Source: Escherichia phage vB_EcoM-Ro111lw. Taken from it: a DNA stretch of 64,000 nucleotides. The notes under the pieces were generated by a model. The model made no database searches and was not told the origin of the DNA. It saw only the letters and a list, made by a program, of their open reading frames with translations. This document shows, one piece after another, positions 1 through 64,000 of this stretch. Positions within the stretch are counted from its first letter, which is position 1. Every line of letters begins with the position of its first letter. The position numbers and the translations under genes are program-made. The stretch lies in sequence record MH571750.1. One strand, 5' to 3'.

Positions 1-2
1 CT

Positions 3-833
3 CCTGATGAAATTCAGGGTGTACGTCAGCCAGGCACTGCAAACGAACTGACTACTGAAGCTGTAGTACGTGCTAAGAAGCTGATGAAGATTCGTACCAA
101 GTTCGATATTACTCGTGAGTTCCTGTTTATGCAAGCTCTGAAGGGTAAAGTTGTTGATGCTCGTGGTACTCTGTATGCTGACCTGTACAAGCAGTTCGAT
201 GTTGAGAAGAAGACTGTTTACTTCGACCTTGACAACCCTAATGCGGATATCGACGCTTCTATTGAAGAACTGCGTATGCACATGGAAGACGAAGCTAAGA
301 CTGGCACTGTAATCAACGGTGAAGAAATTCACGTAGTTGTTGACCGTGTGTTCTTCAGCAAGCTGACTAAACACCCTAAGATTCGTGATGCCTATCTTGC
401 ACAGCAGACCCCACTGGCTTGGCAACAGATTACTGGTTCTCTAAGAACTGGTGGTACTGACGGCGTTCAGGCTCACATGAACACCTTCTACTACGGTGGT
501 GTTAAGTTTGTCCAGTACAACGGTAAGTTCAAAGACAAGCGTGGTAAGGTTCATACTCTGGTGAGCATTGATGGTGCTGGTGCAGAGGTTGGTGTAGGAC
601 ACGCTTTCCCTAACGTTTCTATGCTTGGTGAAGCAAACAACATCTTCGAAGTGGCTTATGGCCCATGTCCTAAGATGGGTTACGCAAATACACTTGGTCA
701 GGAACTGTATGTATTCGAATACGAAAAAGACCGTGACGAAGGTATTGACTTTGAAGCTCACTCTTACATGCTGCCATACTGTACTCGTCCTCAGTTGCTG
801 GTAGATGTTCGTGCTGACGCTAAAGACGAATAA
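3..833 (+). CDS. Major capsid protein, lambda gpE-like family (5'-truncated; frame is open back to window start)
   Basis: Open frame from nt 3 with no upstream stop; C-terminal half recalls lambda major capsid protein E; sits at head of the structural module. Confidence 0.6.
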   Translation, partial: PDEIQGVRQPGTANELTTEAVVRAKKLMKIRTKFDITREFLFMQALKGKVVDARGTLYADLYKQFDVEKKTVYFDLDNPNADIDASIEELRMHMEDEAKTGTVINGEEIHVVVDRVFFSKLTKHPKIRDAYLAQQTPLAWQQITGSLRTGGTDGVQAHMNTFYYGGVKFVQYNGKFKDKRGKVHTLVSIDGAGAEVGVGHAFPNVSMLGEANNIFEVAYGPCPKMGYANTLGQELYVFEYEKDRDEGIDFEAHSYMLPYCTRPQLLVDVRADAKDE

Positions 834-854
834 TATTCTTAAGGAGGGTTATGA

Positions 855-1304
855 ATGTGTTATACAGGCGACCCAGCCAATAACCCTCTTGATAGAGTAA
901 GAATCCTCTGCACAGACACCAATAATGATGAAATTCTTATTGAACAGTCTGTGCTAGAGTGGTTCTATCTAGAATCTGGAAAGGATGAAAAGAAAGCAGC
1001 CATCAAAGCTCTTAAATATTTACTCTTTCAAGTAGCCAAGATGGGAGATGAGAAGGTTGGTGGTGTTTATTTACGTAACTCTTCCAGATTCAAATCTCTG
1101 AAAGCTGTTTATGATGACCTTGTTAAAAGCTCTGTTTCAGGACTACCCTATGCAGGTGGTATTAATCAGTGTGATATTGACATGCGTCGTCAGAATCCTT
1201 GCTCTGTCAAGAAATACACAGAATATGGTGATGCTGCCAGATACGAAGGCAGAGATTACTGCAACCGTGTTAATGGCGTATTTATTATCGAGCGAGATGA
1301 ATAA
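855..1304 (+). CDS. Hypothetical virion protein (head completion / head-tail joining region)
   Basis: ATG start 4 nt after AGGAGG; stop overlaps next start (ATGA-type coupling); position between capsid and tail genes. Confidence 0.5.
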   Translation: MCYTGDPANNPLDRVRILCTDTNNDEILIEQSVLEWFYLESGKDEKKAAIKALKYLLFQVAKMGDEKVGGVYLRNSSRFKSLKAVYDDLVKSSVSGLPYAGGINQCDIDMRRQNPCSVKKYTEYGDAARYEGRDYCNRVNGVFIIERDE

Positions 1305-1786
1305 TGGTTAAAAGGGTTATTCACCCCGCTAGAGCAAAATTAGTCGGGGCTATGAAGAACTTGCAAACGGCTAATGCTCAAGTTGGGTATTTTCAAGAAC
1401 AAGGTCAACATAGCTCTGGTTTTTCTTATCCTGCTTTAATGTATTTGCAAGAAGTTATTGGGGTTCCCTCAGCTTCTGGTAAAGTATATCGTAGGTTGTT
1501 TGAAATCACTATGATGCTAAACAGACAGACCTTGTTAGAGCAGACTAAGAAGAATCTATATAAGCAACTTAGCAGTCTCAACACAGACCCTTCAAGTACC
1601 CTAGAAGCATTTGCAAAGAATGCTCAAAAGGCAATTAAAAGAGGTTTTGGTAATTCTGCTATCCTCCCTCCTAACGCACCTTCCACAGTCAAGAAAAAAG
1701 GCTTTAATGCACCTCTTGTTGAGACAGGTGACTTAAGGGATAACCTTGCTTATAAAATTTCTACTAAGAAGGGTATTAAAAAATGA
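1304..1786 (+). CDS. Hypothetical structural protein
   Basis: Translationally coupled ORF in structural operon. Confidence 0.5.
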   Translation: MVKRVIHPARAKLVGAMKNLQTANAQVGYFQEQGQHSSGFSYPALMYLQEVIGVPSASGKVYRRLFEITMMLNRQTLLEQTKKNLYKQLSSLNTDPSSTLEAFAKNAQKAIKRGFGNSAILPPNAPSTVKKKGFNAPLVETGDLRDNLAYKISTKKGIKK

Positions 1787-2184
1787 GACTCTTAAACAGA
1801 CACAGCTTTGTAGTAAAGCGCAAAGCCTCTGAAGATGGTTATTACAATGATGATGGTGATTGGGTAGCTTCACAAGATATTGTAGAGGTTAACTGTAAAG
1901 GTAATATCCAGCCATATATCAAAGGTTCTGTAAAGAATGGTACACAGATTGCTTTACCGGAAGGTATCAGACTTACCGATACAAGAATCCTGTATACTAC
2001 ATATAAACTTAGAACTTCAGATGATGTAGAGTGGAATGAGTCTGACATTGTTATGATTGATGGTCATGAGTATGAAGTATTTATGACTATGGATTGGTCA
2101 CAGCAATTAGCCCATACGTCCCATTATGAATATATCATTATTAGAAGGGATAAAATGAATGCAGTTAGAAACAGCAGAACTTGA
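1783..2184 (+). CDS. Hypothetical structural protein
   Basis: 4-nt overlap with upstream ORF; structural operon. Confidence 0.5.
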   Translation: MRLLNRHSFVVKRKASEDGYYNDDGDWVASQDIVEVNCKGNIQPYIKGSVKNGTQIALPEGIRLTDTRILYTTYKLRTSDDVEWNESDIVMIDGHEYEVFMTMDWSQQLAHTSHYEYIIIRRDKMNAVRNSRT

Positions 2185-2758
2185 AAAAGGTCTAGTTAGA
2201 ACCTTAGTGGGTGTTATTGGTCACAGACTAGCTCGTGATAAAAATAATAGACCAAATGTAATTAGAGCTTACCCTTCTGATAACTCAAATGACAAAGGTT
2301 TAAAACCTGACCAGCCATTTATTACCGTATATTGTCAAGACGCTGCAACACCTTATGGTTGGGTTCTTGATAAGTTTGTTGAGGATGATGTAGTTTGCTA
2401 CAGAATTGCTTTTCAGATTCCAGTATTAATTACGGTAAATGGTAAAGGTGCTCACAGTATTATGCTTGAGCTTAAACAACGATTAGAGATGAGTTCAGTC
2501 AGAGATTTAATTCTTGAAGAGACAGGAGCTACAGTTTTAGACACTGGAGCTATCCCAAATGACTACACTTATCTTAATACAGATTTCGAAAATTCTGCAC
2601 CTCTTGTTGTAACTCTTGTAAAAAATTCAGTCCTGAAAGATGAACGTGGAAGTATTATTGAGCGTGTCATTGTTGATGGTGAATTAGTTTACGAAGAAGG
2701 ACAAGAGCCACCAGAATATACTATCCATCTAGATGTAGACTCCAAAGGGGTAAAATAA
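2159..2758 (+). CDS. Hypothetical structural protein (tail completion/terminator candidate)
   Basis: ATG with AGAAGGGA upstream; immediately precedes putative sheath gene. Confidence 0.45.
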   Translation: MQLETAELEKGLVRTLVGVIGHRLARDKNNRPNVIRAYPSDNSNDKGLKPDQPFITVYCQDAATPYGWVLDKFVEDDVVCYRIAFQIPVLITVNGKGAHSIMLELKQRLEMSSVRDLILEETGATVLDTGAIPNDYTYLNTDFENSAPLVVTLVKNSVLKDERGSIIERVIVDGELVYEEGQEPPEYTIHLDVDSKGVK

Positions 2759-4111
2759 ATGTGGAATCCAATTGTTAATGTAGATATTACATTGAACACC
2801 GCAGGAACTACAAGAGAAGGTTTTGGGCTGCCACTATTTTTAGCTTCAACAGATAACTTTGAAGAAAGAGTCCGTGGTTACACTTCCTTAACTGAAGTTG
2901 CTGAAGATTTCGATGAAAATTCTGCTGCATATAAGGCTGCTAAACAACTTTGGAGTCAGACTCCTAAAGTAACTCAGCTTTATATTGGTAGACGTGCTAT
3001 GCAGTACACTGTATCAATTCCTGATGAGGTTACTGAGAGCACCGACTATTCTTTAACTGTAGCTGTGAGCGGTGGAGTTTCTCAGCCATTCCAGTACACT
3101 TCACAGTCAGAAGATACTGCTGAGAAGGTGCTACAGCAGCTTAAAACTCAGATTGAAGCAGAACCTTCTGTAAAAGACCTTGTTACTGTCAATGTAACTG
3201 GTGCTGGCGGTTCAGCAACAATGGTAATCACCAAAGCTGGTGTCAACGACTTCGTGAAGGTTACTACTACAGCACAAACAGTGTCAATTGCAAGCACAAC
3301 TGCTGACACAGCATCGACTGCTCTGGCAGCTATTGAAGCGTATTCAACTGACTGGTATTTCATTGCAGCAGAAGACAGAACTCAACAGTTTGTCTTAGCA
3401 ATGGCTTCTGAGATTCAAGCTCGTAAGAAGATTTTCTTTACAGCTAACTCCGATGTAGCAGCACTGCAAGGTACAGAATTAGCGAGTGCAAATGATGTTC
3501 CAGCACAGCTTGCTAAGAATCAGTACACTCGTACAGTTTGCTTGTGGCATCACACAGCAGCAGAAGACTATCCAGAAATGGCTTATATTGCTTATGGTGC
3601 TCCGTATGATGCAGGTTCAATTGCTTGGGGTAACGCACAGCTAACTGGCGTAGCTGCTTCTCTACAGCCATCTAATCAGAGACCTCTGACAAGTATTCAG
3701 AAGTCAGCTTTAGATGCACGTCACTGTAACTTTATTGACCTTGATGGTGGTGTTCCAGTGGTTCGTAGAGGGATTACTTCTGGTGGGGAATGGATTGATA
3801 TCATCCGTGGTGTTGACTGGTTAGAATCAGACCTGAAAACTTCTCTGAGAGACTTGCTAATTAACCAGAAGGGTGGTAAGATTACTTATGATGATACTGG
3901 TATTACCCGTATTCGTCAAGTCATTGAAACCTCTCTGCAAAGAGCAGTCAACAGAAACTTCCTGTCATCTTACACAGTTAATGTTCCTAAAGCCTCTCAA
4001 GTTGCTTTGGCAGACAAGAAAGCTCGTATCCTGAAAGATGTTACCTTCGCAGGTATCTTGGCAGGGGCTATCTTGGATGTTGACTTGAAAGGTACAGTGG
4101 CTTACGAATAA
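2759..4111 (+). CDS. Tail sheath protein (putative)
   Basis: 450-aa ORF directly upstream of a ~148-aa tube-sized ORF, chaperone pair and tape measure; canonical contractile-tail gene order; assignment by synteny and size. Confidence 0.5.
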   Translation: MWNPIVNVDITLNTAGTTREGFGLPLFLASTDNFEERVRGYTSLTEVAEDFDENSAAYKAAKQLWSQTPKVTQLYIGRRAMQYTVSIPDEVTESTDYSLTVAVSGGVSQPFQYTSQSEDTAEKVLQQLKTQIEAEPSVKDLVTVNVTGAGGSATMVITKAGVNDFVKVTTTAQTVSIASTTADTASTALAAIEAYSTDWYFIAAEDRTQQFVLAMASEIQARKKIFFTANSDVAALQGTELASANDVPAQLAKNQYTRTVCLWHHTAAEDYPEMAYIAYGAPYDAGSIAWGNAQLTGVAASLQPSNQRPLTSIQKSALDARHCNFIDLDGGVPVVRRGITSGGEWIDIIRGVDWLESDLKTSLRDLLINQKGGKITYDDTGITRIRQVIETSLQRAVNRNFLSSYTVNVPKASQVALADKKARILKDVTFAGILAGAILDVDLKGTVAYE

Positions 4112-4126
4112 TAGAGGTAAATTGGA

Positions 4127-4573
4127 ATGGCTATGTATCAGCAATATTCCCCTAAAGACGTTGTGTGTAGCTGGAATGGTATTGCCATTGAAGGCTTTGC
4201 CCCAGACTCATTCTTACGTCTACAGAGAACATCACCACTTGTGACACCAGTTGTAGGTGCGGGTGGTCAGGTTGCTCTGACAAGAAATGCAGACAAGACA
4301 GGTACTATTGAGATTGAGTTAATGCAGACTTCTCTCTCTAATCAGATGCTTTCTGCAATTCAAGCTAAACAAGACAATATGGAACTTGAAGAAGATATCT
4401 CTTCTAACTTCGTAATCTACGACCCATCAGGCTCTGTTCTGGCAACTGGTATTAATGCTTGGTTGCAGGAATTACCACAGATTGAACTTGGTCGTGACCA
4501 GAACTCTAAAACTTGGATTTTTGGTTGTGAGAAGCTAGACTACACTTCTACAATTCCAGCGTCAAGTGTTTAA
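4127..4573 (+). CDS. Tail tube protein (putative)
   Basis: 148-aa ORF between sheath candidate and chaperones; followed by strong terminator. Confidence 0.5.
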   Translation: MAMYQQYSPKDVVCSWNGIAIEGFAPDSFLRLQRTSPLVTPVVGAGGQVALTRNADKTGTIEIELMQTSLSNQMLSAIQAKQDNMELEEDISSNFVIYDPSGSVLATGINAWLQELPQIELGRDQNSKTWIFGCEKLDYTSTIPASSV

Positions 4574-4585
4574 TAAATCCTATAA

Positions 4586-4617
4586 GGGGGAGACTTTAAA
4601 AGGTCTTCCCCTTTTTT
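4586..4617 (+). terminator. Rho-independent terminator after tail tube gene
   Basis: GGGGGAGAC / GTCTTCCCC stem (one G-U wobble) followed by TTTTTT. Confidence 0.6.
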
Positions 4618-4646
4618 GTTTCTTTTAAAAGTATTAAGGAATCACA

Positions 4647-5045
4647 ATGAAAACAGAATCTAGAGTAATTAATGGTAAGAAAGTAAATATTGTTCTGCTT
4701 GGGGCAAGAGATGGTATTAAGATGTCTATGAAGTTGGGTAAAATTGTTGTTCCAACCTTTGCACAGATGCTGTCAAGTCTGACTGATAAAGACAAGAAAG
4801 AAGCTCCAATGGTTCCATTTAAAGAACTTGTTGAAGCTTGTTTTGACAGAATTGAAGAAATTAACCTTGAAGAAATGGCTACCCTGCTGTTTCAAGGGGC
4901 AACTGTCGATGACTTCCCACTCAATATTGATACGTACTTCCAAGCAAACTACGGTGAGTTTATTGATTACTTAGCATTTGCGCTGGAGGCAAACTTCGGA
5001 AGTTTTTTCGAAGCAAGCATTTTCAAAAGCCTAACTTCTCAGTAA
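4647..5045 (+). CDS. Tail assembly chaperone (G-like)
   Basis: Small acidic ORF between tube and tape measure; slippery T_TTT_TTC heptamer at 5003-5009 near its 3' end. Confidence 0.55.
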   Translation: MKTESRVINGKKVNIVLLGARDGIKMSMKLGKIVVPTFAQMLSSLTDKDKKEAPMVPFKELVEACFDRIEEINLEEMATLLFQGATVDDFPLNIDTYFQANYGEFIDYLAFALEANFGSFFEASIFKSLTSQ

Positions 5046-5047
5046 AC

Positions 5048-5286
5048 ATGGGTAACACTCTACAGACACCACTGACTGATGCTGCTGTAGAGGCAACCTA
5101 TGAAGAAGCAGACGAGATGAAATTTGTGCTTGCTATTTATGGTATGGAAGGGTGTAAAGAAACACTTGACCAACTCTTTGCTATGACATTCTCTGATTTA
5201 TTATCATTGAGACAATTTCTTGAGATTCAGAGGTCGTATAAAGAGGAAATTGCTTACAACGAACTTAGAAGAGCAGGAAAAATGTA

Positions 5287-5287
<1 letters not shown>
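5048..5287 (+). CDS. Tail assembly chaperone frameshift extension (GT-like); probably made as -1 fusion with 4647..5045
   Basis: Lies in the -1 frame relative to upstream ORF; that frame is open upstream through the slippery site at 5003-5009. Confidence 0.5.
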
Positions 5288-10671
<5,384 letters not shown>

Positions 10672-10672
<1 letters not shown>

Positions 10673-12141
10673 TGGCAGGATTAACTACAACAGGATTACA
10701 AACTCTAAGATATCAGGAAATTTTTGATAATATCAAATCAAGACTTCTTAGAGATATTTCACCAAACCTTGACGTTTCTGAAGATAGCCAATTAGGTCTC
10801 TTCCTAGCTTCAATTGCAAGGTCTTTAGCAGATACACATGAGATTCTATCAGAAATCTATGACGGCGGGACAATTGACAAGGCTGAAGGATTTAACCTTG
10901 ATGATATTACAGCTTTGAATGCTGTATACAGATATGTTGCTCAGGCAACAAGGGGTCAGGTTGAGTTCACTGGAACAACTGGTGCTACCATCTCTTCAAC
11001 AACAAGATTGAGAAGTACTGCTGGAAATATCTTTTATCCAGTTAACAATATTACCCTTACCCCATCATATTGTGTTGAAGCTGTTCTTGAAGTTAACTCT
11101 TTACGAACTGATGCAGATTATGTTATTATTATTGATAACGTTATTTTCTCATATAAACCAACCTCATCAGACACAATTACCACACTACTAACTAAATTAG
11201 CAGAGACTATTAATGGTGGTATTGTAGCAAAAGCAGAAGTTATCAATGATGGAGCCTCATTAAGAATCTATAAAGATGAGGGTGATATCATTGCAAGAAC
11301 AAACCCTATGGTTGTTACTGCGACAACGTTTCTGACATTTACAAAGATTACAACTATCTCAGATGTAGTAGCTGAAGAGGTTGGTGCTATTCCTGCTTTA
11401 GCTGGGACTCTTATTGAGATTGAAACCACTGTTGATGGCCTTGACAGCATCTATAACAGGTATGACTTAACAACTGGTAGAAACGAAGAAACTGACACAG
11501 AACTTAGACAGAGGTATTTAGAATCCTTAGCAGTTACTGGTGTAGGGACTTTGGATGCAATTGTAGCTGCTGTTAAAAGGGTTCAAGGTGTCTCAGATGC
11601 TTCAGGTGTTGAAAATGATACTGAAGAGACGAACTCAGAAGGTCTTCCACCAAAATCTTTTAAGATTGTCGTAGTCGGTGGTCAAAATGATAATGTTGCT
11701 CAAGCAATCTGGGATACAAAACCTGCTGGTATTAGAGCTTACGGCTCGATTTTTGGCACAGCCTATGATTTAGGTGGTTTAGCACATAATATTTACTTTA
11801 GCAGACCAACACCAAAATACGCATTTGTTAAAGTCTCTTACTCTTTATATGACGAAGAGAGCTTGACAATCCCTGAAGAGGATATCAGAGACAGTATTGT
11901 ACAAGGTATTAATGCCTACGGAAGAACTCTTAAGGTTGGTAATGACGTTATCCCTAACAGAATCTACGGATATATCTATGATGTAATTAAAGGTATTGAG
12001 ATTAACGAGGTTAAAGTAGCCTTATCAAACAGCCAATCAGTTCCACCTAGTGACGGACAATATACTACAGCAAGAATTACTGTCGACGGTGACCAATATA
12101 CTGTTTGGGAAAGCAGCCAGTATACCATCACTAAGGAGTAA
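10672..12141 (+). CDS. Baseplate J-like wedge protein (putative)
   Basis: 489 aa; position and size typical of baseplate J family. Confidence 0.4.
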
Positions 12142-12143
12142 CA

Positions 12144-12998
12144 ATGTTTGAAAAGATTGATAGTGTTTATTATAAAACACTTGATGAAAGAACTGTAACA
12201 CAGTTTAAAGATAAGTTTATCTATACAAGCATCTTGAAAGCAATCACTGATGAGTTACAAACCTTAGAAGATGTTTGCTGGCAAATGCACACAGAGAGGA
12301 ATATTAGGACGTCAGTAGGCCAACAACTTGATAATATTGGCTCACTGATTAAAGTTCCTAGACCTTTAGGTGCTGATGATGAAACATATAGAGCTATGCT
12401 TTATATCCAAATCTTCCTAAGACGTTCTGACACTACTCCAACATTCTTGCAAAAAGCAATTATGACATTGTATGGTGCAACTTTCTCTCAGATTTTTGAG
12501 CATATTACCCCTAAGACTGGTGGTATCGTTATCCGTGTTAACACCAGAAAAAGCGTTCTTGATGCTGCATATACACTGTCAAAGATTTCTGCAACAACCA
12601 CTGGTTCCGCTGTTATCTTAAGAGATGTTACTTTAAATGGGACTGCTTGGACACCTGTAGAGGTTGCTGATTCATCACTTGCTATTGTTGATGATAAAGA
12701 GAACTGGTTTGTAACTGATGCTAACAGAGGTCTGGTCACAAATAACACTGGCGGCTCTCTGGAGTCCAACCTAGTAGGGAGTCTTGCAGATGCTGGTGTT
12801 ATTGATGGTTACTTTAAGGTTGACAGAACAGCAAACCCACAGAGCAATGATTATATGACTGTAGATAGGTCTAATAATAGCGGCTATTTCATTGCTGGTA
12901 GAGAAGCTATTGCAGGTGGTGCATATGGAATCATGGCTGAGGTTGCACAAATTGTCAAAGGCAGAAAAGATAAATCACAACAAGAAGGAAATTCTTAA
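12144..12998 (+). CDS. Baseplate / tail-fiber attachment protein (putative)
   Basis: 284 aa between J-like gene and fibers. Confidence 0.35.
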
Positions 12999-13300
12999 TG
13001 GCAGTTTTAAATTGGTCTACAAATGAAGTAGATACTGATGGTAATCAGTTAAAAGTTTTACCACCACCGGAAGTTCAAGAGACAGGTCTTTTAAAGGGTG
13101 AGCCTATGGGTAGACAGTGGTTCAACTATATTATCAACTACCTGCTGAATAAAGTAAATGGCACTGTTGGTGAAGTTCGTTCATATGCAACTGAGCAACC
13201 AGATTTAGTGGCTAATGGCTGGAACCTCATTAAGTCTGAGACAGGGACTGCATCAACAAGTACAAGAAACCTTTACACATATGAATATGTAGGAGCTTAA
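12998..13300 (+). CDS. Hypothetical tail protein
   Basis: Coupled ORF (ATG overlaps upstream stop). Confidence 0.45.
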
Positions 13301-13302
13301 TA

Positions 13303-14478
13303 ATGGCAGTAGGTGAAATTCAAATTAGTGCCTTGCCACAAGCGGCCTTACCAATTGATTTGAGTGATATCTTCCATCTTAAGCAAGGTGTTGAGGATAA
13401 AAGATGTACGCTTGAACAGTTGTTAGCACCTCACGCATCTTTGAGGAATAACCCTCATGGTGTAACGAAATCGCAAGTAGGTCTTGATAATGTTATTAAC
13501 TCTCTTCAATTAGTTGCAGCTAATAACTTGTCAGACATTGTAAATGTTGCTGAGGCAAGAGCAAATCTACAAATTATGTCGTCAGAGGAAGTGAATAGCT
13601 TAATTCAGCAACATATTGACGATAAAAGCAACCCACACAACACAACGAAAGCACAGGTTGGTTTAAGTAATGTTCAGAACTGGACAACATCCAATCTGTA
13701 CAATGAAGATGCTGATAAGTATGCTACAGCTAGAGCAGTGAATAATCTATATAAAGCTATCCAAGCATCATATCCAGTGGGTACTATTCATCTATCTGTT
13801 AACTCTGCTAACCCATCCACTTACTTGCTTTGTGGAGGTACTTGGGAGTTAGTTTCTAAAGGTAGAGCACTAGTTGGTTATGATACAGATTCTAGACCTG
13901 TTGGTTCAACGTTTGGTTCTCAGACTGTAGCATTAACAAATAATAATTTACCAGCGCATACTCACTCTATCTATCTAACAGGTGGTGGTCATACACACTC
14001 TGCAAGTGTATCTATCTCTAGTTTTGATTATGGTTCAAAAAGTACATCAACTTTTGATTACGGTACAAAAACGACTAATAGTGCTGGTGCTCACACTCAC
14101 ACGTTTAGTGGCACAACAAGCAATGCTGGTAACCACAACCATAGAGTCCCTATGAGGGGTAATGATAGGGGTGGCACAAACGCTATTACTGCATCTGCTG
14201 ATGCTGGTGTTGGTAATGCTATGTATACTGATTTAGCTGGTGCTCACACCCATAGCTTCTCAGGTACAACTGCATCATCTGGTGCTCATAGCCATACTGT
14301 CGCAATTGGTGCTCACAGCCACACTGTTAATATTGGTTCGCACAGTCATACAGGCACTGTTACTGTTTCTAGCTCTGAGCATACACACTCAGGGACATCT
14401 GGTTCTGTTGGTGGTGGTCAAGCTTTCAGTGTTGAGCAGCCATCTTTTGTAGTGTATGTGTGGCAGAGAACAGCTTAA
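13303..14478 (+). CDS. Tail fiber protein with T4-type fibre repeats and His-rich (HxH) C-terminal tip
   Basis: N-terminal repeats NPHGVTKSQVGLDNV / NPHNTTKAQVGLSNV (phage tail-fibre repeat pattern); C-terminal run of HTHS/HSHT motifs like metal-binding fibre tips; C-terminus AFSV...W.RTA shared with next ORF. Confidence 0.7.
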   Translation: MAVGEIQISALPQAALPIDLSDIFHLKQGVEDKRCTLEQLLAPHASLRNNPHGVTKSQVGLDNVINSLQLVAANNLSDIVNVAEARANLQIMSSEEVNSLIQQHIDDKSNPHNTTKAQVGLSNVQNWTTSNLYNEDADKYATARAVNNLYKAIQASYPVGTIHLSVNSANPSTYLLCGGTWELVSKGRALVGYDTDSRPVGSTFGSQTVALTNNNLPAHTHSIYLTGGGHTHSASVSISSFDYGSKSTSTFDYGTKTTNSAGAHTHTFSGTTSNAGNHNHRVPMRGNDRGGTNAITASADAGVGNAMYTDLAGAHTHSFSGTTASSGAHSHTVAIGAHSHTVNIGSHSHTGTVTVSSSEHTHSGTSGSVGGGQAFSVEQPSFVVYVWQRTA

Positions 14479-14488
14479 TTTCTTTACA

Positions 14489-14508
14489 GGGGCTTTGTAG
14501 CCCCTTTT
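14489..14508 (+). terminator. Terminator hairpin between the two fiber genes
   Basis: GGGGCT-ttgt-AGCCCC followed by TTTT; preceded by TTTACA as in the type-B cassettes. Confidence 0.5.
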
Positions 14509-14524
14509 AAGAGGAAAACTTATA

Positions 14525-16885
14525 ATGGCAGATTACAAATTGAGTCAATTAAACTCAATCGACACAATTAGTTCAGAAGACCTATTGCACATCAGAGTTA
14601 AGAAAAGACCTGAAATGTTGGGTGACGAAGACCGTAGAATGACCTATCAAGACTTCTTAGCTTCCTTCAAACTAGAAAGGTTTGTTCAGATTGCTGGGAG
14701 CAATATGACGGGGGATTTAGGTATTGTCAAGTTACTTTACGGTGGCAAGGCTGTATTTGACCCTACAGGTTCTTCTGAAATTACTATTGGGGATGTTTTA
14801 AAGACTTTTAAACTTAACGCAAATGGTCTTAAACTAACTATTGCAGATGCTTCAAGGTCAGCAACTGTTTATCATACTCTGAATAAGCCAAGTCCTAATG
14901 AACTTGGGATGAGAACTAATGAAGAAAATGATGCAAGATATGCAAGACTTGCTGTTACAAATAACTTCAGTATTAGGCAAGCAATTGTAACTGATGGTGA
15001 GCAGTTAACTCTTAAGAAGGCAACCAATGCAGGTGCTTCATATATTCAAGGTAGAGATGCTAATAACCAGCAAACTTGGTATGTTGGACAGGGGACTTCA
15101 AACAGTACCAATGTTTATTTGTACAATCATGCTACTGGCTCAATGTTAACCCTTGATGCAACAGCAGCATTTAATAAGTCACTTAGAATCTCCGGACAGA
15201 TTCAACCTTCAGATTTCTCTAACTTAGATGCTAGATACTTCACTCAGACAGTTGCTAATCAGAGATTTGCACAGTTAGCTGGCAATAATACTTTTACAGG
15301 TGCTAACACTTTCACTAACCTTGTTGCTAAGAAGAATGCTAATGCTATTACTTTACAGAATACTGATGCAAGTACAGCACTTTACATTCTCGGTAAGAAG
15401 TCTGATGGAACAAATAAATGGTATGTTGGTACAGATTCTGACGAGACACGTCTAAACATTTATAACTACCTTACAGGTTCACAGATTTCACTAGGTACTA
15501 CTATTGGTATCAATAAGACTGTGCAAATCACTGGACAAGTCCAACCTTCAGATTGGGCTAATATTGACTCTAGATATATTCCGGCAGCAACATTAAGTAC
15601 GATTGCAAGAACTAATGCTGCTAATACATTCTCTGCACAACAGGTTATCAACTCTGATGGCGAAGCTCTTGCGTTACAAGCAAAAACTGTAACGTCATTG
15701 TTTATCAGAGGTAAATCTGCTGATGGAACTAGCAAGTGGTATGTTGGGAATGGTGATGCCAGCGACATCTTAAACCTGTATAACTACAAGACAGGTAAAG
15801 GGCTTAACATTGGTTCATCATTCGAAATGAATGCAACTTTAACAATCACTGGGCAAGTTCAACCTTCAGATTTCTCTAACTTAGATGCTAGATATTACAC
15901 GCAATCTACCGCAAACTCTAGGTATATGCTTGCTTATTCTTCTGGCACTGGTACAGAGGTAGGTGATAGTGATGGAATTGCTTGGAATGCTAAAACTGGT
16001 CTGTATAATGTTATAACGAAATCTGGTGGTTCAACACAACTGGTCTACCATATGTATCAGGGTAGCAGTTCTACACCAGCAGCTCAGTTAAAATTTAACT
16101 ACAACAATGGCGGTTTTTGGTATAGGTCAGCAAGAGACGGTTATGGTTTTGAGAGTGCTTGGTCTAAAATCTATACAGACAAAGATAAACCAACCCCTTC
16201 AGACATCGGTGCATACACTAAAGCTGAAACTGACCAGAAGATTGCAGATGCAATTAGTGACTCTACAGACCTGAATAAAATCTATCCAGTAGGGATTGTG
16301 ACGTGGTTTAACAGTAATGTCAACCCTAACACAGCACTTCCTGGGTTAACTTGGACGTACCTGAACAATGGTGTTGGCAGAACTATTAGAATTGCAGCAG
16401 CAAATGGTTCAGATGTTGCTACAACTGGTGGTTCAGACTCTGTAACATTAGCTGTTGGTAACTTGCCTTCACACACGCATAGTTTCTCTGCTACCACTTC
16501 ATCATTTGATTATGGTACTAAGACTTCTAGCACAACTGGTAACCATAACCACAACAGAGGGACTATGGAGATTACTGGTACAGTGGGTTACTTTAGAAGT
16601 GACTCTAGCAGCTTCTACACAGCAAGTGGTGCATTCACACTTGGTAGCTCAACTGCTTCTAAGGGTTTTACTGGCTCTAACTTCACTAATGGTATCCCTG
16701 CTAACTTTAATGCGTCAAGAACTTGGTCTGGTGTAACGAATACGACAGGTAACCACAGCCACACTGTTGGTATTGGTGCTCACAGCCACACAGTTAGTGG
16801 TAACACAGGTGGTACTGGTTCTGGTTCAGCATTTAGTGTTACTAACCAGTTCTATAAGTTAATGGCTTGGGTGAGAACTGCTTAG
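14525..16885 (+). CDS. Tail fiber protein (long), three internal ~110-aa repeats, same His-rich C-terminal module
   Basis: Three tandem repeats ending (I/V)QPSD(F/W)(S/A)N(L/I)D(A/S)RY; C-terminal HTHS/HNHN/HSHT motifs and ending AFSV...W.RTA paralogous to 13303..14478. Confidence 0.7.
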   Translation: MADYKLSQLNSIDTISSEDLLHIRVKKRPEMLGDEDRRMTYQDFLASFKLERFVQIAGSNMTGDLGIVKLLYGGKAVFDPTGSSEITIGDVLKTFKLNANGLKLTIADASRSATVYHTLNKPSPNELGMRTNEENDARYARLAVTNNFSIRQAIVTDGEQLTLKKATNAGASYIQGRDANNQQTWYVGQGTSNSTNVYLYNHATGSMLTLDATAAFNKSLRISGQIQPSDFSNLDARYFTQTVANQRFAQLAGNNTFTGANTFTNLVAKKNANAITLQNTDASTALYILGKKSDGTNKWYVGTDSDETRLNIYNYLTGSQISLGTTIGINKTVQITGQVQPSDWANIDSRYIPAATLSTIARTNAANTFSAQQVINSDGEALALQAKTVTSLFIRGKSADGTSKWYVGNGDASDILNLYNYKTGKGLNIGSSFEMNATLTITGQVQPSDFSNLDARYYTQSTANSRYMLAYSSGTGTEVGDSDGIAWNAKTGLYNVITKSGGSTQLVYHMYQGSSSTPAAQLKFNYNNGGFWYRSARDGYGFESAWSKIYTDKDKPTPSDIGAYTKAETDQKIADAISDSTDLNKIYPVGIVTWFNSNVNPNTALPGLTWTYLNNGVGRTIRIAAANGSDVATTGGSDSVTLAVGNLPSHTHSFSATTSSFDYGTKTSSTTGNHNHNRGTMEITGTVGYFRSDSSSFYTASGAFTLGSSTASKGFTGSNFTNGIPANFNASRTWSGVTNTTGNHSHTVGIGAHSHTVSGNTGGTGSGSAFSVTNQFYKLMAWVRTA
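15201..15237 (+). repeat. 37-bp direct DNA repeat inside fiber gene (copy 1; partner near 15858-15894)
   Basis: ttcaaccttcagatttctctaacttagatgctagata occurs twice about 660 bp apart within 14525..16885. Confidence 0.6.
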
Positions 16886-16892
16886 TCCCTTA

Positions 16893-16921
16893 TTGACTGA
16901 TTGTTAAGATGGTGCTAATAT
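16893..16921 (+). promoter_or_regulatory. Sigma70-like promoter TTGACT-N17-TAATAT, overlapping a 9-bp-stem hairpin (16906-16946)
   Basis: Hexamers identical to the cassette promoter at 57172; hairpin AAGATGGTG...CACCATCTT. Confidence 0.4.
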
Positions 16922-16964
16922 TCTTTATGGGTATTCTCACCATCTTGGCTGATGAGGTGATTAA

Positions 16965-17162
16965 ATGCCTACAATCCTAGCAATTCTTCTAAAAAATCTA
17001 GGTAGCTTCTTCTGGAAACTCATTTTATCCCTTCTAAGTGAATACATGATTGAGAAAGTGTTCTTTAAGCTTGCAAGATACCTTGCGAGTAAGACAGACA
17101 CACCTATTGATGATGAGTTCGTAGATAACTTAGAAAAAGCTTTTAAGGGGGAGAATAAATGA
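16965..17162 (+). CDS. Small amphipathic protein (lysis-associated or virion protein; unknown)
   Basis: 65 aa; ATG with GAGGTGA RBS; hydrophobic/amphipathic N-terminus. Confidence 0.45.
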   Translation: MPTILAILLKNLGSFFWKLILSLLSEYMIEKVFFKLARYLASKTDTPIDDEFVDNLEKAFKGENK

Positions 17163-17530
17163 AGTGGCTAGAGGATGCTTTTAAAAATAATATTGGTGCA
17201 ATTGTAGTTGGTATTTTTAGTGTTATTGGGATGTATACCACGATGCAGGTTTCAAGTGGTAAACAAGAAGTGTCTGTCACAACAAAGTTACAACAGCTAG
17301 ATAATTATTCCAAAAGTAACTATTCAGCTATTCGTGATTTACAGTCTGACATGAGACTGATTCAGCTAGGGATGGAGAACCAGAAAGTCCAGTTAGAGAA
17401 TGTTAAGGGTGAAAACGCAAAACTTACCAAAACCCTTGATAAATTCTCTGACAGTGTGAACAATCTGGCTCAATCAGTATCAGCCTTGCAAGCTATTACT
17501 GAAAAGAACACAAAGAATACTGAAAAATAA
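17159..17530 (+). CDS. Membrane-anchored coiled-coil protein (unknown)
   Basis: N-terminal TM helix (IGAIVVGIFSVIGMY) then heptad-rich region; RBS AAGGGGGAG. Confidence 0.5.
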   Translation: MKWLEDAFKNNIGAIVVGIFSVIGMYTTMQVSSGKQEVSVTTKLQQLDNYSKSNYSAIRDLQSDMRLIQLGMENQKVQLENVKGENAKLTKTLDKFSDSVNNLAQSVSALQAITEKNTKNTEK

Positions 17531-17537
17531 AATTTAA

Positions 17538-17562
17538 GGCTCCTTTTTACGGGAGCCTTTTT
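17538..17562. terminator. Bidirectional terminator between convergent operons
   Basis: GGCTCC-ttttta-cGGGAGCC hairpin with T-run on plus strand and A/T-rich flank on minus; sits between the + gene ending 17530 and the - gene ending 17567. Confidence 0.6.
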
Positions 17563-17566
17563 GTTT

Positions 17567-18466
17567 TTACTTGCCTACTGACAGAGGTGCTTCAATCTTT
17601 CCTGCATGTTGGTAGTTGTTAATGCCACCAATAAAATCACTTGCAGTAAGATGTTTCAGGTCACTTAAAGTATTAAGTGGTAGACCAATCTCAAAAGTTG
17701 GTGCATGGAACTCTTCATTGTTCATCAGTTCATAAACCTGTTTCATATGGTTCTGATAAATCTGAGTATCTCCAAAGACACCTATCAAGTACCGTGGAGT
17801 GTATCCAGTCATCTTACAAAGAACTTCTAAGATGAAACCATAAGACGCAATGTTAAATGGAAGTCCTAAAAAGGTGTCTACAGAACGCTGATACCATTGC
17901 AAATCCACTTCACCTTCATTAGTGATATAAATCTGAAACAGAACATGACAAGGTGCTAAAGCCATTGAGTTTGCTGCAATATCTGCTGCATTCCAAGCAT
18001 TAACAAGCATGTAACGGTCTGTGATATCACCCTTCATCTTCGTTACTAAGGTCTCTAGTTGGTCTACAACACAACCATTATGACCTTCAAAGTTTCTCCA
18101 CTGAACCCCATAGATTCTCCCACCTGCATCATCTAACCAATCTTGTTCAGAAGAATAATTAGAGCTTAACCAGCGTTTAAAATCATCTGACCAGATAGTC
18201 CAGCGTTCCCCGTCATTTTCATCCCAAGTACGGTAACGAAGTTCACCCAGCTTATTCTCACCATTCAGGAACCATAAAGCCTCCCCAATAACTTGCCGTG
18301 TAAACACCTGTTTAGATGTTAAGAGCGGGAAACCAGTCCTCATATCAAAACGAAACTGAGGTGGAGCAAAAGCAGAGATAACATCTCCAGTTCTTGTAGT
18401 ACGCAGTTCACCAACGGATAAAACATGGTTCAGGATATTTTTGTAACTTGTATCTGCTTGTGACAT
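17567..18466 (-). CDS. thyA: Thymidylate synthase
   Basis: Active-site region ...LAPCHVLFQ... and conserved thymidylate synthase blocks (FLGLPFNIASY); 299 aa. Confidence 0.9.
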   Translation of the reverse strand: MSQADTSYKNILNHVLSVGELRTTRTGDVISAFAPPQFRFDMRTGFPLLTSKQVFTRQVIGEALWFLNGENKLGELRYRTWDENDGERWTIWSDDFKRWLSSNYSSEQDWLDDAGGRIYGVQWRNFEGHNGCVVDQLETLVTKMKGDITDRYMLVNAWNAADIAANSMALAPCHVLFQIYITNEGEVDLQWYQRSVDTFLGLPFNIASYGFILEVLCKMTGYTPRYLIGVFGDTQIYQNHMKQVYELMNNEEFHAPTFEIGLPLNTLSDLKHLTASDFIGGINNYQHAGKIEAPLSVGK

Positions 18467-18467
18467 A

Positions 18468-19013
18468 TCAAAAGTGTCCTTTTACTTGTGGAACATAAAT
18501 TTCAAAAGTTGCTTTACCATCCTCTGATGGTTTTGACTGTACCTTTGTAAACACACGGTTATCATACAGCTTCTCAAAGAAGTTTTCAAAAGGTAAATGC
18601 ACAGTGGCCTCTTCAGTAACTTTATGGAAAACAGTATGGAACACCACACTAGCATACGGTAAAGCATTGACAAGGATACCTGCACCACCAATTACAAAGA
18701 CATCTTCATCAATAGAGCTATCAAGATACTTCAAAAATGCTCCAAATGACTCTTTACTGGCTTTAGCATACATTATCTCATCTTTGCCAAAATCTATGCC
18801 TAAGTATGGTACAGAATTTGTTAAGATTAGGTTTGCACGTTCTGGTAAAGGTTTACTCCCCAGAGTCTTGAAAGTCTCGTTACCCATCACTACTAAGTTG
18901 TTTTTAGTGAGTCTCTTAAACTCTTGCATGTCCTGTTTATGTCGAGGCCACGGCATACCAGTTGGAGTACCAAACTCACCATTTTCACCACTTGCAAAGA
19001 TTAATTTAATCAT
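18468..19013 (-). CDS. folA: Dihydrofolate reductase
   Basis: N-terminal DHFR signature (IFA...NG..G....PW, LVVMGNETF, RANLILT); adjacent to thyA. Confidence 0.8.
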   Translation of the reverse strand: MIKLIFASGENGEFGTPTGMPWPRHKQDMQEFKRLTKNNLVVMGNETFKTLGSKPLPERANLILTNSVPYLGIDFGKDEIMYAKASKESFGAFLKYLDSSIDEDVFVIGGAGILVNALPYASVVFHTVFHKVTEEATVHLPFENFFEKLYDNRVFTKVQSKPSEDGKATFEIYVPQVKGHF

Positions 19014-19270
19014 TTTGTAAATCCTTTCTTAATGAACCAGTTGATAACATTCTTCACCGCTTTATTGCTATGATAGATTAAGTGTGGTGCAGGTTGGTAT
19101 GAACCATAAGCCCAGAAAGCAATAATTTCACTACACCCTGTACACCTTGTACTCTCTTCAGCAATATGACCGTTGACTATTTCACTTACCTCACCTTGTA
19201 AGTCTGTGCATCCACAATGTGGACAACGGATAGGTGCTCCGTCAGACTCATAGCAGTGTTCAATTTTCAT
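19010..19270 (-). CDS. Small Cys-rich (zinc-ribbon-like) protein
   Basis: CPHCGC...C.GC pattern; 86 aa. Confidence 0.45.
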   Translation of the reverse strand: MKIEHCYESDGAPIRCPHCGCTDLQGEVSEIVNGHIAEESTRCTGCSEIIAFWAYGSYQPAPHLIYHSNKAVKNVINWFIKKGFTK

Positions 19271-19786
19271 TTATTTAACCTCAAAAACTGGTTCAAGAAC
19301 CAATATAAAATCTACACAGTCATCTTCTTCATCCAGAATACCATCAAAGTTCTTAGGAACGAAGTCGAAGAGGCTCATCACAAAGCAGTCAGAAGTAACC
19401 CTGATAGTTCCTCCAATGTTCTCTACAGTTAACACTGTACGACTTTCTTTTACCTCTCGCAAAAGATTACTCACAAAGTCATCTAAGAAGTACTTCATCA
19501 GTGATTTAAAGCCTTTAGGGTAATCTGTACCAGAGTATGTTTCAATCTGAGGTACAAGCTTAACATTTATACTAGTCTTTGTTAAGAATGTGTTAGAGAA
19601 CATACTATCAGGTAACTTACAAACAATCTTTCCAGTACCTTCATGTTCAATCTCAACAAAACCAGCTTCATCGCCACATGTAACTATTTTAAAAGATGCT
19701 TCATTCTCACACTGTGAAGCCATAAACTTTTTAAGCATCACTTTAAGGAAATCTGCATGAGCATCTTGTAAGTAGACATCAATCAT
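19271..19786 (-). CDS. Hypothetical protein
   Basis: 171-aa ORF, ATG start, in minus-strand operon. Confidence 0.5.
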   Translation of the reverse strand: MIDVYLQDAHADFLKVMLKKFMASQCENEASFKIVTCGDEAGFVEIEHEGTGKIVCKLPDSMFSNTFLTKTSINVKLVPQIETYSGTDYPKGFKSLMKYFLDDFVSNLLREVKESRTVLTVENIGGTIRVTSDCFVMSLFDFVPKNFDGILDEEDDCVDFILVLEPVFEVK

Positions 19787-19799
19787 AGTTAATCACCTA

Positions 19800-20159
19800 T
19801 TATGGGAACAGACACTTAATGTCATCATTTTTGAAAACGAAGCTTGTGTAATTGTGACCATCAACATCCAGCCAAACAGCCTGAACATCTACACCATCAA
19901 GATTGTGGTAAAGCTCTTTGATGAAGTGGTCTTTTACAATCTGGCTACTAGTTGTTTCCAGCTTAATGTTTGAGATTGCTGAACCTACAGCCATATAACC
20001 CATGACACGTTTCTTCTCAGTATGCTTAATCTTACCATCTTTATAAGCCATAATGAGATTGGAAAGAATCTTCACACCATAATACTTTTCAAGGTGAGTA
20101 GGTACACCATAAAAGCCTAATGCGAAGTTTTCAGAGTGGATAATGTTTTCACGTTTCAT
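19800..20159 (-). CDS. Hypothetical protein
   Basis: 119-aa ORF, ATG start. Confidence 0.5.
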   Translation of the reverse strand: MKRENIIHSENFALGFYGVPTHLEKYYGVKILSNLIMAYKDGKIKHTEKKRVMGYMAVGSAISNIKLETTSSQIVKDHFIKELYHNLDGVDVQAVWLDVDGHNYTSFVFKNDDIKCLFP

Positions 20160-20160
20160 A

Positions 20161-20460
20161 TTAATCTGCCAGCCTTAAATTAAAATTAACACCAAATTTT
20201 TCGCATACTTCCAACATATACTCAAGGGAGACATTACCAGTGAGGTGGATTATGTTGGATACGCGAGCCTGAGAGATACCACAAATTTTAGCAACTTGCT
20301 CTTGAGAAAGACCTCTGGATTTAATCTCTCTCTTAAAACGATGTGCAACGAAGTCTCTCATTTCGTCTACATCCATTGGACAAATATAACTCTCCATTTC
20401 AGCCTCTCTGTCAGCCTCCCAATCATCTTGTGGAGCATAAGGGTCAAAAGTCTCATTCAT
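20161..20460 (-). CDS. HTH (XRE-family-like) DNA-binding protein; start moved to ATG (MNETF...)
   Basis: C-terminal helix-turn-helix LSQEQVAKICGISQARVSNIIHL; ORF-track start is a TTG, in-frame ATG at 20460. Confidence 0.6.
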   Translation of the reverse strand: MNETFDPYAPQDDWEADREAEMESYICPMDVDEMRDFVAHRFKREIKSRGLSQEQVAKICGISQARVSNIIHLTGNVSLEYMLEVCEKFGVNFNLRLAD

Positions 20461-20665
20461 CTTTCTTCTTCCGTTTGCGTGAAGTGTCAATCAATGAATC
20501 TATGTTTGTAGCCCTAACCTTTTCACGTTCATCGTTAAGATAATCATCAAGAGCCTTTTCAATCTGTGAATCATCTTGACAGATAACTGTAAAGACTGTA
20601 AAGCCGTCTGTATCATCAATTATCTTACCATAACCACTTCTAGGATGTAACTTTTTAAGAGCCAT
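20453..20665 (-). CDS. Hypothetical protein
   Basis: 70-aa ORF with ATG start; basic C-terminus. Confidence 0.4.
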   Translation of the reverse strand: MALKKLHPRSGYGKIIDDTDGFTVFTVICQDDSQIEKALDDYLNDEREKVRATNIDSLIDTSRKRKKKDE

Positions 20666-20666
20666 A

Positions 20667-21050
20667 TCAAATACCTGTGCAGCTTCTGTTTTCTAAGAAA
20701 TACTCAACACCATACATAGCTTTTTGCATCAAATCTTCTTTAAACTGAATACGATGATTGAGCATAGTCTGTACATCAATATCATCAGGGTGCTTCTCTT
20801 TAATATTTGCAGATTGCAGGAAATACTCTGCAAGAACACGATACTGATAGTCAGTTACCTTATCAGTCATCTCTGTTAAAGACTCTTCAGAGATTGGTTT
20901 AAGTAACTCACCATTAGTCAAAGCAACACCTTTAACAATCTGACAAGTGTCTTCTGGAACACCTGATAAGTCCACATTTGGGAGTTCTGTTGCATTGACT
21001 GGTAAATTCATTGACATAACCATTGCAGCAGCTAATAAAATCTTTTTCAT
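20667..21050 (-). CDS. Secreted (signal-peptide) protein of unknown function
   Basis: N-terminal MKKILLAAAMVMSMNLPVNA signal-peptide-like sequence. Confidence 0.55.
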   Translation of the reverse strand: MKKILLAAAMVMSMNLPVNATELPNVDLSGVPEDTCQIVKGVALTNGELLKPISEESLTEMTDKVTDYQYRVLAEYFLQSANIKEKHPDDIDVQTMLNHRIQFKEDLMQKAMYGVEYFLENRSCTGI

Positions 21051-21481
21051 AATGACCTCAAAGTTATATTAAATTTTGTATTACATTGAGCATAAAAATA
21101 AGCTATAACACCTGACTTGTCAACAGATTTTATAGCTTATTTGGCAGATTTTTTATAAGGCTACTGCCATCCTTCCATACCAGACCACACCATGCAAAAC
21201 CAGACTTCACATCGCCTTGCCGTGCAATACATTACTTAAAAACCCTCTTAGAAGACTCTTAAGTGATGCTGGTGAGTACCTGTTGGTTTATGCTGCTCAG
21301 TATACTCACCAAATTTTCTATGTCAACAACTTTATATAAAAGTCCTGATAGCTATATGTGTTACAAAACAGAAGATTGTGAACAAGACACCCATTGCAAA
21401 GGATGTGTTCAAAAGTTTACTTGTTATGTAAGACAATACAAAGACAACTAATGCAAACAGAATGATTGTGCTTAACATAGT

Positions 21482-22585
21482 TTACTCATAATCCCTAATA
21501 ACTAGCCCAACAGGAAACTGTAAAGAACCCTTACGAGTCATCTTCTGGAACTGAACCGTTAAAGGCTTCCCAATAAACTCTTCAGGATGCTCAGCAAGAT
21601 ACTGTTTCTTCTCATGAGTAGTCTTCCATGAGACATCTACAAAGACGTTAGGAAGAGTCTCTACAACGAACTTGCCATGACCACGCTTATCAGTCTTTAC
21701 ACCAGTCACTTTAAACTCTTCAGTGTGCATCTTCTTGTGCTTAATCAAGAAGTATGAACGGTGACAGCACTCATAGAAGGAGTCTTCAGAGATTGAACGG
21801 TACATTGCACCTTCAAACTTAGCTTCAACCCACTTATCATGAGCTTCATCAAACTCTTCCCAAGAATTTACACGACGAGACTTAACAGGAACAACTTTAC
21901 AGCCGTCTCTAAAGTCATTCAATGGTGAAGTCTCAATAATATCTCTACGCTCAGGCCACGTCTTAGTACTGTCACAGATATCATACCAGTAAAACTTAAG
22001 TAGATGACGGTCAGGATTGTCTTCATTTTTAATCATAGAGACAATATCTTCTAAGTCCCACCCATGAGCATAAATCTCACCATCAAATTCATCAACATCT
22101 TTGTGGAGCCTTAACATTGCCATAATGTCAGGTATTAGCTCAGTGGGGATTTTATAAACAGTATTCTCACGAGAGTATGCTGTAAATACACTACCAATGC
22201 TTAAGTGTCTTGAAATTCTACAACGGACACCATCAAGTTTTGGTTGAGCGTCAGCAGGGAACTTCAGATACTTTGCATGACTAACCTTTGCAGCATCATG
22301 AGCAAGCTGTACACCTACCTTCTCAGTATTCTGTGCAGACTCTTTTGTGTAAGCATAACCTTTGCGGTCAACTTGTTTTTTATACTTAGCAGCAACTTCA
22401 AAGAGAGCTTGTTGTTCAGCGTTACGCTCATTCTTTTTACCGATGTTTTTAGGTTCTGCTGTATACTCTTCAAACATCATCTTGCCATTTTCTTTGCCAT
22501 ACGTGGTAACAACTTTGTCACCTACAGCGACACATGACCAGACGTTAAAAGAGCCATCTTTATTTTGTTTGTATAGAATTGTCAT
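21482..22585 (-). CDS. ATP-dependent DNA ligase
   Basis: Adenylation motif I PKLDGVRC (KxDG); 367 aa, T7-ligase-like size. Confidence 0.75.
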   Translation of the reverse strand: MTILYKQNKDGSFNVWSCVAVGDKVVTTYGKENGKMMFEEYTAEPKNIGKKNERNAEQQALFEVAAKYKKQVDRKGYAYTKESAQNTEKVGVQLAHDAAKVSHAKYLKFPADAQPKLDGVRCRISRHLSIGSVFTAYSRENTVYKIPTELIPDIMAMLRLHKDVDEFDGEIYAHGWDLEDIVSMIKNEDNPDRHLLKFYWYDICDSTKTWPERRDIIETSPLNDFRDGCKVVPVKSRRVNSWEEFDEAHDKWVEAKFEGAMYRSISEDSFYECCHRSYFLIKHKKMHTEEFKVTGVKTDKRGHGKFVVETLPNVFVDVSWKTTHEKKQYLAEHPEEFIGKPLTVQFQKMTRKGSLQFPVGLVIRDYE

Positions 22586-22590
22586 TCAAA

Positions 22591-23115
22591 TTACCTTAGC
22601 ATGTGTGATTTTACTGGAATAAAGATACCAAATTGTGAGACTGCTAAATCAGATAGTGACATACACTGTTCAGGTAAGTACACAAAAACCCCTGTGTAGA
22701 AGTCTATAAAAGAACCATCATCTTGTTTGCAGGCTAGTTTTCCATAACCATAGTTGTACAACTTTAATGAACCATCATCATACTTTAAGTAGTTCTTGAA
22801 CTGAACATTAAAAGCATATTCAGAGAACCTTGTGTACAGGTCATAAAGCAACCCAATACTGTCGTCGACTATTGCTACACCAAACTTTTTACAAATATCT
22901 ACATAGTTTTTGTATAATTTATTATGATTTTCAGGTGTTGCAAAGTTTGTATACCAATGTTCTAAGATAGATAACTTAATTGGCTGATTTTTAGAATATT
23001 CTAATACCTTCATGTCATACCAAGATTTCCTAAGTCTGACATCATCTAGCCTTAAATTTTGAGACACTTCACGGAAGTTTTTGATGATTATATTTCTGCG
23101 CCTATTGTCAATCAT
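22591..23115 (-). CDS. Hypothetical protein (start moved to in-frame ATG)
   Basis: ORF-track start is TTG; ATG at MIDNRRRN. Confidence 0.45.
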   Translation of the reverse strand: MIDNRRRNIIIKNFREVSQNLRLDDVRLRKSWYDMKVLEYSKNQPIKLSILEHWYTNFATPENHNKLYKNYVDICKKFGVAIVDDSIGLLYDLYTRFSEYAFNVQFKNYLKYDDGSLKLYNYGYGKLACKQDDGSFIDFYTGVFVYLPEQCMSLSDLAVSQFGIFIPVKSHMLR

Positions 23116-23117
23116 AA

Positions 23118-23309
23118 TCAGCCCTCTGAGTGATACCAAGTATTACAAGCATTACATGCGTAAAGCTCTAAGTCATTTTTATCTGGTTTATGAAAACAGT
23201 TTGCTCCGCAGTGGCAACGAAACGGCTTTCCACCAACTGTCAGGATGAAGGATTGAACCTTTCCATCTGGAGTTCGTACAGCATTTTTATGCTTATCTTC
23301 TTTGTTCAT
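23118..23309 (-). CDS. Small zinc-binding protein (CxxC...CxxC)
   Basis: C.C....C..C pattern in 63 aa. Confidence 0.4.
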   Translation of the reverse strand: MNKEDKHKNAVRTPDGKVQSFILTVGGKPFRCHCGANCFHKPDKNDLELYACNACNTWYHSEG

Positions 23310-23512
23310 TTTCTCTTACCACCAATCTCTACGTCAATAACTTGAACATCACCAGCAACATCAAACTTATGAATGATGCTTTCCACAGTGTAAGTCCAAC
23401 CCTCGATTCGAACCAACTCACCTTCTCGTGGGACGATTGGGTTACGTTGAGCTACGGTTGTAGTGGAGTGAACAACATCATAACAGTAGATATAGTTTAC
23501 TAGGACTTCCAT
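23306..23512 (-). CDS. Hypothetical protein
   Basis: 68 aa, ATG start, 4-nt overlap. Confidence 0.45.
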   Translation of the reverse strand: MEVLVNYIYCYDVVHSTTTVAQRNPIVPREGELVRIEGWTYTVESIIHKFDVAGDVQVIDVEIGGKRK

Positions 23513-23522
23513 CGTAAAAACC

Positions 23523-23780
23523 TCACTCTATAACAGTAGTGTGTGATTGACCATTTTTGCCATAGCTATAAGATGTTGTTGTTTGAGAGTTTGGACATCT
23601 GACAACAACAATATCTCTGCTTATTGCATCCCCATTTAACTTATAGACTTTGCAATCTTGCATCTCTGGTGGGAGACTATAAGAAGCATTTTTGTCCTCA
23701 TAAGAGGGGTTGCAGCCAGATAGAAAAAGTACTCCAAGTGCAACCATTGCTTTCACACAACTCTTAACCTTATTGTTCAC
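23523..23780 (-). CDS. Small lipoprotein (possible receptor-blocking / superinfection-exclusion type)
   Basis: Basic n-region, hydrophobic core and lipobox LSGC; mature part about 60 aa; GTG start with GAGAGG RBS (alternative ATG 33 nt downstream). Confidence 0.5.
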   Translation of the reverse strand: MNNKVKSCVKAMVALGVLFLSGCNPSYEDKNASYSLPPEMQDCKVYKLNGDAISRDIVVVRCPNSQTTTSYSYGKNGQSHTTVIE

Positions 23781-23916
23781 GATAGTCTACCTCTCTGTAT
23801 GTTTTTAAATAGTGAGTGATGAGTTCTGGTAATTCACTACGTTTAACGTTTGAACGAAGAAGTGTCCAGTCAAAACCTTTACCAACCCTTCCCCAGAGAC
23901 TGTACATTTTCTTCAT
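23770..23916 (-). CDS. Possible small ORF (48 aa) not in the ORF track
   Basis: ATG overlapping upstream stop (ATGA); fills an otherwise empty 130-bp gap; below the 60-aa track cutoff. Confidence 0.25.
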   Translation of the reverse strand: MKKMYSLWGRVGKGFDWTLLRSNVKRSELPELITHYLKTYREVDYREQ

Positions 23917-24131
23917 AGCAACTCCAGAATATCAATACGTTCACCTTTAAGTACTCCAGTACGGTCTTTTGCAATCTTACCGTCAACGATAAGGATGTGT
24001 GTAGACCTTAAAGCGTCGTTGTTAAAGGTTTTTACGAACTTGCTAGGCATGACTACAATGGACATCTCCTGAATTAACTCTGGAGTGTAGCAGTTATCAT
24101 GAAGTTGCTGAATAACGTCTGCAAGTGTCAT
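23913..24131 (-). CDS. Hypothetical protein (start moved to ATG)
   Basis: Track start is TTG; ATG at MTLADV overlaps upstream stop. Confidence 0.45.
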   Translation of the reverse strand: MTLADVIQQLHDNCYTPELIQEMSIVVMPSKFVKTFNNDALRSTHILIVDGKIAKDRTGVLKGERIDILELL

Positions 24132-24337
24132 TTTTGATGTCTCCAATATTCAATATCTACAAGTTCTTGTGCAATACTTTTCAGATTACCTTTCAAGAAA
24201 ACCTTCTCAGAACCTGAAAGAGATGAATTGTCAATTAACCTGTTCATTCTCTCAAACAACTTCTGCTTACGATTTTTGATAGTCTCCTTTGAAGCACCTT
24301 TCATCATCGCTGCATGGGTTCTTCCACGATGGCTCAT
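24128..24337 (-). CDS. Hypothetical basic protein
   Basis: 69 aa, ATG start. Confidence 0.45.
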   Translation of the reverse strand: MSHRGRTHAAMMKGASKETIKNRKQKLFERMNRLIDNSSLSGSEKVFLKGNLKSIAQELVDIEYWRHQK

Positions 24338-24398
24338 AAGCCCTCCTATATAAGATATAGTATAAGGTACTCTTCCATGAGCACCTTGTCAATACTAA

Positions 24399-27098
24399 TT
24401 AGTGTACTTCAAGCCAGCTTTTACCAACCTTACCAGTACCTGTTACAAGTGTTTCTTTCTTAAGACCTAAGTTCTTAGAAGCTTGTCCATAATACCAGTC
24501 AGTAACTGCTTTCACTTCTGCCGTCATACTTTCTGGACATTCCCAGCTTGTTTCATCGTGATATGCGCAGAGCAAACGAGCACCAATAGCTGGTTTACGA
24601 CCATTTAACTTCATCAAACCTTCGTCAATCATACGACGACAAGCAAGGTTAATTGCCTCATTTTGAATCTGACTTTCCGAACCCATAAGCAAATAATTCA
24701 ATAACTTATGTGGAGATTTACACCACAACCAAGCTCCAGCAACCTTTACGAAGCCCCCTTTAGAGATTGCAGCAGTCTTACCAAACACCTCTTCAAGTGC
24801 CTTTTTAGTCGCTTTGTAGTCAGCTTCCAAGTCATCCAGCAGCTTCTTAATTTTAGGCAAACGAATAAAGTAAGTCTGTTTGGTCAGTGCACCTTCCTGA
24901 GTAGTTGCAGCTTTAATCGTCTTAGCAAACTTCTCATCACCTGCACCGAACAGCAGTGCATAGATACCATTCTTAGCTTTCTTACGACCCTTGCTAATCT
25001 CATGGAGAAGGTTCTCATCCTGAGTAGCTCGACAAGTCAAGATATCCTGCTCATCATTCAAGCTAAAGTAAATACTGTTCAGTGTGTGTGCATCAGTCCC
25101 TGAATAGACAACGTACAGGTCATTCTCAGAGTCATAGCGAAGGTACTTATCAATCTCTGGGTTGAGGTACTCATCAAAGTGTTTGCAGTAATAGCGTCCA
25201 TCCTCTTGACGAATAAACTCAATCTCTTCTTTACCTTGCGTTACCGCTTTGGTGAAGTCTTTGTCACCCATAAAGTTACAAAGGAGAACTAGCTGGGCTG
25301 AGTTCATGTCTACAGAGACAACGTTAGTACCTTCCTCACAAATCCACACTGCCCTCATTGGTTCCCCATAGACAGCAGCACCAGACGGTACGTTTACAAT
25401 ACCATATTGTGTCATACGTCCAGTTGAAGTACCAAATACCATTGCACCAGCACTAAGGCGACCATCAGGACGAATCTGGTTTAGCCAACCTTTTTCATCA
25501 TCCTTTGAGTTCTCAATGGTTCTGCGTCGGTGCATCAAAGTATAGTACTTAGCAATCTTCTGTCCAAGCTCACCTTCAATCGTATCATAAGAAGATTCAG
25601 TAAGTTTTGGTGAAGTACGGATTAAACAAGGCTCAAGCAAATCTGTGTACTTCTTAACAGACCAGTTATGCTCAATGTACTGGACACCTTCATGTTCAAC
25701 ATAACTCAAGCCACACCGTTCAACCATCTCCTGCCACTTAGGATGCTTGGTAATCATCTTTTTGTTGTCTTTGAAACGACAAACCTTAACAGGACGACCA
25801 TCTGAGTCTTTCTTGTAGTTCCAGTCATCTGGAATCCAACCAACTGATTTCAAGTAATCTTTAACAACTGCTACCTGAGTCATACGAGAAACTTCGAACT
25901 CAATTGGTGTATATGGTGCATCAATCAAACCTGTGTAGCGACTTGACTCAAGTCCAAAGTGGTTAACAACATGGCTGTTATAGTACTTCACAGTCTTAAC
26001 TGTTTTTACTGGCTTCCAGTCTTTGCATTTCTTACCAATCTTTGCATTCAACTCATTGCAAATTGCACGAGCATCCTTCATTGCTACAAAACCTTCCTTG
26101 TACTCTTCACCAGTTACAGAGTTGGTTGGCGTATAGCAATTTCTCTTTTCAATGTTAAAAATCTTTGTAGTTGGCTTACCAAATGGTTTGATTTCATAAG
26201 TCTGCATCTCACCATTACGTACCTGCTGACGATACTTTGTCTTAGGGTACTTGGTAATCCTCTTCAGTCCATCTGCATGACCAAATGTTTCAACATACTC
26301 ATTCCAAGCCTTTGCAAACTCTTCACCAGTTACTTTACCTTTGGTCTTAATAGTTGGTGGTAGATGTGGTTCAACCTCTGAAGCAAGCTCATTAGTCAAC
26401 TTGTCAAGTTCCTTTACATGGAACTCCATAAGTTCTTTATCAGCTTTCCAACCATTGATAGCTTGCTGGCTCATCCAGAAAGATGTCTCTTTAGCTCGCA
26501 TGTAGGTTTCATAAGTGTCTATGCCACACTTCTTAAGCTTGAGATACTCGTTATCAAGTGCCCGTTTAGTTTTGGCGTTAATACGGATATCTTCTACAAC
26601 ACGAGTGAAGATTTCTGCATTCCACACACCCCAATGTTCAATCTCTGGCTTACGAACACCAACACGAGCACCCCATGCAGCCAAACCATGAGCACCTTTA
26701 TAACCCTTTGGAGTTGGTCTATCCATCCACTGAACACGAGACTGGATAAGAGAATCCTGAAAGAAATTACTCCACGGCTTACATTTTGGATTATCAAAGT
26801 TCCATAAATCCGGTGCAATGTGATTGAAGACCCACCAGTCATAACCGAGGCCGTTATGGATACAAAGTCGTTTTGCCTTTAACGCAAACTCAACACCTTC
26901 ACGTAAACCACCCTTAATGTACTTAGTGTACTTGTGACCGAGGATAGGCTCATCTGTAAAGACCCATACAGGTGGCTCTTCATCGTCAGATTTATAGTCT
27001 GCAAAGGCCATTACGTGAACTTTAGTGAACTCAAGGAGTAAACCATCAGTTTCTGTATCACCAACCAAATGTAAGTTTTTAAAATCTACGTTTTCCAT
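24399..27098 (-). CDS. DNA polymerase, family A with 3'-5' exonuclease domain (T7 gp5-like); start set to MENVDF ATG
   Basis: Exo I motif DTETDGL near N-terminus; YHDE motif near C-terminus; about 900 aa; AGAGGGAG RBS before the ATG at 27098. Confidence 0.85.
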   Translation of the reverse strand: MENVDFKNLHLVGDTETDGLLLEFTKVHVMAFADYKSDDEEPPVWVFTDEPILGHKYTKYIKGGLREGVEFALKAKRLCIHNGLGYDWWVFNHIAPDLWNFDNPKCKPWSNFFQDSLIQSRVQWMDRPTPKGYKGAHGLAAWGARVGVRKPEIEHWGVWNAEIFTRVVEDIRINAKTKRALDNEYLKLKKCGIDTYETYMRAKETSFWMSQQAINGWKADKELMEFHVKELDKLTNELASEVEPHLPPTIKTKGKVTGEEFAKAWNEYVETFGHADGLKRITKYPKTKYRQQVRNGEMQTYEIKPFGKPTTKIFNIEKRNCYTPTNSVTGEEYKEGFVAMKDARAICNELNAKIGKKCKDWKPVKTVKTVKYYNSHVVNHFGLESSRYTGLIDAPYTPIEFEVSRMTQVAVVKDYLKSVGWIPDDWNYKKDSDGRPVKVCRFKDNKKMITKHPKWQEMVERCGLSYVEHEGVQYIEHNWSVKKYTDLLEPCLIRTSPKLTESSYDTIEGELGQKIAKYYTLMHRRRTIENSKDDEKGWLNQIRPDGRLSAGAMVFGTSTGRMTQYGIVNVPSGAAVYGEPMRAVWICEEGTNVVSVDMNSAQLVLLCNFMGDKDFTKAVTQGKEEIEFIRQEDGRYYCKHFDEYLNPEIDKYLRYDSENDLYVVYSGTDAHTLNSIYFSLNDEQDILTCRATQDENLLHEISKGRKKAKNGIYALLFGAGDEKFAKTIKAATTQEGALTKQTYFIRLPKIKKLLDDLEADYKATKKALEEVFGKTAAISKGGFVKVAGAWLWCKSPHKLLNYLLMGSESQIQNEAINLACRRMIDEGLMKLNGRKPAIGARLLCAYHDETSWECPESMTAEVKAVTDWYYGQASKNLGLKKETLVTGTGKVGKSWLEVH

Positions 27099-27270
27099 TT
27101 TTACTCCCTCTAAAATCATTAACCTCATACATTACTGCAAAAAATTATAAAAAGCAAGTTGACAATGTACTTGACAAGGTGTTAATCTTTGCGAAGTGGG
27201 TTTTTACTTAAAAGGTTACTTAACAGTTTAACTATACAGATACTTTAAAACTCTTAAAAGATTATTTAAT

Positions 27271-27312
27271 AGCTTTTAAAAAGCTTTAAAGTATAACGTA
27301 TAGAATACGTTA
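27271..27312. promoter_or_regulatory. Two palindromes (AGCTTTT-A-AAAAGCT and AACGTAT-AGA-ATACGTT) in the divergent intergenic region; candidate operators
   Basis: Perfect 7-1-7 and 7-3-7 inverted repeats 45-85 bp upstream of the 27356 start, in AT-rich region between divergent operons. Confidence 0.4.
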
Positions 27313-27355
27313 AGATAAAAGATTAAAACTTAATAGTTACTTAAAAGAGGCTTAC

Positions 27356-27778
27356 ATGCAGAAAATGTTTGTTCACCCAGACATAGCTGACTTTGTTAGA
27401 GCTTTGCAGAAGTTGGAAGAACTTGACATTGCTGCTCAACGGGAATATGCTCACCATCACAGGAGAATGGTTGATATACAACATGAAATAGAGTTGTCTG
27501 AAAACTATGAAGATGACTTAAAATGCTCTGTATTTGAGCATATGAAAGATGTTGCTACAGCGAGACGTAAAGCTAAAGACACAGTTGCTTTACTAGATTC
27601 TCTTAAAAAGAGGTTGCAAAGTGGTACAGACCTGTGTAATCTAGCGTCACTGATTAACGATGTTGAAACTTCTTGGGATAGGCACTATTATCCACGTTCT
27701 GAAAAGACACTTGACTTTTCTTCATCTGAAAACTTAAAATGTTCTAGAAAGAAACTTAACCAACTGAGAGAGAAATAA
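27356..27778 (+). CDS. Hypothetical protein
   Basis: 140 aa, RBS AAAGAGG, first gene of plus-strand operon. Confidence 0.55.
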   Translation: MQKMFVHPDIADFVRALQKLEELDIAAQREYAHHHRRMVDIQHEIELSENYEDDLKCSVFEHMKDVATARRKAKDTVALLDSLKKRLQSGTDLCNLASLINDVETSWDRHYYPRSEKTLDFSSSENLKCSRKKLNQLREK

Positions 27779-27779
27779 T

Positions 27780-28592
27780 ATGAATACTACTGTAGACCAG
27801 ATGCTTGAAGAGAAAGGTGTTGATGAAGCATTCTTAATCAATGCCGTAGAAAGCATGGCTATGATTCTTCGTGGTAATAACTACACAGAACAGTTTATGC
27901 CTGCAAGCTATAACTTGCCTGAAGACAAGTCTGATAACAGTGCTTTTGCAGAACAGGTCAACATGATGCTTTGCGACAAAACACTTGCTCTGGCATCTAT
28001 TGCGGTTGGTGTTGATGCTCTTGCAGAGTTTATTTTTTATGAGATGCAGAGAAATGACTATATCAGGATGTCAGACGAAGATAAGGAACTGTTGCTGACT
28101 AAGGACACTGATTTCATTATTGATACGCTTATCTCATCAACGAGTGCTGTTATGGCTGTTCTTGAGAAGCGCATGGAAGAGAAACTTTCACGATATGAAA
28201 AACTTGATTGGGGCGTAGAAGAACTAAACCCACGAATCAAGGAGATTATCCAGCAAACTAAAGAGTCTTTGGAAGAAGCTGTTGAGAATGACTCTGTAGC
28301 TGATGTAGAACCACTACAGGTGAAGGTTGCTCTGATGATTCCAGCTATTTCTACAATGATGAATATCGTTGCACTAATCCAACTTTCTCAGATGTTGGGT
28401 GTAACCATTGAGTTCGTTGAGGAGATGACTGGTGGTGTCAGTATGCAAGCAATCAATGATGTTTTGGTAAACATTGGTGCTTCAATCATTGAAGAGAAGC
28501 TACGTATCAACTTCGGTGATGATTTTGTGAAGCAAATCTCAGCTATGGCTGAAAAAGAGCACTCACAAATTACCAGTGACCAACTGCACTAA
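27780..28592 (+). CDS. Hypothetical protein
   Basis: 270 aa, coupled to upstream ORF. Confidence 0.55.
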   Translation: MNTTVDQMLEEKGVDEAFLINAVESMAMILRGNNYTEQFMPASYNLPEDKSDNSAFAEQVNMMLCDKTLALASIAVGVDALAEFIFYEMQRNDYIRMSDEDKELLLTKDTDFIIDTLISSTSAVMAVLEKRMEEKLSRYEKLDWGVEELNPRIKEIIQQTKESLEEAVENDSVADVEPLQVKVALMIPAISTMMNIVALIQLSQMLGVTIEFVEEMTGGVSMQAINDVLVNIGASIIEEKLRINFGDDFVKQISAMAEKEHSQITSDQLH

Positions 28593-28610
28593 GTCTTTAT
28601 AAATCTTACA

Positions 28611-28634
28611 AGCCTCCTTAGTTGGGGGCTTTTT
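28611..28634 (+). terminator. Terminator-like hairpin
   Basis: AGCCTCC-ttagtt-GGGGGCT then TTTT. Confidence 0.45.
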
Positions 28635-28653
28635 AGTAATTAAGGGAGACAAA

Positions 28654-29397
28654 ATGAGTAATATTATTGCATTTACTGGAAAGGCACGTTCTGGAAAAGA
28701 CACCTCATGTTCTATTGTTAAGAATATCTTAGAAGATGAGTATGGTTACAATGTTGCAGTAATGGCCTATGCAGACAATCTTAAGCTATCTGCGTCAAAG
28801 ATATTTGACTTGACATGGAATGACCTGTACGGTGAAACTAAAGAGACTCCACAGGTTTTTGATTTATCATACTCTGAACTGATGTCCAAAGTTACAGAAG
28901 CTATGGAGTTCACCTTCAGAGATGAACGTTACCATATGGACTTTAAGCTTATGTCGGAGTTAACCGGACGATTAATTATGGAGCTTAAGAAGGTTGCTAA
29001 ACCAACTCTATTGACACGTCTGGGATTTAGCAAGAAGTATAAATTCTCATCAAGACAAATTCAACAGATTTGGGGTACTGAAGTTATCCGTAAAGTTATG
29101 GGTGACAAGTTCTGGTCTAAAGACCTTGAAAAAAGAATGGTAAACTTCTTTGATGTTTGCTCACTTAGGAATCAAGAAGGTGTTGTTTTAATCAGTGACT
29201 TAAGGTTTGACTCTGAAGCTGAGTGGTTGAGCAGATTTGCACACCAAACTATTGAAGTAAAAAGAGACAATGTGGACAAGGTTTCATCACATGTTTCAGA
29301 AAATGGAATTTCTACCAAATATGCGCGTGACATTATCCATAATAATGGTACTCTTGAAGACCTTGAAAGCAAGCTAAGAGCTATCCTGAAAATTTAA
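28654..29397 (+). CDS. Deoxynucleoside monophosphate kinase (T4 gp1-like)
   Basis: N-terminal P-loop IIAFTGKARSGKDT matches the T4 dNMP kinase pattern (G.KRSGKDT). Confidence 0.55.
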   Translation: MSNIIAFTGKARSGKDTSCSIVKNILEDEYGYNVAVMAYADNLKLSASKIFDLTWNDLYGETKETPQVFDLSYSELMSKVTEAMEFTFRDERYHMDFKLMSELTGRLIMELKKVAKPTLLTRLGFSKKYKFSSRQIQQIWGTEVIRKVMGDKFWSKDLEKRMVNFFDVCSLRNQEGVVLISDLRFDSEAEWLSRFAHQTIEVKRDNVDKVSSHVSENGISTKYARDIIHNNGTLEDLESKLRAILKI

Positions 29398-29405
29398 AAG
29401 AGAGA

Positions 29406-29606
29406 ATGAAGATGAGAGTAAAAGATAATTTTAAAGTTATTGACCATCGTTTAGTGGAACTCTCATCTCTTTCCAATGAGGTAATGATTGAACGTCTTAA
29501 GAGAGTTGAATCACGAAGGAAAGAGATTGCAGATGAAATTCATGAACTGGACAAGATTGAAAACGGATTGAAGGCAGAACTACAACGAAGAGGTGCTAAT
29601 GTCTAA
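29406..29606 (+). CDS. Small coiled-coil protein
   Basis: 66 aa, ATG start. Confidence 0.4.
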   Translation: MKMRVKDNFKVIDHRLVELSSLSNEVMIERLKRVESRRKEIADEIHELDKIENGLKAELQRRGANV

Positions 29607-31584
29607 AGGTCGTAAATTGAAAGAGGCTGGTCAGTTTATTGGTCATTGTGCATGTCCACGTTGTGGCTCATCAGATGCTGGTTCAATCTACCATCATGAC
29701 GATGATTCTTATTCGATGACTTGCTTTAGCTGTAACAAAGGTTTCCCAGAGTGGGATTTTGATAAAGGACAAATCGTGAGCACTTATTCTACTGGTTCAG
29801 ATAATAAAAACCGTACTTTCCGTGGAATGGATTTAGACGATGTAAAAGAAAACCTAGAAGCAATGGACTTGAAAGACAGGAAGATTCCTGCAAAAGTCCT
29901 CGAACGCTTAGGTATCAAGGTTGACATTGATAGTGACGGTGAAATTGATGCACATTTCTATCCAACTTACAAACGTAATGAAGATGGCAAGCTAGAACAT
30001 GTTGGTTATCGTGTTCGTCACCGTTACCCAGAAGACCATCCAAAAGAACACCTACGTGGCAAGCTAAAAGACTTCTCAGGTGGTGTTGGAGACATTAAAG
30101 GTGAACTGGCAATGTTCGGTTCATGGATTGCTCCAGAAGGTGGTAACCGTCTATTCATCTGGGAAGGTGAGATGGAATGTGCGACAGCTATCTACATGAC
30201 TTCTCTGGCAATTAAAGATAAGTCTCGTCGTAAGAATTACTGTCACGTATCTGTTCCATCAGGTGCAAACATTAAGTCTATCAAAGACAACTATCAGTAC
30301 ATCACATCATTTGATGAGATTTACTTGTGCTTTGATAACGATGAAGCAGGTGCTAAAGCTACCAAAGAGGCTGCTGGTATCCTACCTATTGAGAAGGTTC
30401 GTTTATTCCAGTACCCAGAAGGCGTAAAAGACCTTAACGAATGGTGGACAAAGTTCTATAAAGAGAAAGACACAGTTCTGGAAGGATTTAAACAGCGTAT
30501 CTACAATGCACCTCGTTACTGCCCTGCTGGTATCAAGAACTTTGCAGATGGTTTTGAGGCAATGAAGAATCGTGGTCAGATTCCATTGATTCCTTTCCCA
30601 GAATCTTTCGGGGATTTGAACAGACTGACTTACGGTGGTTATGGTTTGGGTGAGATTACGACTATTGCAGCACCATCTTCAGTAGGTAAGTCAGCTTACA
30701 CTCGTGAGATGATTTACACTGCTTGGAAGGAAACTGATTATAATATCGGTGTAATTCCTGTAGAAGATACCTATGAAGAGTTGATGGAAATGCTCTGTGC
30801 AATCCACCTGAGCAAGCAGATTTCTGAGATTCCTTATGACGAACGTGATTGGGATGAATTAAAGGAAGCACACGCAGAACTATCTAAAGGTCGTCGTATC
30901 CACATCGTAGACCATCAAGGGGCGATTGACCAAGACAACCTGCTGGAATTTGTTGACTATCTTGTTAACAGTTTAGACTGTAAGATTATTATTCTTGACC
31001 CTATTACGTTGGCTCTGTCACGTTCAGATACGGATGAAGAGGAAGTTTTGTCTGAGCTATTGCGTCGTTGCAAACGCTACCAGTATGCGCAGGTAAACGT
31101 ATGTCACGTTCGTAAGAGTGCAGGTGGTCAGAAAGCTAACTCTGAAGGTGGGGATATCTCTGAAGAGGATATCAAGGGTTCTGGTGCGTATTTCCAGATT
31201 TCCATGAATAATATTTTGTTAATGCGTAACAAGGTTGACCCAGACCCTGTTAAGAAAAACTTAACAAAAATCAAGTTAACTAAGTGTCGTCGTCACGGTA
31301 AGTCAACAGGTATTGCTGGTCATACTTGGTACAATCCAGATACAGGACGCCTCATCAAAGCATCTGGTTGTGGGGTTGACATTGATGGTGCAGCAGAAAA
31401 TATTCGCCAACAGTTTGGTATTGGTGAAGCTGAAGACCATTACGATGACTCTTTACCGCATTATGAGGATGAAGTGTTTGACCGTGAGACTGGTGAAGTC
31501 TATACTGAAGAACAGCGTCAAAGCTCAACGATTCCACCTGTATTAAGTGAGGATGCAGATGACTGCCCGTTTGAAACTGAGTGA
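29599..31584 (+). CDS. Bifunctional DNA primase/helicase (T7 gp4-like); start set to ATG (MSKGRK)
   Basis: N-terminal zinc ribbon CPRCGS...CFSCNKGF; TOPRIM-like LCFDNDEAG; Walker A APSSVGKS; track start is GTG. Confidence 0.85.
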   Translation: MSKGRKLKEAGQFIGHCACPRCGSSDAGSIYHHDDDSYSMTCFSCNKGFPEWDFDKGQIVSTYSTGSDNKNRTFRGMDLDDVKENLEAMDLKDRKIPAKVLERLGIKVDIDSDGEIDAHFYPTYKRNEDGKLEHVGYRVRHRYPEDHPKEHLRGKLKDFSGGVGDIKGELAMFGSWIAPEGGNRLFIWEGEMECATAIYMTSLAIKDKSRRKNYCHVSVPSGANIKSIKDNYQYITSFDEIYLCFDNDEAGAKATKEAAGILPIEKVRLFQYPEGVKDLNEWWTKFYKEKDTVLEGFKQRIYNAPRYCPAGIKNFADGFEAMKNRGQIPLIPFPESFGDLNRLTYGGYGLGEITTIAAPSSVGKSAYTREMIYTAWKETDYNIGVIPVEDTYEELMEMLCAIHLSKQISEIPYDERDWDELKEAHAELSKGRRIHIVDHQGAIDQDNLLEFVDYLVNSLDCKIIILDPITLALSRSDTDEEEVLSELLRRCKRYQYAQVNVCHVRKSAGGQKANSEGGDISEEDIKGSGAYFQISMNNILLMRNKVDPDPVKKNLTKIKLTKCRRHGKSTGIAGHTWYNPDTGRLIKASGCGVDIDGAAENIRQQFGIGEAEDHYDDSLPHYEDEVFDRETGEVYTEEQRQSSTIPPVLSEDADDCPFETE

Positions 31585-31840
31585 TAGTTATAAAAGAGAG
31601 GGGTTCATACCCTTCTTTGAAGAAAAAAGTTTAAATAAATTTCAGGAAGAGTGTTTGACAAAGATTGATAGGTTCTATAGAATGCTCCTCATGAAATGCA
31701 ACGGGGAAGTTGAGATAAAAGAAGATTTCCACCAAAGCATGATTACAGTCATCATTTCGCTGCCTCAGCATAATATTAGTTGGCTGTTTATAATTAAAGA
31801 AAATGTGTTTGAATATCAAGTATATCGGAGAATATCATGA
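31553..31840 (+). CDS. Hypothetical ORF overlapping primase 3' end (doubtful)
   Basis: Overlaps primase-helicase by about 30 nt; no motifs. Confidence 0.3.
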   Translation: MQMTARLKLSDSYKREGFIPFFEEKSLNKFQEECLTKIDRFYRMLLMKCNGEVEIKEDFHQSMITVIISLPQHNISWLFIIKENVFEYQVYRRIS

Positions 31841-31986
31841 AACACTCTAAAGCATTTGAAAAAGTTTTTGGGGATTCCTTAAAAGCCACTGCTGGAAAAC
31901 CAGCAAAATACTATGAAGAAAAACGTGTAAGAACTGGAAAAACTGCACGTAAAGCAGCTTCTAAAGATAAGCACAACTTCCAGTAA
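31837..31986 (+). CDS. Small lysine-rich protein (49 aa), not in ORF track
   Basis: ATG overlapping upstream stop (ATGA); highly basic. Confidence 0.3.
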   Translation: MKHSKAFEKVFGDSLKATAGKPAKYYEEKRVRTGKTARKAASKDKHNFQ

Positions 31987-31993
31987 TTAATGT

Positions 31994-32022
31994 TTGACAA
32001 TAGAGTATCAACAAATTAGAAT
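31994..32022 (+). promoter_or_regulatory. Sigma70-like promoter TTGACA-N17-TAGAAT upstream of SSB-like gene
   Basis: Consensus -35, 17-bp spacer, 5/6 -10; 37 bp upstream of the 32059 start. Confidence 0.5.
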
Positions 32023-32058
32023 TGGTACTCTTCATAAATTGAGATAGAGGTTTAAATA

Positions 32059-32916
32059 ATGTCTAAAGTTGTTAAAATGAAAGCTCCGGTAGAGAAGTAC
32101 AATGGTACTGAACGTCAAACTCTGCGTTACCTTCTGAAAGATGTTTGGTTTTATTACCTGAACACTTCACCACGTCCGGGGAAAGGTAAATCCATTGATA
32201 AGAAATTCCCAGGCAAAGACTGTAACTACAGTGTTTCAATTCTGGCAGAAGATGGTAACAAACTGTTTAAAGAGTTTACTAAGTCTAAGAAAAACCCAGA
32301 AGGTTGGGATAAAGTTACTACTGAAGCAGTTGATGCAGATGACTTCGAAGAGAAGTTTGGTTGCAAACCACCATTTGAAGCAGACACTTACTACATCTTG
32401 AAAGTAAGTCGTGCAGCAGCTTATAAAGATGGTGCTGTATGGACAGCTAAACAGTCATTCCCTGTTATGCTTATTGAAGAAGTAAATGGTAAGCGTGTAG
32501 CTGTTAAGCAGCCGATGAAGAAAATCAAAGCTCAAGCATCTGATAAACATGAAGATGACAAGAACTATGATGTAATCCATCCAGATATTGCAGTTGGTAA
32601 CGGTTCTTTTGGTAGTGTGATTCTTTCTACTCATTTCTACACTTTTGAGAACAATGTTCTGACAAAACCTATTCAGGAACAGTTTATCATTGATACTCTT
32701 GTGCCTTACACTGGTGGTAATGGTGCTAATGGCGAACCTGAACTGGATGAAGACGAACTGGCTATGCTTGGTCTTGATGGTGTTGAAGATAACGGTGAAA
32801 TCACTGAAGAAGACGCAACAGACCACAAACCTTCGAATGATTCTGATGATGGCGACGATGAAGACTTGCCAGACCCAGATGATGAAGAAGATGAAGACTT
32901 CGATACAGAAGACTAA
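32059..32916 (+). CDS. Single-stranded DNA-binding protein (T7 gp2.5-like, acidic C-terminal tail)
   Basis: Strongly acidic C-terminus DDEDLPDPDDEEDEDFDTED; location next to primase and exonuclease. Confidence 0.5.
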   Translation: MSKVVKMKAPVEKYNGTERQTLRYLLKDVWFYYLNTSPRPGKGKSIDKKFPGKDCNYSVSILAEDGNKLFKEFTKSKKNPEGWDKVTTEAVDADDFEEKFGCKPPFEADTYYILKVSRAAAYKDGAVWTAKQSFPVMLIEEVNGKRVAVKQPMKKIKAQASDKHEDDKNYDVIHPDIAVGNGSFGSVILSTHFYTFENNVLTKPIQEQFIIDTLVPYTGGNGANGEPELDEDELAMLGLDGVEDNGEITEEDATDHKPSNDSDDGDDEDLPDPDDEEDEDFDTED

Positions 32917-32934
32917 TCTCTAAAAGTTACTTTA

Positions 32935-32962
32935 AAGCCCTGTACTTAGTATGGGGCTTTTT
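32935..32962 (+). terminator. Terminator after SSB-like gene
   Basis: AAGCCC...GGGCTT stem followed by TTTTT. Confidence 0.5.
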
Positions 32963-32978
32963 CATATGGAGAGTCACA

Positions 32979-34019
32979 ATGGAGAAGTATACGCTAACAA
33001 AACTTCCCGATTCAGTTACACATGTCTTTATTGACTCTGATAGCATTGCCTATAAAGGTGCTTGTGTAGTTGAGAAAGCAAAATATAAATATGTCAATAA
33101 ACTCACAGCAGAAGAATCTGAACCATTTGATAATGCAAAAGATGCTGCAAGATGGTTAGCAGACCAGAGAATCCTTGTAGAAGAGCTTGGCCTGACATTT
33201 GATGAAGATGAATGGGAAAGACAGACTTGGAAAGAAGCTAAGAGCGAAAAAGAAGCTATCATGGCTACTCAGCAGGTTCTTCAGGAATGGCTTAAGGTTG
33301 TTGGTAAAGAAAGAACTTGGGTAGGTTACTTAACAGAGAAAGGTGTACATAAACATAAAGACATTAAAGGTCTTGAGCACCAATATCAAGGTAACCGTAA
33401 AGATGCTGTCACACCAACACACTTAGTCGCTTGTCGTGAATATCTTCTGTCAAGACCAGAGTTCAAGCTCTTAAAGGGAGGCTTCGAAGCCGATTCCATC
33501 GTAATTGCTAAAGCTGAAAAGATGGGTAAGAAAGCTGCTCTTATGAGTATTGACAAAGACCTTCGACAAGCTGAAGGAACTTATTGTATTGATATGACTT
33601 ATGAAAAATCACCACTCATCTTTATTGCTGACAATAATGTTGGTGATATCTGGGATTGTCCTATCAAATCAAAACCAAAAGCTGCAAAAACAGTTGGTGT
33701 AGGTTTTAAATTTTTGTGTTATCAGGCTGTTGCTGGAGATAATGCAGACAACTACTTCGGCCTTAAAGGTGCTGGAAAAGTAGCTGTGATGAATGCTTTA
33801 GAGGGTAAAGAGACCTATAAAGAGTGTCTTGATGCTATCTATGAACTCTATGCTAAAAAAGAGTCTTACACCTATGTGTCATGGGATGGACAGACTGTTA
33901 CCAAAACACCATTAGAGTTAATGGAACAACATTTCTGGATAGCATATCAAGAGAGAAATCCAAAAGATAATTTCTCTTTTAAGAAATATAATTGGGAGCC
34001 GTGTATGAATGAAGATTAA
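32979..34019 (+). CDS. 5'-3' exonuclease / flap endonuclease (FEN family)
   Basis: FEN-type motifs: N-terminal acidic cluster (FIDSDSIAYK), YQGNRKD, GFEADSIV, helix-3-turn-helix region GDNADNYFGLKGAGKV. Confidence 0.7.
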   Translation: MEKYTLTKLPDSVTHVFIDSDSIAYKGACVVEKAKYKYVNKLTAEESEPFDNAKDAARWLADQRILVEELGLTFDEDEWERQTWKEAKSEKEAIMATQQVLQEWLKVVGKERTWVGYLTEKGVHKHKDIKGLEHQYQGNRKDAVTPTHLVACREYLLSRPEFKLLKGGFEADSIVIAKAEKMGKKAALMSIDKDLRQAEGTYCIDMTYEKSPLIFIADNNVGDIWDCPIKSKPKAAKTVGVGFKFLCYQAVAGDNADNYFGLKGAGKVAVMNALEGKETYKECLDAIYELYAKKESYTYVSWDGQTVTKTPLELMEQHFWIAYQERNPKDNFSFKKYNWEPCMNED

Positions 34020-34506
34020 AGGATTTGGCAATTGTCCCACCTATGGTCATTGGGTATCTTTGTGTGGGGAAGTTGACCCCACTAAACATTTTGGTTTTGT
34101 CTATTTAGTATACTGTAAGAAAACCGGACAATACTATATCGGAAAGAAACAACTTAATAGTGTGACCAAAAGAAAAGTTGCTGGCAAGACTCGGAAGAAG
34201 GTAGTCACTAAGGAAAGTGATTGGATGACTTATGAGACTTCTTCTGAGTATATTAAAAAAGATATTGAGAGCTTTGGAAAAGAATTTTTTGACTTTTACA
34301 TTATTCAAACCTACCACACAAAAGGTGGTCTAGTTTATGGTGAAGCAAACCTTCAACATAAATTCGATGTAATGACAAAAAGGATTGACTCTAAGCTCAG
34401 ACTCTTCTACAATGCCAACATTGCAGCAATTAAGTTTATCACTAAAGAAACTTATGAAGATGCTGAAAAAAGAATCCATAAGGTAATGAAAGCAAACTGT
34501 GCTTGA
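34009..34506 (+). CDS. GIY-YIG domain nuclease (putative)
   Basis: FGFVYLVYCKKTGQYYIGKK matches the GIY-(10-11)-YIG spacing. Confidence 0.45.
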   Translation: MKIKGFGNCPTYGHWVSLCGEVDPTKHFGFVYLVYCKKTGQYYIGKKQLNSVTKRKVAGKTRKKVVTKESDWMTYETSSEYIKKDIESFGKEFFDFYIIQTYHTKGGLVYGEANLQHKFDVMTKRIDSKLRLFYNANIAAIKFITKETYEDAEKRIHKVMKANCA

Positions 34507-34527
34507 TAACTATTGAGAGAGAATAAA

Positions 34528-34776
34528 ATGTTTAACAAAAGTAAAGCTGTGAGTCATGTAGCAAAAGTTGACAGCAAGATTGAAGAACTTGAGCGCATTC
34601 TTGCAAATGCCAGAGAGTCAATAATTAAAGAGGTTGAAGCTGTTGAATCTCAAATGCAGCACCTAATGCTTAAACGTAAAGAGCTACGTGAGCATCTGGA
34701 ATATATTGAAACACGAGAGCTAAAGGTTAACAGATATTTTAAGGAGTCCAAATGTTTAACTCAAGAGAATCAGTAA
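34528..34776 (+). CDS. Small coiled-coil protein (start moved to ATG)
   Basis: Track start TTG; ATG 15 nt downstream with GAGAGAG RBS. Confidence 0.45.
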   Translation: MFNKSKAVSHVAKVDSKIEELERILANARESIIKEVEAVESQMQHLMLKRKELREHLEYIETRELKVNRYFKESKCLTQENQ

Positions 34777-35507
34777 AAAACTGGAATCTTCGTTGTGGAA
34801 ACACTCAAAAGCAACCTTACAGTGATGAGTATTGGGAGTCTTTGAAATCTCAATCTCTATGTATGCTTGAAGAAGCAAAAGAGCTTGTAAAAGCAATTGA
34901 AGAGAAAGACCCCATTGAGACACTTGATGCTCAGGCAGATTTGCAATATGTCCTTGACGGTTTGATTTACCTGTCACAACATGACCATAATGGTGCTATG
35001 GAAGCTGTTTGCCATAATAATGACCTGAAGTATACAGACGACTATGAAGAAGCTTTAAAGCGTCTTGCAGATATTGAGAAGCGTACTGGTCAAGAGTGTA
35101 TCATCAGAATGTCAGTAGTTGATGGTAAAGAGTGGTATGCGATTGTTCGTGCAGCCGATGGGAAGATTATGAAGCAATCAAATCTCCCTAAAGTACAGCT
35201 TGGTGAATACATTGTAGAGCTTGAAAGCCAAGAACTTTTTGTGGTAGTATCTGAGACATGCGTTATCTGCAAAGGTATTGTATGTAGCTTAAAGGATTTG
35301 GGTGTAGATGGTTTTGTAGAAGTTAATCCAATTACCTCTAAAGCAGATAAAGATTTCTGTAAAGAGAATGGACTATGGATTGCAGATATTGTCTACTATG
35401 ATGGTGAGCAGTTCCATGTAACCTCATACCCGAAACTGAATTATGATGCTAATAACCTGAAGTGCTGGTTAAAAGGGGTTGGTTATAATGGATTCACAGA
35501 ACATTAA
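34752..35507 (+). CDS. MazG-like nucleotide pyrophosphohydrolase domain protein (putative)
   Basis: N-terminal all-alpha region EEAKELVKAIEEKD...DAQADLQYVLDGLIYL resembles the MazG/HisE E..E...D..Y pattern; AAGGAG RBS. Confidence 0.35.
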   Translation: MFNSRESVKNWNLRCGNTQKQPYSDEYWESLKSQSLCMLEEAKELVKAIEEKDPIETLDAQADLQYVLDGLIYLSQHDHNGAMEAVCHNNDLKYTDDYEEALKRLADIEKRTGQECIIRMSVVDGKEWYAIVRAADGKIMKQSNLPKVQLGEYIVELESQELFVVVSETCVICKGIVCSLKDLGVDGFVEVNPITSKADKDFCKENGLWIADIVYYDGEQFHVTSYPKLNYDANNLKCWLKGVGYNGFTEH

Positions 35508-35811
35508 TAAAGAAGGTGTGGCTCAGAAGAGCCACTTCTCAAACTACAATATTTCTATGACGGTGTTTATGAATGACCCGTTACTTGAGAAGTATGGTGA
35601 GACTCCAGATACACTTCTGGATAATGAACAAGTTTTAAAAGCAGTCCTGTACAAATACGGGATTGATATTGAGAAAGAGTATTCTTTTGAAATCTGTCAA
35701 CACAGGAATACTTTTGGTAAAGTTGTAATGGCTCCACTCTTCATGGGTGTAGAAAGAACTGACTATGGTTGGTTATATCTAAAAAGAAACTTGGAGAAAT
35801 ACCGTGTCTAA
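35488..35811 (+). CDS. Hypothetical protein (start moved to ATG)
   Basis: Track start TTG; ATG 9 nt downstream. Confidence 0.45.
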   Translation: MDSQNINKEGVAQKSHFSNYNISMTVFMNDPLLEKYGETPDTLLDNEQVLKAVLYKYGIDIEKEYSFEICQHRNTFGKVVMAPLFMGVERTDYGWLYLKRNLEKYRV

Positions 35812-36136
35812 AGCAAAAAAGTTATCTTATGATGACATTATCTCAGGTGCTAAATTAGGTGTTGATAGTATCGGACAAGATGTTAAGCACGGAGACACAG
35901 TTATGTACTGTGACGACCGAAGAGGCAGAAGTGCAATCTTGTTTGGAAGAGTTGTTTGCAAGATGCGAGGTAATTACGTTGTTGAAGACATGAATGTGGA
36001 TGTCACAAAACAGCTTGAAATAATTATGAATAGTAATATATCATGGTTCGTCAATTGTATGCACACTTCGTCAGTCACAAAGGTAAGTGATAAGTTTTAC
36101 GATATGTGGCAGAATGAGCAAATTTTCAAGATTTAA
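35804..36136 (+). CDS. Hypothetical protein (GTG start)
   Basis: GTG start with GGAG 7 nt upstream; 110 aa. Confidence 0.4.
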   Translation: MSKAKKLSYDDIISGAKLGVDSIGQDVKHGDTVMYCDDRRGRSAILFGRVVCKMRGNYVVEDMNVDVTKQLEIIMNSNISWFVNCMHTSSVTKVSDKFYDMWQNEQIFKI

Positions 36137-36142
36137 ACTAGG

Positions 36143-36160
36143 GAGCCTCTTCGGAGGCTC
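36143..36160 (+). terminator. Stable stem-loop (UUCG tetraloop) before nrdA; attenuator/terminator-like
   Basis: GAGCCTC-ttcg-GAGGCTC; weak U-tract. Confidence 0.4.
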
Positions 36161-36182
36161 TTCTCATCTGTAGGATTCAAAA

Positions 36183-38417
36183 ATGATTAAGACAATTAAA
36201 AAATCAAACGGTGCAGTAGTAAGCTTTGACCCAGAAAGACTTAATAAGTGGGCATCATGGGCAGATAAGCGTGGAATTATCTGGTCAGAAGTCACTATGG
36301 AAGCTATGAAGCGTGTCTATGAAGGTTGCACTACAAAAGAGATGCACCAAGCTATGATTGATGTTTGTGTTGATAAACAAACTCAAGAGTACTCAGACAT
36401 GGCTGGACGGCTACTTCTGGGTATTATCTACAAAGAAGCCTTTGGAGGCTTTACTAAGGTTCCTACGCTGGTTACCTTCGTTAAAAATATGGAGAGAGCA
36501 GGACTTTGGGAGAAGATGGATTATTCACAGGAAGAGCTTGAATATCTGCAAGGTTACATCGTACACTCAAAAGATATCTCTTACGGCTATGCAGTATTGA
36601 AACAGTTCAGAGACAAGTATGGTATCCGTGATATTAAAACTGGAAGACTTTTTGAGTCACCACAATTTATGTTTATGGGTATGGCTATGAAAGCCTTTGA
36701 GAAGCAACCAAAGCACCGTAGACTGCAAGATGTTATTAAGCTGTACACTTACCTATCTGACCTGAAGATTAATGCTCCTACACCTTATCTGAATGGTTTA
36801 CGTGCTACTAAGTCAGGTTATGCGTCATGCTGTTTGATTAAGGCAAATGATACTGCTGAGTCACTTGGTATTGCTGCAAAGGTTGCTTATGATATGACTA
36901 CGAAGCAAGCTGGTATTGGTATGCTGATGGAGACCCGTACTATTGGTGATGGTATCCGTCAAAACACTATCGAACACATGGGTAAACTACCTTATTACAA
37001 GCTTGTACGTTCATCTGTAGAGGCAAATAAACAGAAGAGTCGTGGTGGTTCAGCTAACAACTTCTACACCGCTCTAGACCCGCAGATTGAAGATTTACTA
37101 CGTTTGAAGCACCCTACAACGGTTCCTTCTAAACGTATTAACGAGATGGACTACTCATTTGGTACAAATGATTATTTCTGGCAGTGTGTTCAGTATGATA
37201 CAGATTGGTTGCTATTCTCTTACAAAGATGCACCAAAACTTTATGATATGTTCTACACCGCATCTGCTGATGAGTTTGCTATGGCAGTTGGTCACGCAGT
37301 ACATGCAGGTGTTAAGCACAGACGAGTAAAGGCTCGTGAAATTGCTAAACTGTTTATCCAGCAGCGTTATGCAACAGGTCGTGTGTACCCATTCTTCACA
37401 AACAATGCAAACACACATACACCATTTAAAGAGCCTTTGAAGATGTCAAATCTTTGCATGGAAATTGTGTTGCCAGTGTACGGCTTTGAGAAAGAGACAG
37501 ACCTTTACAGAGACGATGCTGTGAAGGAGGATGGTGAGGTAGCTCTTTGCTTCCTAGCTAGTTTGGTTGCAGGGAGAATTTCAGAAGATGAATACGCTGA
37601 CGTTGCTTATTATGCTCTTGCAATGGTTGACTCCGTTATTGACCTTATGGATTATCCGTATCCGTCGATGCGTAACCATGTTCAGAAGCGTCGCTCTGTT
37701 GGCATTGGCCTTACAAATGTGGCTCATTACCTTGCGAAGAACTACGTGAACTACTCTTCAAGGGCTGGTAAGACAAAGCTTCACGAACTTGCAGAGATGC
37801 ACTCTTACTATCTGCATGAAGCTTCTCTAAGACTTGCTAAAGAGCGTGGTGTACCTGAATACATGAAGTTCACTAAGTACCCTGAAGGATGGGTTCCTCC
37901 GAAGACAGCTAACAAGAAGATTGATGAGAAGCATGATGCAAAACTAAGATATGATTGGGATGACTTAGCACAACGTATCAAAGAAAATGGTGGCATCCGA
38001 AACTCTGTACTTGAGGCTTATATGCCTAATGAGAGTTCTTCACTGGCAACTAATACGACAAATGGCTTGTACCCAATTCGTGACTTTATTTTAACTAAAA
38101 AGTCTGCAACTGGTAACGTACTGTTTATTGTTCCAGATTATGAAGAGTTGAAGTATGTCTATGAAATTGCTTGGGATATTGACACCTTTGACCTGATTGA
38201 TTGTTATGCAATTGTCCAAAAGTTCACTGGTCAAGCTATCTCTTCAGATTTCTATGTTGACTACGCAAAAGCTAAGAAGGTATCATTGGCTCAAGCTTTA
38301 AAATACATGATTTACGCTAACTCGGTAGGTATGAAAACCATGTACTACCTTAACAGTCGCATCGGTGTAGGTAAGTCTGCACTGCAAGATGCCTATTGCG
38401 AGGGTTGTGGTGTTTAG
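36183..38417 (+). CDS. nrdA: Ribonucleotide reductase class Ia large subunit
   Basis: N-terminal ATP-cone; active-site block NLCMEIVLP; C-terminal CEGCGV redox tail; 744 aa. Confidence 0.9.
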   Translation: MIKTIKKSNGAVVSFDPERLNKWASWADKRGIIWSEVTMEAMKRVYEGCTTKEMHQAMIDVCVDKQTQEYSDMAGRLLLGIIYKEAFGGFTKVPTLVTFVKNMERAGLWEKMDYSQEELEYLQGYIVHSKDISYGYAVLKQFRDKYGIRDIKTGRLFESPQFMFMGMAMKAFEKQPKHRRLQDVIKLYTYLSDLKINAPTPYLNGLRATKSGYASCCLIKANDTAESLGIAAKVAYDMTTKQAGIGMLMETRTIGDGIRQNTIEHMGKLPYYKLVRSSVEANKQKSRGGSANNFYTALDPQIEDLLRLKHPTTVPSKRINEMDYSFGTNDYFWQCVQYDTDWLLFSYKDAPKLYDMFYTASADEFAMAVGHAVHAGVKHRRVKAREIAKLFIQQRYATGRVYPFFTNNANTHTPFKEPLKMSNLCMEIVLPVYGFEKETDLYRDDAVKEDGEVALCFLASLVAGRISEDEYADVAYYALAMVDSVIDLMDYPYPSMRNHVQKRRSVGIGLTNVAHYLAKNYVNYSSRAGKTKLHELAEMHSYYLHEASLRLAKERGVPEYMKFTKYPEGWVPPKTANKKIDEKHDAKLRYDWDDLAQRIKENGGIRNSVLEAYMPNESSSLATNTTNGLYPIRDFILTKKSATGNVLFIVPDYEELKYVYEIAWDIDTFDLIDCYAIVQKFTGQAISSDFYVDYAKAKKVSLAQALKYMIYANSVGMKTMYYLNSRIGVGKSALQDAYCEGCGV

Positions 38418-38430
38418 TTTTAATAACTAT

Positions 38431-38450
38431 GAGGGTCGTAAAAGACCCTC
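38431..38450 (+). terminator. Stem-loop between nrdA and downstream ORF
   Basis: GAGGGTC-gtaaaa-GACCCTC; no strong T-run. Confidence 0.35.
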
Positions 38451-38472
38451 TAAAATTAACTTTGGAGAGACT

Positions 38473-38730
38473 ATGAAAGATTTAATAGCAAACCATGAAT
38501 GGCCTATATACTTGCTCCACAAACCTCGAAAAACGCTGTACTATGTGAGTAGCACAGACATGATGATAAAACAAAATGATGACTCATGGGTCGATGGCGT
38601 CTCTTACATCTCTACAGCAGATGGTAAAATCTATGCAAGACCTTATGACATGTTTAATAAAGAAAATTGGGAAGTTTTAGACAGAAAACAAGCCTTAGAG
38701 ATGATAAAGAAAGGAGAAATCACATTATGA
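38473..38730 (+). CDS. Hypothetical protein between nrdA and nrdB (start moved to ATG after GGAGAG)
   Basis: Track start overlaps nrdA by 29 nt; internal ATG has an RBS. Confidence 0.45.
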   Translation: MKDLIANHEWPIYLLHKPRKTLYYVSSTDMMIKQNDDSWVDGVSYISTADGKIYARPYDMFNKENWEVLDRKQALEMIKKGEITL

Positions 38731-39800
38731 TTAACCAACACCCAATCTTTTTAGGTGGTGAGAGAAAGACATTTGACTCACTTAACAAGCACTACCCAAA
38801 AATCTTTGAGCTATATAAACAACAAAAAGCGCAAGACTGGTCAGAAGATGAGTTCCCTTTTGAACAATCACGTCTTGATTTTGAGAGTGTGCCAGCATCA
38901 ATGTCAGGTGTAATGCTTGAGATTCTTAAGTGGCAGTGGGAAGCAGATACCCAAGTTGCTAAGAGTTTAGCGTTTGCTTTTGCACCATTCATCTCTGATG
39001 ACATTTATGCAACTGCAATTATGAAGCAGTCTGAGATTGAAAACTTACATGCTCTGACTTACTCAGAGATTGTAAGGCAATGTATTAAAAACCCTGAAAC
39101 AATCTTAGATGAGATTAACCAGAATGTTGCTGTACAAGACCGATTAAAAACTGTGAATCGTGTTCTTGAAGAATTACTGGATGAAGGTATAAACTATCGG
39201 CTGAGCTATGTTCGTGACTCACTTCTGGACAAAGACCCTTTACACTTCCATAAAGTGATTCTGAAAGGGTTGTTTGCAGTGACTGCACTTGAAGGTATAT
39301 CTTTTATGGCATCCTTTGCATGTACTTTTGCACTTGATGCTCAAGATAAATTTCAGGGTATTGCTCAAGCTGTCCAGAAAATTATGCTTGATGAAATCCT
39401 TCACACTAAAATTGATATTGAAGTTTTAAAAGAAACTTTAAGAGATGATGAGTGGCAGAAAGCTTTTCAACAAATTCTTCCAGAGATTAAAGTAATCTTA
39501 GATGAAGTAGTTGAAAGTGAAGAGAAATGGTCGTATTATATCTTCTCCGAAGGACGTGCTGTAGTTGGCTTAAATACAAAGCTTCTTCATGAGTGGGTTT
39601 ACTATAATGCTGCCCCATTGTATGATATGTTTGGCATTCCCAGAGATTTTGTAGCTCCTAAAGAACCACCTTTGAAGTACATGATTAAGAAGATGGAAAT
39701 TGATAAAGAGCAGAATGCTAATCAGGAGCAACAGAACGGTGCGTACCTGTTGAATACTGTTGTAGATGATTTGAATAGTGGATTTTTAGAGGTTCCTTAA
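38727..39800 (+). CDS. nrdB: Ribonucleotide reductase class Ia small subunit (start set to MINQHPIF ATG)
   Basis: Di-iron/tyrosyl-radical R2-like helices; AAGGAG RBS 7 nt before ATG; follows nrdA. Confidence 0.85.
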   Translation: MINQHPIFLGGERKTFDSLNKHYPKIFELYKQQKAQDWSEDEFPFEQSRLDFESVPASMSGVMLEILKWQWEADTQVAKSLAFAFAPFISDDIYATAIMKQSEIENLHALTYSEIVRQCIKNPETILDEINQNVAVQDRLKTVNRVLEELLDEGINYRLSYVRDSLLDKDPLHFHKVILKGLFAVTALEGISFMASFACTFALDAQDKFQGIAQAVQKIMLDEILHTKIDIEVLKETLRDDEWQKAFQQILPEIKVILDEVVESEEKWSYYIFSEGRAVVGLNTKLLHEWVYYNAAPLYDMFGIPRDFVAPKEPPLKYMIKKMEIDKEQNANQEQQNGAYLLNTVVDDLNSGFLEVP

Positions 39801-40042
39801 TGACTTATGTAATTTACTCCAAAACTGGATGCCCTCAGTGTGAGACTGCAAAGAATTTTGCAAAAGCTCGCGGTATTGACCATGTTGTGAGAATGTTAGG
39901 GCAGGACTATGAGCTATCAGACCTTATGGATATTGCACAGATGCCAGTTCGTCAGATGCCATTCATCATGAAAACTGATGGACAAAATCTAAAACCTGTT
40001 GGGACGCTACAGAATTTTATGGCAGAGGTGAATAATGCTTAA
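39800..40042 (+). CDS. Glutaredoxin (NrdC/NrdH-like redoxin)
   Basis: CPQC active site at residues 11-14 in an 80-aa protein; coupled to nrdB. Confidence 0.7.
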   Translation: MTYVIYSKTGCPQCETAKNFAKARGIDHVVRMLGQDYELSDLMDIAQMPVRQMPFIMKTDGQNLKPVGTLQNFMAEVNNA

Positions 40043-40241
40043 ACGCCTTTGGGAAGGTTTGGTTGTTGATGCACCAGCCATTGTGATTGGTATGCTTGTT
40101 GTTAACCTATTTACTGATTTTGAACAAGGTTCATTGTTTGGAGCCATGCTATTATGGGTTATCTTTGAAATATTAGAGATACAGCTAGGCATCACTGAAA
40201 AACTAAGAAAACTCGTTTCGAAGTTTTCTAAAAAGATTTAA
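40035..40241 (+). CDS. Small membrane protein
   Basis: 68 aa, two hydrophobic segments. Confidence 0.45.
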   Translation: MLKRLWEGLVVDAPAIVIGMLVVNLFTDFEQGSLFGAMLLWVIFEILEIQLGITEKLRKLVSKFSKKI

Positions 40242-40248
40242 AATGAAA

Positions 40249-40270
40249 GGGTCTCTTCGGAGACCTTTTT
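40249..40270 (+). terminator. Rho-independent terminator before nrdD
   Basis: GGTCTC-ttcg-GAGACC followed by TTTTT. Confidence 0.6.
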
Positions 40271-40289
40271 AGCATGTAAAGGGGCAATA

Positions 40290-42434
40290 ATGAACAAAGT
40301 ACAGATTATTAAAAAGAATGGCTCACTTGAAGAACCTGATATCAAAAAAGTTTTAGCGGCAGTAACAAAGTCAGCTAACAGGGTTGGATATAAAGAACTT
40401 CCACCAGATGTTACCCAAGCTCTTGAGTCAGCATTTATGAGGATTCTGGTAAAGTCCACTAAGCAGAATAATTTGCTCATTTCAGTAAATGATATTCACA
40501 GTATTGTTGAGGGTGCTTTGGCAGAAGCCAATCACGAGATTTATGAGTCTTACTCAACATATAGAAATTATCGTAAAGAGGTTGCTCAAAATTGGGATGA
40601 GCTTTACCAAAAGACTAGAGACACACTCTTCTTAGGTGACCGTGAAAATGCTAACTTTGACAGCAGTTTAATTTCTACAAAAGGTTCAATTATTCGTGGT
40701 TACCTGACTAAAGAAATCTTTAAACAGTACCATTTAACACCAGAGGAACTTGAAGCCATTGAAAAAGGGTTTATCTACATCCATGACTTAAGAGACCTGA
40801 TTTTTGGTGGTATCAACTGTTGCCTGTTTGACATTGGTAAAGTGCTGAAGGGTGGCTTTGAAATGTCTGGCATCGAATACTGTGAACCAAAGTCTGTGCT
40901 GTCAGCCTTACAGGTTATCGGTGATGTAGTTCTTTCAGCAACTGCACAGCAATTTGGTGGCTTTACTTTAGCAGAGATTGATAAGGTGCTTGTACCGTAT
41001 GCTAAGAAGTCTCTACGTTATCATGCTGAGAAAGCAGCATCTTACGGTATTCCTAAAGAACATTACCATAATTATGTCATGGAGCAGCTACAGATTGAAT
41101 TAACTCAAGGTTTCCAGTCACTTGAAATGAAGCTAAACACTGTACCTTGCAGCCGTGGTGATTTCGCATTCACAACTTTAACATTTGGTTTACTTGACTC
41201 AGATATGACTAATGAAGACAACCGATTACAATACATGATTGCAAGTACTCTCCTAGATGTTCGTATGAATGGACAAGGGAAGAGCAAGAAGCCTGTTGTA
41301 TTTCCTAAACTGGTTTATATTTATGACCAGAAGAGACACGATGAGAATATCTGTCAAGGACACCTGTACAGTAAAGCCATTGAGTGTTGCTCTAAAGCAA
41401 TGTATCCAGATTTCTTAAGTGTATCTGGTCATGGTGCTGTAGCAGAGGCTTTTGAGCGTTCTGGTAAGGTTATTTCACCGATGGGTTGTAGAGCCTTCTT
41501 ATCTCCATATTTTAACGAGAATGGAGAAGAGTTCTATGTTGGTCGTGCTAATATTGGTGCTGTATCTTTGAACTTACCAATGATTTATCAGTACGCCAAA
41601 GAGGATGGTTTAGATTTCTGGAAAGAGCTTGATAAGTACCTAGAGATGATTCGCAGCTTCCACAAGAAACGCTACGAAATGATTGCTAATATGCCAGCAA
41701 GTTCTAACCCTCTTGCATTCACACAAGGTGGTCTGTACAAAGGAACTAAGAAACCTACTGACAAGGTTGGTTGGGATATTGTGAAGTCCTTCACAGCTTC
41801 TTTTGGGGTTACTGCGCTTGATGAGCTATCTGTTCTTGCTGAAGGTAAACGACTTCATGAAGTTGGAAGCTGTAGTTTTGCATACGATGTTCTGGCATAC
41901 ATCAACATGAAAACTGAAGAGTTTAAAAATGAAGATGGCTTCTTATATGCCGTCTATGGTACTCCAGCAGAATCACTTTGCGGAACTCAGCTAAAACAGT
42001 TCAGAGATATGTTTGGCGTTATCAAAGGTGTTTCTGATAAGGAATACTTTACAAACAGTTTCCATATGAATGTTGCAGCAGACATCTCACCATTTGAGAA
42101 GCAGGACTTAGAAGAGCCATTCTTCCATATCTGTAGAGGTGGGAGAATCCAGTATGTCAGGGTAGCTAACCCAGAAAACTTAACAGCACTTAAAAGTTGT
42201 ATCACAAGAGGGATGTTGAAAGGTTTCTATCAGGGGCTTAACTTTGACTTAGCAATCTGTGAACATTGTGGTAACAGACCAAAGGCTGATGTTGAAGAAT
42301 GCGAGGTTTGCCATTCACATGATATCTCTGTGATTAACAGGGTGTGTGGGTATCTTGGATGGACTAAGATTAAAGGTGAATCCCGAATGAACGATGCAAA
42401 AATCGCTGAGATTCGTGATAGAGTATCTATGTAA
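40290..42434 (+). CDS. nrdD: Anaerobic ribonucleoside-triphosphate reductase (class III)
   Basis: N-terminal ATP-cone, C-terminal glycyl-radical motif RVCGYLG preceded by a Cys-rich zinc site (CEHCG...CEVC); 714 aa. Confidence 0.85.
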   Translation: MNKVQIIKKNGSLEEPDIKKVLAAVTKSANRVGYKELPPDVTQALESAFMRILVKSTKQNNLLISVNDIHSIVEGALAEANHEIYESYSTYRNYRKEVAQNWDELYQKTRDTLFLGDRENANFDSSLISTKGSIIRGYLTKEIFKQYHLTPEELEAIEKGFIYIHDLRDLIFGGINCCLFDIGKVLKGGFEMSGIEYCEPKSVLSALQVIGDVVLSATAQQFGGFTLAEIDKVLVPYAKKSLRYHAEKAASYGIPKEHYHNYVMEQLQIELTQGFQSLEMKLNTVPCSRGDFAFTTLTFGLLDSDMTNEDNRLQYMIASTLLDVRMNGQGKSKKPVVFPKLVYIYDQKRHDENICQGHLYSKAIECCSKAMYPDFLSVSGHGAVAEAFERSGKVISPMGCRAFLSPYFNENGEEFYVGRANIGAVSLNLPMIYQYAKEDGLDFWKELDKYLEMIRSFHKKRYEMIANMPASSNPLAFTQGGLYKGTKKPTDKVGWDIVKSFTASFGVTALDELSVLAEGKRLHEVGSCSFAYDVLAYINMKTEEFKNEDGFLYAVYGTPAESLCGTQLKQFRDMFGVIKGVSDKEYFTNSFHMNVAADISPFEKQDLEEPFFHICRGGRIQYVRVANPENLTALKSCITRGMLKGFYQGLNFDLAICEHCGNRPKADVEECEVCHSHDISVINRVCGYLGWTKIKGESRMNDAKIAEIRDRVSM

Positions 42435-42442
42435 AACTTGAC

Positions 42443-42482
42443 AAGGTGACGTGGGTCTTGATAGGCTTACATCACCTTTTTT
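42443..42482 (+). terminator. Terminator after nrdD
   Basis: AAGGTGA...TCACCTT stem with long loop, followed by TTTTTT. Confidence 0.45.
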
Positions 42483-42496
42483 ATTGGATGTTAGAT

Positions 42497-42613
42497 ATGG
42501 CAGAGAGTATTATTGGGTTGTTCATAGGTTCTGTCTTACTAGGGTTCTTTTTAGGACTCTCTTATTGTGAATTGAAAGGTAAGTTAAAATGTTTAAGATA
42601 TCAAAAGCGTTGA
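42497..42613 (+). CDS. Possible 38-aa hydrophobic peptide (not in ORF track)
   Basis: ATG ORF encoding MAESIIGLFIGSVLLGFFLGLSYCELKGKLKCLRYQKR; overlaps next ORF in another frame. Confidence 0.2.
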   Translation: MAESIIGLFIGSVLLGFFLGLSYCELKGKLKCLRYQKR

Positions 42614-42789
42614 TATACATACTCCATATTCTAGTCTTCTTCTTTGGGGTTAGTGTTATGGTATGGGGTTTTTCAGACCCACAATGGAGTTTCTCATATC
42701 ATGGTCAGATGGATTTATGGTCATGCTTCAAACCATTTTTAGGGTTAGTCATAGCATTCAGTGCATTACCAACTAAGGTGAAATTATGA
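42589..42789 (+). CDS. Small membrane protein
   Basis: 66 aa with two hydrophobic helices. Confidence 0.45.
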   Translation: MFKISKALIYILHILVFFFGVSVMVWGFSDPQWSFSYHGQMDLWSCFKPFLGLVIAFSALPTKVKL

Positions 42790-43181
42790 TTAAGTTGAGT
42801 CAAAAACAGTTAGAGTGGATTAAAGATTATGCCTCAGAGTGTGGCTCTTGTGAAAAGAATCACGTAAGATACTCAACATTCCACACGGTCTTCACATTGT
42901 ATATCGGTGACAATGTTCTAAGTGATTCTGTAGAAGATGGTGTAGCATTGCCTAATGAATTGCTTGACAAATTAGCTGTAGTCACTGGAACTTGGTCTGA
43001 AGAAGATGGTCACGAACTATCTGATGATGTTGTCTTCTACAGTCTTGAAAACATCATGAATCCAGAGTACATTATGCTAATGACTTGTGCACAAGATTGT
43101 GTACCATTACAAAACTTCATTAAAGAGCACTGTGAAGAATTTATTACTAAACAGGTTCCTTGTCAGGTGGTGTTTGAATGA
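42786..43181 (+). CDS. Cys-rich hypothetical protein
   Basis: 131 aa, coupled start. Confidence 0.5.
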   Translation: MIKLSQKQLEWIKDYASECGSCEKNHVRYSTFHTVFTLYIGDNVLSDSVEDGVALPNELLDKLAVVTGTWSEEDGHELSDDVVFYSLENIMNPEYIMLMTCAQDCVPLQNFIKEHCEEFITKQVPCQVVFE

Positions 43182-43240
43182 GTAAAACAATTCGAAGAAA
43201 AGGTTTAAAGAACGTTTATATTTATTGGTGAGGTAACTAG

Positions 43241-43726
43241 ATGAATTACATGGAGATTAGGCCATTTGACACAGCTAATGGTGAAGGGGTTCGTGTAAGC
43301 CTCTTCGTAGCTGGTTGTAAGCATCACTGCGAAGGCTGCTTTAACAGGGAGTCTTGGAAGTTTAATGCTGGTAAAGTATTTACTTATGCAAACCTCTACG
43401 GAATCATCCAGCTAATGGGTGATAATGCTGTCAGTGGTTTGTCAATACTTGGTGGAGAACCTCTGGATGATAGAAATATTCAAGAGGTTACCAACATATG
43501 CAAACGTATTAAAACTGTTTATCCAGAGAAGTCTATCTGGCTCTGGACAGGTTTTCAACTGCACGAAAAAATCCACTTAGATGTGATGAAATATGTTGAC
43601 GTGGTGATTGATGGTAAGTATGATGCTTCTAAACCAACGAATAAACCATATCGTGGTTCAGACAACCAAAACTTGTGGAGAAAAGAATATGGCTGGCAAG
43701 GTGACTGTCAATGGAGAGCAGAGTAG
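43241..43726 (+). CDS. nrdG: Anaerobic RNR activating enzyme (radical SAM)
   Basis: CKHHCEGC = CxxxCxxC radical-SAM cluster motif near N-terminus; 161 aa; downstream of nrdD. Confidence 0.8.
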   Translation: MNYMEIRPFDTANGEGVRVSLFVAGCKHHCEGCFNRESWKFNAGKVFTYANLYGIIQLMGDNAVSGLSILGGEPLDDRNIQEVTNICKRIKTVYPEKSIWLWTGFQLHEKIHLDVMKYVDVVIDGKYDASKPTNKPYRGSDNQNLWRKEYGWQGDCQWRAE

Positions 43727-44009
43727 CGGTGGATTCAAACGCGGTGAGTTTGTTATGTCGTACTGTAACATGTCACTATTTGGTAGTTACAAAGTAAATC
43801 CAGAAACCATTGAAGAGTGGAAAGTCTATACTAAAAGTCTGTTTGACTCCACTGGTATGGAAGCATTGAAATGTATTGAGGCTGCTGGAGTATTTAAAGT
43901 AAAACACAAAGCACATTTCTCAAATTTTTACGCGACAAACTTACGTGTTGATGATAAAGTTGTCGCAGTTACTGAAGAAGAACTTCATAAGTTCTGTATT
44001 AAACTTTAA
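43689..44009 (+). CDS. Hypothetical protein (start uncertain)
   Basis: Track ORF starts at a TTG inside nrdG; first in-frame ATG at 43689. Confidence 0.35.
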   Translation: MAGKVTVNGEQSSGGFKRGEFVMSYCNMSLFGSYKVNPETIEEWKVYTKSLFDSTGMEALKCIEAAGVFKVKHKAHFSNFYATNLRVDDKVVAVTEEELHKFCIKL

Positions 44010-44290
44010 TGAGAGAGACTAAAATGGGAATTTTAGGTAATATGAAAGCTGGCTTCTTGAAGGCACTGGCAAAAGCAGCAGCAATCATTTCTATGACTGG
44101 AAAGCAGGTTGGTGTAGATGCTTCAGCAGTTGCACAAGTTCTTACAAGCCAAATTGAACAGCAACCTTACATCTATGTAGGCCGTGGCAAAGGTGGTAAG
44201 AAACAAGCCCACCGTCCGTCTGGTGCAGCAGCTATTAAACGAGCAGCCAAGAAAGCTCGTAACCGTAAACGTAATAAGAAGGCTAAATAA
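44009..44290 (+). CDS. Small basic protein (Lys/Arg-rich C-terminus)
   Basis: C-terminal KRAAKKARNRKRNKKAK; alternative ATG at 44024. Confidence 0.45.
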   Translation: MRETKMGILGNMKAGFLKALAKAAAIISMTGKQVGVDASAVAQVLTSQIEQQPYIYVGRGKGGKKQAHRPSGAAAIKRAAKKARNRKRNKKAK

Positions 44291-44292
44291 TC

Positions 44293-44613
44293 ATGAGCAA
44301 AGTTTATAACACTCGCAAATTACAGATTTTCGTACTGTGCCAGTTTATGGCTAAAGAATACAACTTCTACTATTGCGGCACAGGTTTTATTAGTGATGAT
44401 GATGGCTCATACCTTCCATTCAAAGAAGCTGTGAAGCTCTTTAATGAAGAGGAAAGCTCTAAGAAAGATATTGAAAAGGTGAAACTGACCTACAGCAAGA
44501 AAGATAAGAAGATTATCTGCCTAGATAACTTTGTAAAAGTTACTGGAGAAGCAAAAGAGTTTATGAATGAGAGTGAGATTTCATTCACAAGCATCTTGAA
44601 AGTAGCTCAGTAA
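44293..44613 (+). CDS. Hypothetical protein
   Basis: 106 aa, ATG start. Confidence 0.5.
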   Translation: MSKVYNTRKLQIFVLCQFMAKEYNFYYCGTGFISDDDGSYLPFKEAVKLFNEEESSKKDIEKVKLTYSKKDKKIICLDNFVKVTGEAKEFMNESEISFTSILKVAQ

Positions 44614-44626
44614 ACAGATACTATAG

Positions 44627-44650
44627 GGGAACTGTAAAGGTTCCCTTTTT
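44627..44650 (+). terminator. Rho-independent terminator
   Basis: GGGAAC-tgtaaag-GTTCCC followed by TTTTT. Confidence 0.6.
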
Positions 44651-44664
44651 ATTTTGGAGATGAT

Positions 44665-45180
44665 ATGTATCTGTCAAACCTGAAACGTTCGGCTGCAATG
44701 TCAGTTCTAAGACTCAGCTTTGATGAGCGTCAAGAATTTATAGACTCCCACAAATATGACCCTTCAAATTCTAATCACATGGTTCTTTGGAATCGTGAGA
44801 GTACTCGTGAAAGAGCATTATTCCGATATTACCCACACTACACCATAGACAACCTGTATGAATGTTTTGTTGTGAAGAACACCATTACAGTACTCAATAA
44901 ACTTTGCAGATACACAGGTAGTCAATCTTTCACATTAGGCCACCACAAACCTGTTACAAAGGGTGGTGAGCATCACTGTGCAAACTGGTTTATCCAGACT
45001 AAACTTGATAATCAGAAGCAAGGTGATAGTCTTCTAAGCATCCCTAAGATGACCTATGAAGAGCAAGAGAAATATATCAAAAATAATATGCCAGATGTGC
45101 TTGACAACAACTATACAGATTTGGCAATATCTCTCCTGTTGAAGTTCGAGACAGTTTATAGGGCAACTTACAATGGCTAA
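44665..45180 (+). CDS. HNH endonuclease
   Basis: LGHHKPVTKGGEHHCANWFIQTKLDNQKQG resembles an HNH core (H-H...N...H/C). Confidence 0.55.
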   Translation: MYLSNLKRSAAMSVLRLSFDERQEFIDSHKYDPSNSNHMVLWNRESTRERALFRYYPHYTIDNLYECFVVKNTITVLNKLCRYTGSQSFTLGHHKPVTKGGEHHCANWFIQTKLDNQKQGDSLLSIPKMTYEEQEKYIKNNMPDVLDNNYTDLAISLLLKFETVYRATYNG

Positions 45181-45451
45181 AGAAAAGTGGGAGATTTTAC
45201 CATTAGTCAGTGAAGGTGGTAATGGTTGTGAAATGTACATGATACGTGGTCATGTTCCAGAACCAATTGCACTTGAGATGGTAAACAACTTTACAGATGG
45301 CTCTTACAAAGACTTAGGAGAGCCAACTATAAAGCATCAATGGGTAAAACCTGTACCAGACAGCACAGGTAACTGTAGTGTACTTTACCACGTTGTAGAC
45401 CCTGTAAAATGCAAATCTGCAATGGCAGTAACAAACGTAACTTTTGATTGA
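45173..45451 (+). CDS. Hypothetical protein
   Basis: 92 aa, overlapping start. Confidence 0.45.
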   Translation: MAKEKWEILPLVSEGGNGCEMYMIRGHVPEPIALEMVNNFTDGSYKDLGEPTIKHQWVKPVPDSTGNCSVLYHVVDPVKCKSAMAVTNVTFD

Positions 45452-45462
45452 GAGACAAAACT

Positions 45463-46344
45463 ATGAAAACATCTATCCGTGTTACAGTTCATTCACCAAC
45501 TAAAGGGACTCATGAAGAAGAGTTTAACATCGTCCAATTCCCTTCTGGTGAGATTGGTGGACACTTTTCGCCAGAGTTTGTTGATTTTACTGCTTATGCA
45601 GCATCATCTATCAACAATGTGATTATGATTGTAAAAGGTTATGATAAGGACACATTGTTTGCTGTGGCACTTGCTAAAGAAGCAATTGATGATTTAGTAC
45701 CTCATAAGTTTGCTATGAAGACTGCTATCTTTTACTATTTGCCAAATGCACGTTACGACCGTCACATGTTTAAAGGTGATGCAGCAGCTTTGAAAGTGTT
45801 TGCACAACAGGTTAATGCAATGGGTTTTGATGCAGTCTGTGCAGTTGACCCTCACAGCTATGTACCAGATAACCTGTTTAACTGCTTCCAGAGTATTCCT
45901 CAAAAGGAAATTGCAGTCCACTATGCAAATGACCCACTGATTGATTACTTAGTAGCCCCAGATGCAGGTGCTGCTAAGAAGATTGCAGAGACTGCTAAAG
46001 AGGTGGATAAACCATACATCACAATGTCTAAAGTGCGTAACCTTAAGACTGGTGAAATTACTGGTATGCGAATCCTTGATGATGTTGATTTGACAGATAA
46101 AACCGTCATGATTCTGGATGATATCTGTGATGGTGGTCGAACCTTCATAGAAGCAGCGAAACATCTTCGTGAAGCAGGTGCAAAACGTGTGGAACTTTAT
46201 GTAACACATGGTATCTTCTCTAAAGATGTTGAAAACCTTCTTGACAATGGTATCGACCATATTTACACTACAAACTCTTTAGGCGAAGCTAAAGACCGTG
46301 GCTTAACACATTACAGTCAAGTTACTGTAGCAAACCTTGATTGA
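45463..46344 (+). CDS. Ribose-phosphate pyrophosphokinase family protein (PRPP synthetase-like; could be an ADP-ribose pyrophosphate synthetase-type homolog)
   Basis: PRPP-binding loop VMILDDICDGGRTF; about 290 aa; start moved from TTG to ATG (MKTSIRV) with GAGAGAC RBS. Confidence 0.7.
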   Translation: MKTSIRVTVHSPTKGTHEEEFNIVQFPSGEIGGHFSPEFVDFTAYAASSINNVIMIVKGYDKDTLFAVALAKEAIDDLVPHKFAMKTAIFYYLPNARYDRHMFKGDAAALKVFAQQVNAMGFDAVCAVDPHSYVPDNLFNCFQSIPQKEIAVHYANDPLIDYLVAPDAGAAKKIAETAKEVDKPYITMSKVRNLKTGEITGMRILDDVDLTDKTVMILDDICDGGRTFIEAAKHLREAGAKRVELYVTHGIFSKDVENLLDNGIDHIYTTNSLGEAKDRGLTHYSQVTVANLD

Positions 46345-46389
46345 AAGTTTATAAGGACTTAAAAGCCCCATTTTGAGAGAGATTAAAAG

Positions 46390-48171
46390 ATGACTAAATC
46401 ACTTTATGCAGTACCAGCAGGTTTAAACGCAGATGCTTACAAATCTGGTCATGTTTACCAGTACCCTAGTGCAACAGAGTACTTGATGTTCAACCTGACA
46501 CCACGTAGTGACAAATGGTTTAACAGCCCCTTAGCAATTGATGGTGTAGTAGCTTTTGGTATTCAACGTTTCGTTAAAGATTACTTGATAGACCACTGGA
46601 ACGCCACTTTCTTTGAACGTGATAAAAAAGAAGCCATTGATGAAATCTTAGAAGTCATGAATGGTGTTCTGGGTAAAGATGCTATCGGTCGAGAGCATTG
46701 GGAAGCACTTCACGACTTAGGTTATCTACCAGTTGAAGTATACGCTGTAGAAGAAGGTACAGTTGTCCCTATGCGTGTCCCAATGATTGTCTTCCAGAAC
46801 ACTGTTTCAGGTTTCCATTGGGTAGCGGGGTATCTGGAAGATGCTTTCTCTGCTGAGATTTGGAAGGCTTGTACCATTGCAACTATTGCATTGCATTATA
46901 AACGCATCTGTAAGAAGTGGGCTGACCTTACTTGCGACAACGACTTACATTTATCTTATCAGTGCCATGACTTTGCTATGCGTGGTATGTCCGGCTTTAC
47001 TGATGACGCATTTAACGCTGTAGGCCACTTAACCAGCTTTAAAGGAACTGATAGCTTCCCTGCTGTGTATACGGCTAAACGAATCTATGGACAGTCTTAC
47101 CCAATCTCTGATATTGGTAGTTCTGTACCAGCCACTGAACACTCTGTGATGTGTGCAAACATTGCTTGGGAAGGTGGTAATGAGTTGATTGAAGAAGAAA
47201 GACGCTTTAAGGGTGAGTTACAAACCTTCCGTCGTTTCTTAACAGAAACTTACCCAACTGGTATTGCAAGTGTTGTTTCAGACACTTATAACTTCTGGAG
47301 AACTGTGTCAGAAATTTTACCAGCACTTCGTAAAGAAATTATGGAACGTGATGGCAAACTGGTAATTCGTCCTGACTCTGGAGACCCTGTACATATTGTC
47401 ACAGGTTATAAAGCAATCCACTTAGAATGTGCTAAGAAGGCTTATTACGAGCACCTAAGCAAGCTGGAAGCCAGTGACACAATGTTGAATGCTGTTCTGA
47501 ACATGAAGCTTGAAAACATCAACTATGGTATTGCTGGATGGCTACTGTCAGAAGGCTACGAAATGGTTGTTGACAGAGAAGACTTTGAAGTTGCTGATAC
47601 AGTGATGTTGAAGAACGCTTATATGGTTGGTTCTGCAAACGTTGTAACACGCCCTGTAGCAGAGATTGATGGAGCTATTAAGACCTTGTATAACATCTTT
47701 GGAGGAACTATTAACTCTAAAGGTTTTAAGGTACTGGATGAGCACATTGGCCTTATCTATGGCGACTCTATCACGTTGGAACGTGCAAACGAAATCCTGA
47801 AGCGTCTGTATGAAATGGGGTTTGCAAGCTCTAACGTGGTGTTTGGTGTAGGCTCTTACACTTACCAGTACATGACTCGTGACACCTTTGCATTTGCTGT
47901 CAAAGCAACTCTTGCAAGCATTGGTGGCAAAGAGATTATGCTTGCAAAAGACCCTAAAACAGATAGTGGTGTTAAGAAATCTGCCTTTGGTGGTGTAGCA
48001 CCTATGTGGGATGGTGAGAATTTGAAAGCTGTAGATGGCTATGGATTCCAGAGCTTTGCAGATGCACTTGAACATCCAGCTTGTGCTTTACGTTTAGTCT
48101 TTAGCGACTCTGAGCAGTACGGTTACACAACTCTTGGTGATATTCGAAATAATATTGACAAGCAGCTTTAA
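46390..48171 (+). CDS. Nicotinamide phosphoribosyltransferase family protein (NadV/NAMPT-like)
   Basis: 593 aa; adjacent to the PRS-like gene; N-terminal region and size consistent with NAMPT family; family assignment moderately confident, substrate not determinable. Confidence 0.55.
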   Translation: MTKSLYAVPAGLNADAYKSGHVYQYPSATEYLMFNLTPRSDKWFNSPLAIDGVVAFGIQRFVKDYLIDHWNATFFERDKKEAIDEILEVMNGVLGKDAIGREHWEALHDLGYLPVEVYAVEEGTVVPMRVPMIVFQNTVSGFHWVAGYLEDAFSAEIWKACTIATIALHYKRICKKWADLTCDNDLHLSYQCHDFAMRGMSGFTDDAFNAVGHLTSFKGTDSFPAVYTAKRIYGQSYPISDIGSSVPATEHSVMCANIAWEGGNELIEEERRFKGELQTFRRFLTETYPTGIASVVSDTYNFWRTVSEILPALRKEIMERDGKLVIRPDSGDPVHIVTGYKAIHLECAKKAYYEHLSKLEASDTMLNAVLNMKLENINYGIAGWLLSEGYEMVVDREDFEVADTVMLKNAYMVGSANVVTRPVAEIDGAIKTLYNIFGGTINSKGFKVLDEHIGLIYGDSITLERANEILKRLYEMGFASSNVVFGVGSYTYQYMTRDTFAFAVKATLASIGGKEIMLAKDPKTDSGVKKSAFGGVAPMWDGENLKAVDGYGFQSFADALEHPACALRLVFSDSEQYGYTTLGDIRNNIDKQL

Positions 48172-48185
48172 AAGTATATGATAAG

Positions 48186-48207
48186 AGGCTCCTACGGGAG
48201 CCTTTTT
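48186..48207 (+). terminator. Rho-independent terminator
   Basis: AGGCTCC-tacg-GGAGCCT followed by TTTTT. Confidence 0.6.
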
Positions 48208-48224
48208 AATTTCTGGAGAAGATT

Positions 48225-48560
48225 ATGAAAATCAAAGAGATGAACATCAACATTGTCTTAGAAGAACGTTGGGAGAATATTAAGAAACCTGAAGATGGTA
48301 AAAAGTTCCTTAACAAAATTTTAGTAGCAGCTAAAGAAGAACTGACTGGCAAGATTGCAGCAGCAATCACAATAAAAGTTTGTGTAAAAGGTCTTCCAGA
48401 CAACCACCAATTTGCGCTTGACGAGTTTAAAAAAAGCTTCTACAATCCAAACAAACAGATGCTTGAAAGTAACTTTGCAGTATCTACAAGTATCGTCCAT
48501 GACAGAAGCTTTATCCTTTACAAAAATATGAGAGGTGAGTCATGCAAGCATATTGGATAG
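48225..48560 (+). CDS. Hypothetical protein
   Basis: 111 aa, RBS GGAGAAG. Confidence 0.5.
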   Translation: MKIKEMNINIVLEERWENIKKPEDGKKFLNKILVAAKEELTGKIAAAITIKVCVKGLPDNHQFALDEFKKSFYNPNKQMLESNFAVSTSIVHDRSFILYKNMRGESCKHIG

Positions 48561-48718
48561 AAATTTTACTGTCACTTGGTAGCGTAGCAGTATTTGTTTA
48601 CCTTCTTTGCAAGTACTATGCAGAGCACAAAAAATGTGACTACTGTAATGGAGAAGGCTATACAAGAGCAGGTTGTTGCCCTATGTGTGGCGGTTCTGGT
48701 AAAATGTTTAATAAGTAA
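48542..48718 (+). CDS. Possible small membrane-anchored zinc-ribbon protein (58 aa, not in ORF track)
   Basis: N-terminal TM segment then C.YC...(9)...CCPMCGGSG. Confidence 0.3.
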   Translation: MQAYWIEILLSLGSVAVFVYLLCKYYAEHKKCDYCNGEGYTRAGCCPMCGGSGKMFNK

Positions 48719-48746
48719 TTTAACAGTAAACTAAGAGGAAAGTATT

Positions 48747-51113
48747 ATGCGCATGGTAAACGACCACGCAGAAGTGATTAAGAGTTCAACTTCTTTAGAG
48801 ACGTCTCAAGCACAGATTACAATGACACCTGAAATGTTCAGCCTTTTGAGTTCTGGTGTATATACCTTTAAAGAAAGGGCAGTGATTCGTGAACTGTCAT
48901 GTAACGCAGTAGATGCTCAGAAAGAAGCTGGAAAAGAGAACATCCCGTTCCATGTGCATTTACCTACTCGTTTTGAGCCTTACTTTGAAGTCCGTGATTT
49001 TGGAACTGGATTGACTCATGATAAAGTTATGAGTTTGTACCTAAACTACGGGGCTTCTACGAAGAATGACTCTAATGACTACATTGGTGCAATGGGTATC
49101 GGCTCAAAATCCCCATTTGCAATTGCTCAGTCATTCACAGTGTCTAGCTATGTTGACGGTGTTGTTAATAAGTACTCTGTTTATCTTGAGAATGGTATCC
49201 CTCAAGTAACTAAGCTTACCACTAACCCAACAAAAGAGCCTAATGGTTTAGCTGTACGTGTAGCAGTTGCTGACCACCGTATCTCAAAGTTCTTTGAAGA
49301 AGCGGGTCACGTATACTCATACTTTGCTGTAAAACCAGAAAGTAATATCGAGTATGATGATGTATTAGCAGATATGAACGTCATTGCCCGTGAAGAAGGT
49401 GTTTACGATGCCATGATTCATAAGCAAAGCTGGCGTTCTAGTGGTAACAGGACAGAGTTTAATGTGGTGATGGGTAATATTGCCTATCCAGTGAACATGG
49501 AAGCATTACTTGGTGATGATTTCTTCAAAGTCTTGCCAGAGTTTTTCCGTAGGAGCGTAGACCTTGTAAACATCTACATGCCTATTGGTTCAGTTGCTAT
49601 TGCAGCTTCTCGTGAAGCATTGCAGATGAATGACACGACAAAAAATGTTATCATTGAGGCTACTAAAAAGATAACTGAAGCCATTACAAAGGATGTTATC
49701 AAGAAAGTTAATAGCCAACCTACACTCATGGATGCTGCACAGGCTTATGCTGAGTTACGTTTGAACTCACGAGAGATGTTTAATGCTGTGTGTCCAAAGC
49801 TAGAGTGGGGAGGCGTTAAGCTTGATTCTCTGGAAGAAGAATTACTAAACATTCGTCGTGGGATTATCTACGCAGAAGACGGCTCAGTCATTTATGAACG
49901 TGACGGTAAAGGTAATATTAAGGTTGATAGGAACGGAAACAACATCCCTAAAGTAGATTTTCTTTATGACCCAGTTGCTTATGTCAAGTTCAACTCTTTA
50001 GAGAGTAAGATTCGTGCAACAGCACTTTCCTACACTCAAGAGGCAAGTATGTTCAATATCTTTGGTGCAATGCGTAAAAGCCAAATTGAACAGTTTTTGT
50101 TCGTGATTAATGACCGTCGCAATAAAAATGGTACTGAGAAGACTGTAGGACGAAATCAAATCTTGCGTGGTGCATGTCGAGACTACGCTAACGAGTCAGG
50201 CCTGTTCCACAGATACAATGGCATTGTGTTTGTATTCTCGACTGAAAAAGAGTTAGATGATTTAATCAATCTACACAAACTTGATAAAAGCTTGTTAAAG
50301 ATTGTGAAGATGTCTGATAAGGAACACCACTATCAGCGCAAAGAAGCTGTAAGGGGTGTTGTAAAACTATGGAAAGCTGTTCCAGCAGAATCTGTAGCTT
50401 CATACGAAGAGGTGTCAGAAGACTTAGACACAATTGAAGAACCTCAGCTTTACATTAAGGCAGTTGGTGACACAGTTGATGGTAGATGTTTTTGCTCATC
50501 TCCAGAAGATGTAGCTAAGTCAGTTGCTAATGTTACAGGTAAGACAGTCTATGTTTTCCGAAAAGCAAATTGGAAAAAGATACCAGAAGACTGGATTGAA
50601 GTAGATGAGCAACTCTTGAACGATAGCTTAACTGATGTTCACTGGATTAACCATAACAGATATATGACACGTATCTATATGAATGGTGTCCTTGACCTTA
50701 CAAGCAGTTGGATTATTGCCAGAAACTTTACGTTTAATAACAGGAAGATTTCTCGCGGGTATTGTTATTCAAGGGATACTATTAAGACAATCTTCTTAGA
50801 AGGGAATGAAGATGCTGTTGAGGCAATGTTCGGTAAGATTCAGTATGTGGCTGCACCGTTTGCATACACTTACACTATCAGTGTTCTTCAGGATTTGAAG
50901 ACATGCCTTGATAATGACACAAAACTGTACAAAAAGATTAAGAAAGCAGGTGACCGCATGGTTATCAAGCTGACAAACTATCTTTCAAAAAGAAAACAAG
51001 AAAACTTCTTGCTTTCACACTTAGATTGGAATAAAGTATCACCTATCGAAGTGAGTAAGTTTTTAGGCTTTGATGTGAAATGTGTTCCAGAAGGTACAAC
51101 AATTTACGATTAA
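48747..51113 (+). CDS. rIIA-like protein with N-terminal GHKL-type ATPase fold
   Basis: GHKL boxes: ELSCNAVDAQ (N box), VRDFGTGLT (G1), GAMGIGSKS (G2); 788 aa, size and neighbour consistent with rIIA/rIIB pairs. Confidence 0.45.
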   Translation: MRMVNDHAEVIKSSTSLETSQAQITMTPEMFSLLSSGVYTFKERAVIRELSCNAVDAQKEAGKENIPFHVHLPTRFEPYFEVRDFGTGLTHDKVMSLYLNYGASTKNDSNDYIGAMGIGSKSPFAIAQSFTVSSYVDGVVNKYSVYLENGIPQVTKLTTNPTKEPNGLAVRVAVADHRISKFFEEAGHVYSYFAVKPESNIEYDDVLADMNVIAREEGVYDAMIHKQSWRSSGNRTEFNVVMGNIAYPVNMEALLGDDFFKVLPEFFRRSVDLVNIYMPIGSVAIAASREALQMNDTTKNVIIEATKKITEAITKDVIKKVNSQPTLMDAAQAYAELRLNSREMFNAVCPKLEWGGVKLDSLEEELLNIRRGIIYAEDGSVIYERDGKGNIKVDRNGNNIPKVDFLYDPVAYVKFNSLESKIRATALSYTQEASMFNIFGAMRKSQIEQFLFVINDRRNKNGTEKTVGRNQILRGACRDYANESGLFHRYNGIVFVFSTEKELDDLINLHKLDKSLLKIVKMSDKEHHYQRKEAVRGVVKLWKAVPAESVASYEEVSEDLDTIEEPQLYIKAVGDTVDGRCFCSSPEDVAKSVANVTGKTVYVFRKANWKKIPEDWIEVDEQLLNDSLTDVHWINHNRYMTRIYMNGVLDLTSSWIIARNFTFNNRKISRGYCYSRDTIKTIFLEGNEDAVEAMFGKIQYVAAPFAYTYTISVLQDLKTCLDNDTKLYKKIKKAGDRMVIKLTNYLSKRKQENFLLSHLDWNKVSPIEVSKFLGFDVKCVPEGTTIYD

Positions 51114-51127
51114 AGTGTTTGACAAGG

Positions 51128-51157
51128 GGCTTTGAAGCCCCTTAGAATAGCCTCACA
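51128..51157 (+). promoter_or_regulatory. Promoter-like TTGACA-N18-TAGAAT with GGGGCTTTGAAGCCCC hairpin in the spacer
   Basis: Consensus -35, hairpin inside spacer, 5/6 -10; upstream of 51193 gene. Confidence 0.4.
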
Positions 51158-51192
51158 AATTGATTGATTAACTAACAAGAGAGAGTAATAAG

Positions 51193-52302
51193 ATGACTAC
51201 TAAAACTAAAGCACAGATTGACGCAGAAATTTACAAACTGGTTAAAGAAGGTAAGCTGACCAAAACAGCTATTGCACAGAAATTTAACACTTCAACCCGT
51301 TCAGTTGGTCGTGCTGTAGAGCGTCATGAAGCAACCCTAAAAGGGAATAAAAAGGCAACTTCTACACCAGCTACGAAGACTTTGAAACAAGTTGCTAAGA
51401 CTTTTAAAAAGAAAGCTGGCAAACCAGTTGAAAAGGTCGTTAAAGAGACTGTACAGAAAGCTCCAGTAAATAAACTGCACGAAGCTATGCAGAAAGATGA
51501 CAAAATTGAGTACATGATTACTGGTGACTCTGTAATTATGACTTATGGTTCAGAATCTGAAATTGTTGAGTCTACTCATCCAAACTATCAAGAGATTGTA
51601 GTTCATGTTGTGAAAGGTGAGTTCAAGAAAGCATTTGAACTGATGAACATCCGTAAGTCTATCGAAAACTTCACTCAGGGTACTATTACAATCAAAGGTG
51701 ACAAGCTATTCTACGGTGCTGTTGAGATGCGTTCTACTCTGGTTGACCGTATTCTCCACATGATGAAGACTGGTGATAAAGGTTTTGAACGACTTGTAAT
51801 GTTCTTCGAAAAACTGATGGAAAACCCATCTAAAGATTCTGTAGAACAACTTTGGGGATTTGTATCTCACCTTGATGTTGAAATTGATGAAGAAGGCTAC
51901 ATCATTGGTTGGAAGAAAGTCTCTACTCGTGAAGGCAAGCTGGTTGACTCTCACACCTACAAAGTGCCTAATGATTTGGGTAACATTGTAGAAATGCCAC
52001 GTTGGATGGTTGATAATAACCGTAACGTAACTTGCTCTCAAGGTCTTCATGTTGGTGCTTGGGATTATGTTCGTTGCTTCTCAGGTGATACAATCCTGAA
52101 GGTTCGCGTACATCCACGAGATGTTGTATCTGTTCCAACTGATTACAACGATATGAAGATGCGTTCCTCTCGTTATGAAGTTGCAGCAATCGTTGATAAT
52201 CAACGTAAAGTGCTGGAAGCATGGGACGGTAAGACTGAAGCTTTGCATGTCATCGTTGGCACTGCTGGTGAACTCATCTCTCAACGTAAACGTGAAATCT
52301 AA
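51193..52302 (+). CDS. rIIB-like protein (by synteny only)
   Basis: 369-aa ORF immediately after rIIA-like gene. Confidence 0.3.
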   Translation: MTTKTKAQIDAEIYKLVKEGKLTKTAIAQKFNTSTRSVGRAVERHEATLKGNKKATSTPATKTLKQVAKTFKKKAGKPVEKVVKETVQKAPVNKLHEAMQKDDKIEYMITGDSVIMTYGSESEIVESTHPNYQEIVVHVVKGEFKKAFELMNIRKSIENFTQGTITIKGDKLFYGAVEMRSTLVDRILHMMKTGDKGFERLVMFFEKLMENPSKDSVEQLWGFVSHLDVEIDEEGYIIGWKKVSTREGKLVDSHTYKVPNDLGNIVEMPRWMVDNNRNVTCSQGLHVGAWDYVRCFSGDTILKVRVHPRDVVSVPTDYNDMKMRSSRYEVAAIVDNQRKVLEAWDGKTEALHVIVGTAGELISQRKREI

Positions 52303-52318
52303 TAAGTAATTTCTTAAA

Positions 52319-52341
52319 AGGCTGCTTCGGCGGCCTTTTTT
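52319..52341 (+). terminator. Rho-independent terminator
   Basis: AGGCTGC-ttcg-GCGGCCT followed by TTTTTT. Confidence 0.6.
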
Positions 52342-52342
52342 A

Positions 52343-52371
52343 TTTGTATTTTGTGCAGAGTGCTGTATAAT
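52343..52371 (+). promoter_or_regulatory. Candidate promoter with consensus -10 TATAAT
   Basis: TATAAT at 52366-52371 with weak -35 (TTTGTA/TTGTAT); 30 bp upstream of the SLT gene. Confidence 0.35.
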
Positions 52372-52402
52372 TGTTGTCACGATAAACTAAACAGGAGAAC
52401 CA

Positions 52403-52951
52403 ATGAAGAAATTGATTCTAGGTTTGTGCTTAATGTTTACAGCACACTTATCTTATGCAGTTGACTGCCCAGAGCTATCAATTAGCCAAAAAGTGAACAT
52501 GTTAAAAGCTTACCAGTATGGTGAGAATAACATGGGTAAAGGTTGGGGTATCACTCTAGCAGCTATAGCCTTACAAGAGTCAGAGTTAGGTCTGAAGGTA
52601 GAAAATAAAAAGACCCATGACTATGGTATCTTCCAGAATCACTTGAAGACTGTTGTAAAGCGTAACAAAATTAGTCCTAATGTTGCTAAAAAGAAACTCT
52701 TAAAAGATTTTGACTATGCTGCGAAGGAAACGCACAAAGAACTTGAGTTTTGGACAAAGGTGCATGGTCAGCCAAAGTCAAAGAAGACTTTACAAAAAGT
52801 TTTAGCATCATATAATGCTGGGTATTCGTACAGAATCCCTAAAGCTAAGAAGTATTCTCAAGATGTCTATAACAACATGAAAGTTATTGCTCAATGTGAA
52901 TTTGCAACAAACATTTCTAAGGTAAACCATGAAAAAATTAAAAAAGTCTGA
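52403..52951 (+). CDS. Secreted lytic transglycosylase (SLT-domain) protein
   Basis: Signal peptide MKKLILGLCLMFTAHLSYA; SLT-like motifs AIALQESEL (catalytic Glu), GIFQ, SYNAG. Confidence 0.55.
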   Translation: MKKLILGLCLMFTAHLSYAVDCPELSISQKVNMLKAYQYGENNMGKGWGITLAAIALQESELGLKVENKKTHDYGIFQNHLKTVVKRNKISPNVAKKKLLKDFDYAAKETHKELEFWTKVHGQPKSKKTLQKVLASYNAGYSYRIPKAKKYSQDVYNNMKVIAQCEFATNISKVNHEKIKKV

Positions 52952-53624
52952 TGAAGTCCTGTGCCACGCTTATGACTTACATCCTCATGAGTTAGGTCTT
53001 GATTCCTGTGTATGGACTCCAGAACAGTGCAGAGATTTTGAAGACACTGCAAGAGAGGTTGTATGTTCACTTGAAGAGTTCCACACATCAGAACCCATTG
53101 TGAACGTTGTGGACAAAGAGACTGGACAAACTATAGGTGTAAGGCGTGATAGTTTAGTGATAGTCAATAAAGACCTTGTAGAAAAAGGTAACCTCATCTT
53201 AGCAGATATTGATGGTGTTCTTACAAATTTTAATCACGAAGATTGCTCAACGGAATTGACTGATGGGTCATTCTCACAGTACACTAATCTTCTTGATTCT
53301 GTAAGAGCAAAACCAACATATGTTTTCAACATTATTGATGCAATTGCAAATCATGCAGCAGTTGGACTCTTGACAGCAAGAGGTGAATCTCAGAGAATAC
53401 CTACTGAGATGTTTTTAAGGCACAATATAGAGCATGATTACTTGCTTTTTATGCGTGGTTTTGGAACTAACTCTATAAGTGCAGAAAGTTTGAAAGTGAG
53501 GATGATTCAGTCTTGCATTCTTCCTTACTTTAATATAGTATGCTTTATAGAAGATACAGAGAAGAATGTTCAGAAGGTAAACAGAATCCTTCCACACATT
53601 AAAACCATGTTAGTTAAACATTGA
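52929..53624 (+). CDS. HAD-superfamily protein, 5'(3')-deoxyribonucleotidase-like (putative)
   Basis: ILADIDGVLTNF resembles HAD motif I of NT5C-type nucleotidases; LLTARGE as motif II candidate. Confidence 0.3.
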   Translation: MKKLKKSDEVLCHAYDLHPHELGLDSCVWTPEQCRDFEDTAREVVCSLEEFHTSEPIVNVVDKETGQTIGVRRDSLVIVNKDLVEKGNLILADIDGVLTNFNHEDCSTELTDGSFSQYTNLLDSVRAKPTYVFNIIDAIANHAAVGLLTARGESQRIPTEMFLRHNIEHDYLLFMRGFGTNSISAESLKVRMIQSCILPYFNIVCFIEDTEKNVQKVNRILPHIKTMLVKH

Positions 53625-53635
53625 GAGAAGAACTT

Positions 53636-54100
53636 ATGAACAATATCATTACGGTAGCACTGGACGATACGGCAAACAAATCTGAAGTAGTTCGTAAAAT
53701 GATTCAAGGTAACTTTGAAGGTAAAATTTTCCGTGCTGTTAATGTAAAAGCTGATGGCAGCATTCGTGAATATCGTGCATTGTTGAACGTTAAGAAGCAC
53801 GTAAAAGGTGTTGGTTCAACGACTGCACACAAAGAAAACCTGATGACTATCTATGATATGGGTAAGGCTTCAGAGTTAGGTGCTGAAGGTATCGTTAAAG
53901 AAGGTGCTCCGTATCGCTCTTTCAATCTGGAAACTACCCTTATGCTTTCCTTTACAAGTGGTTCCAAAACAATCACTTATCTCTTTACTGATGCTGCAAC
54001 GGTATCTGCTATTAAGGATAGCACTGTCAAAGCTGGCGTAGTTGCTGCTGCAAAAGCTTCTTCGATGGCTGCAAATATCCTTGCTAAAGTCCTCGGTTAA
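53636..54100 (+). CDS. Hypothetical protein (start moved to ATG)
   Basis: Track start TTG; ATG with GAGAGAAG RBS. Confidence 0.5.
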   Translation: MNNIITVALDDTANKSEVVRKMIQGNFEGKIFRAVNVKADGSIREYRALLNVKKHVKGVGSTTAHKENLMTIYDMGKASELGAEGIVKEGAPYRSFNLETTLMLSFTSGSKTITYLFTDAATVSAIKDSTVKAGVVAAAKASSMAANILAKVLG

Positions 54101-54112
54101 GGTTAAGATACA

Positions 54113-54133
54113 GGCTCCTTCGGGAGCCTTTTT
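54113..54133 (+). terminator. Rho-independent terminator
   Basis: GGCTCC-ttcg-GGAGCC followed by TTTTT. Confidence 0.6.
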
Positions 54134-54152
54134 CATTTCAGGAGATTGTTAA

Positions 54153-54500
54153 ATGACATTTAAAGAGTTCTGTCAAGCTACTTTCATAGTTGTTTTCTTA
54201 GTTGGGGCAGGTGTCTGGGGAGGATACTCTTACAGAGACTACCAAGTTGCTGAAACTGAGCTAAACAATGAGAAGCTGATAAGTGTTGCTAAAGATGCTT
54301 ATCAGGAAGGATTAGCTACACTGAGCACCAATTACAAAAATGATTTGAAAGATGTGCTTGCTAAGAATAAGCACACAAAAGAGGTACTAACGTATGAAAA
54401 AACTAAGCCAGAGTTTTATAATGTTTGTGTTACTGATAATTATGTCAGGGTGTTCAACGAACAAAGTGAACAGTACATTCAAAAACTCCCAAGTAAGTGA
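54153..54500 (+). CDS. i-spanin-like protein (N-terminal TM anchor + periplasmic domain)
   Basis: N-terminal TM (FIVVFLVGAGVWGGY) then charged helical region; an out-of-frame lipoprotein ORF overlaps its 3' end. Confidence 0.4.
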   Translation: MTFKEFCQATFIVVFLVGAGVWGGYSYRDYQVAETELNNEKLISVAKDAYQEGLATLSTNYKNDLKDVLAKNKHTKEVLTYEKTKPEFYNVCVTDNYVRVFNEQSEQYIQKLPSK

Positions 54501-54663
54501 GGGTGACAAGTACACTCAAGAAGAATCACGGTATATCATCAAAGGTAACACAGGCAGTGATGTAGCAGCAGCACTTGAGTTCTACCGTGACGGCTTTTAC
54601 CAGTGTACAATTAAAGCTAATAACCTTATTGACATGATTTTATTAGGAAATAAACAGCAATGA
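54394..54663 (+). CDS. o-spanin-like outer-membrane lipoprotein (overlapped with upstream gene)
   Basis: Signal peptide with lipobox-like IMSGC; own RBS AAGAGG 8 nt upstream; starts inside 54153..54500 in a different frame. Confidence 0.4.
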   Translation: MKKLSQSFIMFVLLIIMSGCSTNKVNSTFKNSQVSEGDKYTQEESRYIIKGNTGSDVAAALEFYRDGFYQCTIKANNLIDMILLGNKQQ

Positions 54664-54929
54664 CAGAGAATGAAGATACTTTTTACGTAGAAGGGTACTT
54701 ACTGTTACCACGACCAAAAGAAACTTATATGCGAATTGACTTCATACCAACCATTATGGATAATGTGATGTGTCATATCTTTATGCAGGGTGTCACAGCA
54801 CAGCTTAAGTATGTTGGTAAAGAGTGCAAAATAAAGGTTGACACTCATCCAGAAATCAAAGAGAATCACTACACATGGTTCTTACCAGACTCTAAAGAAA
54901 TCTTAGCAGTTCTTAAAACGAGGAAATGA
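54660..54929 (+). CDS. Hypothetical protein
   Basis: 89 aa, overlapping start. Confidence 0.45.
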   Translation: MTENEDTFYVEGYLLLPRPKETYMRIDFIPTIMDNVMCHIFMQGVTAQLKYVGKECKIKVDTHPEIKENHYTWFLPDSKEILAVLKTRK

Positions 54930-55240
54930 TTATGCAATTCCAGCCAACAAATCGTGGATTTTCTTATGCAGAATTTAAAGATGCTAAAGGGGAAATTTGT
55001 ACTTTACAAGAGAGTTCATCATACGAACCATGTATCTGGTTAGGTGCTAAAGAGGTCTCTGTTCAGTACCTAGATAATGGCTGGAAAACACTTGATATCC
55101 CAGCATTAGTTGGTAAAGATTTTGTAGGTAATCAAAGAATGAAGCTCAATCAAGAACAGGTAAAAGAATTGTTGCCGTACCTCCAATACTTTGCTGAAAA
55201 TGGTGAATTACCAACAGAGGAACTTACAAATGCAGATTAA
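54926..55240 (+). CDS. Hypothetical protein
   Basis: 104 aa. Confidence 0.45.
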   Translation: MIMQFQPTNRGFSYAEFKDAKGEICTLQESSSYEPCIWLGAKEVSVQYLDNGWKTLDIPALVGKDFVGNQRMKLNQEQVKELLPYLQYFAENGELPTEELTNAD

Positions 55241-55556
55241 TGGAAGAGACTTTGTAGCCGTTTACTACGAGAAAGGTAAAGAAGTTGGTGTAGCACAAGT
55301 ATCTTATGGCAATGGTAAGTGGCTATATGGAACAATCGCAGTAGTAGGGACAAGAAGTGATACAAAAACTTTTAAAGATTGTGTTGACCTTCTTGAAGAA
55401 TCCATCCAGAATCATTGGTGTCTGATATGGATGACTGATAACGAAGTGATGGAGCGTTTCAAAAAGATTGATATCAACATTGACAGTATCGAGCATGTTG
55501 ATTTATATGAGCTAACTGAGAAGGTAAACTATGAAAGTAATACTAGCCAGAGATAA
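55230..55556 (+). CDS. Hypothetical protein (start moved to ATG)
   Basis: Track start TTG; ATG MQINGRD with AGAGG RBS. Confidence 0.45.
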   Translation: MQINGRDFVAVYYEKGKEVGVAQVSYGNGKWLYGTIAVVGTRSDTKTFKDCVDLLEESIQNHWCLIWMTDNEVMERFKKIDINIDSIEHVDLYELTEKVNYESNTSQR

Positions 55557-55764
55557 AAAGACCCGTAAAATTGTAAGTTCAGCAGTATTCATAGGGAGAG
55601 ATGAAGTCATCCCGTTTGCAGGAGAAGATGTGTTAACTTACAAGAAGGTGATGAAACGTGAGTTCAGTAACCGTTTCCGTGACTTCTTCTCTGAACCATT
55701 AGAAGACTTTAAAAGCCGTCGTGGTAAAGGTATCATCATTCAAGAGGCAATTATTCATGGCTGA
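55531..55764 (+). CDS. Hypothetical protein
   Basis: 77 aa. Confidence 0.4.
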   Translation: MKVILARDKKTRKIVSSAVFIGRDEVIPFAGEDVLTYKKVMKREFSNRFRDFFSEPLEDFKSRRGKGIIIQEAIIHG

Positions 55765-55957
55765 CTTCTGCAAAGACTGTTCTATCGAAATGTTTGGACG
55801 TGATACAGGTGACTTAAAAGGTCTCATCACTGAAGATGATTTTAAAGCTGGCTACGCAATGCCAGTAATCTGTGAAGGCTGTGGGTGCATCTGGGTAGAC
55901 CACGAAGGACAGCGTGTAAAACCTTCAGAAGATAAAGAATCTTGGGAGAGATGTTAA
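55757..55957 (+). CDS. Small zinc-ribbon protein (start moved to ATG)
   Basis: CKDC...CEGCGC; track start is GTG. Confidence 0.4.
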   Translation: MADFCKDCSIEMFGRDTGDLKGLITEDDFKAGYAMPVICEGCGCIWVDHEGQRVKPSEDKESWERC

Positions 55958-56743
55958 ATGGGTATTGTAAAAATCATCAATGGTGATATCTTTGCTGCAT
56001 TTGATAAAGGTAAGTTTGACGTCATCGGTCACGGTTGCAACTGTATGAACTTAATGGGTGCAGGTATCGCTGACAAGATTTCTAAACTTTACCCAAAAGC
56101 ATATGAGACTGATACAGAAGTTTATCTGTATGCAGGTGGAATAGGCCACAAGCCCTGTGAGAATTTACTAGGCAATTTCTCTGTAGCACGTTTAAAACAA
56201 GGCCGTATAGCTAACCTTTACACTCAGCTTAAGACTGGTAAAGATGCCCGATACAGTGCTTTAGAGTCATCTTTGAAACAGCTTAACAGATACTGTGAAG
56301 TCAATCAGTTGAAGAAAGTCGGGTTACCTATGATTGGTGCAGGTATCGGTGGGCTAGACCCTCAAGCCGTCACAGTTATCATTAATCAGGTGATGAAGAG
56401 TGTAGATGTTTATCTGTATGTCTACGAAGGAGAGATGTACCACAAGTTACGCTCAGGTTGGAAGAACTACTGTGAGCCAGAATACTTTGCAGGTGTAGTA
56501 ACGTTCACAGATGATGCAGTTACCCTCTTCAGACGAAGAAAAGGTAAGATACATCAAAGTAACCCTCCGGTTGAGAAGATGTCTCTAAGTAACGCTCTAG
56601 TTACCCACCTGTCGAAGGGCAATCACAGGATAGCCGTAACATTTGGCAGTGATGCAGATACATATATCTATGCAAGAACTGATGAGGATATCGAGACGGT
56701 CTTCTCTTCATCGGAAGTTACCTTCTTAGACGCAAAGAACTAA
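55958..56743 (+). CDS. Macro-domain (ADP-ribose-binding/processing) protein with about 100-aa C-terminal extension
   Basis: N-terminus VKIINGDIF...DVIGHGCNCMNLMGAGIADKI parallels the macro-domain pattern (GDIT...D.IVNAAN...GGGV..AI); RBS GGGAGAG. Confidence 0.5.
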   Translation: MGIVKIINGDIFAAFDKGKFDVIGHGCNCMNLMGAGIADKISKLYPKAYETDTEVYLYAGGIGHKPCENLLGNFSVARLKQGRIANLYTQLKTGKDARYSALESSLKQLNRYCEVNQLKKVGLPMIGAGIGGLDPQAVTVIINQVMKSVDVYLYVYEGEMYHKLRSGWKNYCEPEYFAGVVTFTDDAVTLFRRRKGKIHQSNPPVEKMSLSNALVTHLSKGNHRIAVTFGSDADTYIYARTDEDIETVFSSSEVTFLDAKN

Positions 56744-56827
56744 GAAACTCTGTATAATATTCACAATATACTAAGCCTTTCTTATCTGGTAAATTTTTCA
56801 GGTAAGGAGGGCTTTTTTATTTCAGGA

Positions 56828-57010
56828 TTGTGCAGGTAGAGTTCTGGACAGAAATCTGTAGAGAAAATTTTGAACTCCAAAGAGAAAATTCATTTTCAAA
56901 CTGTGCAGGTAATCTCCAAAGAGCTTTTTCATTTTCAAAACGTGCAGACCCCGCTCAGGTCGGGCAAGAAAAATCATTTTAGAATTGTGCAGGTAGGTGG
57001 ATGCAGGTGG
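56828..57010 (+). repeat. Tandem degenerate repeats (about 40-45 bp unit) with core CATTTTCAAA-N-TGTGCAGGTA in a 520-bp non-coding gap
   Basis: TGTGCAGGTA-like cores at about 56830, 56902, 56941, 56987 and 57001; AAAGAG...TTCATTTTCAAA precedes three of them. Confidence 0.6.
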
Positions 57011-57171
57011 GGATGTCGCCATTTCTCACAAGGCTAACACATCTGGAAATAAAAGTCAACAGAAAAATTTGTAGCGGATTGAAAAATAATTCTTGATTGT
57101 AGTTCTGTTTTGTGGTAGTCGCGTGCGCCCGTTTCATTACAATTTTTGCAAAAATATTTTTAAAATTCCTA

Positions 57172-57263
57172 TTGACTCTTTGAGTATGGTTATCTAATAT
57201 TTGCATCAACGGGGAGGGAATGACCTTCCCCACTAAGTAAAGTCCTAAACTGGAGATTCTAAA
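57172..57263 (+). promoter_or_regulatory. Type-A cassette 1: TTGACT-N17-TAATAT promoter plus conserved hairpin leader and RBS
   Basis: Leader TCAACGGGGAGGGAATGACCTTCCCCACTAAGTAAAGTCCTAAACTGGAGATTCTAAA immediately before ATG 57264; GGGAA-tgacc-TTCCC hairpin. Confidence 0.6.
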
Positions 57264-57644
57264 ATGGCATACCGTGCACCTAAATTCATCAACAAAGACA
57301 ACTTCCGCAACGCACTGGAGAAGTCACTTGATGAAAAATTTAACGGCAAATTGATTGTTGTTCACGCATTCAATTTTAAGTATGATATTAACGGGAATAA
57401 AATCAACCATTACACGGCAACCATGTTAGATGGTACGCTATCAAGTGAAAAAGCCGTACTGAATGCACTTGCAGGACGTGGTAAAAACCTGATAAGCTGC
57501 AATAAGAGACGTTATCAAGGTGGCGCATATGGTTATGATGATGCTGTTTACCATCTTGAAAATATGGGCTATTCAGTGGAGAAAGCTGGAGCGTCTCAAA
57601 TAATTGGTAGTGATGGTTATGTGACAATCTTCAAAATTAAATAA
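57264..57644 (+). CDS. Hypothetical small protein (cassette-associated)
   Basis: 126 aa, ATG after conserved leader. Confidence 0.55.
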   Translation: MAYRAPKFINKDNFRNALEKSLDEKFNGKLIVVHAFNFKYDINGNKINHYTATMLDGTLSSEKAVLNALAGRGKNLISCNKRRYQGGAYGYDDAVYHLENMGYSVEKAGASQIIGSDGYVTIFKIK

Positions 57645-57650
57645 AAGTAC

Positions 57651-57730
57651 TTTACAAGGGGCTTATAGTTCGATAAAGTAAGCCCCAGATAAAGAGCTTT
57701 ATCACTCAATCCTAAATTGGAGATTCAAAA
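57651..57730 (+). promoter_or_regulatory. Type-B cassette 1: TTTACA + GGGGCTTA...TAAGCCCC hairpin (with embedded -10-like TAAAGT) + conserved leader
   Basis: 8-bp GC-rich stem; followed by AGATAAAGAGCTTTATCACTCAATCCTAAATTGGAGATTCAAAA then ATG 57731. Confidence 0.55.
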
Positions 57731-57988
57731 ATGGCTATTATCAAAAACGTTGTAGTTCCTGCAAAAACTCGTGATGACGCTCGCATCATGGCGAAAAAGT
57801 TAGGCGGGAAAGTGGTTGACAACGGAAAACAATCTGCTGTAAGATGGAGCGTGAAGGCTGATAAGCAACTAACCTTAAAACGCAGTTCAAACAATCTTTT
57901 TAAAGGTGTAAAATCACTCGGTAAAGTGAACGTGTTTACCAAAAAAGGCTATAAAATGCACTTATCATTAACTGGCAATTTAATCTGA
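57731..57988 (+). CDS. Hypothetical small basic protein (cassette-associated)
   Basis: 85 aa. Confidence 0.5.
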   Translation: MAIIKNVVVPAKTRDDARIMAKKLGGKVVDNGKQSAVRWSVKADKQLTLKRSSNNLFKGVKSLGKVNVFTKKGYKMHLSLTGNLI

Positions 57989-57996
57989 TAAAGTAC

Positions 57997-58078
57997 TTTA
58001 CAGGGGGCTTAAAAGCTGATATCTTAAGCCCCAGATAAAGAGCTTTACCACTCAATCCTTAAACTAGGAGATTCAAAA
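57997..58078 (+). promoter_or_regulatory. Type-B cassette 2 (TTTACA + GGGGCTTAA...TTAAGCCCC hairpin + leader)
   Basis: 9-bp stem, -10-like TATCTT in 3' arm, conserved leader to ATG 58079. Confidence 0.55.
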
Positions 58079-58591
58079 ATGAAAACTGTAGAAGCTACCT
58101 TTGAAGTTGTAAAAGAAAAATTTTCCATCATTTACGAAGCTGTTAATTGCTTTGAAGCAAGCCATAACCTTGATAATTGGGAGTTTACAGATGACCATCA
58201 AGGCGGCGTGACTATTAAAAACCCCAACTGTCAGCGTAATGATTTTAAATATGCAATCCCTTTACATTACAGCCTTAAACAGCTTTCAAGTGACTATGCA
58301 AAACAAGGCCGGGAAAATCCATCAAAAGAGGCTTACATAAGCTTACAGAAAGAACTAGAAAGAGATTTAGAGGCTTCAGAATACAACCTTGCCGCGAAAG
58401 TTGTCGATGCAAATGGTCAAACAATTTTAGATAGTTTTTATATTGGTTACGCTTTCGATTGGTGCTATAGTGACGGCGATGATTTAGAGGATAGACTAAA
58501 AGAAGAGGTGAGCAATTCAGACGCAGAATCTGAAGTATTAGAACGCTTGGAAGCATTAAAAGATTCAGTGATGAATATCTTTAAGAACTAA
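58079..58591 (+). CDS. Hypothetical protein (cassette-associated)
   Basis: 170 aa. Confidence 0.55.
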   Translation: MKTVEATFEVVKEKFSIIYEAVNCFEASHNLDNWEFTDDHQGGVTIKNPNCQRNDFKYAIPLHYSLKQLSSDYAKQGRENPSKEAYISLQKELERDLEASEYNLAAKVVDANGQTILDSFYIGYAFDWCYSDGDDLEDRLKEEVSNSDAESEVLERLEALKDSVMNIFKN

Positions 58592-58600
58592 ATAGATTTC

Positions 58601-58678
58601 TTTACACGGGGCTATCAAGCTGATAAGATAGCCCCAGATAAAGAGATTTATCAACTATCCTAAACTGGAGATTCAAAA
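58601..58678 (+). promoter_or_regulatory. Type-B cassette 3 (TTTACA + GGGGCTATC...GATAGCCCC hairpin + leader)
   Basis: Different stem sequence from cassettes 1 and 2 but base pairing kept (compensatory changes). Confidence 0.55.
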
Positions 58679-58975
58679 ATGAAATTATCAAATAAAGTCC
58701 GTGAAAATCTAAGCAAGTTACTCAACAAAATTGATTTTATCGAGACATCAAGGAATAGTCATGATGTTATGGAATGGTTACACGGAAAAATCAAAGGCCG
58801 TCGTGTAGTGATTTGCTTATGGAATAGTTGCAGGGAATATAAAAAACCTGTATTACAAGTCAATATCTATGATGATACTTTTAAAAGCCCTGTAAAGTCT
58901 AAAAGTGATTTATTAGAATCCTATGAGATAACTGTAAATGGCAAAGTATCAAGTAAAGAGGAAACACCATGTTAA
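58679..58975 (+). CDS. Hypothetical small protein (cassette-associated)
   Basis: 98 aa. Confidence 0.5.
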   Translation: MKLSNKVRENLSKLLNKIDFIETSRNSHDVMEWLHGKIKGRRVVICLWNSCREYKKPVLQVNIYDDTFKSPVKSKSDLLESYEITVNGKVSSKEETPC

Positions 58976-59301
58976 TGACTGGTATCACTGCAATCATTGC
59001 CATTTTCGCGCTATATAAGGCATATAAAGCCTATAATCTAGCAAATAAGGCAATCACACAGCAGGTTAGCAATAGCCTTGTAGAAAGCTTTCTAGGGCGT
59101 CTCAGTGATGAGCAAATAAAGCGGTTAGAAATGAGCTTCAGATTCAAAGCGAAAACCTATCAGATAAGTGACATCTTCAAGGATGATTTCCAGTTAGTCG
59201 ATGATTATAATTCTCTGATAAATGCTTTAAATATCAGTGACTTAAAAGACTACTACGCTGTAATTGTTCAAGAGTTGAGCAAACGAAAACAAAACTGTTG
59301 A
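58969..59301 (+). CDS. Hypothetical membrane-anchored protein
   Basis: N-terminal hydrophobic helix (MLMTGITAIIAIFALY); RBS AAGAGGAAA. Confidence 0.5.
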   Translation: MLMTGITAIIAIFALYKAYKAYNLANKAITQQVSNSLVESFLGRLSDEQIKRLEMSFRFKAKTYQISDIFKDDFQLVDDYNSLINALNISDLKDYYAVIVQELSKRKQNC

Positions 59302-59390
59302 CACTGATTTTTAGATAGATTAAATTACACATCAACGGGGAGGGAACAACCTTCCCACTAAATAAAGTCCTTAAACTAGGAGATTCTAAA
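59298..59390 (+). promoter_or_regulatory. Type-A cassette 2: TTGACA-N17-TAAATT promoter plus conserved hairpin leader
   Basis: Consensus -35; leader ACACATCAACGGGGAGGGAACAACCTTCCCACTAAATAAAGTCCTTAAACTAGGAGATTCTAAA before ATG 59391. Confidence 0.65.
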
Positions 59391-59663
59391 ATGTATACTA
59401 CTAACAATGGCCTCACTTTGAACGTCACACTACGTCACTATGTAGATGGTGTCATGCACTTTGAAGATTTACAAGCTGAACAACATATCTTAGATTGGCA
59501 AGTCGCAGGACTCCAAAAAACTGCTACGGGATACGGTAAAAAGATTCCAACTAGTTGGAAAGTTCACTATGAAGGACGTTTGCGCAGAATTTATCAAGAT
59601 GTGCAAAGCAATAGCGCATCGAGTTACATTATAGTAAAAGGTGAAAAACTGCATTTAGTATAA
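59391..59663 (+). CDS. Hypothetical small protein (cassette-associated)
   Basis: 90 aa. Confidence 0.5.
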   Translation: MYTTNNGLTLNVTLRHYVDGVMHFEDLQAEQHILDWQVAGLQKTATGYGKKIPTSWKVHYEGRLRRIYQDVQSNSASSYIIVKGEKLHLV

Positions 59664-59668
59664 AGTAC

Positions 59669-59748
59669 TTTACATGGGGTTTAAAAGTTGGTATCTTAAG
59701 CCCCAGATAAAGAGCTTTACCCCTAAATCCTAAATTGGAGATTCAAAA
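59669..59748 (+). promoter_or_regulatory. Type-B cassette 4 (TTTACA + GGGGTTTAA...TTAAGCCCC hairpin + leader)
   Basis: Stem retains pairing through a G-U wobble; conserved leader to ATG 59749. Confidence 0.55.
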
Positions 59749-60153
59749 ATGGCTATTAATAATCGTGAGTTATCAATCTTAAAAGCACGTTTAACCGTTA
59801 ATCGAATCAATGTTATCACGTCATCAGCACCAGACGAGACATTACACAACATTATCGGGAAGATTCAAGGTGTTATCTTAGACGTTGAGAATGTAAAAAA
59901 CTCATTAGCAGACGTTGCAGCAGGTGTTACACTAGACGGCGCACAATATGAAATGATTGACATGTTAGGCAAATCAAAGGTTATGAATAAAGAGTTAGAC
60001 TTAAAAATGTTTCGATTTGCCGTGAAAGTATGGCTATCTGTCGAGTATGATGCTAATTTTGCAATTGCTGATTTCTTTGCCACTTGGTTGCAACGTAACT
60101 TAACAAATCATGATTTTCGTGATATCTGTGATGCAATTTACGCAGAACTTTAA
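59749..60153 (+). CDS. Hypothetical protein (cassette-associated)
   Basis: 134 aa. Confidence 0.55.
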   Translation: MAINNRELSILKARLTVNRINVITSSAPDETLHNIIGKIQGVILDVENVKNSLADVAAGVTLDGAQYEMIDMLGKSKVMNKELDLKMFRFAVKVWLSVEYDANFAIADFFATWLQRNLTNHDFRDICDAIYAEL

Positions 60154-60161
60154 AAATTTTA

Positions 60162-60253
60162 TTGACACTGATTTTTAGATAGACTAAATTACACATCAAC
60201 GGGGAGGGAACAACCTTCCCACTAAATAAAGTCCTTAAACTAGGAGATTCAAA
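60162..60253 (+). promoter_or_regulatory. Type-A cassette 3: TTGACA-N17-TAAATT promoter plus conserved leader
   Basis: Almost identical over about 90 bp to cassette at 59298. Confidence 0.65.
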
Positions 60254-60796
60254 ATGAAATGCTTTCACGGTACTACTCAAGAAAACTTTATCAACCTGAT
60301 TAATAACGGTGATAAACCATCAGGTGTATGGAATTGTTCGGATATGGACGGCAATTTTTACGTGTACCCAGAAAATAAACTCTATGGTGATGATGAGGAA
60401 GAGATAGCATCGGAAGGTATCCAGCAAGCTCTAGGAAATGCCACTATCACGGCAGCTTTTCAGATGAAAACTCAAAATATTGTTATCTTAGAACTTGACA
60501 TTCCAGAGGATGAGCTAAATGATGATTATTCTTGTGATAACATGTCAAATATAGCAAGCTTTACAGAGTACTTTGATGTAAATTGGATTAAAAAGGTCTA
60601 TACAACAGAGTTCAACGCTATGTATTCACCTTTTTGTCTCCCTTCACTGGATAACCCAAATTTGAATTATCTTGATGAAACATTGGAGCTACTTGCTAAA
60701 AGTATCCAACAATCCGACAGTATTCAGGTTTTTTGTGACATCATGGATACACTGACAGAAAACATTGTAGAGAGTGATTTAAAGGTCTTTTTCTAA
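60254..60796 (+). CDS. Hypothetical acidic protein (cassette-associated)
   Basis: 180 aa. Confidence 0.55.
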   Translation: MKCFHGTTQENFINLINNGDKPSGVWNCSDMDGNFYVYPENKLYGDDEEEIASEGIQQALGNATITAAFQMKTQNIVILELDIPEDELNDDYSCDNMSNIASFTEYFDVNWIKKVYTTEFNAMYSPFCLPSLDNPNLNYLDETLELLAKSIQQSDSIQVFCDIMDTLTENIVESDLKVFF

Positions 60797-60862
60797 AAAC
60801 CTATACATTCACCTTATAAACACTGATTAACCCCTTACAGGGGCTTTTAGAGGGCTTAAATC

Positions 60863-61096
60863 ATGCTTACAACCATTTATCTCATCCTTTCTATCTGTAA
60901 CGGTCATTCATGTGACTTTAAAGGGCTTGAAGAGTTTACAGGAAGTAAAGAAAATGCTATTCAGGTTTGCCAGATAGCAAGACAAGACTATCCCGCCAGT
61001 GACGACATTCAATGCTACTTTAAGACAGAAGATGAAGACGGCATCTATTTTGACAGCGTTGACGGTCAATATGAAATTATCATTGAAAAAGACTAG
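60863..61096 (+). CDS. Hypothetical small protein
   Basis: 77 aa; RBS AGAGGG; preceded by CCCCT-tac-AGGGG hairpin. Confidence 0.45.
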   Translation: MLTTIYLILSICNGHSCDFKGLEEFTGSKENAIQVCQIARQDYPASDDIQCYFKTEDEDGIYFDSVDGQYEIIIEKD

Positions 61097-61187
61097 ACAA
61101 GCCTGATAAAAGTCTGTAAATTACACATCAACGGGGAGGGAATGACCTTCCCCACTAAATAAAGTCCTTAAACTAGGAGATTCAAAA
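61094..61187 (+). promoter_or_regulatory. Type-A cassette 4: TAGACA-N17-TAAATT promoter plus conserved leader
   Basis: Leader identical to cassette 1 hairpin version (GGGAATGACCTTCCCC). Confidence 0.6.
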
Positions 61188-61529
61188 ATGGCTTATGTAA
61201 CCGTAATTACCGATAAAGCTGGCTCATCTTGGTCAACTCAGGTTAGTGATAAGATGTCGCCTATGCAGTGCCTAAAATACTTTGAGCAGTGGAACAAAGG
61301 CGAGGATGTAAGCCCCTTTCAAGTGATGCAAATCATCCATACAGATAACGAAGGGAATAAAACGACCTTGAACAGTGAATACTACGCAAGCCGTTTTGAA
61401 ACGAGAAGTAAAACAATGAAGCTTTTACGTGAATCCGGCTATTCTCATATTGCCGCGCTAATCTGGGATGACCTGCTAAAAAGCCAGCGTATCAGCTATG
61501 TAAAACCTGAAAAAATATTCATCAGTTAA
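61188..61529 (+). CDS. Hypothetical protein (cassette-associated)
   Basis: 113 aa. Confidence 0.55.
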   Translation: MAYVTVITDKAGSSWSTQVSDKMSPMQCLKYFEQWNKGEDVSPFQVMQIIHTDNEGNKTTLNSEYYASRFETRSKTMKLLRESGYSHIAALIWDDLLKSQRISYVKPEKIFIS

Positions 61530-61561
61530 TCAATAACTTACAAAAAACTTTTAAAAAAGTG

Positions 61562-61590
61562 TTGACAATACCCCTTGACATTGGTAACTT
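61562..61590 (+). promoter_or_regulatory. Possible additional promoter TTGACA-N17-TAACTT in a 220-bp non-coding spacer (tandem TTGACA hexamers)
   Basis: Two TTGACA hexamers 13 bp apart; no ORF directly downstream. Confidence 0.3.
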
Positions 61591-61658
61591 TGTTCGAGGG
61601 GGTTTATCTAAAAGGGATTCACTTAATAGATTCTTTATAGATAAACTTAAAAAATTGC

Positions 61659-61750
61659 TTGCAAAGGCAAATCAAAACAAGTAAATTACTAATCAACGGG
61701 AAGGGATTAACCTTCCCACTAAGTAAAGTCCTTAAACTAGGAGATTCAAA
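61659..61750 (+). promoter_or_regulatory. Type-A cassette 5: TTGCAA-N17-TAAATT promoter plus leader (hairpin variant GGGA-ttaacct-TCCC)
   Basis: Conserved TAAATTACTAATCAACGGG...ACTAAGTAAAGTCCTTAAACTAGGAGATTCAAA before ATG 61751. Confidence 0.6.
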
Positions 61751-62281
61751 ATGAACAAGTTTCAAGCTATCAACTATATTCGCTCATCCAACGTTATGAC
61801 TAAGCCCGTTAAAGATACCTTCGAATTTCGTTGCAACGGTGTACACTTTGCAACTATCACTAAATCAGAAAACGGGGCTTATTATATACATCGTCGTAAT
61901 GCCTCTACTGTTGTAGTCTCTCACTTTATGCAAGCTGTAGCAGAACTGTTACCGCTATTCTTAGGTATTTACTTAGATGAGTGCAAAAACGTTCGCAACC
62001 ACGTTAAAGACCTTTTAAATGGTTATAAAATGGCTTATGAACGTTCTATCAAGAATCTTAACAAGTTCTATAAAGCCCCTGAAAATACTGTTTCAATGGC
62101 TTACAGTGTAAGCGGTGAGTTGGTTAGCCTCTTTGAAGTGGAAGAAATCGCGTTGCATGACTTACGCCCTAGCGGTTACTCTAAGACACTAGAGGAAGGT
62201 TTAACGTTCAATATCAAGAACTTAGAAAAAACTTTAAAAGATATTGAAAAAGATATTGACGAGACAATCAAAAATCTGTAA
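61751..62281 (+). CDS. Hypothetical protein (cassette-associated)
   Basis: 176 aa. Confidence 0.55.
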   Translation: MNKFQAINYIRSSNVMTKPVKDTFEFRCNGVHFATITKSENGAYYIHRRNASTVVVSHFMQAVAELLPLFLGIYLDECKNVRNHVKDLLNGYKMAYERSIKNLNKFYKAPENTVSMAYSVSGELVSLFEVEEIALHDLRPSGYSKTLEEGLTFNIKNLEKTLKDIEKDIDETIKNL

Positions 62282-62343
62282 ATTGTCAATCAACGGGGGA
62301 TAACCTCCCCCACTAAACAAAATCCTAAACTGGAGTTATCAAG
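62256..62343 (+). promoter_or_regulatory. Type-A cassette 6: TTGACG-N17-TAAATT promoter (overlapping upstream stop) plus leader with compensated hairpin GGGGGA-taacc-TCCCCC
   Basis: Stem sequence differs from other copies but pairing is kept. Confidence 0.6.
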
Positions 62344-62607
62344 ATGGAAAACGTAGAATTAACCACACTTTTACAAATTGCAACCGACAAAGAAGATGTA
62401 GCATTATTCCACCGTATCGAAAGCGATTTGTTCAATGGTGAAATCATTAAAGAATCTTACGAAGTTGTCGGATTCAAAGATGGTAAAGCATTTGGCTTTT
62501 TTGACCTCGACAAAAGCAAAGCGGTTACAATGTACGATGTTCTATCTTGTGAAATTCTGACAAAATACAACGAAAAAAGGCTTGCAACCTACGCCAATAT
62601 GCAGTAA
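62344..62607 (+). CDS. Hypothetical small protein (cassette-associated)
   Basis: 87 aa. Confidence 0.5.
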   Translation: MENVELTTLLQIATDKEDVALFHRIESDLFNGEIIKESYEVVGFKDGKAFGFFDLDKSKAVTMYDVLSCEILTKYNEKRLATYANMQ

Positions 62608-62674
62608 ATTACTAATCAACGGGGAGGGAATGACCTTCCCACTAAACAAAGTCCTAAACTGGAGAATCTAAATT
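62582..62674 (+). promoter_or_regulatory. Type-A cassette 7: TTGCAA-N17-TAAATT promoter plus conserved leader
   Basis: -10 overlaps upstream stop codon; leader with GGGAATGACCTTCCC hairpin before ATG 62675. Confidence 0.6.
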
Positions 62675-62923
62675 ATGTCAACTATCCGCGTAACTGTTAA
62701 TGCTTATGGCTGCCACAAACTTGATGCAAAATTCGATATCGGTGGAACAGATAACACCTTTGACCTTATCAAAATGCTGATTCAGCAGGTGATACCAGAT
62801 TATAACCCTACTGATGACTTCTGGAAAGATGCCGTAAAAGAAGCCATAAACGAGGAATCTCACTACCATTATTGGGGTGACTTGATTGTCTCTCTATACT
62901 ACAGCAAACAAGGCTACAACTAA
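62675..62923 (+). CDS. Hypothetical small protein (last ORF before the repeat region)
   Basis: 82 aa. Confidence 0.5.
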   Translation: MSTIRVTVNAYGCHKLDAKFDIGGTDNTFDLIKMLIQQVIPDYNPTDDFWKDAVKEAINEESHYHYWGDLIVSLYYSKQGYN

Positions 62924-62933
62924 TCGACGCAAC

Positions 62934-62985
62934 GGGGCTAAATAGCCCCAGATACCTTTACAGCCCCTTAAATGGGGCTTTTTTA
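62934..62985 (+). terminator. Tandem hairpins ending in a rho-independent terminator
   Basis: GGGGCT-aaat-AGCCCC then AGCCCC-ttaaat-GGGGCT followed by TTTTTT. Confidence 0.6.
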
Positions 62986-63129
62986 CGTCTATCGAATCCT
63001 TATACAATCCCTTTCCCTTTCCTTTCTAGAATCTTATCAGACCTTAAAAAGCAATAACTCTATAGTCTACTCTATAACCTCTTATCAAATCAACTTAAAT
63101 ATAAGCCAATAACCCCAGAAAGGGGATGG

Positions 63130-63560
63130 CCCATTAAAACGCTCTATAAAGCTCTATAACAGCCTTATCAACCTAACTTAAGCAATCATATTAACCCACT
63201 CTAAAAAGCCCTTTATAGAGCTTCCCAGAGCCTTAAAAGAATCTTATAAGGGTGAAAGCTTATAGGCTGGCTAGTATCTTGTGAATAACTAAACAATCCC
63301 CTTGATAGTCACTAAAAAGCATGTTATAGGGGCTATAAAGTTACTTCAAAGTAACGTAAAAAAGGCTATAAAGTTACGTAAATGCTAGCCCCCTTAACAT
63401 TTTCTTAACAATTTCTTAACAAACCCTACATAGTTATGCTTTTAAGGCACTTGTTAGAGACTTGTTAGCCCCTTGTTAAATCTCTGTTAAGACCACGTAA
63501 AAGCCTTGTAAGAGTCTTTGGCATAGCCTTTAAAGCTCCTATAAAGCCCTATAAAGAGGT
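63130..63560. repeat. (G)CTATAAAG repeat family and palindromes in ORF-free region
   Basis: GCTCTATAAAGCTCTATAAC, inverted CTTTATAGAGC, GGCTATAAAGTTAC twice, CCTATAAAG twice; palindrome GTTACTTCAAAGTAAC and TTACGTAA. Confidence 0.6.
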
Positions 63561-64000
63561 GTCTGTATAGTTGGGGTGTAGATACTAGGAAGAGGTTTAA
63601 AAGAGCTTACAAGGAGCTATAGAGAGCTTTTAAGAGGTATGTTTAAGAGTTCACTAAGAAAGGAAAGGGAACGATAAGGAAGAGATAGTGACCATGTTAA
63701 TAGCTTGTTAAAAAGATTAAACACTTGTTAGAAACTTGTTAATTATCTAATTGGTATTGTTACCAATCCCTAACAAAATAACTCTTTAAAATTAACTTGT
63801 TAGCTCTTGTTAGTCATCTGTTAAGCCTCTGTAAAGACTATTCAGCACTTGTTAGAAAACTGTTAAGCCCTTGTTAGTTCTGTTAAGAAACTGTTAAGAC
63901 CTTTGAAGAGTTGTTAAGAAGATGTGAGAACTGTTAAGAGATTGTTAAGGATATTTTAAAATTTTGCAAAGTACTTGTAAGGGAGCTGTTAAGGGCTACC
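63404..64000. repeat. Array of about 20-25 CTTGTTAG / CTGTTAAG octamer repeats, many phased at 10-12 bp; continues to window end
   Basis: Direct copies at about 63450, 63461, 63472, 63484, 63705, 63724, 63735, 63796, 63806, 63818, 63848, 63860, 63870, 63880, 63891, 63910, 63931, 63942, 63986, plus inverted TTAACAA copies at 63404-63423; no ORF of 60 aa or more on either strand. Confidence 0.7.

What the first reader, a model, noticed from the sequence alone, without database searches (positions are those of the whole stretch)
57651..59748. Four type-B cassettes: TTTACA plus GC-rich hairpin with an embedded -10-like hexamer and a conserved leader
ORFs starting at 57731, 58079, 58679 and 59749 are preceded by AAAGTACTTTACA, then a GGGGCT...AGCCCC hairpin of 8-9 bp (three different stem sequences, all paired, one via a G-U wobble), then AGATAAAGAGCTTTA(T/C)C...CCTAAA(T/C)TGGAGATTCAAAAATG. 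The hairpin is not followed by a U-tract, so it is not a canonical intrinsic terminator. TTTACA lies 17 bp upstream of a TA-rich hexamer (TAAAGT / TATCTT / TAAGAT) that sits in the 3' stem arm, so the unit could be a promoter whose spacer folds in upstream read-through RNA, for example as an RNase III or RNase E processing site. The same TTTACA-GGGGCT hairpin, with a T-tract, ends the fiber gene (14483) and the cassette region (62957).
Basis: partly seen in the sequence, partly recalled or inferred. Interest (0 to 1): 0.6.

Follow-up and report, generated by a model that had tools for sequence, protein, structure and literature searches.

The report
Promoter-in-hairpin gene cassettes, Felix O1-like phage
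Four small early genes of a Felix O1-like phage are each preceded by the same about 90-base cassette, in which a host-type promoter sits inside a conserved 57-base RNA hairpin; this closely resembles the promoter/stem-loop cassettes (PeSLs) that shuffle genes in T4-like phages, so it is an interesting but not unprecedented feature.

Summary
The window is a Felixounavirus. Four type-B cassettes lie at 57642-57733, 57986-58081, 58589-58681 and 59661-59751.

An AU-rich lower stem pairs the region just upstream of TTTACA, including the upstream stop codon, with AGATAAAGAGCTTTA. The result is a 57-nt, three-helix hairpin, which is exactly the uninterpreted 57-bp "direct repeat" of the 2010 Felix O1 genome paper.

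I compared 84 distinct copies from three Ounavirinae genera:
- The fold is kept: 89% of cells pair, several pairs show compensatory changes, and there are 146 G.U cells against about 6 A.C cells. This points to an RNA on the + strand.
- CTTTACA, a 17-bp spacer and TAnnnT are invariant or nearly so, although the T and A of the second hexamer lie in the apical loop.

Orthologous genes carry type-B cassettes in some genomes and canonical-promoter type-A cassettes in others. Of 90 synteny breakpoints, 79 fall inside cassettes. All the flanked ORFs are of unknown function.

Best reading: a PeSL-like composite element, with a sigma-70 early promoter nested in a stem-loop that forms only in read-through RNA. 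It also serves as a recombination module. There is no U-tract, so it is not an intrinsic terminator. RNase III processing fits the geometry but is untested, and G-C pairs next to the internal loop argue against it. I class it as a new member of a known kind, of moderate interest.

The parts
57642..57733 (+). Type-B cassette 1, from the stop codon TAA of ORF 57264-57644 to the ATG of ORF 57731-57988. Extended RNA hairpin 57644-57700; -35 TTTACA 57651-57656; -10 TAAAGT 57674-57679; predicted +1 about 57687 (the A of AGATAAAG); SD GGAG 57719-57722.
   Evidence: dG -20.7 kcal/mol, z -4.7
57986..58081 (+). Type-B cassette 2, from the stop codon TGA (followed by TAA) of ORF 57731-57988 to the ATG at 58079. 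Extended hairpin 57989-58047; -35 57997-58002; TGn plus -10 TATCTT 58020-58025; predicted +1 about 58033.
   Evidence: dG -22.9, z -3.5
58589..58681 (+). Type-B cassette 3 (variant c), from the stop codon TAA of ORF 58079-58591 to the ATG at 58679. Extended hairpin 58592-58651 with an unbroken 13-bp lower stem; -35 58601-58606; TGn plus -10 TAAGAT 58624-58629; predicted +1 about 58636. This variant is 1 nt shorter, and the missing base lies after the -10, so the 17-bp spacer is kept.
   Evidence: dG -27.6, z -6.8
59661..59751 (+). Type-B cassette 4, from the stop codon TAA of ORF 59391-59663 to the ATG at 59749. Extended hairpin 59661-59719 with a U.G wobble in the upper stem (GGGGTTTAA/TTAAGCCCC); -35 59669-59674; TGn plus -10 TATCTT 59692-59697; predicted +1 about 59705.
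   Evidence: dG -22.5, z -3.1
57731..60153 (+). The ORFs served by the four cassettes: 57731-57988 (85 aa), 58079-58591 (170 aa), 58679-58975 (98 aa) with the overlapping 58969-59301 (110 aa), and 59749-60153 (134 aa). The span also holds ORF 59391-59663 (90 aa), which lies behind the type-A cassette at 59298-59393. None has a Pfam match, and all fall in PHROG families of unknown function.
57172..57266 (+). Type-A cassette, the first of seven. The others are at 59298-59393, 60162-60256, 61094-61190, 61659-61753, 62256-62346 and 62582-62677. Layout: a -35-like hexamer (TTGACA, TTGACT, TAGACA, TTGCAA or TTGACG), 17 bp, then TAAATT (TAATAT in this first copy), then ATCAAC, then a GGGGAGGG..CCTTCCCC hairpin in the 5' UTR, then a leader related to the type-B leader. 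Type A and type B are interchangeable before orthologous genes.
56773..56823 (+). Canonical U-tract terminator that bounds the cassette region on the left. Its right-hand counterpart lies at 62962-62985. The scan found no other + strand canonical terminator between them.
51119..51148 (+). rIIA/rIIB intergenic site TTGACA-18-TAGAAT, with the hairpin GGGGCTTTGAAGCCCC filling the spacer. It has the same promoter-plus-hairpin design with a different sequence. Similar sites lie at 24392 (-) and 31994 (+).

Best explanation
Each type-B unit is a portable regulatory cassette of the PeSL kind. It combines two signals in the same 57 nt.

(1) A promoter for the host sigma-70 RNA polymerase. It has an A/T-rich upstream stretch, a -35 CTTTACA, a 17-bp spacer that often ends in TGn, and a -10 TAnnnT. 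The start is predicted at the A of AGATAAAG. The promoter drives early, largely monocistronic expression of the small gene downstream through a conserved leader and Shine-Dalgarno sequence.

(2) An imperfect hairpin of about 19-22 bp that can form only in + strand RNA read through from the upstream gene. Its lower stem pairs the upstream stop-codon/-35 region with the first 15 nt of the leader. Its upper GC stem lies in the spacer and discriminator. The -10 sits in the apical loop and the predicted +1 sits in the internal loop.

The hairpin most likely marks and protects the 3' end of the upstream message, or attenuates or processes read-through. This would insulate neighbouring cassettes from one another.

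Because the cassettes are repeated in direct orientation between ORFans, they are also the places where genes are gained, lost and swapped by recombination.

Shown here: the sequence conservation, the fold and its covariation, the strand asymmetry, the interchange with type-A cassettes, and the breakpoint clustering. Inferred: promoter activity, the start site, and what the RNA hairpin does.
For: Identity: the window is a Felixounavirus. The cassette occurs about 5 times per genome in 287 Ounavirinae records.

Promoter:
- In 84 distinct copies from Felixounavirus, Mooglevirus and Kolesnikvirus, C-T-T-T-A-C-A is invariant and the next base is free.
- G at -14 is present in 76 of 84. T1 and A2 of the second hexamer are invariant although they lie in the apical loop. 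Positions 3-5 are free. T6 is present in 83 of 84.
- Among the 40 distinct cores of the first collection, the spacer is 17 bp in 38 and 18 bp in 2. The 1-nt length difference of variant c falls after the -10.
- Erwinia phage cassettes that lack the lower-stem partner still keep TTTACA or TTGCAA, then 17 bp, then TGnGAnTAT. Another class there places TAAAAT in the loop of an unrelated GAGGGG/CCCCTC hairpin, 18 bp after TTGACA.
- Orthologous genes (MAYVT, MAIIN, MAYRA, MKCFH) carry type B in some genomes and type A in others. At least some type-A copies have a canonical TTGACA-17-TAAATT promoter.
- T4/PST PeSL promoters have the consensus TTTACW-N17-TAYWAT (PMC4122927).
- Felix O1 ORFs 16 and 20 lie directly downstream of the 57-bp repeat. 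They are maximally expressed 5 min after infection (PMC3185647).

RNA hairpin:
- MFE folds are -20.7 to -27.6 kcal/mol, with z from -3.1 to -6.8.
- 89.3% of cells pair, against 33-52% in the slid controls. The covariation score is 0.104 against 0.057 in shuffles, reached by 0 of 500 shuffles.
- Compensatory pairs: 13-64 GC/UA, 26-51 GC/UA and 9-68 UA/AU.
- There are 146 G.U cells against about 6 genuine A.C cells.
- The fold is kept in all three genera.

Module role:
- 79 of 90 internal synteny breakpoints lie in cassettes and intergenic regions, which with the 10-bp margin used make up 25% of the region.
- Specific ORFs are absent in relatives, with the two flanking cassettes merged into one.
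- Mosaic cassettes pass a four-gamete test.
- Tandem and empty cassettes exist.
- All flanked ORFs are of unknown function.
Against: - No transcript-end data exist for any Felix O1-like phage in the library searched.
- The promoter match is only 9/12. Matches of that quality are common in this AT-rich genome: 47 were found against 26 expected.
- Four bases of TTTACA and the T6 of the -10 are also base-paired in the RNA fold. Part of their conservation could therefore come from the RNA alone.
- The inner lower stem never varies, so it says nothing either way. Part of the collection was also anchored on CCCCAGATAAAGAG.
- Copies within and between genomes are related and probably homogenised by gene conversion. 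The number of independent compensatory events is therefore small, perhaps 5-8.
- The function of the hairpin is not established. There is no U-tract for termination. GGGG/CCCC next to the internal loop places G-C pairs where E. coli RNase III disfavours them.
Confidence: 0.65

Rival explanations
1. The unit is a purely RNA-level element with no promoter. The 57-nt hairpin would be a processing or stability signal in a long polycistronic early transcript, for example an RNase III-type site as in the T7 early region, or a barrier to 3' exonucleases. On this view the invariant CA, the UA in the loop and AGA are contacts for a nuclease or an RNA-binding protein.
For: - The fold covers the whole conserved block and covaries.
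- G.U cells far outnumber A.C cells.
- The quasi-continuous helix is about two turns long, with an internal loop about 9 bp below the apical loop. This fits the general RNase III substrate description in PMC1540722.
- The cassette region has canonical terminators only at its two ends, so read-through RNA should exist.
Against: - It needs a separate, unknown reader for each invariant unpaired base. One known mechanism, sigma-70 recognition, explains CA, G-14, TA, T6 and the fixed 17-bp spacing together.
- The TA lies in a loop in Felixounavirus copies but inside the stem in Erwinia phage copies. It is therefore conserved as sequence, not as structure.
- Erwinia copies without a lower stem keep a -35/-10 pair.
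- Type B is exchanged with promoter-bearing type A before the same genes.
- G-C pairs fill the positions next to the internal loop, where they inhibit RNase III binding or catalysis.
Confidence: 0.15
2. The hairpin is a transcription terminator or attenuator for the upstream gene, and TTTACA..TAnnnT is incidental. This is the PeSL authors' own reading of their stem-loops.
For: - The GGGG..CCCC stem resembles PeSL stem-loops, one of which reduced reporter expression about as much as rrnB T1 (PMC2839356).
- The TTTACA-plus-GGGGCT hairpin motif does act as the stem of a canonical terminator at 14483.
Against: - AGAUAAAG follows the stem, with 1 U in 8 nt, and the terminator scan does not pick up any of the four.
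- The apical loop is 10-13 nt, which is large for an intrinsic terminator.
- The phage uses ordinary U-tract terminators where the region begins and ends.
- The lower stem and the conserved leader are not explained.
Confidence: 0.08
3. The unit is a DNA-level element. The two 12-bp palindromes TAAAGnnCTTTA, one over the -35 and one at +4 to +15, would be operators for a dimeric phage or host repressor. Alternatively the inverted repeat would act as a cruciform or recombination site with no RNA role.
For: - TAAAGTACTTTA is a perfect palindrome. TAAAGAGCTTTA has the same half-sites and the same spacing.
- The two sites bracket the core promoter.
- The cassettes are clearly recombination boundaries.
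Against: - Variant c breaks both palindromes (TAGATTTCTTTA and TAAAGAGATTTA). It nevertheless keeps the cross-pairing between the two sites through a G-C to U-A double change: GC 67, UA 8 at pair 13-64.
- The strong G.U over A.C asymmetry is not expected for duplex DNA recognition, nor for a cruciform, where the other strand would carry A.C mismatches.
- The centre-to-centre distance of 46-47 bp is out of helical phase.
Confidence: 0.07

Closest known systems
PeSLs (promoter-early stem-loops) of T4-like phages: Arbiol et al. 2010 (PMC2839356) and Comeau et al. 2014 (PMC4122927)
   Same: - Repeated intergenic cassettes of about 50-100 bp, beginning at the upstream stop codon in an A/T-rich stretch.
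- A sigma-70-type early promoter. The T4/PST consensus TTTACW-N17-TAYWAT is very close.
- A Gn-loop-Cn stem-loop placed between -35 and -10, or over the -10.
- The cassette ends in a Shine-Dalgarno sequence and the ATG.
- They are concentrated in a hyperplastic region of ORFans.
- Indel and replacement junctions between related genomes lie in them.
- Degraded, tandem and chimeric copies occur.
   Different: - The host lineage is Ounavirinae (Felix O1-like), not T4-like, and there is no sequence homology to the published PeSLs.
- The stem-loop here is a 57-nt three-helix hairpin that encloses the whole core promoter from about -43 to about +15. The -10 is in the apical loop and +1 in an internal loop. 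This layout is not among the five PeSL subclasses described.
- The -10 is weaker (TAnnnT).
- No experimental promoter, terminator or mini-circle data exist here.
RNase III processing signals of the T7 early and middle regions (R0.3 to R1.3; R3.8, R4.7, R6.5 and R13 next to phage promoters). The T7 map is from my own knowledge; the substrate rules are from PMC1540722.
   Same: - Intercistronic imperfect hairpins of about two helical turns, with an internal loop.
- In T7, single cleavage in the internal loop leaves a protective 3' hairpin on the upstream mRNA.
- In T7 several such sites lie next to promoters, so processed and initiated mRNAs are alike.
   Different: - Cleavage is untested here.
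- G-C pairs occupy the positions next to the internal loop, where they act as antideterminants.
- The promoter is inside the hairpin rather than beside it.
- The promoter is a host sigma-70 promoter, not a phage RNA polymerase promoter.
The 57-bp and 39-bp 'direct repeats' listed in the Felix O1 genome paper (PMC3185647)
   Same: The 57-bp repeat CTTTACATGGGGCTTAAAAGTCTGTAAAGTAAGCCCCAGATAAAGAGCTTTACCACT is a type-B core. The 39-bp repeat TTGACACTGG...ACATCAAC is the type-A promoter.
   Different: That paper lists them only as repeats. It states that how transcription gets past terminators, and how it is timed, is unknown. It proposes no promoter, fold or module role.
Canonical intrinsic (Rho-independent) terminators
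   Same: A GC-rich stem directly after a gene.
   Different: No U-tract, a 10-13 nt loop and an additional AU-rich lower stem. The true terminators of this region (56773-56823 and 62962-62985) look different.

Membership tests
PeSL (promoter-early stem-loop cassette) | Repeated intergenic motif concentrated in a variable (hyperplastic) region and associated with ORFans | tested here: met
   There are four type-B and seven type-A copies in 57.2-62.7 kb. The flanked ORFs have no Pfam match and fall in PHROG families of unknown function. Gene content varies between relatives.
PeSL (promoter-early stem-loop cassette) | Sigma-70-like -35 and -10 boxes at about 17 bp, preceded by an A/T-rich stretch that holds the upstream stop codon | tested here: met
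   TTTACA-17-TAnnnT scores 9/12. These positions are invariant in 84 copies. The stop codons lie in AAATAAAGTAC. The match is weaker than the near-consensus RB49 PeSLs, but it equals the T4/PST form TTTACW-N17-TAYWAT.
PeSL (promoter-early stem-loop cassette) | Stable stem-loop (G-tract, loop, C-tract) within or overlapping the promoter | tested here: met
   A GGGGYT..AGCCCC stem lies between -35 and +1 and overlaps the -10. It covaries.
PeSL (promoter-early stem-loop cassette) | Shine-Dalgarno sequence and start codon at the 3' end of the motif | tested here: met
   GGAGATTCAAAAATG is present in all four.
PeSL (promoter-early stem-loop cassette) | Insertions, deletions and replacements between close relatives have their junctions in the motifs | tested here: met
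   79 of 90 breakpoints lie in cassettes. There are single-ORF deletions with merged cassettes and mosaic cassettes.
PeSL (promoter-early stem-loop cassette) | Measured promoter activity, terminator/attenuator activity and excised mini-circles | not testable with these tools
   This needs reporter fusions and inverse PCR. No such data were found for Felix O1-like phages.
PeSL (promoter-early stem-loop cassette) | Occurs in T4-like myoviruses (the group in which the family was defined) | tested here: not met
   The window and all its relatives are Ounavirinae. The family is defined by architecture rather than by homology, so this limits only a narrow reading of membership.
Sigma-70 (housekeeping) promoter | -35 hexamer, 16-18 bp spacer, -10 hexamer with A2 and T6, and an optional TGn | tested here: met
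   Activity itself is not testable here.
Intrinsic terminator | GC-rich stem with a 3-8 nt loop, followed directly by a U-rich tract | tested here: not met
   The loop is 10-13 nt. AGAUAAAG follows the stem. The terminator scan finds none of the four.
E. coli RNase III processing site (T7 R1.1 type) | About two helical turns of quasi-continuous duplex, with an internal loop that restricts cleavage to one strand | tested here: met
   The structure has 9 bp, then a 3x3 internal loop, then 5 bp, then a mismatch, then 5-6 bp. The rule is from PMC1540722.
E. coli RNase III processing site (T7 R1.1 type) | No inhibitory G-C/C-G pairs in the proximal box next to the scissile bond | tested here: inconclusive
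   If cleavage were in the internal loop and read from the upper stem, the proximal box would be GGGG/CCCC, which is inhibitory. Read from the AU-rich lower stem it would be permissive. The real cleavage site, if any, is unknown.
N4-type hairpin promoter (virion RNA polymerase) | 5-7 bp stem with a 3-nt loop, read by a giant virion-packaged RNA polymerase | tested here: not met
   The loop is 10-13 nt. The Felix O1 paper reports no phage RNA polymerase (PMC3185647). The rule itself is from my own knowledge.

The most novel reading that the evidence does not exclude
The 57 nt are dual-coded. As DNA they are a sigma-70 promoter. As read-through RNA they are a processing and insulation hairpin whose internal loop coincides with the promoter's own start site. 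Endonucleolytic cleavage there, by RNase III or another host or phage nuclease, would give read-through transcripts the same 5' end as promoter-initiated ones. It would also leave every upstream mRNA with a protective 3' hairpin. That would make each ORFan a self-contained, context-independent expression unit that can be moved between genomes by recombination in the cassette.
Probability: 0.3. Interest if true: 0.65.

Novelty: new member of a known kind. Interest (0 to 1): 0.45.

Why it matters
Felix O1-like phages are widely used for Salmonella and E. coli typing, biocontrol and therapy. Their transcription programme is nevertheless essentially uncharted: the 2010 genome paper states that promoters past the terminators, and the basis of temporal control, are unknown.

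If the cassettes are what they appear to be, four things follow.
1. They supply the missing early promoters for the variable host-takeover genes.
2. PeSL-type promoter/stem-loop modules would not be a peculiarity of T4-like phages. They would be a recurrent solution for plugging ORFans into a phage genome.
3. They explain where gene gain and loss happens in this genus, which is useful when engineering or comparing therapeutic phages.
4. They offer a compact natural example of one sequence carrying both a DNA signal and an RNA structure. The compensatory variants already found in nature point to clear mutational tests.

Tried and rejected
1. Upstream hexamer as the real -10. TAAAGT lies 2 nt before TTTACA and is homologous to the -10 of type-A cassettes in Mordin. 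I rejected it as the promoter. Its T1 is lost in 12 copies and its T6 is lost in Erwinia phages (TAAAGA). No conserved -35 lies upstream. Its conservation is explained by the outer lower stem.

2. Two palindromic operators (TAAAGnnCTTTA). Rejected, because variant c breaks both palindromes but keeps the cross-pairing between them.

3. A genome-wide phage-specific ATAAAG(T) promoter motif. The motif is not confined to gene starts, so I did not pursue it.

4. Rfam. No family matched. Only chance-level hits appeared, for example mir-22 at E = 0.2 on the long hairpin.

5. Literature. No paper in the library interprets the repeat or maps transcript ends in Felix O1-like phages. GenBank records seen under the match annotate only 'hypothetical protein', apart from an unexplained 14-bp repeat_region in Citrobacter phage Mordin.

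6. Transcript-derived contigs whose ends might mark start sites. The protein look-up returned only genome and metagenome assemblies.

7. Type-A cassettes do not form an extended hairpin. They have only a 7-8 bp stem in the 5' UTR. The lower stem is therefore specific to type B.

8. N4-type hairpin promoter. Rejected on loop size and the absence of a phage RNA polymerase.


Full report
**What the window is.** A 5-kb stretch around the finding matches 256 phage records at 80-95% identity, almost all of them Felix O1-like myoviruses (Felixounavirus). The best-annotated relative, vB_EcoM_AYO145A, has only hypothetical proteins here. It annotates promoters only at what I call type-A units and nothing at the type-B units.

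**Checking the observation.**
- TTTACA followed by a GGGGYT stem occurs at 57651, 57997, 58601 and 59669.
- AGATAAAGAG occurs at these four places and nowhere else in 64 kb. GGAGATTCAAAAATG ends all four.
- The pattern TTTACANGGGGYT has 4 exact matches, and 8 with up to 1 mismatch, against 0.52 expected.
- The second hexamers TAAAGT, TATCTT, TAAGAT and TATCTT lie 17 bp after TTTACA. Three of them are preceded by TGn.
- No U-tract follows the stem, and the terminator scan does not report these sites.

Small corrections apply. AAAGTAC precedes TTTACA in three of the four units. The hexamer straddles the loop and the 3' arm. The hairpin at 62957 is GCCCC..GGGGC followed by TTTTTT, a normal terminator rather than the same stem. 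The one at 14483 is indeed CTTTACA, then GGGGCT..AGCCCC, then TTTT, after a tail-fibre gene.

**The hairpin is larger than described.** Folding 75 nt around each unit gives one dominant structure:
- an outer lower stem, UAAAG pairing with CUUUA;
- a U.G pair plus an A.A mismatch;
- an inner lower stem, CUUUA pairing with UAAAG;
- a 3x3 internal loop, CAN opposite AGA;
- the 8-9 bp GC-rich upper stem;
- a 10-13 nt apical loop.

Energies are -20.7 to -27.6 kcal/mol, with z-scores from -3.1 to -6.8 against shuffles. In unit 3 the lower stem is an unbroken 13 bp. The structured block is 57 nt. It coincides with the 57-bp 'direct repeat' that the Felix O1 genome paper listed between genes 15/16 and 19/20 without interpreting it (PMC3185647).

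In this fold, four bases of TTTACA are in the inner lower stem and its last two are in the internal loop. The TA of the second hexamer is in the apical loop. The predicted start, the A of AGAUAAAG, is on the 3' side of the internal loop.

**Comparative set.** I collected copies in four steps.
- A scan of IMG/VR for CCCCAGATAAAGAG brought in about 25 loci from Felix-like contigs. These held 90 instances and 40 distinct cores.
- A BLAST of one cassette against GenBank phages found 1,522 places in 287 records. All were Ounavirinae in practice, including Mooglevirus and the Erwinia/Salmonella genus Kolesnikvirus.
- I fetched Mordin, Fifi318 and SE5.
- I searched everything held with an nhmmer profile, so that copies with a changed leader were not missed.

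This gave 84 distinct sequences (alignment A1).

**Is the fold selected?** On A1, 89.3% of cells form standard pairs, against 33-52% when the 3' partners are slid by 1-3 columns. The covariation score is 0.104 against 0.057 in shuffles, reached by 0 of 500.

Pairs with changes on both sides include:
- 13-64 (GC 67, UA 8);
- 26-51 (GC 79, UA 5; the Erwinia GGTG..CACC stem);
- 9-68 (UA 69, AU 2);
- the top of the upper stem.

Variant c also swaps two further pairs, CTTA/TAAG against CTAT/ATAG.

Non-Watson-Crick cells are overwhelmingly G.U: 146, against 20 A.C. Fourteen of those 20 are an alignment-register artefact of variant c. G.U on the + strand would be A.C on the other strand. The structure is therefore selected in + strand RNA, that is, in sense transcripts that read through from the upstream gene. 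The same three-helix fold is predicted for the Mooglevirus and Kolesnikvirus copies.

Three caveats apply. The inner lower stem never varies, so it is uninformative. Part of the set was anchored on a 14-mer. The copies are related, so independent events are few.

**Is there a promoter?** Column statistics on A1:
- C16 to A22 (CTTTACA) are invariant, and the next base is free (0.12 bit).
- G at -14 is present in 76 of 84.
- T and A of the second hexamer are invariant.
- Hexamer positions 3-5 are free (0.13-0.37 bit).
- T6 is present in 83 of 84.

The loop bases around the TA vary freely, so the fold does not explain the TA. Among the 40 distinct cores of the first collection, the spacer is 17 bp in 38 and 18 bp in two. 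Variant c is one base shorter, but the missing base lies after the hexamer, so the 17 bp are kept.

The Erwinia phage is the most informative.
- Two of its cassettes have a different leader and no lower-stem partner. They still keep TTTACA or TTGCAA, then 17 bp, then TGnGA(C/T)TAT.
- Another class has TTGACA-18-TAAAAT with the -10 in the loop of an unrelated GAGGGG/CCCCTC hairpin.
- In its type-B copies the TA is inside an extended stem rather than in a loop. It is therefore conserved as sequence.

Within the window the same design recurs with other sequences at 51119 (rIIA/rIIB, TTGACA-18-TAGAAT with a hairpin in the spacer), at 24392 (-) and at 31994 (+).

Orthologous genes are preceded by type B in some genomes and by type A in others. 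At least some type-A copies have a clear TTGACA-17-TAAATT promoter followed by a 5'-UTR hairpin. The two cassette types must therefore supply the same function.

Two external facts fit. T4/PST PeSL promoters have the consensus TTTACW-N17-TAYWAT (PMC4122927). In Felix O1 itself, ORFs 16 and 20, the genes directly after the 57-bp repeat, peak at 5 min after infection (PMC3185647).

Against this, a 9/12 match is unremarkable in this genome: 47 sites were found against 26 expected. No transcript-end mapping exists.

**Module behaviour.** Alignments of 56.9-63.0 kb with 30 related loci give 90 internal breakpoints. Of these, 79 fall in cassettes or intergenic regions, which with the 10-bp margin used occupy 25% of the sequence. 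This comparison is not phylogenetically independent.

Examples:
- ORF 57731-57988 is absent from L109 and L014.
- ORF 58079-58591 is absent from L064.
- Most of ORF 58679-58975 (window 58593-58948) is missing from L014. The downstream junction at 58948 lies inside the ORF, not in a cassette.
- Larger blocks bounded by type-A units are absent from L024.

In the first two cases a single merged cassette remains.

Hairpin classes a, b and c each occur with both forms of the SD leader. Chimeric B/A leaders exist. There is a tandem pair of half-cassettes joined at CTTTAC. One cassette has its ATG fused directly to the next cassette. All the flanked ORFs are of unknown function. Canonical terminators bracket the cassette region (56773-56823 and 62962-62985), and the scan found no other + strand canonical terminator between them.

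**What it most likely is.** The closest known system is the PeSL, the promoter-early stem-loop of T4-like phages (PMC2839356; PMC4122927). A PeSL has:
- a stop codon in an A/T-rich stretch;
- a sigma-70-like promoter;
- a Gn-loop-Cn stem-loop, most often between -35 and -10 or over the -10;
- an SD and an ATG.

PeSLs are clustered among ORFans in hyperplastic regions and sit at indel junctions. Every architectural feature I could test is met here. The differences are the phage lineage (Ounavirinae), the absence of sequence homology, and the much larger hairpin that wraps the whole core promoter.

I therefore read the type-B unit as a PeSL-like cassette with a host-polymerase early promoter nested in a stem-loop that exists only in read-through RNA. 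It also doubles as a recombination module.

**What the hairpin does.** This is the weakest step.
- Intrinsic termination is unlikely, because there is no U-tract and the loop is large.
- RNase III processing fits the size and the internal loop: substrates typically have two helical turns, and internal loops restrict cleavage and leave a protective 3' hairpin (PMC1540722). However, GGGG/CCCC sits where G-C pairs inhibit binding or catalysis.
- A general role as a 3'-end barrier or insulator for the upstream message is the safest inference.

**Rivals.**
- An RNA-only element would need separate explanations for each invariant unpaired base and for the fixed spacing.
- A pair of DNA operators (TAAAGnnCTTTA twice) is contradicted by variant c. 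That variant breaks both palindromes but keeps the cross-pairing between them.
- The upstream TAAAGT is not a conserved -10.

**Novelty and interest.** The repeat itself was published as a bare sequence in 2010. Its fold, promoter geometry, interchange with type-A units and module role do not appear in the literature I could search. GenBank records leave it unannotated, apart from an unexplained 14-bp repeat_region in Mordin.

It is a new member of a known kind (PeSL-type cassettes) in a second, unrelated group of virulent myoviruses, with an unusual nested geometry. I rate the interest as moderate at 0.45. It would be higher if the internal loop proves to be a processing site that coincides with the transcription start.

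Noticed in passing
window 63451-63986: There are 19 + strand copies of YTGTTAR (CTTGTTAG, CTGTTAAG and similar), often spaced 10-11 bp apart. They lie in a non-coding stretch of about 1 kb after the terminator at 62962-62985. Only 31 + strand copies occur in the other 63 kb. The pattern looks like a helically phased protein-binding array, possibly at a genome end, a packaging site or an origin.
   Followed up: partly
window 56829-57010: TGTGCAGGTA occurs three times (56829, 56902, 56986), with two degenerate copies. The copies are separated by CATTTTCAAA-type spacers. They lie in the 350-bp non-coding gap between the terminator at 56773-56823 and the first cassette promoter (TTGACT at 57172). 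The array is conserved in related contigs L024 and L094. It could be iterons or a regulator-binding array.
   Followed up: partly
window 57172-57266, 59298-59393, 60162-60256, 61094-61190, 61659-61753, 62256-62346, 62582-62677: Seven type-A cassettes. Layout: a -35-like hexamer, 17 bp, then TAAATT, which in three copies contains the upstream stop codon TAA (TAATAT in the first copy). ATCAAC follows, then a GGGGAGGG..CCTTCCCC hairpin with a G.U wobble near the predicted 5' end of the transcript, then a leader related to the type-B leader.
   Followed up: partly
window 51119-51148; also 24392 (-) and 31994 (+): Other sigma-70-like sites with a hairpin in the spacer or over the -10. One lies between rIIA and rIIB: TTGACA-18-TAGAAT around GGGGCTTTGAAGCCCC. 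This suggests the design is general in this phage.
   Followed up: partly
window 57711-57722, 58057-58070 and the equivalent leaders: The leader before the SD exists in two alternative forms, CCTAAAYTGGAG and CCTTAAACTAGGAG, in both cassette types. The forms differ by a paired T...A insertion that lengthens a small SD-sequestering stem from UCC/GGA to UCCU/AGGA.
   Followed up: no
L122 (Citrobacter phage Mordin) 4417-4562, and an IMG/VR Mooglevirus-like locus: Two type-B half-cassettes lie in tandem, joined at CTTTAC, which is shared by the -35 and the leader. Separately, there is an 'empty' cassette whose ATG is fused directly to the next CTTTACA, which is a precise ORF deletion.
   Followed up: partly
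window 62934-62985: A remnant cassette, CAACGGGGCTAAATAGCCCCAGATA, has a type-A 5' end and a type-B 3' end. TTTACA and a canonical terminator follow directly. The arrangement is conserved in Mordin.
   Followed up: no
window 61562-61610: Two TTGACA hexamers lie 13 bp apart, inside and next to a CCCCTTGACA...CGAGGGGG hairpin. They sit in the long intergenic region upstream of the type-A cassette at 61659.
   Followed up: no

What the first reader, a model, noticed from the sequence alone, without database searches (positions are those of the whole stretch)
63404..64000. ORF-free terminal kilobase with a helically phased array of CTTGTTAG/CTGTTAAG octamers
After the last terminator (about 62985) there is no ORF of 60 aa or more on either strand up to the window end, which is rare in a phage this gene-dense. 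The stretch holds about 20-25 copies of an 8-mer (consensus CT(T)GTTA(A/G)). In the densest part (63848-63891) successive copies start 12, 10, 10 and 11 bp apart, about one helical turn, so the sites would lie on one face of the DNA. That geometry is typical of iteron-type origins, partition-site-like centromeres, or packaging/terminase recognition arrays. The array is cut by the window edge and may be larger.
Basis: seen in the sequence. Interest (0 to 1): 0.8.

Follow-up and report, generated by a model that had tools for sequence, protein, structure and literature searches.

The report
Phased repeat array filling phage terminal repeat
The flagged stretch is the 613-bp repeat at the physical end of a Felix O1-type phage genome, filled from edge to edge with about 25 TGTTA sites on one face of the DNA helix; they most likely mark where the packaging enzyme cuts, and they look like binding sites for the host oxygen-response regulator ArcA.

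Summary
YTGTTAR occurs 19 times on the + strand in 63388-64000, against 0.8 expected. Three inverted copies and three TGTAA variants bring the total to about 25. All lie on a 10.45-bp lattice (R=0.83).

The window is a Felixounavirus, and the region is its right-hand direct terminal repeat (DTR). Its boundaries (GCCCCCTTAACA... to ...GGGCTACC) match the published termini of three relatives, and base 64000 is the genome end rather than an arbitrary cut.

The dense array fills the DTR edge to edge and is sparse outside it. TGTTA cores are 94% conserved across genera, against 71% for the rest of the DTR. DTR lengths in the family differ by about 10-11 or 22 bp.

Best reading (about 0.5): a cooperative protein-binding lattice marks the concatemer junction so that terminase cuts at both DTR edges. 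The binding protein is unidentified, and no small terminase subunit is known in this family.

Unexpected lead (about 0.2): core and spacing equal the E. coli ArcA-P direct repeat. An ArcA matrix places the six best sites of the 64 kb in the DTR. Flanks fit no better than random, and arcA was not a Felix O1 host-factor hit.

An iteron origin is less likely. The DTR is known; the array appears undescribed.

The parts
62934..62979 (+). Two G+C-rich stem-loops (GGGGCTAAATAGCCCC; AGCCCCTTAAATGGGGCT followed by a T-run). They form the intrinsic terminator that closes the rightward gene block.
   Evidence: (terminator scan). Conserved in all relatives.
62985..63387 (.). Right-unique non-coding DNA between the terminator and the DTR. 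It holds a second, looser repeat family (CTCTATAA, CTATAAAG, CTTAAAAG) and one DnaA-box-like TTATTCACA at 63280-63288 on the - strand. It has almost no TGTTA sites.
   Evidence: About 74% identical across genera.
63388..64000 (.). Right-hand copy of the 613-bp direct terminal repeat. The left boundary is TGCTA|GCCCCCTTAACA and the right end is ...GTTAAGGGCTACC, which is the physical genome end.
   Evidence: Alignment to the annotated 581-bp DTR of Pr103Blw. E9 has the same boundaries and identical copies at both record ends. Published DTRs: 613 bp in Ro111lw, 581 bp in Pr103Blw, 608 bp in UAB_Phi87 by Bal31 and run-off sequencing.
63393..63422 (-). Three inverted copies (CTTAACA x3) at exactly 11-bp spacing, starting 6 bp from the left terminus. 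On the - strand they read TTGTTAAGAAATTGTTAAGAAAATGTTAAG.
   Evidence: They score 22.5 and 22.7 bits with the ArcA-box matrix, the two best sites in the 64 kb. Near-invariant across genera, one base substitution in SUSP1 and Sf19.
63450..63513 (+). Left direct cluster of six consecutive 11-bp units: TGTTA x4, then CGTAA, then TGTAA.
   Evidence: The number of units varies by 11 or 22 bp between relatives.
63514..63687 (.). Central DTR segment without TGTTA sites. It holds degenerate CTnTAAAG/TTTAAGAG units of about 10 bp and a purine-rich tract (63657-63686).
   Evidence: Less conserved, 54-76% across genera apart from one block at 93% (63570-63589).
63688..63742 (+). Invariant GTGACCATGTTAAT followed by a middle cluster of four TGTTA sites (63695, 63706, 63726, 63737).
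63749..63770 (+). A 22-bp palindromic mini-insertion, AATTGGTATTGTTACCAATCCC. It is absent here in Pr103Blw, Felix O1 and garuso, and present at other positions in other relatives. Its length (two helical turns) preserves the phase.
63796..63993 (+). Right cluster: 14 TGTTA/TGTAA sites plus degenerate units (TGTGA, TTTGA, TTTTA) that fill about 19 consecutive helical turns up to 8 bp from the right terminus.
   Evidence: Part of it (63889-63971) is the only stretch still detectable by blastn in Erwinia phages.
63949..63972 (.). Conserved AT-rich palindromic block, GGATATTTTAAAATTTTGCAAAGT, inside the right cluster.
   Evidence: nearly invariant. Retained in phiEa21-4 as GATTTTGCAAAG.

Best explanation
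Positions 63388-64000 are the right-hand copy of the short exact direct terminal repeat (DTR) of a Felix O1-like myovirus. The window is probably vB_EcoM-Ro111lw, or a phage nearly identical to it. In the replicating concatemer one DTR copy sits in the middle of a ~1.65-kb non-coding region with no strong promoter match, bounded by convergent terminators, between the two outward-reading gene blocks.

The DTR is filled edge to edge by about 25 YTGTTAR sites. They form modules of 2-6 sites at 11-bp spacing. The modules are re-phased by 20-bp and 9-10-bp steps, so that all sites stay on one face of B-DNA (10.45 bp per turn) over about 51 turns.

Inferred mechanism: a DNA-binding protein binds these sites cooperatively and coats or wraps the whole DTR. 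This nucleoprotein complex marks the concatemer junction. It positions the large terminase to cut at its two edges (between 63387 and 63388, and after 64000). The DTR is then duplicated during packaging, as in T7-type phages. At both physical ends, the first sites met on reading inwards are in the same TTAACA orientation, 6-8 bp from the end. That fits one recognition geometry used at both edges.

Shown: the DTR identity and boundaries, the array statistics, the phasing and the conservation. Inferred: protein binding and the link to terminase cutting. The binding protein is unknown. It could be an unrecognised phage specificity subunit, since no small terminase subunit is known in this family, or a host factor.
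For: Identity of the phage: 255-283 Ounavirinae records match the region.

Boundaries: the window ends at the same base as the Pr103Blw record, and the annotated 581-bp DTR start maps to 63388. E9, from another laboratory, has the same boundaries and identical copies at both ends.

Published termini: PhageTerm gave a 613-bp DTR in Ro111lw (86,950 bp), which equals the length mapped here (PMC6454146). It gave 581 bp in Pr103Blw (PMC8303462). Bal31 digestion and run-off sequencing gave 608 bp in UAB_Phi87 (PMC4837284), where the boundary motifs lie 614 bp apart.

Array: 19 forward copies against 0.8 expected. Lattice R=0.68-0.86 at 10.40-10.45 bp in nine phages of three genera, with p<=0.003.

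Selection: TGTTA cores are 94% conserved across genera against 71% for the rest of the DTR (permutation p<0.0002). The DTR is 75% identical across genera, against 63-73% for the two adjacent genes. DTR lengths are 569/570, 580/581, 590/591 and 612-614 bp, so they differ by about one or two helical turns.

Co-extension with the DTR: 14-18 matrix hits lie inside the DTR, against 0-2 before it and 1-6 after it. Boundary sequences are invariant, and AAGCAGATATACA just outside the right edge is kept even in Erwinia phage phiEa21-4.

Other readings fail: convergent terminators flank the region, and no strong promoter, RNA family or ORF lies within it.
Against: No binding or packaging experiment exists for this array. 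No small terminase subunit or other candidate binder was found. The proteins upstream of TerL, and the genes next to the DTR on both sides, have no recognisable DNA-binding domain (PMC4837284).

A recognition site needs far fewer than 25 copies, so the size of the array is not explained by cutting alone. Looser TGTTA copies also occur in the left-unique DNA outside the DTR. The similarity between the two boundaries (GCTA|GCCCCC against GCTACC|AAGC; TAGCCC..TTAACA in inverted orientation) is short and could be chance. PhageTerm on an Erwinia relative suggested headful packaging (PMC6256631).
Confidence: 0.5

Rival explanations
1. The array is a giant binding site for the host response regulator ArcA-P (OmpR/PhoB family). 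ArcA-P would coat the DTR when the host is micro-aerobic or anaerobic. It could act as an architectural host factor for end processing, as IHF does at lambda cos. It could act as a redox sensor for the phage. Or the replicating phage DNA could act as a sponge that titrates ArcA-P away from the host respiratory regulon.
For: The ArcA-P direct-repeat element has the conserved core 5'-TGTTA-3' at 11-bp (or 22-bp) centre-to-centre spacing. Natural sites hold 2-5 elements, binding is cooperative, and TGTAA and TGTGA variants are used (PMC3798270, PMC4173790).

A matrix built from 115 of the 128 published ArcA boxes reproduces the published scores. With it, the six best sites in the 64 kb all fall in the DTR. 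There are 15 hits of at least 9.6 bits in 613 bp (24.5 per kb against 1.0 per kb elsewhere). The terminal inverted triple scores 22.5-22.7 bits, above every box used to build the matrix.

All 20 forward elements score above 0 bits. The TGTTA motif is unchanged in the distant Erwinia phage phiEa21-4, although the second repeat family changed. That is expected for a conserved host factor.

No ArcA-like protein is encoded by the phage (phmmer E>2). The phages carry both aerobic and anaerobic ribonucleotide reductases. arcB mutants of Salmonella resist Felix O1 (PMC8744999).
Against: The match rests on the core and the spacing alone. Non-core positions fit the ArcA logo no better than random phage sequence (mean -1.85 against -2.72 bits, z=0.8). 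Seven of 21 sites carry G after TGTTA, which is seen in only 3 of 115 ArcA boxes. Double spacings are mostly 20 bp rather than 22 bp.

arcA is in the transposon library but appears only in the sheet for phage Br60, while arcB appears in two sheets. The main text lists arcB among the genes shared by Felix O1 and the T5-like phage Aji_GE and attributes many of these shared hits to RpoS. Felix O1 also grows well aerobically, when ArcA-P is low. Unrelated viral contigs carry TGTTAA arrays at 11-bp spacing in origin-like settings, so the motif is not unique to ArcA.
Confidence: 0.2
2. The array is an iteron-type replication origin. A phage initiator would bind the phased repeats and melt a neighbouring AT-rich element.
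For: Phased direct repeats are the hallmark of iteron origins. In relatives a conserved AT-rich block (CTATTTTATAAAAATTTTAAAATTC) lies 70-110 bp beyond the right DTR edge. DnaA-box-like TTATTCACA occurs at 63280-63288 and again in the left-unique DNA. An unrelated viral contig has CTGTTAA repeats at 11-bp spacing next to a DnaA box (L058).
Against: The site lies where two transcription blocks converge, between terminators, not at a divergence. The array's limits coincide with the packaging termini, which an origin would not require. No initiator was found. The primase-helicase is of the Toprim plus DnaB type with no recognisable DNA-binding domain, and the adjacent genes have no recognisable domains. 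The divergent AT-rich, palindrome-rich intergenic region beside the DNA polymerase (27129-27779) is at least as good a candidate. GC skew follows transcription and is uninformative.
Confidence: 0.15
3. The repeats are by-products of replication slippage or unequal recombination in dispensable non-coding DNA, or a partition centromere, with no role in packaging.
For: Copy number varies by whole units between relatives. Small hairpin insertions are tolerated.
Against: Cores are conserved far above the spacers across three genera, and the motif persists in a fourth. Long-range helical phase is maintained in every phage tested of three genera. Indels are restricted to about one or two turns. No ParA/ParB is annotated in this lytic phage.
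Confidence: 0.05

Closest known systems
Short exact direct terminal repeats of T7/SP6-type phages (class iii of Casjens and Gilcrease), and the published DTRs of Felixounavirus (Ro111lw 613 bp, Pr103Blw 581 bp, UAB_Phi87 608 bp)
   Same: Non-permuted linear genome with a repeat of a few hundred bp at both ends. Terminase cuts at both repeat boundaries of a concatemer. The boundaries here are identical to those of the published relatives.
   Different: None of the Felix O1-group papers read here describes an internal repeat array. From my own knowledge, T7 has short repeat arrays flanking its 160-bp repeat. It does not have a repeat filled edge to edge by a single phased motif.
Terminase recognition arrays: P1 pac (seven TGATCA/G hexamers flanking the cut), lambda cosB (R1-R3 plus an IHF site), SPP1 pacL/pacR boxes (own knowledge of these systems)
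   Same: Several short oligomer repeats next to the terminase cleavage site, some in inverted orientation. They are thought to assemble a multimeric specificity complex and to bend the DNA. In lambda a host factor (IHF) takes part.
   Different: Those sites have 3-7 elements within 100-200 bp around one cut, and a known small terminase subunit. Here about 25 elements span 600 bp between two cuts, with strict long-range phasing and no identified small subunit.
ArcA-P multi-repeat binding sites of E. coli (Park et al. 2013; Park and Kiley 2014)
   Same: TGTTA core, 11-bp spacing, direct orientation, use of TGTAA/TGTGA variants, and high matrix scores.
   Different: Chromosomal sites have 2-5 repeats with A/T-rich spacers and overlap promoters. 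The phage array has about 25 repeats, G/C-containing spacers, its own flank preference (C upstream, G downstream) and no promoter.
Untranslated repeat region of the T5 left terminal repeat (injection stop signal), with eight conserved DnaA boxes (Davison preprint, 10.1101/866236)
   Same: A conserved, untranslated, repeat-rich block inside a phage terminal repeat, proposed to bind a host DNA-binding protein.
   Different: The T5 repeat is about 10 kb and contains genes. The boxes there are DnaA boxes, and the proposed role is arrest of DNA injection. Nothing suggests two-step injection in Felix O1-type phages.
P4 ori/crr octamer iterons (TGTTCACC) bound by the alpha primase-helicase (own knowledge)
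   Same: Arrays of 8-bp iterons with a TGTT core in a phage replicon.
   Different: P4 alpha carries a C-terminal iteron-binding domain. The primase-helicase here is of the T7 gp4 type with no such domain detected. The site is also a packaging terminus.

Membership tests
Felixounavirus short direct terminal repeat | Sequence homologous to, and bounded like, the repeat found at both ends of related genome records | tested here: met
   Window 63388-64000 aligns end to end with the annotated DTR of Pr103Blw and stops at the same last base. The E9 and Pr103Blw copies at both record ends are identical. The boundary words are invariant in nine phages.
Felixounavirus short direct terminal repeat | The same sequence is present at the left end of this very genome | not testable with these tools
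   The window covers only the last 64 kb of a genome of about 87 kb (offset about 22.8 kb against E9). The probable source record, MH571750, is not in the collection.
Felixounavirus short direct terminal repeat | Fixed, non-permuted physical termini shown on virion DNA | not testable with these tools
   No reads are available. The literature gives PhageTerm results for Ro111lw (613 bp), Pr103Blw (581 bp) and the Philippine isolates including E9 (DTRs and a linear genome; the 580-bp length is measured from the E9 record), and Bal31 plus run-off sequencing for UAB_Phi87 (608 bp).
Terminase recognition (pac/cos-type) array | Short repeated elements adjacent to the cleavage sites | tested here: met
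   The first site starts 6 bp inside the left cut, and the last ends 8 bp before the right end. The array is dense only between the two cuts.
Terminase recognition (pac/cos-type) array | Bound by a small terminase or specificity subunit | not testable with these tools
   No small subunit is annotated or detectable next to TerL. The literature states that only TerL is known.
Terminase recognition (pac/cos-type) array | Required in cis for packaging | not testable with these tools
   Needs a plasmid-transduction or mutational assay.
ArcA-P binding site | Direct repeats with a 5'-TGTTA-3' core | tested here: met
   There are 21 forward TGTTA matches in the DTR, one of them inside the 22-bp insertion, plus 3 TGTAA variants and 3 inverted copies. 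The definition is from PMC4173790.
ArcA-P binding site | 11-bp (or 22-bp) centre-to-centre spacing | tested here: met
   12 of 24 spacings are 11 bp. Caveat: the double steps are mostly 20-21 bp rather than 22 bp, and one step each of 9 and 10 bp occurs.
ArcA-P binding site | Score within the range of genuine ArcA boxes using a matrix from ChIP-seq sites | tested here: met
   15 hits score at least 9.6 bits (the training minimum) and 8 score at least 15 bits. Two score 22.5-22.7 bits, above the training maximum of 21.5.
ArcA-P binding site | A/T-rich spacer and flanks of the ArcA logo, with A or C (not G) after TGTTA | tested here: not met
   The non-core score averages -1.85 bits against -2.72 for random 18-mers (z=0.8). 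Seven of 21 sites have G after TGTTA. Only the terminal inverted triple fits (+5.5 to +5.8 bits).
ArcA-P binding site | Occupied by phosphorylated ArcA, and dependent on arcA | not testable with these tools
   Indirect evidence only. arcB mutants resist Felix O1, but arcA appears only in the sheet for another phage (Br60), not among the Felix O1 hits.
Iteron-type replication origin | Phased direct repeats next to an AT-rich unwinding element and/or DnaA boxes | tested here: inconclusive
   The repeats are present. The AT-rich block lies 70-110 bp beyond the DTR and is seen only in relatives. There is one TTATTCACA at 63280-63288, which is not above chance.
Iteron-type replication origin | A recognisable initiator protein encoded nearby or in the replication module | tested here: not met
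   The adjacent genes have no recognisable domains. The primase-helicase has only Toprim and DnaB_C domains.
Partition centromere (parS-like) | Cognate ParA/ParB genes | tested here: not met
   None is annotated in the full genome of relative E9. The phage is strictly lytic.

The most novel reading that the evidence does not exclude
The terminal repeat of Felix O1-type phages is the largest natural array of ArcA-P boxes known, with about 25 phased TGTTA repeats per copy and two copies per virion genome. A strictly lytic phage would thus recruit a host redox-sensing response regulator to its genome ends. The recruited protein could serve as the missing DNA-recognition partner of a terminase that lacks a small subunit. 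Alternatively, the replicating phage DNA could soak up ArcA-P and release the host's respiratory genes from repression in the gut.
Probability: 0.2. Interest if true: 0.8.

Novelty: new variant of a known kind. Interest (0 to 1): 0.55.

Why it matters
Felix O1-type phages are widely used for Salmonella and E. coli diagnostics, biocontrol and therapy. How they recognise and cut their genome ends is unknown, and no small terminase subunit has been found.

A terminal repeat whose limits coincide with a phased protein-binding lattice of about 51 helical turns gives a concrete, testable model: the edges of a nucleoprotein filament define where the repeat is cut. It also gives a defined cis element for engineering or transduction vectors.

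If the binding protein is host ArcA, phage genome processing would be linked to the host's oxygen and redox state, which is relevant in the gut. It would also be a new case of a phage using a two-component regulator as an architectural factor or as a target of titration.

Tried and rejected
- **Hidden gene:** rejected. Only ORFs of 46 and 35 aa are present, and indels of 11 and 22 bp separate relatives.
- **Structured RNA:** Rfam at E<=1 on the homologous terminal regions of relative Pr103Blw gave only a sub-threshold Phe-leader match over a terminator.
- **Promoter array:** only weak matches (9 of 12) within the DTR, several of them just TTAACA read as a -35 element.
- **Phage-encoded ArcA/OmpR-type binder:** phmmer --max with E. 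coli ArcA and its DNA-binding domain against 905 translated frames of the window plus the first 45 kb of relative E9 gave nothing below E=2.
- **Binder encoded next to the site:** Pfam and PHROGs on seven genes to the right of the DTR, three to the left, and the ORFs upstream of TerL gave only families of unknown function.
- **ArcA dependence from genetics:** arcB is a Felix O1 resistance hit but arcA is not, and the authors explain many of the shared non-receptor hits through RpoS.
- **Scan of viral contigs for three TGTTAA at 11-bp spacing:** it returned Ounavirinae plus unrelated iteron or tandem arrays. The pattern selects for such arrays, so the scan does not discriminate between a host and a phage binder.
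- **GC skew as an origin marker:** it follows transcription direction only.
- **Fetching the probable source record MH571750:** not in the collection.
Full report
**1. The observation**

The sequence after the terminator at 62962-62979 has no ORF of 60 aa or more on either strand; the longest are 46 and 35 aa. In 63388-64000 the heptamer YTGTTAR occurs 19 times on the + strand and 3 times inverted. In 1000 dinucleotide-preserving shuffles it occurs 0.81 +/- 0.86 times, with a maximum of 4. No other 613-bp window of the 64 kb holds more than 3 copies. CTTGTTAG and CTGTTAAG occur 7 times each here, and 1 and 3 times in the remaining 63 kb.

Aligned on the TGTTA core, 12 of the 24 successive spacings are exactly 11 bp, and most of the others are 20-22 bp.

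All 23 forward sites, spread over 535 bp and across a 188-bp gap, fit one lattice of 10.45 bp (vector strength R=0.83). For the right cluster alone R=0.90, with p=0.0002 against random spacings.

**2. What the region is**

The last 1.1 kb matches 255 phage records, all in the Felix O1 group (Ounavirinae); the best is vB_EcoM-Pr103Blw at 91.7%. That record annotates a 581-bp "short direct terminal repeat" at both ends.

In a three-way alignment the window ends at exactly the same base as the record (...GTTAAGGGCTACC). The left edge of the annotated repeat (GCCCCCTTAACA...) maps to window position 63388. This gives a 613-bp repeat in the window.

That figure equals the published 613-bp DTR of vB_EcoM-Ro111lw, a genome of 86,950 bp (PMC6454146). 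The window's offset of about 22.8 kb against relative E9 fits a genome of that size. The window is therefore most probably the last 64 kb of that phage or a near-identical one. The record itself is not in the collection.

The same boundaries were found independently in three other phages:
- Pr103Blw, by PhageTerm (PMC8303462).
- E9, by PhageTerm in another laboratory. The record starts GCCCCCTTAACA, ends GGGCTACC, and the two 580-bp copies are identical (PMC11737134).
- UAB_Phi87, by experiment. Bal31 digestion and run-off sequencing gave a 608-bp DTR (PMC4837284), and the boundary words lie 614 bp apart in its record.

The original Felix O1 genome paper only inferred short terminal repeats, and it does not mention these octamers (PMC3185647). 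Base 64000 is therefore the physical right end of the genome, not an arbitrary cut.

**3. Setting**

In relatives whose records run through the junction, the DTR lies in the middle of about 1.65 kb of non-coding DNA. This region is bounded by the terminator of the rightward gene block and, on the other side, by a terminator of the leftward block. It lies between convergent transcription units. It has no strong promoter match, no Rfam match and no conserved ORF.

Inside the DTR the layout, from left to right, is:
- three inverted copies at 11-bp spacing, starting 6 bp from the left end (63393-63422);
- six direct 11-bp units (63450-63513);
- a less conserved centre with degenerate CTnTAAAG-like units and a purine tract;
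- four sites at 63695-63737;
- a 22-bp palindromic insertion (63749-63770);
- about 19 consecutive helical turns of sites, up to 8 bp from the right end (63796-63993).

**4. Evidence of function**

I compared nine phages from three genera (Felixounavirus, Mooglevirus, Suspvirus).
- In the cross-genus comparison (four Mooglevirus and Suspvirus phages), TGTTA cores are 94% conserved, against 71% for the rest of the DTR (permutation p<0.0002).
- The DTR as a whole is 75% identical to Moogle and SUSP1. The two adjacent protein-coding genes are 63-73% identical.
- The 10.40-10.45-bp lattice is found in every one of these phages (R=0.68-0.86, p<=0.003).
- Indels between relatives are whole units of 11 or 22 bp.
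- DTR lengths fall into classes of 569/570, 580/581, 590/591 and 612-614 bp. Length changes therefore preserve the helical phase.
- The Erwinia phage phiEa21-4 belongs to a fourth genus, and blastn detects only 74 bp of similarity. It keeps a TGTTAAG array at 11-bp spacing and the AAGCAGATATACA word outside the right boundary. Its upstream repeat family is different (TTCTAAR instead of CTATAAAG).
- The dense array coincides with the DTR. Matrix hits number 14-18 inside it, 0-2 in the ~460-520 bp before it, and 1-6 in the ~600-670 bp after it. The outside copies are not on the lattice.

**5. Most likely mechanism**

Sites on one DNA face over about 51 turns, grouped in modules of 2-6 at 11-bp spacing and re-phased by 20-bp and 9-10-bp steps, indicate cooperative binding of a protein along or around the DNA.

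Three facts link the array to end formation. Its limits are the packaging termini. The boundary sequences are invariant. And reading inwards from either physical end gives the same arrangement: GCCCCC-TTAACA-N5-TTAACA at the left end, and GGTAGCCC-TTAACA-N6-TTACAA on the bottom strand at the right end.

I therefore infer that the resulting nucleoprotein complex marks the concatemer junction and positions terminase to cut at its two edges, after which the repeat is duplicated as in T7-type phages. This last step rests on established knowledge of short-DTR phages and is not shown here. The short similarity between the two cut sites (GCTA|GC and GCTACC|) is noted but could be chance.

The binding protein is not identified:
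- Only TerL is known in the family.
- The ORFs upstream of TerL are a DUF7217 protein and a 66-aa protein of unknown function.
- The genes flanking the DTR have no recognisable domain.

**6. The ArcA lead**

The core and spacing are those of the E. coli ArcA-P direct-repeat element. That element has 5'-TGTTA-3' as its most conserved part and 11-bp or 22-bp spacing. Natural sites hold 2-5 elements and bind ArcA-P cooperatively, and TGTAA and TGTGA are accepted variants (PMC3798270, PMC4173790).

I built an 18-bp matrix from 115 of the 128 published ArcA boxes. It reproduces the published information scores. Results of scanning the window:
- The six best sites in the 64 kb are all in the DTR.
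- Fifteen sites reach the score of the weakest box used to build the matrix (24.5 per kb against 1.0 per kb elsewhere).
- The terminal inverted triple scores 22.5-22.7 bits, above any box used to build the matrix.
- All 20 forward sites score above 0 bits as single elements.

Points against the ArcA reading:
- The positions outside the core fit the ArcA logo no better than random (z=0.8).
- Seven of 21 sites have G after TGTTA, which is rare in ArcA boxes.
- The double steps are 20 bp rather than 22 bp.
- In a Salmonella transposon screen arcB mutants resist Felix O1, but arcA is not among the curated hits. The arcB effect is shared with a T5-like phage, and the authors attribute many of these shared hits to RpoS (PMC8744999).

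The phage encodes no detectable ArcA homologue. ArcA is thus a candidate binder at about 0.2, not a demonstrated one, and it cannot be essential under aerobic laboratory conditions.

**7. Other readings**

An iteron origin is possible but less likely:
- The location is convergent rather than divergent.
- The array's limits match the termini.
- No initiator was found, and the primase-helicase is of the T7 gp4 type.
- The AT-rich, palindrome-rich divergent region beside the DNA polymerase (27129-27779) is an alternative candidate.
- In its favour are an AT-rich conserved block 70-110 bp beyond the DTR in relatives, and two DnaA-box-like words.

A centromere and neutral slippage repeats are not supported.

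**8. Comparison with what is known, and novelty**

The DTR itself is known for this genus. Repeated elements next to terminase cuts are also known: P1 pac hexamers, lambda cosB and SPP1 pac (own knowledge). So are conserved repeat blocks in terminal repeats that may bind host proteins, such as the T5 DnaA boxes (preprint 10.1101/866236).

What appears undescribed in the literature I could search is a terminal repeat filled edge to edge by a single phased motif of about 25 copies, with quantised length variation and the architecture of ArcA boxes. I rate it a new variant of a known kind, with interest 0.55.

Noticed in passing
window 63749-63770; also L013 1374-1393, 1842-1861, 1891-1910; L006 1924-1943; L003 4850-4869; L018 1192-1211; L012 58-77 (- strand): A 22-bp palindromic mini-insertion (AATTGGTATTGTTACCAATCCC) sits at different positions, and in either orientation, in the terminal non-coding region of different relatives. 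Silverhawkium has three copies. The window has only one copy in its 64 kb. It looks like a tiny mobile hairpin element confined to this region.
   Followed up: partly
L010 1097-1118; L011 965-986; variants in L009 and L013 (alignment): A second family of hairpin insertions of about 22-24 bp (GAGATAGRACTCTATCGAATCC) occurs in Suspvirus and Mooglevirus phages, once inside a terminator loop. It has the same hairpin plus AATCC-tail design as the first family. The window has no full copy, only TCTATCGAATCC at about 62988.
   Followed up: partly
window 63280-63288 (- strand); L004 about 1117-1125: DnaA-box-like TTATTCACA lies inside the cross-genus conserved word CTTGTGAATA in the right-unique DNA. 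A second copy lies in the left-unique DNA of relatives. There are only two matches in the whole window, so this is not above chance.
   Followed up: partly
L004 650-690 (left-unique DNA of relative Pr103Blw, 70-110 bp beyond the right DTR boundary): A conserved AT-rich block (CTATTTTATAAAAATTTTAAAATTCTGAATAAT), preceded by TTGACA. It could be a DNA-unwinding element or an outward-reading promoter with no gene downstream on that strand.
   Followed up: no
L008 1650-2060 (phiEa21-4): The Erwinia relative carries about 14 copies of a different short repeat (TTCTAAR) upstream of its TGTTAAG array, where Felixounavirus has CTATAAAG/CTCTATAA units. One repeat family changed between genera while TGTTA did not.
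   Followed up: partly
window 27129-27779: A divergent, AT-rich intergenic region between the DNA polymerase (- strand) and the + strand replication genes. It has CTTAAAAG/CTTTAAAG palindromes, including a 27-nt inverted repeat at 27240-27294. It is a plausible alternative origin or promoter hub.
   Followed up: partly
L058 3440-3520; L031 6700-7050; L074 12650-12950 (unrelated IMG/VR contigs): Other, unrelated viral contigs carry (C/G)TGTTAA iterons at 11-bp spacing. One lies next to a DnaA box (TGTGGATAA), and two have facing direct and inverted arrays. This suggests a recurrent type of iteron.
   Followed up: no
window 40290-42434 and 43241-43726; 36183-38417 and 38667-39800: The phage encodes both anaerobic (NrdD/NrdG-like) and aerobic (NrdA/NrdB-like) ribonucleotide reductases, by synteny with the annotated genome of relative E9. 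This fits growth in hosts with and without oxygen.
   Followed up: no

What the first reader, a model, noticed from the sequence alone, without database searches (positions are those of the whole stretch)
63130..63560. Second repeat family (G)CTATAAAG plus palindromes in the same non-coding region
Between the terminator and the octamer array there are at least seven direct or inverted copies of CTATAAAG-like words (for example GCTCTATAAAGCTCTATAAC, and GGCTATAAAGTTAC twice 33 bp apart) and perfect palindromes (GTTACTTCAAAGTAAC, TTACGTAA). TATAAA-type words resemble T4-type late-promoter -10 elements, yet there are no genes to drive. Candidate roles are a binding platform, clustered promoters for non-coding RNAs, or an origin component.
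Basis: seen in the sequence. Interest (0 to 1): 0.5.

Follow-up and report, generated by a model that had tools for sequence, protein, structure and literature searches.

The report
Phased repeats flanking phage terminal repeat
The CTATAAAG-type words are real and conserved. They are one flavour of an ~11-bp-spaced array of 8-bp words that surrounds and fills the direct terminal repeat of a Felix O1-like phage, and this array is most likely a protein-binding platform for cutting and packaging the genome, not a set of promoters.

Summary
CTATAAAG occurs 14 times in 64 kb (3.1 expected), six of them within 63144-63556. The window is a Felix O1-like phage (Felixounavirus), and base 64000 is the right physical end of the genome. 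By homology to phages with mapped termini, the direct terminal repeat (DTR) is 63388-64000, so the finding straddles its left boundary.

The CTATAAAG words and the neighbouring CTTGTTAG/CTGTTAAG octamers share one frame, CT-N2-W2-AG. It occurs at 34 per kb here against 3-4 per kb elsewhere, with ~11-bp spacing (lag-11 z = 10.4), unique within the 64 kb.

- Words are better conserved than spacers (p = 0.003).
- Most indels of 5 nt or more (61 of 79) are multiples of 11 bp.
- The boundary sequences are invariant across three genera.
- Erwinia phages (Kolesnikvirus) keep the architecture but use CTTCTAAG in the left flank.

No promoter, T4-type late motif, Rfam family or covarying RNA structure was found, and the region lies between convergent terminators.

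Best reading (inferred, not shown): a cis-acting platform for terminus formation and packaging, analogous but not homologous to the CCTAAAG arrays at the T7 concatemer junction. A replication origin is not excluded. I class it as a new member of a known kind, of moderate interest.

The parts
62962..62985 (+). Rho-independent terminator (AGCCCC-TTAAAT-GGGGCT plus T-run) that closes the last + strand transcription unit and forms the left limit of the gene-free region.
   Evidence: The last ORF ends at 62923.
63031..63387 (+). Left (unique) flank of the DTR. It is an array of CT-N2-W2-AG words in + orientation at spacings of about 10-11 bp or multiples. Members include CTCTATA x4 (63058, 63070, 63142, 63152), CTATAAAG, CTAAAAAG, CTTAAAAG and CTTATAAG. 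The + strand is C-rich.
   Evidence: Conservation.
63141..63160 (+). Doublet GCTCTATAAAG-CTCTATAAC, two units 10 bp apart. It is highly conserved in Felixounavirus, Suspvirus and Mooglevirus (CTCTATAACG-CTCTAT in Mooglevirus).
63201..63250 (+). Block CTAAAAAG-CC-CTTTATAG (an inverted CTATAAAG at 63211-63218) ... CTTAAAAG-AAT-CTTATAAG. The stretch 63231-63252 is invariant in 25 relatives.
63331..63363 (+). One full 33-bp unit made of three 11-bp sub-units (GGCTATAAAGT / TACTTCAAAGT / AACGTAAAAAA). Copy number varies among relatives from about 1 to 4. It contains the interrupted palindrome GTTACTT-CA-AAGTAAC (63340-63355), which is not conserved.
   Evidence: D11; alignment: L007 about 4 copies, L025 about 2.5, L003/L014 fewer, L012/L019/L021 one; 50-80% column conservation.
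63364..63387 (+). Last unit before the boundary: GGCTATAAAGTTACGTAAATGCTA. The context ACGTAAAWRYTA immediately left of the DTR is invariant in 25 loci of three genera. CTATAAAG is replaced by CTTAAAAG in many relatives. TTACGTAA (63374-63381) reads TAACGTAA in Mooglevirus. TTACG-N6-GYTAG is kept in Kolesnikvirus.
63388..64000 (.). Direct terminal repeat, right-end copy (613 bp), inferred by homology. It starts GCCCCCTTAACA and ends GTTAAGGGCTACC, which is the last base of the window.
   Evidence: PhageTerm DTRs for Pr103Blw (PMC8303462) and I14.1 (PMC11737134). Bal31 plus run-off sequencing for UAB_Phi87 (PMC4837284).
63394..63421 (-). Three inverted copies of the TGTTAA word (TTAACA at 63394, 63405, 63416; 11-bp spacing) at the very left end of the DTR. 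Nearly invariant. Relative L007 has 22 bp (two units) more.
63450..63512 (+).
   Evidence: (D1).
63528..63556 (+). CTTTAAAG-CTC-CTATAAAG-CC-CTATAAAG: three CTWWAAAG words inside the DTR. The middle one reads CTGTAAAG in most relatives.
63597..63640 (-). The same word class in inverted orientation (TTAAAAGAG-CTTACAAGGAG-CTATAGAGAG-CTTTTAAGAGG). GC skew flips from C-rich to G-rich at about 63555.
   Evidence: (I10).
63695..63995 (+). Main TGTTAR array inside the DTR: 16 TGTTAA/TGTTAG words, all in + orientation.
63986..64000 (+). Right-boundary box CTGTTAAGGGCTACC, invariant in 25 loci. In relatives the next bases are AAGCAGATATACA, a box also conserved in Kolesnikvirus.

Best explanation
The finding is the left-hand part of the concatemer-junction region of a Felix O1-like phage with short, exact direct terminal repeats. 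About 1.7 kb of gene-free DNA makes up this region: roughly 400 bp left of the DTR, the 613-bp DTR, and roughly 630 bp to its right (the last part seen only in relatives). The whole region is a degenerate tandem array of ~11-bp units, each carrying an 8-bp word of frame CT-N2-W2-AG. The CTATAAAG/CTTAAAAG/CTCTATA flavour dominates the unique left flank and recurs inside the DTR. The TGTTAAG/TGTTAG flavour dominates the DTR.

**Proposed mechanism (inferred).** The phased words are contact points for a multimeric DNA-binding and DNA-bending protein. The terminase small subunit is the most likely candidate, alone or with an accessory factor. This protein would coat or wrap the junction and position the cuts at the two invariant boundary sequences, ...ACGTAAATGCTA|GCCCCCTTAACA... 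and ...GTTAAGGGCTACC|AAGCAGATAT.... The DTR would then be duplicated as in T7-type packaging.

**Shown here:** the position relative to the termini, the phasing, word-level purifying selection, unit-wise gain and loss, invariant boundaries, and the lack of signs of transcription.

**Inferred:** that a protein binds, which protein it is, and that the purpose is terminus formation and packaging.
For: **1. The region is the genome end.**
- The window matches 255 Felix O1-like phage records.
- The window ends on the same base as the Pr103Blw, ZX4221 and SLAM_phiST56 records.
- Four records start exactly at GCCCCCTTAACA, which is window 63388.
- DTRs were called independently by PhageTerm for Pr103Blw and I14.1. 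For UAB_Phi87 a 608-bp DTR was found by Bal31 digestion and run-off sequencing; the boundary rule used here gives 614 bp for that phage.
- The Erwinia phage Roscha1 record, from another genus, is opened at the homologous site.

**2. Both boundary contexts are invariant** in 25 loci of three genera. Boundary boxes persist in Kolesnikvirus although the rest is barely alignable.

**3. The phasing is strong and local.**
- Lag-11 autocorrelation z is 10.4 with harmonics, against a maximum of 2.5 in 60 controls.
- The A/T-versus-G/C content alternates with a period of 11.1-11.35 bp.
- This is the only such array in the 64 kb.

**4. One word frame covers both 'families'.** CT-N2-W2-AG occurs at 34 per kb against 2.9-4.0 per kb elsewhere.

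**5. The words are under selection.**
- Words are 0.907 conserved against 0.836 for spacers, circular-shift p = 0.003.
- The region keeps about 74-83% nucleotide identity in Mooglevirus, where the neighbouring 176-aa protein is only about 40% identical.

**6. The array evolves by whole units.**
- 61 of 79 gap runs of 5 nt or more are exact multiples of 11.
- DTR-equivalent lengths of 570-658 bp differ mostly in steps of about 10-11 bp.

**7. The architecture outlives the word.** Kolesnikvirus keeps the 11-bp array (z = 8.0) and the TGTTAAG words, but uses CTTCTAAG in the left flank.

**8. A direct analogue exists.** The T7 junction carries CCTAAAG 13 times in 640 bp with a 12-13-bp period.

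**9. The region is insulated and shows no transcription signals.** It lies between convergent terminators (the Michonne annotation), with no convincing promoters.
Against: - No protein-DNA binding, cleavage or packaging data exist for this region in any Felix O1-like phage that I could find.
- The terminase genes are not in the window, so nothing links a specific protein to the words.
- In T7, which is the analogy, the function of the junction arrays is itself unsettled. [quoted passage not shown]
- The array extends hundreds of bp beyond what a cleavage site should need.
- Phased short repeats next to an A/T-rich stretch (14% GC, about 70-120 bp right of the DTR in relatives) fit an origin equally well.
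- The DTR boundaries in this particular phage are inferred by homology and from where the window ends. They were not measured.
- The region is less conserved than the core DNA polymerase gene (85-86% in Mooglevirus).
Confidence: 0.5

Rival explanations
1. Replication origin. The phased words would be iteron-like binding sites for a phage or host initiator, with the A/T-rich stretch just right of the DTR acting as the unwinding element.
For: - Dense direct repeats at near-helical spacing are typical of iteron origins (established knowledge).
- A 50-nt stretch of 14% GC lies about 70-120 bp right of the DTR in relatives.
- One perfect DnaA box, TTATTCACA, lies at 63280-63288 on the minus strand, and another lies in the right flank of a relative.
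- The phage has a T7-like replisome: family A DNA polymerase and a Toprim-DnaB primase-helicase.
Against: - The units are 8-bp words every 11 bp and number in the dozens. Classical origins have 3-7 iterons of 17-22 bp.
- No initiator-like gene is adjacent. The neighbours are small hypothetical proteins.
- Half of the DnaA box is not conserved (TGTGAA is invariant; TAA is variable).
- DnaA-box density is only about 1.8 times background.
- The array is centred on the DTR, and its most conserved parts are the two cut sites.
- The cumulative GC-skew minimum lies at about 27-28 kb, at a divergent promoter region, not here. Skew follows transcription direction, so this is a weak argument.
Confidence: 0.15
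2. Another kind of nucleoprotein platform at the genome ends that does not specify the cut. Examples are control of DNA ejection or entry (like the injection-stop region of T5), protection or pairing of ends for concatemer formation, or binding of a host nucleoid protein.
For: - The array occupies both virion ends and extends far beyond the cut sites.
- An approximate wedge model predicts curvature peaks at the CTATAAAG doublets. The one at 63360-63380, just left of the boundary, is near the 99th percentile of the window.
- The T7 junction has a comparable array in a phage of the same hosts.
Against: - No match to IHF or Fis consensus sites above background.
- The curvature model uses parameters recalled from memory, and the region is not a global outlier.
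- Nothing ties the words to ejection or end protection.
Confidence: 0.17
3. Clustered promoters or a non-coding RNA locus.
For: - The words contain TATAAA.
- The minus-strand RNA of 63130-63560 folds better than shuffles (z = -4.1).
Against: - TATAAATA occurs once in 64 kb (3.6 expected), not in this region.
- Per the genome paper, Felix O1 encodes no RNA polymerase and no T4-like specificity factors.
- There are no sigma-70-like sites in 63130-63400 and only 9-of-12 matches elsewhere.
- No Rfam hit at E up to 1.
- Alignment folding gives only 0-2 compensatory pairs out of 21-67, and a structure different from the single-sequence fold.
- The fold score is explained by inverted copies of near-palindromic words.
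- Many words are replaced by family variants that break TATAAA, such as CTTAAAAG and CTGTAAAG.
Confidence: 0.04
4. Functionless satellite. The array would be a slippage- and recombination-prone tandem repeat that persists next to the only functional elements, the two cut sites.
For: - Unit-wise indels and copy-number variation.
- The first GGCTATAAAGTTAC copy and its palindrome are poorly conserved.
Against: - Words are significantly better conserved than spacers.
- Long invariant blocks lie far from the cut sites, for example 63231-63252.
- The architecture is kept in four genera with a different left-flank word in Kolesnikvirus.
- The region is more conserved than the adjacent genes.
Confidence: 0.08

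Closest known systems
Short-repeat arrays at the phage T7 concatemer junction (the SRL and SRR regions next to the 160-bp terminal repeat; Dunn & Studier 1983, cited from my own knowledge)
   Same: Both phages have short exact DTRs. Both have non-coding DNA around and inside the repeat that is packed with a 7-8-bp word sharing a YTAAAG-like core, repeated at near-helical spacing. In the T7 record analysed here, CCTAAAG occurs 13 times in 640 bp, with autocorrelation peaks at lags 12-13. Both phages infect enterobacteria. In both, the function of the array is not established.
   Different: There is no sequence homology (blastn-short E of 1.1 or higher). The period is about 11.2 bp here against about 13 bp in T7. 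Here there are two word flavours, orientation switches, and inverted symmetry between the two flanks, whereas the T7 words are all direct. The DTR is about four times longer here. No phage RNA-polymerase promoters (phiOL, phiOR) are interleaved.
Terminase recognition sites built from repeated boxes flanking the cut: P1 pac (seven TGATCA/G hexamers), SPP1 pacL/pacR (phased boxes on bent DNA bound by the small terminase), lambda cosB (cited from my own knowledge)
   Same: Short words are repeated on both sides of a specific cleavage position. The left boundary is flanked by phased CTWWAAAG-type units on one side and three TTAACA words at 11-bp spacing on the other.
   Different: Those sites span about 100-250 bp with 3-7 boxes and serve headful or cos packaging. 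Here there are dozens of words over about 1.7 kb and two cut sites that define an exact DTR. Binding by terminase is untested here.
Iteron-type replication origins (lambda ori, plasmid and P1 iterons)
   Same: Direct repeats in helical phase in a gene-free, partly A/T-rich region.
   Different: The words are 8 bp every 11 bp rather than 17-22-bp iterons. There are many more copies, in mixed orientation. No adjacent initiator gene is present, and the array is centred on the genome termini.
T4-type late promoters (TATAAATA, read by gp55)
   Same: Only the shared TATAAA letters.
   Different: The consensus is absent from the region and depleted in the window. No gp55-type factor is reported for Felix O1. 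No genes lie downstream.

Membership tests
Repeat array associated with a DTR concatemer junction (T7 SRL/SRR kind) | The genome has short, exact, non-permuted direct terminal repeats. | tested here: met
   By homology. The window ends at the same base as three DTR-bearing records. Four records start at the base homologous to 63388. DTRs were determined by PhageTerm and by Bal31 plus run-off sequencing in relatives. Termini were not measured for this phage itself.
Repeat array associated with a DTR concatemer junction (T7 SRL/SRR kind) | There are many copies of a 7-8-bp word in non-coding DNA abutting and inside the DTR, far above chance. | tested here: met
   (34 per kb against 3-4 per kb). 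The T7 comparison was computed.
Repeat array associated with a DTR concatemer junction (T7 SRL/SRR kind) | Sequence homology to the T7 arrays. | tested here: not met
   blastn-short of the Felix-type junction against the T7 junction gave only 9-14-nt chance matches, E of 1.1 or higher. The resemblance is analogy only.
Terminase recognition (pac/cos-type) site | Conserved sequence at and around the cleavage positions. | tested here: met
   Both boundary contexts are invariant in 25 loci of three genera. Boxes are kept in Kolesnikvirus.
Terminase recognition (pac/cos-type) site | Specific binding by the terminase small subunit, and requirement of the site for packaging. | not testable with these tools
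   Needs EMSA or footprinting and a plasmid-packaging or mutant assay. The terminase genes lie outside the window.
Iteron replication origin | 3-7 direct iterons of about 17-22 bp, an adjacent A/T-rich unwinding element, DnaA boxes, and often an adjacent initiator gene. | tested here: inconclusive
   The unit size and number are atypical. An A/T-rich stretch is present in relatives. One perfect but only half-conserved DnaA box is present. No initiator gene is adjacent.
T4-type late promoter | A TATAAATA element upstream of late genes, plus a gp55-type factor. | tested here: not met
   TATAAATA occurs once in 64 kb, inside an ORF. There are no downstream genes. No such factor is reported for Felix O1.
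Sigma-70 promoter cluster | -35 and -10 hexamers with 16-18-nt spacing. | tested here: not met
   None found in 63130-63400. Elsewhere in the region only 9-of-12 matches occur, caused by TTAACA resembling TTGACA.
Structured non-coding RNA | A match to a known family, or a conserved structure with compensatory changes. | tested here: not met
   No Rfam match at E up to 1. Only 0-2 compensatory pairs were found.

The most novel reading that the evidence does not exclude
The whole ~1.7-kb junction would be a telomere-like nucleoprotein organiser. A phage protein would polymerise or wrap along a hundred or more ~11.2-bp-phased CT-N4-AG words. The word flavour (CTWWAAAG versus TGTTAAG) and orientation would encode 'outside' versus 'inside' the repeat. 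The inverted boundary words (TAGCCCCCTTAACA at the left, its near-complement TGTTAAGGGCTA at the right) would direct one nicking activity to opposite strands at the two DTR borders. The number of units would then set the DTR length, which varies in steps of about 10-11 bp among relatives. This would give a general and testable function to the long-unexplained junction arrays of T7-type phages.
Probability: 0.15. Interest if true: 0.65.

Novelty: new member of a known kind. Interest (0 to 1): 0.4.

Why it matters
Felix O1-like phages are widely used for Salmonella and E. coli diagnostics and biocontrol, and are now being engineered. Knowing where the genome ends are, and which flanking DNA is under selection, tells engineers what must not be disturbed and what a minimal packaging cassette must contain.

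More generally, short-word arrays at DTR junctions have been known in T7 for decades without a settled function. The Felix O1 group offers hundreds of sequenced natural variants, with unit gain and loss, interchangeable word variants, and a word swap in Erwinia phages. That variation makes the question experimentally tractable.

Tried and rejected
- **T4-late or sigma-70 promoters:** rejected.
- **Known RNA family:** none found.
- **Conserved RNA structure:** the minus-strand fold z of -4.1 looked promising, but alignment folding showed 0-2 compensatory pairs and an inconsistent structure. A DNA hairpin at the boundary is not significant (z = -0.96), and its GGGGCTA/TAGCCCC arms are not conserved outside Felixounavirus.
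- **Palindromes as the functional elements:**
  - The 16-mer is interrupted, lies in a copy-number-variable unit and is not conserved.
  - TTACGTAA is broken in Mooglevirus and Kolesnikvirus.
- **IHF and Fis sites:** not enriched.
- **DnaA boxes:** weak.
- **Homology to the T7 junction:** none.
- **GC skew as an origin indicator:** it only tracks transcription direction.
- **Coding potential:** rejected, because only tiny ORFs are present and the 11- and 22-bp indels are incompatible with a reading frame.
- **Literature:** I found no description of these words in Felix O1-like phages and no open-access text on T7 SRL/SRR. One search was wasted on loose terms.
- **Bas63 insertion screen (PMC11482910):** the text passages I retrieved give intergenic-insertion fitness results only for T7. 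I did not open the supplements.
- early notes placed the DTR start at 63389. The correct base is 63388.

Full report
**1. The observation**

All the quoted strings are present:
- GCTCTATAAAGCTCTATAAC at 63141-63160.
- GGCTATAAAGTTAC at 63331 and 63364, 33 bp apart (D11).
- TTACGTAA at 63374-63381.
- GTTACTTCAAAGTAAC at 63340-63355.

The last is an interrupted palindrome with 7-bp arms and a CA centre, not a perfect one.

Exact CTATAAAG occurs 14 times in the window against 3.1 +/- 1.75 in dinucleotide-preserving shuffles, and no shuffle out of 100 reached 14. Six copies fall within 63144-63556. The other eight are scattered, mostly inside ORFs, so the word is not a general upstream element. 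The region is gene-free and starts after a good rho-independent terminator at 62962-62985.

**2. Where this is**

The stretch 62900-64000 matches 255 phage records, all from the Felix O1 group, at about 75-92% identity. The window's last base coincides exactly with the last base of the Pr103Blw record, whose 581-bp terminal repeat is annotated and was called with PhageTerm. The ZX4221 and SLAM_phiST56 records end on the same ...GTTAAGGGCTACC.

Four Felixounavirus records (Pr103Blw, ZX4221, I14.1, CRP22) begin exactly at GCCCCCTTAACA. I14.1 was analysed independently with PhageTerm. For UAB_Phi87, Bal31 digestion and run-off sequencing gave a DTR of 608 bp. The boundary rule used here gives 614 bp for that phage.

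By homology, the DTR of this phage is therefore 63388-64000 (613 bp). The finding (63130-63560) straddles its left boundary: 258 bp lie in the unique right-end flank and 173 bp lie inside the repeat.

In relatives the gene-free DNA continues about 630 bp beyond the DTR. It then meets genes on the opposite strand and their terminator. In the replicating concatemer, the junction is thus a region of about 1.7 kb between convergent transcription units.

**3. Anatomy: one array, two flavours**

The whole gene-free stretch has a strong periodicity of about 11 bp:
- Base autocorrelation z is 10.4 at lag 11, with harmonics at 21-22, 31-33 and 42-43.
- The finding region alone gives z = 8.0.
- Sixty control chunks of the window give at most 2.5.
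- The A/T-versus-G/C content alternates with a period of 11.1-11.35 bp.
- The five highest-scoring 400-nt windows in the 64 kb all lie here.

It occurs 35 times on the + strand in 1025 bp. That is 34 per kb, against 2.9-4.0 per kb in the rest of the window. Starts are spaced 10-11 bp apart or multiples of that.

The flavours are distributed in a pattern:
- CTCTATA occurs four times and only in + orientation, in the left flank.
- CTWWAAAG occurs nine times on the + strand between 63144 and 63549.
- The same class appears inverted at 63597-63640.
- TATAGAG, the complement of CTCTATA, appears five times in the right flank of the relative Pr103Blw.
- TGTTAR words fill the DTR in + orientation, except for three inverted copies (TTAACA at 63394, 63405, 63416) at its very left end.
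- GC skew switches from C-rich to G-rich at about 63555.

**4. Conservation**

I aligned 25 sequences (the window and 24 relatives) from Felixounavirus, Suspvirus and Mooglevirus.
- Word positions are more conserved than spacer positions: 0.907 against 0.836, circular-shift p = 0.003. For the finding region alone p is 0.04.
- Blocks such as 63141-63184 and 63231-63252 are almost invariant.
- The segment GCTATAAAGTTACGTAAATGCTA|GCCCCCTTAACATTTTCTTAACAATTTCTTAACAA across the boundary is the most conserved part.
- Both boundary contexts (ACGTAAAWRYTA|GCCCCCTTWACATT and TTAAGGGCTACC|AAGCAGATAT) are identical in every locus examined.

Substitutions within words interconvert family members, for example CTATAAAG to CTTAAAAG, CTGTAAAG or CTTTAAAG.

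By contrast, the first GGCTATAAAGTTAC copy and the 16-bp palindrome lie in a 33-bp unit made of three 11-bp sub-units. Its copy number varies from about 1 to 4 among relatives, and its columns are only 50-80% conserved.

Indels are unit-wise. Of 79 gap runs of 5 nt or more, 61 are exact multiples of 11. These are not independent events, but the pattern is clear. DTR-equivalent lengths of 570-658 bp differ mostly in steps of about 10-11 bp.

As calibration against Mooglevirus:
- The junction is about 74-83% identical.
- The adjacent 176-aa protein is about 40% identical.
- The DNA polymerase gene is 85-86% identical.

The region is therefore more constrained than its accessory neighbours but less than a core gene.

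**5. A fourth genus**

In Erwinia phages (Kolesnikvirus) the syntenic 1.4-kb gene-free region has the same 11-bp periodicity (z = 8.0) and keeps the TGTTAAG(A) words. The left-flank word, however, is CTTCTAAG/CTTCTAAA instead of CTATAAAG. This still fits CT-N2-W2-AG.

The boxes TTACG-N6-GGTTAG|CC and |AAGCAGATATACA are conserved. The Roscha1 record is opened exactly at the homologous left boundary. The architecture and the cut-site boxes are therefore older than the particular CTATAAAG word.

**6. What it is not**

- **T4-type late promoters.** TATAAATA occurs once in 64 kb, and Felix O1 is reported to lack an RNA polymerase and T4-like specificity factors.
- **Sigma-70 promoters.** None lie in 63130-63400, and only weak TTAACA-driven matches occur elsewhere.
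- **Known RNA family.** No match.
- **Conserved RNA structure.** The minus-strand fold z of -4.1 is explained by inverted copies of near-palindromic words. Alignment folding finds only 0-2 compensatory pairs.
- **Coding sequence.** Ruled out by the small ORFs and the indel pattern.

**7. Mechanism**

The best-supported reading is a cis-acting nucleoprotein platform for terminus formation and packaging. A/T-rich word cores alternating with G/C-rich spacers at a near-helical period suit DNA that is bent or wrapped by a multimeric binder. The two invariant boundaries are the natural cleavage targets. Word flavour and orientation distinguish the outside from the inside of the repeat.

An approximate wedge model places curvature peaks on the CTATAAAG doublets. 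One of them, just left of the boundary, is near the 99th percentile of the window. This is weak evidence because the parameters were recalled from memory.

The phage carries a T7-like replisome. T7 itself shows a directly comparable junction array, with CCTAAAG 13 times and a 12-13-bp period, although there is no sequence homology.

Binding, the identity of the protein, and the purpose are all inferred. An origin of replication, or another role at the genome ends, remains possible. An A/T-rich stretch and a DnaA box exist. An insertion screen in T7 found most genome-end loci individually dispensable.

**8. Novelty and score**

DTRs in Felix O1-like phages are known. The phased two-flavour word array, its selection signature, its unit-wise evolution and the invariant boundary boxes were not described in the literature I could search. 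Some GenBank records merely carry unlabelled 'repeat_region' features.

In kind it belongs with the T7 junction repeats and with pac sites built from repeated boxes. I therefore rate it a new member of a known kind, with interest 0.4.

Noticed in passing
window 63386-63399 and 63987-63998: The two DTR boundaries carry the same word in inverted orientation. TAGCCCCCTTAACA lies at the left. TGTTAAGGGCTA at the right has the reverse complement TAGCCCTTAACA. Read inward from either virion end, the 5' strand therefore begins G(GTA)GCCC..TTAACA. This fits one nicking activity acting on opposite strands, but the cut offsets differ by a few nt and the symmetry is not obvious in Kolesnikvirus.
   Followed up: partly
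window 63013-63027 and 63657-63671: A perfect 15-nt inverted repeat, TTCCCTTTCCTTTCT / AGAAAGGAAAGGGAA, with arms 629 nt apart (I14). It brackets the DTR left boundary roughly symmetrically. The right arm is well conserved and the left arm less so.
   Followed up: no
window 63750-63772; L019 (SUSP2), at the position homologous to about 63127: A 22-bp insert, ATTGGTATTGTTACCAATCCCT, with its own inverted repeat (TTGGTA..TACCAA) is present in only about 20% of relatives. A near-identical GGTATTGTTACCAATCCC sits at a different place, in the left flank, in Suspvirus SUSP2. It may be a tiny mobile palindromic element.
   Followed up: no
window 63113-63125: A small hairpin, CCCC-AGAAA-GGGG, in the left flank. 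Most relatives have CCC-GAAA-GGG instead, so the pairing is kept with a different sequence.
   Followed up: no
window 63280-63288 (minus strand): A perfect DnaA box, TTATTCACA. The TGTGAA half is invariant in relatives and the other half is variable. A second perfect box lies in the right flank of Pr103Blw.
   Followed up: partly
L004 (Pr103Blw left end) about 650-700, which is about 70-120 bp right of the DTR and outside the window: A very A/T-rich stretch (14% GC over 50 nt), TTTTATAAAAATTTTAAAATTCTGAATAATTA, next to the conserved box AAGCAGATATACA and a CAGATAT direct repeat. It could be an unwinding element if the junction also serves as an origin.
   Followed up: no
25 loci: DTR-equivalent length varies among relatives (570, 579-582, 591, 601-603, 611-614, 623, 633, 638, 658 bp), mostly in steps of about 10-11 bp. 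Whole array units are evidently gained and lost inside the terminal repeat.
   Followed up: partly
window 24402-27128 (minus strand) and 29593-31581 (+ strand): A T7-like replication module: family A DNA polymerase and a Toprim/DnaB primase-helicase fusion. Several relatives have the polymerase gene split by an inserted endonuclease gene (two-piece matches annotated 'endonuclease VII').
   Followed up: no
public records PP892526.1 and PP948675.1: The I14.1 record carries a Tequintavirus/Demerecviridae taxonomy line although its sequence is a Felixounavirus. The SLAM_phiST56 record is flagged circular and has about 50 nt of unrelated sequence before the GCCCCC terminus.
   Followed up: no
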